From: Myxococcales bacterium
GTDB lineage: Bacteria; Myxococcota_A; UBA9042; JABWCM01; BTVJ01
NCBI GenBank assembly: GCA_045863395.1
Contig: BTVJ01000138.1
Span: 1-13,133 of the forward strand
Direction of reading: 5' to 3'
DNA: 13,133 nt
Below the pieces are notes generated by a model. That model did no database searches, was not told the origin of the DNA, and saw only the letters and a program-made list of their open reading frames with translations. Shown one piece after another: positions 1-13,133 of this stretch (the stretch's first letter is position 1; each line of letters opens with the position of its first letter). Both the position numbers and the translations under genes were made by a program.

Positions 1-234
1 GCCTCCTGCTCCGCCGCGAGCGCCGCCTCCGCCGCGCCCCGCGCCTCCTGCTCCGCCGCGAGCGCCGCCTCCGCCGCGCCCCGCGCCTCCTGCTCCGCCG
101 CGAGCGCCGCCTCCGCCGCGCCCCGCGCCTCCTGCTCCGCCGCGAGCGCCGCCTCCGCCGCGCCCCGCGCCTCCTGCTCCGTCGCGAGCGCCGCCTCCGC
201 CGCGCCCCGCGCCTCCTGCTCCGTCGCGAGCGCC
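1..234. repeat. 42-bp coding tandem repeat, about 5.6 copies visible, truncated by the window start
   Basis: Unit GCCTCCTGCTCCG(C/T)CGCGAGCGCCGCCTCCGCCGCGCCCCGC starts at 1, 43, 85, 127, 169 and 211 (partial). It encodes (EQEARGAAEAALA[A/T])n on the minus strand, i.e. two heptads per unit. Confidence 0.97.
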
Positions 235-1478
235 TCCTCGGCAACCGCCAGCGAGGCACGCTGACCAGCCAGGGCGGCCGCGGCCTCCGCAACCTCGTGC
301 TGGAGCGCCTCGCACGCAGCACCGGAGGTAGCGCGTGCCTCCTGCTCCTCGCGCAGCGCCGTCCGCGCCTGCTCGAGGCTCCCCGAGATCTCCTCGGCTG
401 CGGTGGTCGCCGCGTCCCGTGCGGCACGCACCTGAGCCAGGGTTGAAGCCAGCTCCTCGGAGCGCGCAACGGCCGCGTCGCGCTCGTCGAGAGCCCGCGC
501 CGCGTCTGCCTCGACCTCGGCGAGACGCCGCTGGAGGCCCTCGACGGCCTCGCTGATCGCCCCCGCGGCAGCCAGCTCCCGCTCGGCGGCGGTCCGTGCG
601 TCGCGAACCTCCTCCTGGGCCCGCCGAGCGTCGGCCTGGCCCAGCTCCACCGCCTGCTCCAGCTCGACCACGCGGGCGGCGATCGGCTCGACTCGCTCGA
701 GCTCCGCCGCAGCCCTCCGCGCGATCTCCTCCGCCGCCTGGCGCCGCTGCGCTTCGGCTTGGAGCCGCTCCTCCGCCTGCGCGAGCTGACCCTCCCGAGC
801 CTCCGCGAGCGCCTGGAGCCGCGCGGCCTCGCCCCTGAGCCGCGCGCTCTCTCCCTGCAAGGTCTCGACGTGCCCCCGGAGATCCGCGATCTCCATGGAC
901 GCCTGCTCCAGATCGGCCTCCAGTGCGTGGCGCCGGCGGTCCTGGCCCTCCCCCTCCTCCTCTGGGGCCAAGGGGCTCGGGCGCGTCCTCCCGCCCTCCT
1001 GTTCCAGGAAGACGGACTCGTCGATCACCGTGAGCTCGAGCTCGACGGGCACCCCGTCCTCGTCGACGACCTCCAGATTGAGCTCCACGGGAACGGCGCG
1101 GCGCAGGATGGCCGTCGTCCCCACGAGCCGCGTCGCGATGGTCCTGAGGTCGTCGTCGTCCAGCGGCTTGAACAGGTATGCGTCCGCCTTGGTGGGGAGC
1201 CGCCTGTGCGCCTCGAAGGTCTCGGGGCGCGCCGACGCCGAGACGATGAGCAGCGGCTGCCCGGCGAGCTGCGGATCCTTCTTGAACGTCCGGCAGTGGA
1301 TGAACCCCTGCGGCACGTCCACGCACAGCACGACCAGGTCCGGCGCATTGGCCTGAGCCCAGGCGATGCCCGCCTCCCCGCTGTCCACCCGCTGGATGGT
1401 CGTCTGGTCCGGGTCCAGCAGGCGGCGAAGCTGGCGGTCGACGGACTCGTCGGTGTCGATGACAAGGATGGAGATCAT
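1..1478 (-). CDS. frzS: FrzS-like protein: N-terminal atypical (pseudo-)receiver domain plus long coiled coil; 3' end runs off the window
   Basis: Hand translation from ATG 1478: MISILVIDTDESVDRQLRRLLDPDQTTIQRVDSGEAGIAWAQANAPDLVVLCVDVPQGFIHCRTFKKDPQLAGQPLLIVSASARPETFEAHRRLPTKADAYLFKPLDDDDL..., then A/E/R/Q-rich heptads. Open for about 492 codons to the window edge, so it is missing from the ORF track. The receiver matches my recollection of M. xanthus FrzS (PDLVVLAVD...C..LKKD...F..HRKL...ADEY..KP). Orthology is not verified. Confidence 0.78.
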   Translation of the reverse strand, partial: MISILVIDTDESVDRQLRRLLDPDQTTIQRVDSGEAGIAWAQANAPDLVVLCVDVPQGFIHCRTFKKDPQLAGQPLLIVSASARPETFEAHRRLPTKADAYLFKPLDDDDLRTIATRLVGTTAILRRAVPVELNLEVVDEDGVPVELELTVIDESVFLEQEGGRTRPSPLAPEEEGEGQDRRRHALEADLEQASMEIADLRGHVETLQGESARLRGEAARLQALAEAREGQLAQAEERLQAEAQRRQAAEEIARRAAAELERVEPIAARVVELEQAVELGQADARRAQEEVRDARTAAERELAAAGAISEAVEGLQRRLAEVEADAARALDERDAAVARSEELASTLAQVRAARDAATTAAEEISGSLEQARTALREEQEARATSGAACEALQHEVAEAAAALAGQRASLAVAEEALATEQEARGAAEAALATEQEARGAAEAALAAEQEARGAAEAALAAEQEARGAAEAALAAEQEARGAAEAALAAEQE

Positions 1479-1569
1479 CTGGGTTGTCGCCCGGTGCCTT
1501 GCTGTGGGACAGCGGCGGCCCTGCCGGTCGGCGAGCCGCGGAGTCCTTCGTGCTCCCCCCGGACCGCGC

Positions 1570-1599
1570 ATCCTAGAAGCCACCCGGCGGATGTGTCAA
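1570..1599 (-). promoter_or_regulatory. Putative sigma70-type promoter of the frzS-like gene
   Basis: Minus strand reads TTGACA (1599-1594), 18-nt spacer, TAGGAT (1575-1570), about 90 bp upstream of ATG 1478. A perfect -35 box stands out in GC-rich DNA. Confidence 0.6.
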
Positions 1600-1803
1600 C
1601 GCCGCTCGTGCGCCAGGCGCAATGGGCTGGAAACCGTAAGCAGATGCACGCGGGAGGCGGGGGCGACGGAGGCGAGCCAGTCGCAAGAGCCGCCGCAGGT
1701 CGCGCCGGCCACGACCCGTCGGGGACGCCGCTCACCCCGCTGCCGACCCAGGCGCGCTGGGCCTCGGGCTTCGCAGCACCTGCCGCCACCGCGGACGAAG
1801 CCG

Positions 1804-1833
1804 TTGACGCGCCCCCCCCGCCGAGACGACAAT
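1804..1833 (+). promoter_or_regulatory. Putative sigma70-type promoter of the metalloprotease gene
   Basis: TTGACG (1804-1809), 18-nt spacer, GACAAT (1828-1833), followed by an RBS-like GAGGTG (1852-1857) and ATG 1862. Confidence 0.4.
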
Positions 1834-1861
1834 CCGGGGGCTTCAACCGACGAGGTGCTCG

Positions 1862-4800
1862 ATGGGTCGCGTGCTCCACCGTGTGCTCGCAGTTTGCGTT
1901 CTCGCCCTCACCGCCTGCGCCCAGGACCTGGGCGACATCGACCGGACCCAGGCGGGGCTCCTGCGCAAGACCCTCTTCGAGGGGGAGTGGCTCATGCGCC
2001 GGACCGTCATCGACGCCCCCTACGACACGGGGTGGACCTTCATCGGGGAGCAGGACGAGGCGGTGCGCATCCGGTGGGACATCCAGGCGGACAAGCTCGT
2101 GGCCTGGCGGGTGACGCCCCACGTGGACGGGACGGAGGACGCGGCCCCCGCAGGGGCCTGGCCCATCGAGGCCCACGTGGACGTCAAGCGCCAGTACAGC
2201 GAGGCGACCGGCGAGCAGTCCAACGTCATCGAGGAGAACACGAGCGACCGCCTGTGGTTCGAGCGCGAGTACATCCGCGTGGACTGGTCCAACAACCTGG
2301 TGCGCAGCTTCGCGTTCGTGGTGGACGGCCTGGCGCAGCAGCCGCTGTCCCACGCGCTGTGGGACCCGGCCGACCCGGATCGCTTCCTGGTCGGGGTGCG
2401 GACCTCGGAGGGCTGGACGGACACCCAGGACGACCGGGCCATCCGCGACCTGAAGGAGGCCCACTACATCGACTACGTGACCCGGGTGGCCGTGGAGCCG
2501 GACACGGTGGCCTTCGACGATGGGTACGGGGGCATCGTGGAGGAGCCGGCGTGCTGGTACTACCTGACCTACGACTGCGCGCCGGGAGTGGTGTCCGTGC
2601 GCAGCTCCTTCGTCCGCGTCGACGCGGTTGCCACGGGCTACGCCCCCCTGCCCTACCCGGACAACCGGGTGGCAAGAGATGGCGACGGCAAGCCCATCCG
2701 GGTGCGGTGGAACGAGGACGGCGACCTGGAGCGGGCCGCGACCGCGACGAAGGGGACCGGGGCTGCCTCGGCCACTACGCCGTCGAACCCCTACGCCGAG
2801 ACCGACACGTCGGTGGCGCGCATCCCGTACTTCGACAAGTTCGGCTACTTCCGCATCGAGCGGGGCGGCTACGATCCGCTCTACGGCGAGGTGGAGAGCA
2901 GCAAGACGTACCTGGCCACCCTCTGGAACATCTGGCAGCGCTCGCGCGGAGACGACGGGAGCGCCCTACCCTACCGAGAGCGCGGCTACCGGCCCATCAT
3001 CTATTACTTGTCGCCTGGCTTTCCCGAGCGTCTGCGGGATGCCGCCCAGCGGTCCGTCGACCAGTGGAACGAGGCGCTGCTGGCGACGGTGAAGGTGCTG
3101 GACCCGGATGGCGACCCGCCGAGGCTCTTCGAGCTGCGGGAGAACACCCGCACGGTGGATCCCGAGAGCGGGAAGGTCCTGACGCGCGGCGAGGTCATGG
3201 GCGACCTGCGGTACAGCCACCTCTGGCTCGTGGAGCAGCCGACGCGGGTGGGGCTTCTCGGCTACGGGCCCTCGGCGATCGACCCGCTGACCGGCGAGAT
3301 CCTCTCCGCGGACGCCTTCATCTATGGCGCGGCGGGCCTGGAGCTGGCGGCCCGCGGGCGGGACATGGTGGAGCTGATCAACGGGCGCCTGGACCCCCAG
3401 GAGCTGGCCCTTGGCGACGCGGTGGCGCAGGCGATCACCACCGGGGCGACCAAGGTGGTGCCGCAGAGCGCGGCCAAGGTGAAGGAGATCGCCAAGGCGC
3501 ACCGGGGCGCCGCGCCGACCGCGAACGCATCCGCCACCAAGGCGAAGGGGCCGCCCAAGGCCAAGACGGCCCCGAAGGCTGCGGCCAAGCTGGCCCGCCC
3601 GGCGGGCTGGGCGGACGCGCGCCTGGGCGTGGCGAAGGGCACGTCCCTGGAGGCGCTCCTGGCGTCGGACGCCCAGATCGTGGCTCTCAAGGGGGGCGGG
3701 ACCCCGAACCTCGCCCGCACGTCCCCCCTGCGCTGGGCGACCCCGGCCCACCGCCGCGCGGTCCGCGAGCGTATGCGTACACTGGCGAAGCGCACCATCA
3801 TGCTCGCCCCCCTGGTGGACGACGCCGTCGCGGGCCTCGCCATCGAGCTGAAGGACGAGGCGCCGGACAAGGTCGTCCTCCGATTGGAAGAAGCGATCAT
3901 GCGCTCGACCATGGAGCACGAGATCGGCCACACCCTGGGGCTGCGCCACAACTTCGAGGGGTCGACGGACGCCCTGAACTACCACGACGGCTACTGGGAC
4001 CTGCGCGGCGAGGACGGGGAGCCCCTCGACGAGCAGACCGACGCCCAGGTGAAGGGCCGCATGCGCGAGCTCCAGTACAGCTCCATCATGGACTACGCCG
4101 GGCGGTTCAACATGGACACGGCGGGCCTGGGGCGCTACGACCGGGCGGCCATCGCGTTCGGCTACGGGGGCCTGGTCGAGGTCTTCGAGCAGGCGCCGGA
4201 CGACCCGCTCCTGGAGCTGGTCGCCTTCGACGACGACACCTACGACCGGCCGTTCACGCTCGACGGCGTGCTCCGCGACCTGCGCCACTACACGCGGATC
4301 CCGTCGCTGCTGGGCGGCAAGGCCGGCATGCGCAAGCGGACGCTGGTCCCTTATACGGAGGACGTGGCCGCGCTCATGGGGCGCCCCGCAAAGGACGCCT
4401 ACGCCGCACAGCTCACGGGCGACGCCCCGTGGACCCGCTGGGAGGTCCCCTACCGCTTCTGCTCCGACGAGTACGAGGGCGCCACGGCCACCTGCCACGT
4501 CTACGACGCAGGCGCCGACGCGCACGAGATCGTCGCCGACGCCGTCGAGCGCTGGCGCGCGTGGTACTGGTTCTACGCCTTCCGCCGTGATCGCATCCTC
4601 TTCGACGAGTGGGACTACATGGACGTGATGTGGGGCCGCACCTACGGCCTCATCCAGCTCGTCTACCAGGGCTGGGTCTTCGACCAGTGGTTCAAGGCGG
4701 ACACCTGGGAATGGCTGCGCCAGGACCCCGACGGCTTCGGCATCGAGGACGCGCCGTGGGAGGAGGCCGCCGACGCGGGCCTCGCGGGCACGGCCGCGGC

Positions 4801-5719
4801 GCAGCAGGGCCTGCGGTTCCTCTTCGAGGTGCTCGCCACGCCGGAGCCCGGCGCCTACATCTGGGACCCGGAGGACGCCTACTCGTGGCAGTTCGACACC
4901 GCCCCCATGGACCGGTGCAAGGGCGAGCTCGCGTGGGAGTCGGAGGACTGGTGCGCGGACGCCAACGTCCCCCTGGGCACGGGGCGCTGGTTCCTGAGCC
5001 TCTATGATGTGGACAGCGGCTACGGCTTCTACGACCGCCTGAAGTGGGTGGGCAGCTTCTACGACAAGCTGCTCGCGCTGGAGGCCCTGACCAGCCCGGA
5101 CACGTACTTCCTGGGCATCGACACCTTCCAGTCGGCGGACGAGTGGGCCATCTCCATGAACCTGTCGTTCGGCGACGAGATCCGCCGCCTGCTCACGGGC
5201 ATCGCCGCCGACCGGTTCGACCTCTTCGCGGGCACCTTCGACAAGAAGGGCAACTGGGTCCCCCCCGACCCCTTCGGCCCCCCGGCCTCGACAAAGGGCC
5301 CGACGGGCGGCGCGGTGGACCCCCAGACCAGCTTCACGGTCCAGCTCTACGCGCTCTGGTACGGCATGGCCTGGCTCAACGCCAACTTCGACAACTCCTT
5401 CAACGACTTCGCCAAGATCTGGCTCGCGGGCTCGGGCGAGGCCATCGACGTGGACCCGGCGAAGACCGTTGCGTTCACGAACCCCTTCAACGGCCGCACC
5501 TACGTCACCCTGCGCCCGGATGCTGGCTCGCCACCAGGAGTCGGCGCGACCATGCTCGACGAGGCCCACCGCCTCCTTGGCCTCTACGACGAGGCCAAGG
5601 CCGACCCGGACGCGGACGCGGGCCTGCTCGACTACTACGCCTGGCGCGTACAGAACCTCATCGAGAACGTGGAGGTGGTGCGCGGGCTCCACGACCTGTA
5701 CGGGATGCTGGTGTTCTGA
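1862..5719 (+). CDS. Large lipoprotein zinc-dependent metalloprotease (metzincin clan), 1285 aa
   Basis: Lipobox LTA-C19 after a basic/hydrophobic signal; DPLTGEILSA motif; extended zinc motif HEIGHTLGLRH (3917-3949); Met-turn SSIMDY; RBS GAGGTG; near-total G/C third positions. Confidence 0.93.
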   Translation: MGRVLHRVLAVCVLALTACAQDLGDIDRTQAGLLRKTLFEGEWLMRRTVIDAPYDTGWTFIGEQDEAVRIRWDIQADKLVAWRVTPHVDGTEDAAPAGAWPIEAHVDVKRQYSEATGEQSNVIEENTSDRLWFEREYIRVDWSNNLVRSFAFVVDGLAQQPLSHALWDPADPDRFLVGVRTSEGWTDTQDDRAIRDLKEAHYIDYVTRVAVEPDTVAFDDGYGGIVEEPACWYYLTYDCAPGVVSVRSSFVRVDAVATGYAPLPYPDNRVARDGDGKPIRVRWNEDGDLERAATATKGTGAASATTPSNPYAETDTSVARIPYFDKFGYFRIERGGYDPLYGEVESSKTYLATLWNIWQRSRGDDGSALPYRERGYRPIIYYLSPGFPERLRDAAQRSVDQWNEALLATVKVLDPDGDPPRLFELRENTRTVDPESGKVLTRGEVMGDLRYSHLWLVEQPTRVGLLGYGPSAIDPLTGEILSADAFIYGAAGLELAARGRDMVELINGRLDPQELALGDAVAQAITTGATKVVPQSAAKVKEIAKAHRGAAPTANASATKAKGPPKAKTAPKAAAKLARPAGWADARLGVAKGTSLEALLASDAQIVALKGGGTPNLARTSPLRWATPAHRRAVRERMRTLAKRTIMLAPLVDDAVAGLAIELKDEAPDKVVLRLEEAIMRSTMEHEIGHTLGLRHNFEGSTDALNYHDGYWDLRGEDGEPLDEQTDAQVKGRMRELQYSSIMDYAGRFNMDTAGLGRYDRAAIAFGYGGLVEVFEQAPDDPLLELVAFDDDTYDRPFTLDGVLRDLRHYTRIPSLLGGKAGMRKRTLVPYTEDVAALMGRPAKDAYAAQLTGDAPWTRWEVPYRFCSDEYEGATATCHVYDAGADAHEIVADAVERWRAWYWFYAFRRDRILFDEWDYMDVMWGRTYGLIQLVYQGWVFDQWFKADTWEWLRQDPDGFGIEDAPWEEAADAGLAGTAAAQQGLRFLFEVLATPEPGAYIWDPEDAYSWQFDTAPMDRCKGELAWESEDWCADANVPLGTGRWFLSLYDVDSGYGFYDRLKWVGSFYDKLLALEALTSPDTYFLGIDTFQSADEWAISMNLSFGDEIRRLLTGIAADRFDLFAGTFDKKGNWVPPDPFGPPASTKGPTGGAVDPQTSFTVQLYALWYGMAWLNANFDNSFNDFAKIWLAGSGEAIDVDPAKTVAFTNPFNGRTYVTLRPDAGSPPGVGATMLDEAHRLLGLYDEAKADPDADAGLLDYYAWRVQNLIENVEVVRGLHDLYGMLVF

Positions 5720-5759
5720 GACAGGGGAACACCTGCTGGAGCCGACGTGTTGGGCGTCC

Positions 5760-5783
5760 GGCGCGCCACGTGGGGGGCGCGCC
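5760..5783 (+). terminator. GC-rich hairpin between the protease and MBL genes (possible terminator or RNA-stability element)
   Basis: GGCGCGCC-acgtgggg-GGCGCGCC forms an 8-bp stem, followed only by TTCA with no real U-tract. Confidence 0.2.
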
Positions 5784-5798
5784 TTCACCGGAGGGACC

Positions 5799-6899
5799 AT
5801 GTCGCCGTTCGGACGCCGAGCCAACGGAGCGCGCCGCGAGCGCCTCCTCGCCTCTCCCCGCTTCGCCGGCGGGGTGTTCCACAACACCAACGGCGCGCGC
5901 CCGGGGCTAAAGCCTGGATCGGCCGGGGCGCTGGCCGGGGAGTACTTCCGCGGCGGGAGGCGCCGGGTGCCCGTCGCGCCGCTGCCCGCGGAGAGCCCGC
6001 TCGATGTGTGGCGGCGCCCCCCGGAGACCGGCCTCCGCACCACCTGGCTCGGGCACTCGACGCTGCTCCTCGAGATCGACGGAGCCCGCGTGCTGACCGA
6101 CCCGGTGTGGGGAGAGCGGGTGTCGCCGACGCGCATGGCGGGGCCCAAGCGGTTCCAGCCGGTGCCTGTGCCAGTCAGCGGGCTCCCGCCCCTGGACGCC
6201 GTCGTGATCTCCCACGACCACTACGACCACCTGGACGCGCCCACGATTAGGGCGCTGGCCCTGACGGACGTGCCCTTCATCACGTCGCTGGGCGTGGGCG
6301 TGCACCTGGAGGCGTGGGGGGTGCCGCCCGAGCGCATCACGGAGCTCGACTGGTGGGAGCAGGTGGAGGTCGGCGCCCTCACGATCACGGCGGCACCGTC
6401 CCAGCACTTCTCGGGGCGCGCGCTGGGGGACCGCAACCGGACCCTGTGGTCGTCCTTCGCCCTGCGGGGACCCCGGCACGGGGTCTTCTTCAGCGGCGAC
6501 ACGGGCCTCACGCCCGAGTACGGTGACATCGCTTCACGGCTCGGCCCCTTCGACCTCGTGATGCTGGAGGTGGGCGCGTTCCACCCCGCCTGGGGCCACA
6601 TCCACCTCGGGCCCGACAACGCGCTGGAGGCGCTGGCGCTCCTCGGCGGTGGGAGCTTCCTGCCGATCCACTGGGGGACGTTCTCTTTGGCGCTCCACGA
6701 CTGGGACGAGCCCGCAGAGCGGCTGCTGGAGGTGGCCCCGACCCGAGGCGTGCACCTGGTGATGCCGCGGCTCGGCGACCCGGTGGAGCCGGACCGCGCC
6801 GTCCTCACTCCCTGGTGGCGCGAGGTGACGGCGCTGGAGGTGTCGCGCCCAGTGGACTCCGAGGAGCCTCCCGTCCTCTTGGGCGACCCCGTGGACTGA
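5799..6899 (+). CDS. MBL-fold metallo-hydrolase (NAPE-PLD/RomA-like subgroup), 366 aa
   Basis: Motifs TWLGHS, TDPVW, SHDHYDHLD (HxHxDH), PSQHFSGR, FSGDTG and PIHWGTF. Start reassigned from 5469 to ATG 5799 (GGAGGG just upstream; removes the overlap with the protease). Confidence 0.92.
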   Translation: MSPFGRRANGARRERLLASPRFAGGVFHNTNGARPGLKPGSAGALAGEYFRGGRRRVPVAPLPAESPLDVWRRPPETGLRTTWLGHSTLLLEIDGARVLTDPVWGERVSPTRMAGPKRFQPVPVPVSGLPPLDAVVISHDHYDHLDAPTIRALALTDVPFITSLGVGVHLEAWGVPPERITELDWWEQVEVGALTITAAPSQHFSGRALGDRNRTLWSSFALRGPRHGVFFSGDTGLTPEYGDIASRLGPFDLVMLEVGAFHPAWGHIHLGPDNALEALALLGGGSFLPIHWGTFSLALHDWDEPAERLLEVAPTRGVHLVMPRLGDPVEPDRAVLTPWWREVTALEVSRPVDSEEPPVLLGDPVD

Positions 6900-6986
6900 C
6901 GCGCCGCGGCGTGTGCCTCCACTCGGGCGCCGCCCCGGAACAACGCCGCACATGCAAGCGTTGGCCACCCACACACGGAGGACGAA

Positions 6987-7946
6987 ATGGACGAGATCAC
7001 GAGGCGCGACGCGATGATCAAGGCGGCCGGGGTGGTGGCGGGAATCGCGGGAGCGGCGGTCGTGGGCGCCGCGGTGATGCCGGGCGCCGAGGCTGGGTCG
7101 GGAGCCAAGGCGGCCGCAGGTGAGCCCGGTCGGAACGAGCTCCTCACCGCGAAGGCAATGCCCACCGTCTACCTCCCCCACGGTGGAGGCCCGTGGCCCT
7201 TTGTAGACCTCGGCTTCGACCGCGCCGAGCTCGACCACCTGGCGACGTGGCTGAGGGCACTCCCGACGCTTCCTGCGACACCACCACGGGCCGTGCTCGT
7301 GATCTCCGCCCACTGGGAGGAGTCGGCCCCCACCGTGATGACCTCCGCGCGGCCGCCGATGCTCTACGACTACTATGGCTTCCCACCCGCATCCTATGAG
7401 ATCACCTGGCCGGCTCCGGGCGATCCGGCCCTGGCGGCCCGGGTGCGCGAGCTGCTGAACGCCGCGGGCTTCTCCACGGCGGAGGACGCCCACCGCGGCT
7501 TCGACCACGGCACCTTCGTGCCGCTCAAGCTGGCGTGGCCGGCTGCGGACATCCCCACCGTGCAGCTCTCGCTCAAGCGCGGGCTGGACCCGGCAGAGCA
7601 CCTCGCCATGGGGAGGGCGCTGGCGCCGCTGCGCAGCGAGGGCGTCTACCTGGTGGGCAGCGGCATGTCCTACCACAACATGCGCGGCTTCGGGAGCGCC
7701 GCTGGCCGGGCGGTCGCCGACGCCTTCGACGCGTGGCTCCAGGAGACGGCAGCCCTCCCCGCCGCCGAGCGCGACGCTCGGCTGGTCGCGTGGGCCCAGG
7801 CCCCGAGCGCCCGCCTGGCGCACCCGCGCGAGGAGCACCTCCTGCCGCTCATGGTCGTCGCGGGGGCGGCCGGCGCCGACCTGGGCACGACGGCGTGGTC
7901 GGGCAACGTGCTCGGCGTCCGGGTCTCGGGCGTGCGGTTCGGGTAG
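6987..7946 (+). CDS. Class III extradiol ring-cleavage dioxygenase (LigB/DODA/YgiD-like) with a Tat-like N-terminal extension
   Basis: Motifs LPHGGGP, VISAHWE, YDYYGFP, RGFDHGTFVPL, VQLSL, GSGMSYHN and AHPREEHLLPL. RBS GGAGGA precedes ATG 6987. The catalytic domain begins at Met58 (ATG 7158), which is an alternative start. Confidence 0.92.
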   Translation: MDEITRRDAMIKAAGVVAGIAGAAVVGAAVMPGAEAGSGAKAAAGEPGRNELLTAKAMPTVYLPHGGGPWPFVDLGFDRAELDHLATWLRALPTLPATPPRAVLVISAHWEESAPTVMTSARPPMLYDYYGFPPASYEITWPAPGDPALAARVRELLNAAGFSTAEDAHRGFDHGTFVPLKLAWPAADIPTVQLSLKRGLDPAEHLAMGRALAPLRSEGVYLVGSGMSYHNMRGFGSAAGRAVADAFDAWLQETAALPAAERDARLVAWAQAPSARLAHPREEHLLPLMVVAGAAGADLGTTAWSGNVLGVRVSGVRFG

Positions 7947-7959
7947 CCAAAGACCGCTT

Positions 7960-7992
7960 CAGCGCAATGGCGCTGCTGCCGTCGCAAGGCAG
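7960..7992. terminator. Two small adjacent hairpins between convergent genes
   Basis: CAGCGC-aatg-GCGCTG (7960-7975) and CTGCC-gtcgcaa-GGCAG (7976-7992) in the 57-bp convergent gap; short stems and no U-tract. Confidence 0.2.
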
Positions 7993-8003
7993 GCACGTGC
8001 GCG

Positions 8004-8768
8004 TCAACCCCGGCGCGCCAGGTAACCCAACTCTGTGTGACGGCCGGTGGTCTCGCCTCGCAGGTGGGCCGCGACCCCGACGAAGGGCGACCGCCAAGAC
8101 TGCACCACCGTCCAGCCGCGAAGCAGGCACTCCAGGTCGGAGGCCGTGAGCGATTGCGGGTGGCCGGCGTTGCGAGAGCCCCCAGTGGCGTCCGCGACTT
8201 CGCATGTGAGGACGAGCCAGCCGCCCGGACACAATACGCGGTGCACCTCCCGCAGGGCGGTGGCCGGGTCATTGAAGTGGTCCAGGGCATTCGAGCACAC
8301 GACGACGTCGAAGGTGGCCTCACCGAAGGGGAGTGCCTCGGCGGCGGCTGCCAGCATGACAACTCCGGGAGGAGGTGGCAGAAGGGCGGCATACTCCCTC
8401 GCCAGGTGGTCCAAGCCGACACGGGTCCCCGGGAGCGTCGCCAGGACTGTGGCCAGGCCGCATCCCACGTCGAGCACCCGCGTGTCGCCACGAAACCCGA
8501 TGGCCGCCCGGATTCGGTCCAGGCACCTGTAACGAACCCAGTAGGACTCGACGGCCTGTCGCCTGCCCACCGCCCGAAGCAGGGGAGCGAGGTTCGTAGA
8601 CTGCCAGTCGAGGGTCCAAGCCTGGTGCTCTGTGAGCCCGTGCAAGGAGGCAGCGCGGTCATCGGCCGAGGCCCTCCGGTTGGGCGACAGCTCGTTGGGG
8701 GTTGCCCCGTCGCTGGACCGATCAGATTGGCTTGTGCTCACTCTCAGGGTCTCCATCCAGACCACCAC
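8004..8768 (-). CDS. Class I SAM-dependent methyltransferase (Methyltransf_11-like)
   Basis: VLDVGCG motif I, AEALPF..ATFDVVVCSNALDHF, and ALREVHRVLCPGGWL. Start uncertain (GTG 8768, ATG 8756 or GTG 8741). Confidence 0.9.
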   Translation of the reverse strand: MVVWMETLRVSTSQSDRSSDGATPNELSPNRRASADDRAASLHGLTEHQAWTLDWQSTNLAPLLRAVGRRQAVESYWVRYRCLDRIRAAIGFRGDTRVLDVGCGLATVLATLPGTRVGLDHLAREYAALLPPPPGVVMLAAAAEALPFGEATFDVVVCSNALDHFNDPATALREVHRVLCPGGWLVLTCEVADATGGSRNAGHPQSLTASDLECLLRGWTVVQSWRSPFVGVAAHLRGETTGRHTELGYLARRG

Positions 8769-8775
8769 GGTGCTC

Positions 8776-9291
8776 TCATCTCCCCGGAGCGGTCTTTCCG
8801 ATGAGCTGTTCGACCTCCGGCATGTCTATGCATTGCACGCCTGGCTGACCGACCCACGAGTCAAAGCGGTCATACCATCTCTCGGCATACATGTAGTCGT
8901 CATACTGCCTTGAGCTCCCGGCGCCGACCGGACGCCGGTAAAGCTGCCGGAGCCACCTGCTCCGCTCCGGGCGAAGGAGCAGCACCGCCTCGCCGTCCAG
9001 CACCGGGAGCAGCACCTCCTCCGGAACGAGGCCCGCCACGACGAGGAGGGGCGGCAGGCCGGCGTTCTCCTCGTGGAGTTCGAGCCTGCGGATCACCTCC
9101 ACCAGCCGACCGTTCGCGTCGAGGATGCCCTTGCGAATCGGGATCGGATCCACGAGCGGACCCAGCATGTCCGTCAGCTCTACGACACGGTCGAACGTGC
9201 CCTGTCGGCTCGCCAGCGTACTCTTTCCGGCACCAGGCGGGCCGACGAGCCACGTCAGGCGCGCACATAGGGGTAGCGTCCAAGACTCCAT
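8776..9291 (-). CDS. Small P-loop NTPase, NMP/small-molecule kinase-like, 171 aa
   Basis: Walker A GPPGAGKST near the N-terminus and an RxxxR lid-like RQLYRR. Strong RBS AGGAGGT before ATG 9291; the ORF-track start at 9507 lies inside the upstream gene. Confidence 0.8.
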   Translation of the reverse strand: MESWTLPLCARLTWLVGPPGAGKSTLASRQGTFDRVVELTDMLGPLVDPIPIRKGILDANGRLVEVIRRLELHEENAGLPPLLVVAGLVPEEVLLPVLDGEAVLLLRPERSRWLRQLYRRPVGAGSSRQYDDYMYAERWYDRFDSWVGQPGVQCIDMPEVEQLIGKTAPGR

Positions 9292-10046
9292 GCTGACACC
9301 TCCTGACCTTCCTGAGTCTGCGAGAGGATCGGGTGCCGTGGCGCCGCCTCCCGGCACCACCGTGCGTCGGACGACACCCAGGACACCGCCAGCGCTCTGC
9401 GCGGGCGTTGTGTGGCGTTTCGACCGGACCGGTGCCAGCACGCAGAGTGGAACAGGAGCGCGTCGCCCGCCTCCAGTCGCGGCACGATGCCGGCAGGAGG
9501 CTGCCATGCGGCACCAGGGCTACCCGGCTGCGCCAGCCCCGTGTGGAGGTCGATGGACGCCCCCTTGGGACCGAGGTGAGACCCCGGCGCCACCTCGACG
9601 CCGCCATTCGACTGATCAACTGCGTCGAGAGCGAGCCAACAGACGGCCCCAGCCTCGGCCACGATGGGCCAGAACGCCCTGTCCTGGTGCCAACGAAACG
9701 GCTCGTGGCGGTCCGTCTTGCGCAGCAGGAAGTCCTGAAAGGGCACCACCGCCGTGCCCAGGGCCGTGGCCACCGCTTCACCCATGCTCATCAGAAGGCT
9801 GTGGACCGCGCCGGCCTCGTGGTGCCCCAGCGCGCCCATCCATTGGTCCATCAGGCGATCAAGGCCAGGCTGATCGGGGGGAGCTGGGGAGTGGGTATAG
9901 AGGATGCGGGCAGATCGCGGCGCGCCGCCGGCGTCCAGACGGTCCATGAGACCCAGCAGGCCACGCACATGGCCGGGTGTGACGAGACTCCGAACGACGC
10001 AGTAGCCGTCGGCCGCCCACGCGAGGGGATCAGGATACACGCTCAA
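9255..10046 (-). CDS. Phytanoyl-CoA dioxygenase (PhyH) family Fe(II)/2-oxoglutarate oxygenase, about 263 aa
   Basis: DGYCVVR, WHQD (HxD), CWLALD...NGG..V.PGSH, L.AGDALLFH..CWHRSG.N and RRAL. Probable start is TTG 10046 (GAGGAG 7 nt upstream) or GTG 10040. Confidence 0.92.
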   Translation of the reverse strand: MSVYPDPLAWAADGYCVVRSLVTPGHVRGLLGLMDRLDAGGAPRSARILYTHSPAPPDQPGLDRLMDQWMGALGHHEAGAVHSLLMSMGEAVATALGTAVVPFQDFLLRKTDRHEPFRWHQDRAFWPIVAEAGAVCWLALDAVDQSNGGVEVAPGSHLGPKGASIDLHTGLAQPGSPGAAWQPPAGIVPRLEAGDALLFHSACWHRSGRNATQRPRRALAVSWVSSDARWCREAAPRHPILSQTQEGQEVSAWSLGRYPYVRA

Positions 10047-11589
10047 GCAGCGACTCCTCGATGTAGATTGCCTTGATGCCCAGCCGGTCCGCCACGGCGA
10101 GCGCCTCCTCAGGCCGATGGGCGATGGGTTCGCCACTGCCGTTGAGGGACGTGTTGATGACTACCGGTGGGTGACCGCGAGCCTCGAGCAGGTCCAGGAT
10201 CTGCCAGAGCCCCGACCCATCCTGCTCCGTAACTGTCTGAATCCTGGTCGTACCGTCCACGTGCAGAGCGGAGGGAATGAGCGCGGCTTTGGCCTGCCGT
10301 ACTTGAGCGATCCTCAACATGTAAGGCGACGGGCCATCAAGGTCGAACCACGCGCTGGCTACCTCAGCCTTGACTGCGCAGCCGAAGGGTCTGAACGGCT
10401 CTCGATGCTTGATGGAGACATTCAGATGATCCCGCATCCCTGGCGGCGTCGGAGACGCGAGGATACTCCGGTGGCCCAGCGCTCGCGGACCGGCCTCGTC
10501 GCAGCCTCGGTACACGGCAACCACTTCGCTCGCCAGAAGCCGGTCCACGAGCCTCCGCAGCCCAAGCGGTCGGACCGCCCAGCCGTCCGCTGGGAGCACG
10601 GGCGCGGCCGGAAGCCCCAAATACGGACTGAACGACCCAGCGGAGGCGAGCACAGGAAACCCAATCTGCGCGCTCACGACAGCGGCAGCGCAAATCGCGA
10701 GCCCCCGGTCGTCGGTGAACGGGGGGACCGACAGCTCGTCCACGACGCCTCGCTCGATCAGGGCTTGGTTGGCGAGGCCGTTGAGGGCCACGCCGCCCGA
10801 GAGGCACACGCGCCTCAAGGCGCTCGCTCTGACGCCTGCGCCCACGACGTGCTGAACAATGACCTCGGTGAGGCGCTGGATGGACGAGGCGGCCCCGGGG
10901 TGCAGGGTGCCCGCCGACGTTCCGAGCTGTTCCTCGAGCCACGCGACGATGCGGGGCACCTGCCGAAATGTGTCGGGGTGTAGCTGCCGTGGGCACAGTT
11001 CGAAGGCTCCGCCCGGCAGGAGCTTCACATGGGGCTCGAACAGGCCCAGCGGTTCGCCATAGGCGGCCAGGGCCATGACCTTGCCCGCGGAGTGGTGCCC
11101 GGAGAGACCGCAGTACTCGCCCACCCCCCACCAGAGGCGTCCCAGCGAGTGGGCGGATGGCACGCGGACGAGAGAAGAGGAGAGCCCCTCCCGTCTCGCG
11201 ACCGCTGCCATGGTGCTGGTGCCGTCTCCCTTTCCGTCGATGCTCACACACAGCGCCTCCTCCCACGGCGACGCGACCATGGCGGCCATCAGGTGGCAAT
11301 CGTGGTGAAGCACCGTCAAGATTGGCGCCGTGGCGCCAAACCGGCGCCTGAGCAGAGGCTCGAGCCAACCTCGTCGCTCGGCCCAGAACGAGCGGTCTGC
11401 CACTGCGATGACATCGACTCGTCGGACGTCAAGCGCGTCCAGAAGCGCGATGATGGTCCGCTCGTCGATCAGACCGACGTTCTTCTCGCGGGTGACTCGC
11501 TCGGCCTCCAGGTTGACCTGGATGGTCCCCCGGTCGAGGACCGCGGCGGCGCCGTTGTGGTCCAGCCCACCCAGACCGAGAACCCTCAT
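10030..11589 (-). CDS. O-carbamoyltransferase, NodU/CmcH/TobZ family, 519 aa
   Basis: ERVTREK, HHDCH, IDGKGD, GKVMALAAYG, LSGGVALN, GPRALGHRSILA, KHREPFRPF, HVDGTTRIQTV and NTSLN..GEPI. ATG 11589 overlaps the upstream stop (ATGA). Confidence 0.95.
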   Translation of the reverse strand: MRVLGLGGLDHNGAAAVLDRGTIQVNLEAERVTREKNVGLIDERTIIALLDALDVRRVDVIAVADRSFWAERRGWLEPLLRRRFGATAPILTVLHHDCHLMAAMVASPWEEALCVSIDGKGDGTSTMAAVARREGLSSSLVRVPSAHSLGRLWWGVGEYCGLSGHHSAGKVMALAAYGEPLGLFEPHVKLLPGGAFELCPRQLHPDTFRQVPRIVAWLEEQLGTSAGTLHPGAASSIQRLTEVIVQHVVGAGVRASALRRVCLSGGVALNGLANQALIERGVVDELSVPPFTDDRGLAICAAAVVSAQIGFPVLASAGSFSPYLGLPAAPVLPADGWAVRPLGLRRLVDRLLASEVVAVYRGCDEAGPRALGHRSILASPTPPGMRDHLNVSIKHREPFRPFGCAVKAEVASAWFDLDGPSPYMLRIAQVRQAKAALIPSALHVDGTTRIQTVTEQDGSGLWQILDLLEARGHPPVVINTSLNGSGEPIAHRPEEALAVADRLGIKAIYIEESLLERVS

Positions 11590-12485
11590 GGCGTCAGCTC
11601 CCCCCGCGCACCGAGGGCGGGGTGTGGGATCGGACCAGCACCGCGGCAGAAGAGCCTCGGGAGCTGGAGGCGTGAGACTCCCGCGGTGACCGGGCCGGGC
11701 TCGACTGTGCATGCGGCGGCGAATCCAGCCTGGGCGACGCGCTGCACGACCCGCTGGTCCCACGCCCCGTCGGGGTAGGCGAACAGGGCCGCACCGTCCC
11801 CACCGGTGTCGTCCAGCAGGCTGCGCGACGCGGCAAGCTCGGCGCCAAGCGCGTGCTCGTCGCAGTCTGTGAGCCTCTCGTGCACTGCGCCGTGCCCCCC
11901 GATTGCCCATCCCCGCGAGACGAGCAGGCGCAGGTCCCCCAGACCGACGTAGGGGACGGCGCCCTCCGCAACCCCGGCCAGGTGCGCAAGGGCGCGGAGC
12001 CGGTCGCGGCGCTCATCGGCGGCGAGGGCGGCAAGCCAGCGCCTTGGTGCCCCGAACGCCCACCCGCGCAGATCGTCGGCGAGCGGCCCTCCCCATGCCT
12101 GGATCCGTGCGCGCCAGGCCGGCAATTCGCGCCCCACCGCCACGCAGGCGTACCAGGCGTCGAACCACAACGGCTCGCGCGTGAAGACGGGGGCCGCGGG
12201 TACAAAGCAGGTCCCGACGACCCCAAGGCTGCGACACATCGTCGCCACCACGCCCGCAACCTCGGCATATCCGTCGTCGAACGTCAGCGCGACCCGCGAG
12301 CGGCCGATCCGACTCGGTGCAGCCAGAAGCTCGTGGAGTCCGACAATCAAATAGCGCTCCGCGATCCAAGCAAGCTGCAACGCAAACGCGTCCGGGGTGA
12401 CTGCGGTCCCGCGCTCAAACCAGCACTCCGTGGCTGGCTCGCGCCGGCAGACCCTGTGGTACATGAGGACCCAGTCGTTCGTCAT
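11586..12485 (-). CDS. Polysaccharide deacetylase (CE4/NodB homology), 299 aa, no signal peptide
   Basis: VLMYHRV, ALTFDDGY, IGGHGAVH (HxxxH), FAYPDG and LPRL. ATG 12485 overlaps the upstream stop (ATGA); the ORF-track start at 12926 lies inside the upstream gene. Confidence 0.92.
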   Translation of the reverse strand: MTNDWVLMYHRVCRREPATECWFERGTAVTPDAFALQLAWIAERYLIVGLHELLAAPSRIGRSRVALTFDDGYAEVAGVVATMCRSLGVVGTCFVPAAPVFTREPLWFDAWYACVAVGRELPAWRARIQAWGGPLADDLRGWAFGAPRRWLAALAADERRDRLRALAHLAGVAEGAVPYVGLGDLRLLVSRGWAIGGHGAVHERLTDCDEHALGAELAASRSLLDDTGGDGAALFAYPDGAWDQRVVQRVAQAGFAAACTVEPGPVTAGVSRLQLPRLFCRGAGPIPHPALGARGELTP

Positions 12486-13133
12486 GGTGCCCACGCTCCC
12501 AACGCCTCCTCGATGGGCAGCCCCCCGAGACCCAGGTCGTCGTGGAGGCACCTGGCAAGTCCCCCCATCTCCACGGTCGTCCGCTCGAAGGAGGCCCCAC
12601 GATACCGGGTCAGCACGTTGTCGCGAAGAGTGACCATGACCTGCTCTCCGACACGCACTGCCCGCAGTCCCGTGACGAATGGGCCATACCCCGGCTCCGC
12701 GTGGTGCCGCTCGATGGTCACCGCGAAGTCCTGCCACCTCCGAGGCGTGGCTGAGGCCTCGTAAACGCGACGAGGGTCGGGCTGGTCGGGCGACGTCCGC
12801 CATATGGCGACTCCGTCTCCCGTCGGGCGGGAGATCACGGTCCAGCCGAGGTGCTCCTGGCGGTGCTCTGCTTCCGCCGGAAACGGCCGCAGGTATGGTT
12901 GCCCGTTGCCGACATCGCAGAACCAAGCGCGGTCCCCGATCTCGACGCGCACCAGAAGGTGGTCGTCCGGGTGGCTTACACAGGCGCCGCAGAGGTGAGC
13001 CCGATACCCGAGAGAGCGCAAGAGGGCCAGAAAACTCACGCTATGGACGTGGCACGGGCCGCCGAGGCCGTCGATGCACAGGGCAATCGCATCAAAAGCA
13101 TCATGATATCCGGGCCTATGGTGCGAGTGCGTG
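12482..13133 (-). CDS. Arylamine N-acetyltransferase (NAT)/amide synthase family protein, 5'-truncated
   Basis: The frame stays open past the ORF-track start to the window edge: ...CIDGLGGPCHVHSVSFLALLRSLGY...DHLLVRV....WFCDVGNGQP. This supplies the Cys-His-Asp triad (Cys codon 13052-13054). Confidence 0.88.
   Translation of the reverse strand, partial: THSHHRPGYHDAFDAIALCIDGLGGPCHVHSVSFLALLRSLGYRAHLCGACVSHPDDHLLVRVEIGDRAWFCDVGNGQPYLRPFPAEAEHRQEHLGWTVISRPTGDGVAIWRTSPDQPDPRRVYEASATPRRWQDFAVTIERHHAEPGYGPFVTGLRAVRVGEQVMVTLRDNVLTRYRGASFERTTVEMGGLARCLHDDLGLGGLPIEEALGAWAP

Follow-up and report, generated by a model that had tools for sequence, protein, structure and literature searches.

A conserved, apparently acquired myxobacterial gene cassette that may build a heavily decorated sugar or nucleoside metabolite

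In aminoglycoside pathways a glycosyltransferase acts and de-N-acetylation follows, in blasticidin S and mildiomycin biosynthesis a nucleotide hydrolase (BlsM, MilB) is paired with a base glycosyltransferase (BlsD, MilC), and the streptothricin pathway employs a glycosyltransferase, a deacetylase and a carbamoyltransferase. A similar logic may underlie a cassette of about eleven genes whose downstream half lies in the window analysed here, a stretch of 13,133 nucleotides from a Myxococcales bacterium. Like tobramycin- and kanamycin-type clusters, the cassette has a TobZ-type carbamoyltransferase (E 7e-53 against TobZ) and a PhyH oxygenase weakly similar to KanJ. Unlike them, it has neither the sugar-phosphate cyclase nor the aminotransferase that mark the 2-deoxystreptamine type among the annotated genes of five bounded loci (L025, L030, L031, L023 and L022), and it adds a CE4 deacetylase, a GT-A protein of no named family, a SLOG protein, a propeller, an M20 hydrolase, an arylamine-N-acetyltransferase-family acyltransferase (NAT) and an NMP-type kinase. 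The proposed sequence of freeing a base, glycosylating, deacetylating, acylating and carbamoylating would resemble blasticidin S, mildiomycin and streptothricin biosynthesis; base release would here fall instead to a SLOG4/LOG fold, and NRPS and aminotransferase genes are lacking.

Rhizobial Nod-factor genes share the CE4, carbamoyltransferase and methyltransferase families with the cassette (NodB, NodU and NodS, respectively), but scores fall far below the specific cutoffs (138 bits against 1000 for NodU, 23 against 240 for NodB) and NodA or NodC is annotated in no locus. The original prediction recognised the combination from no characterised cluster, and a literature search likewise yielded no paper describing it, nor anything on DUF6271 or DUF4915/TIGR03032; the Aravind-group surveys of SLOG classification and DNA-base modification, which could describe such neighbourhoods, lay outside that search.

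On the minus strand of the window, six coupled open reading frames (Table 1) are transcribed in the order NAT, CE4 deacetylase, carbamoyltransferase, PhyH oxygenase (PhyH1), P-loop kinase and methyltransferase. ATGA overlaps join NAT to CE4 (12482-12485) and CE4 to the carbamoyltransferase (11586-11589), the next two joints overlap by 17 bp (carbamoyltransferase/PhyH1) and 37 bp (PhyH1/kinase), and a gap of 7-19 bp precedes the methyltransferase. The P-loop protein is the exception among six in falling short of the Pfam gathering score. This order, with its overlaps and family motifs, is as originally predicted, and the claim that the five complete genes lack an evident signal peptide is consistent with a crude hydropathy scan (not a real signal-peptide predictor) that finds no strongly hydrophobic N-terminus in them; the six genes do not, however, form the whole unit that they were taken to be, being the downstream half of the larger cassette. 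Third-position GC content is 0.77-0.82 in the six genes and 0.91-0.96 in the four left-hand genes of the window, and only 2 of 48 control genes (median 0.92) lie at or below 0.83; by composition the block therefore looks acquired. A promoter and terminator scan of 7800-9000 gave nothing useful. Contigs of the RNA-labelled run X6 span the cassette, which is no proof of transcription.

Table 1. Positions and family assignments of the block genes and of the element end in the window.
Feature	Position	Strand	Basis
Arylamine-N-acetyltransferase-family acyltransferase (NAT), 3' ~198 codons	12482..13078	-	PF00797, 59 bits
CE4/NodB-type deacetylase, 299 aa	11586..12485	-	PF01522, 54 bits
TobZ/CmcH/NodU-type carbamoyltransferase, 519 aa	10030..11589	-	PF16861, 173 bits; PF02543, 97 bits
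PhyH-family Fe/2-oxoglutarate oxygenase (PhyH1), 263 aa, TTG start	9255..10046	-	PF05721, 90 bits
Small-molecule P-loop kinase, 171 aa	8776..9291	-	Walker A and predicted kinase fold; Pfam hits sub-threshold only
Class I SAM methyltransferase, 250-254 aa, start 8756 or 8768	8004..8768	-	PF08241, 65 bits
End of inserted element	13079..13133	.	Identical to last 55 nt of contig C72, same outward orientation

The NAT retains its Cys-His-Asp triad (C27, H58 and D73 in the numbering of the 216-aa frame), the CE4 metal and catalytic motifs (D70-D71, H198-x3-H202) are preserved across 12 homologs, and PhyH1 keeps H120-x-D122, H205 and the 2-oxoglutarate-binding R216 across 38. The carbamoyltransferase scores above cutoff for both a Kae1-like N-terminal and a YrdC-like C-terminal domain. 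The nearest solved relatives of PhyH1 are MysH, SnoN and SnoK, those of the PhyH proteins also include the natural-product enzymes EvdO2 and KanJ, and structure matches for the PhyH, NAT and M20 proteins are all weak (E 1e-7 to 1e-13), leaving their substrates unfixed by this comparison. The kinase model (pLDDT 89) adopts a gluconate/polynucleotide/shikimate kinase fold (Z 11.2, rmsd 3.7, 144 aligned), the top Z values being tied and a chloramphenicol-phosphotransferase-like fold scoring Z 9.4. PAPS-synthesis genes lie nearby in two loci, but a sulfotransferase identity for the kinase is less likely, with no sulfotransferase among the 50 fold matches listed for it. The kinase has 149 homologs, the 120 listed (self excluded) sharing 53-75% identity with it, and its Walker A glycines and lysine are invariant.

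The kinase is the best marker of the cassette, and PhyH1 lies immediately upstream of it in 39 of the 41 loci with room. Co-occurrence was counted in those kinase-anchored loci that reach 10 kb (21 in number), many loci being cut by contig ends: PhyH1 recurs in 19, NAT in 16, SLOG and the propeller in 15 each, CE4, M20 and a second oxygenase (PhyH2) in 14 each, and the carbamoyltransferase and the GT-A protein in 11 each. The original prediction was to fall if its genes never occurred together in other genomes; they do co-occur in many, and each of the nine other core genes recurs in 11-19 of the 21 loci. Three further GT-A genes are barely below threshold or barely outside the locus (L031, L040 and L020), and in all five genomes examined whose kinase locus lacks this gene it lies elsewhere, adjoining more cassette genes in the four stretches that were annotated. 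The genes recur in shuffled blocks among loci, and six kinds of fusion are seen (NAT-GT, NAT-PhyH2, SLOG-CE4, PhyH1-kinase, kinase-methyltransferase and kinase-M20). L022 has the identical tail order (CE4, carbamoyltransferase, PhyH1, kinase, methyltransferase), and L025 holds all eleven genes with unrelated flanks on either side and no additional genes inside. Variable members are the carbamoyltransferase, which is optional, the methyltransferase, an NAD epimerase (8 loci only) and a sigma54 activator. The methyltransferase of the window is lineage-specific and not conserved with the cassette: it is found in none of 46 loci, a search of five cassette-bearing genomes gave two partial generic matches, both in one genome, and a different family closes other cassettes (L018, L022, L025) or is fused to the kinase (P0304).

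The cassette occurs mainly in myxobacteria, with other lineages also represented, and its cultured carriers include Polyangium sp. 6x1 and Enhygromyxa salina SWB007. It is uncommon, with 2 carriers among 401 genomes of the phylum, and its genomic contexts are unrelated; the kinase was not found among 60 related genomes, and no homologs were matched in viral contigs, phages or plasmids. An exporter is restricted to the L033/L051 lineage. NRPS genes about 1 kb from the Polyangium sp. 6x1 cassette are convergent with it and absent at other loci, and were taken as unrelated.

The upstream end of the block is interrupted in this strain. The window is the whole of its contig, and contig C72 is the sole contig with a matching end, which holds five front-half genes encoding the GT-A glycosyltransferase, SLOG4, the TIGR03032-like propeller, the M20 hydrolase and PhyH2. 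This end most likely represents the missing front half, given that PhyH2 in C72 and NAT in the window both run into the same inserted sequence. That 13079-13133 is itself NAT sequence was ruled out, as other runs continue differently (contigs of X6 and X3 diverge from the window at 13079) and the same 55-mer truncates PhyH2. A 1308-nt contig of run X1 begins with the element sequence, whose first 19 nt are shared with one of the two inverted arms around C152:559-985; the element is probably mobile, its terminal motif may be ISAs1-like, and blastn against plasmids returned chance matches only. A single insertion joining C72 straight to the window was also ruled out (a target duplication is absent from the flanks, and the interrupted genes differ), and we infer that the two contigs are neighbours, with about 0.95 kb and a pair of element copies in inverted orientation between them; no contig bridges this junction, and the middle piece is not in the assembly. 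The insertion cuts off the first ~80 codons of NAT, which are missing from the assembly; only residues 80-283 of a full-length NAT homolog find a match in G000, and the frame, ending at the element at 13079, is not intact in the strain. Degeneration had been named as evidence against the system: the five complete genes retain the motifs of their families, but NAT and PhyH2 are interrupted, so that this objection holds in part for the local copy. The pathway in this strain is probably inactive or truncated, and this copy, probably broken, is a poor choice for experiments. A scaffold enzyme had been expected upstream of 13133, and more of the system does lie there; it consists only of the GT-A, SLOG, propeller, M20 and PhyH2 proteins, with no classical scaffold enzyme.

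The GT-A protein belongs to no Pfam family. Its model (pLDDT 90) has a GT-A fold with Z 16-18 to GT2 and GT75 enzymes, the two classes matching within about 2 Z units, and the nucleoside glycosyltransferase AvpGT is among the matches (Z 17.5). The top Foldseek match, aligned over almost the entire chain, is the GT75 mutase MtdL, which with Hyg20 represents the A201A and hygromycin A pathways (PMC9937993). By spacing rather than residue-level superposition, DDD115-117, R301-x-x-D304 and H327 line up in order with MtdL D109-111, R257/D260 and the Mn-binding H287. Unlike the A201A and hygromycin A enzymes, however, the cassette protein (14-16% identity, TM 0.32/0.40) has Ile or Ala at the position of MtdL Asp87, and GT2 enzymes score equally; its invariant R256 may or may not correspond to the MtdL nucleophile R159. 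No RGP/GT75 Pfam match was obtained, up to E 2, for the homologs that were scanned, a profile search against the PDB gave no real match, and one homolog has a weak match to a TET-associated glycosyltransferase (E 0.016). The family comprises 763 clusters at 50% identity, and elsewhere its domain is fused to GT2, kinase-like, methyltransferase and CE4 domains in proteins of 1200-1950 aa.

The SLOG protein (PF18306, SLOG cluster 4; 120 bits) resembles LOG phosphoribohydrolases and Moco carriers in keeping R95/E118 with the 23-residue spacing of the catalytic R99/E122 given for CgLOG in PMC8234997, and an xGGxGTxxE motif, a (P/G)GGxGTxxE variant with Ser first; it differs from them in sitting in a tailoring cassette, sometimes fused to CE4. 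The Arg/Glu pair and the motif also occur in 6y01 and hence do not discriminate, and the uncharacterised 1rcu and 6y01 and the Moco carrier protein 2iz5 are closer solved relatives than LOG enzymes, so that the protein may only bind nucleotide. The propeller is TIGR03032/DUF4915-like with conserved His and Asp residues.

It is possible, with a probability of roughly one half, that the cassette is a mobile cluster whose roughly eleven cytoplasmic enzymes build a single small sugar or nucleoside metabolite with heavy decoration. PKS, NRPS, sugar cyclase and aminotransferase genes are all missing from the bounded cassettes, so the GT2/GT75-like glycosyltransferase and SLOG likely make the scaffold together; the content of L025 implies that the scaffold enzyme is among the eleven genes or comes from central metabolism. 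In the proposed route SLOG would act on a nucleoside monophosphate as LOG enzymes do, releasing its base, the GT-A enzyme would couple an NDP-N-acetyl-sugar or rearrange it into the scaffold, CE4, M20 or both would expose an amine for NAT to re-acylate, the two PhyH enzymes would oxidize, and the kinase would phosphorylate the PhyH1 product, with carbamoyl and methyl groups as strain-specific decorations. Sequential action of all these enzymes on one substrate is what we infer. The low-GC loci L058 and L061 and the fusion P0203 carry GTP cyclohydrolase II and NADAR, described as a ribosyl N-glycosidase in PMC9503650; the pair would be another route from ribotide to free base and may support the base-release logic. 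The natural-product relatives of PhyH (SnoK/SnoN, EvdO2, KanJ, MysH) likewise point towards a metabolite. On the other side, the closest solved SLOG relatives may argue against LOG-type chemistry, fusions of the GT domain to GT2 domains would suit glycan loci, and the lack of aminotransferase and cyclase, with few epimerases and a rare exporter, would be odd for a secreted antibiotic.

The cassette could alternatively serve a surface polysaccharide or glycoconjugate by tailoring its NDP-sugar or glycan precursor, with the GT-A protein as a GT75-like NDP-sugar mutase or GT2-like transferase and the remaining enzymes adding acyl, carbamoyl, phosphate and methyl groups. The MtdL match with its aligned motifs, the large GT fusions, the PAPS-synthesis genes after the kinase in L023 and L026, and the wide occurrence of carbamoyltransferases in relatives (59 of 61 genomes; generic, 29-43% identity) all fit. 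However, no flippase, polymerase, priming transferase or other glycosyltransferase is annotated in or beside bounded Myxococcota cassettes, the rarity and unrelated contexts speak against it, and SLOG, M20 and arylamine NAT are unusual among glycan enzymes; this account is improbable.

More doubtful again is a role in phage defence or biological conflict, in which the cassette would produce or process a modified nucleotide or alter bases in nucleic acid. Of 22 distinct loci, 4 have specific defence genes within or adjacent to them (PDC-S68 in L022, Wadjet in L025, a PD-T4-4-like ATPase in L032 and BrxA in L071), with weaker WYL and PbeA-like matches at two more and none in 16 control windows of G000, but this amounts to weak enrichment (Fisher p=0.12, falling to 0.03 once the two weak cases are counted), the controls are contig interiors of one genome, and such islands gather mobile cargo of every sort. 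A sigma54 activator embedded in four loci has RtcR_PspF2 as its best match, though only over the AAA part and with no CARF hit in the N-terminal part. The TET-associated match and the absence of an exporter from most cassettes would also suit defence; against it, PADLOC 2.0 matched none of ten core proteins and hit the methyltransferase only generically, no nuclease or effector is among the cassette genes, no homologs were matched in viral contigs, phages or plasmids, and PhyH enzymes are known to act on small molecules. Comparably speculative is a novel class without a recognised scaffold enzyme, in which a SLOG N-glycosidase and the GT-A family would assemble an artificial nucleoside, nine further enzymes would decorate it, and the product would be kept in the cell as an anti-phage or signalling agent; this would explain the BREX, Wadjet and other defence neighbours, the RtcR-like activator and the missing exporter. 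Least probable is a detoxification module inactivating or degrading an incoming compound by acetylation, phosphorylation, glycosylation, hydrolysis and oxidation: the NAT, chloramphenicol-phosphotransferase-like kinase (Z 9.4), GT (AvpGT, Z 17.5) and amidohydrolase families include inactivating enzymes, but a single synthetic route better accounts for eleven coupled genes, their many fusions and the presence of a carbamoyltransferase, no uptake system is present, and comparable resistance genes are usually solitary.

Lacking a PKS, NRPS, terpene or RiPP core, the cassette would probably be missed by rule-based cluster mining, even though myxobacteria conserve it gene for gene and other lineages have it too. 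Since carrier strains are in culture, its product can be sought directly. The cassette also provides a first pathway context for three unassigned families: the GT-A protein, the P-loop kinase and the TIGR03032/DUF4915-like propeller.

The six open reading frames of the window cassette half, their overlaps and their family assignments are all as in the original prediction by ORF and family-profile checks. The NAT-family acyltransferase carries its Cys-His-Asp motif, the CE4 deacetylase its DD and HxxxH motifs, the carbamoyltransferase the motifs of both its domains and the PhyH oxygenase (PhyH1) its HxD/H/R motif, and the methyltransferase scores above the PF08241 cutoff. The 171-aa P-loop protein reaches the cutoff of no Pfam family; it has 149 homologs and an invariant Walker A motif, and a confident model has the gluconate/polynucleotide/shikimate kinase fold. 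Third-position GC (GC3) of the six-gene block is 0.77–0.82 against a control median of 0.92, and the block was therefore probably acquired.

A scaffold gene had been expected upstream. Five more cassette genes most likely lie there, at the end of contig C72 (see table), but none encodes a classical scaffold enzyme: bounded cassettes contain no PKS, NRPS, cyclase or aminotransferase, and the scaffold gene is therefore not of a classical kind. That the five genes belong with those of the window is shown by other genomes; their GC3 (0.75–0.82) is equally low, and the second PhyH gene, PhyH2, is interrupted by the element that also cuts NAT.

Cassette front half and features in or beside cassette loci (L, homologous loci; C, source-genome contigs)
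Feature	Location	Strand	Description
Front half	C72:31632-36276 (= L001:11633-16277; genes also given as 31632-36221)	+	Five coupled genes: 490-aa GT-A protein (GT), SLOG cluster 4, DUF4915-like propeller, M20 hydrolase, PhyH2
Inverted-end sequence	C152:559-985		~427 bp between inverted ends, which share 13–19 nt with the window's element end
Receiver protein	window 1-1583	-	Response-regulator receiver, long coiled coil, near-tandem 14-residue repeats; runs past contig end
Metalloprotease	window 1862-5719	+	1285 aa, zincin type, apparent lipoprotein signal, DUF4953/M43 matches; distant paralog on C5
Two convergent genes	window 5793-7946	+	Metallo-beta-lactamase-fold hydrolase and LigB/DOPA-dioxygenase-like protein (Tat-like N-terminus); convergent on cassette, host-like GC3
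Added genes, low-GC cassettes	L058:2944-5363, L061:1905-4168		GTP cyclohydrolase II–NADAR fusion, asparagine-synthase-like amidotransferase, second NAT; GT has extra GT2 and kinase-like domains
Sigma54 activator	L022:5412-6704, L026:1206-2657, L056:6145-7296, L057:1511-3031		Between propeller and CE4; AAA part matches RtcR_PspF2 best; N-terminal domain without usable Pfam match (three copies scanned)
B12-dependent radical SAM gene	L032:10547-12433		Right behind kinase, one cassette
Unannotated ~390-aa gene	L060:4874-6037, L063:6915-8378		Between M20 and PhyH1, two low-GC loci
NRPS and two ABC transporter-like genes	L074:2-16600		Polyangium sp. 6x1; ~150 bp to 7.5 kb from cassette GT, convergent to cassette; not seen at other loci

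The window is contig C138 in full, and its last 55 bases are identical to those of C72 in the same outward direction, so that the two contigs end within one shared repeat. The first 19 bases of this 55-mer match one arm of the inverted pair around C152:559-985, a stretch that is possibly a non-autonomous relative, and a 1308-nt contig of sequencing run X1, possibly the source run, begins with the 55-mer. In run X6, from another study, one contig tracks the window up to 13079 and continues into 651 nt of other sequence, and another tracks C72 to the base preceding the 55-mer before 180 nt of different sequence; contigs of runs X3 and X10 likewise diverge from the reference at these points. Because the X6 continuations are, on manual reading, in frame and similar to NAT and PhyH homologs, we conclude that the element interrupts NAT and PhyH2 in the source strain and is absent from these junctions in other strains. 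PhyH2 residues ~148–381 and NAT residues 1–~80 (~0.95 kb between the junctions) are absent from the assembly, whose shortest contig is 2.6 kb.

A kinase-profile search gave 19 genome and 31 metagenome loci, and removal of four Walker-A-only matches left 46 (38 distinct at 90% identity). Among the 21 loci spanning 10 kb or more, which include two near-duplicates, the kinase co-occurs with PhyH1 in 19, NAT in 16, SLOG and the propeller in 15 each, CE4, M20 and PhyH2 in 14 each, carbamoyltransferase and GT in 11 each, and the window methyltransferase in none. Of 41 loci with enough sequence there, 39 have PhyH1 immediately 5' of the kinase. All eleven genes form a single run in L025, flanked by a Wadjet operon and unrelated genes, and the tail of L022 (CE4, carbamoyltransferase, PhyH1, kinase, methyltransferase) repeats the window order. 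The methyltransferase of other cassettes is of a different family (48% to the fusion protein P0304, against 31% over 136 residues for the window enzyme), and the carbamoyltransferase is absent from four cassettes (L023, L030, L031, L032) and truncated in L019. Genes are also fused: NAT–GT (L022, L033, L034, L057 and Beggiatoaceae proteins), NAT–PhyH2 and SLOG–CE4 (both in L031 and L040), PhyH1–kinase, kinase–methyltransferase and kinase–M20. Among named hosts Myxococcota predominate, the exceptions being one Planctomycetota and a Pseudomonadota-labelled MAG; low-GC contigs occur too. The cassette is rare (2/401 phylum genomes counting the source genome; 1/61 relatives, the source genome only) and was not found in the viral contigs, phages or plasmids searched.

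The 490-aa GT has no Pfam match, and its model (pLDDT 90) is a GT-A fold. Foldseek ranked the GT75 mutase MtdL first, VIA-align placed the GT2 enzymes RmlT (Z 18.2), WrtF (17.9) and AvpGT (17.5) slightly over MtdL (Z 16.5, rmsd 3.7, 274 aligned), and Atlas also gave GT2-like folds and a link to DUF6271. Its conserved DDD115-117, R301-x-x-D304 and H327 follow the residue order reported for MtdL, but the reported Asp87 is not retained (PMC9937993). The family comprises 763 clusters at 50% identity, and many of 40 length-selected members are fused to GT2, kinase-like, methyltransferase, CE4, His-phosphatase or GTP cyclohydrolase II (with or without NADAR) domains. Giant fusions of 1150–1950 aa around the same GT domain (P0172, P0182, P0238, P0279, P0214, P0203), laid out as GT2, GT, kinase-like, methyltransferase and then GT2, CE4 or phosphatase, are a distinct second version of the system.

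At least 95% of 19 homologs of SLOG keep R95 and E118, which lie 23 residues apart as described for R99/E122 of CgLOG (PMC8234997); its nearest relatives of solved structure include 1rcu and 6y01 as well as a Moco carrier protein. LOG-clade SLOGs and NADARs are both described as cleaving ribosyl N-glycosidic bonds (PMC9503650), and GTP cyclohydrolase II–NADAR genes adjoin GT in two loci (L058, L061). The propeller resembles TIGR03032/DUF4915 proteins and, given its conserved His/Asp residues, may be a metal enzyme.

Going by family knowledge for each chemical step, we favour a single cytoplasmic pathway for the cassette and folds observed here, with a small sugar or nucleoside compound as its product, and give it a probability of about 0.5. 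SLOG would release a base and GT would form the scaffold from an NDP-sugar; CE4 and M20 would deacetylate or cleave an amide, NAT would re-acylate, and two oxidations and a phosphorylation coupled to PhyH1 would be joined by optional carbamoyl and methyl groups. Against this route, SLOG may be a binder, the modeled GT could be either GT2-like or GT75-like, and an exporter occurs only in one lineage (L033/L051). Tailoring of a glycan precursor is a tentative alternative that we think unlikely.

A nucleotide-based defence or base-modification system seems more doubtful still. Specific PADLOC matches (E <1e-20, generic kinase, cyclase and ABC matches excluded on both sides) adjoin or sit inside 4/22 distinct loci with scanned neighbours, a set without the L058 and L061 neighbours, against 0/16 control windows of 8 kb in the source genome (92 proteins; one genome, contig interiors). 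Fisher p is 0.12, or 0.03 with WYL and a partial PbeA match included, and the association is suggestive only. In the source genome the neighbours are ordinary (LigB-type dioxygenase, metallo-beta-lactamase fold and zincin beside the window half; an NAD epimerase on C72). Detoxification is improbable.

Single families are known. The six-family combination had gone unrecognised in the original prediction, and the gene set was likewise not found in the literature searched. In its workings the cassette resembles aminoglycoside and nucleoside-antibiotic clusters, but it does not pass the scaffold test for them. It represents a pathway that can be tested, has probably stayed hidden and includes three unassigned families; the copy in the source strain is interrupted.
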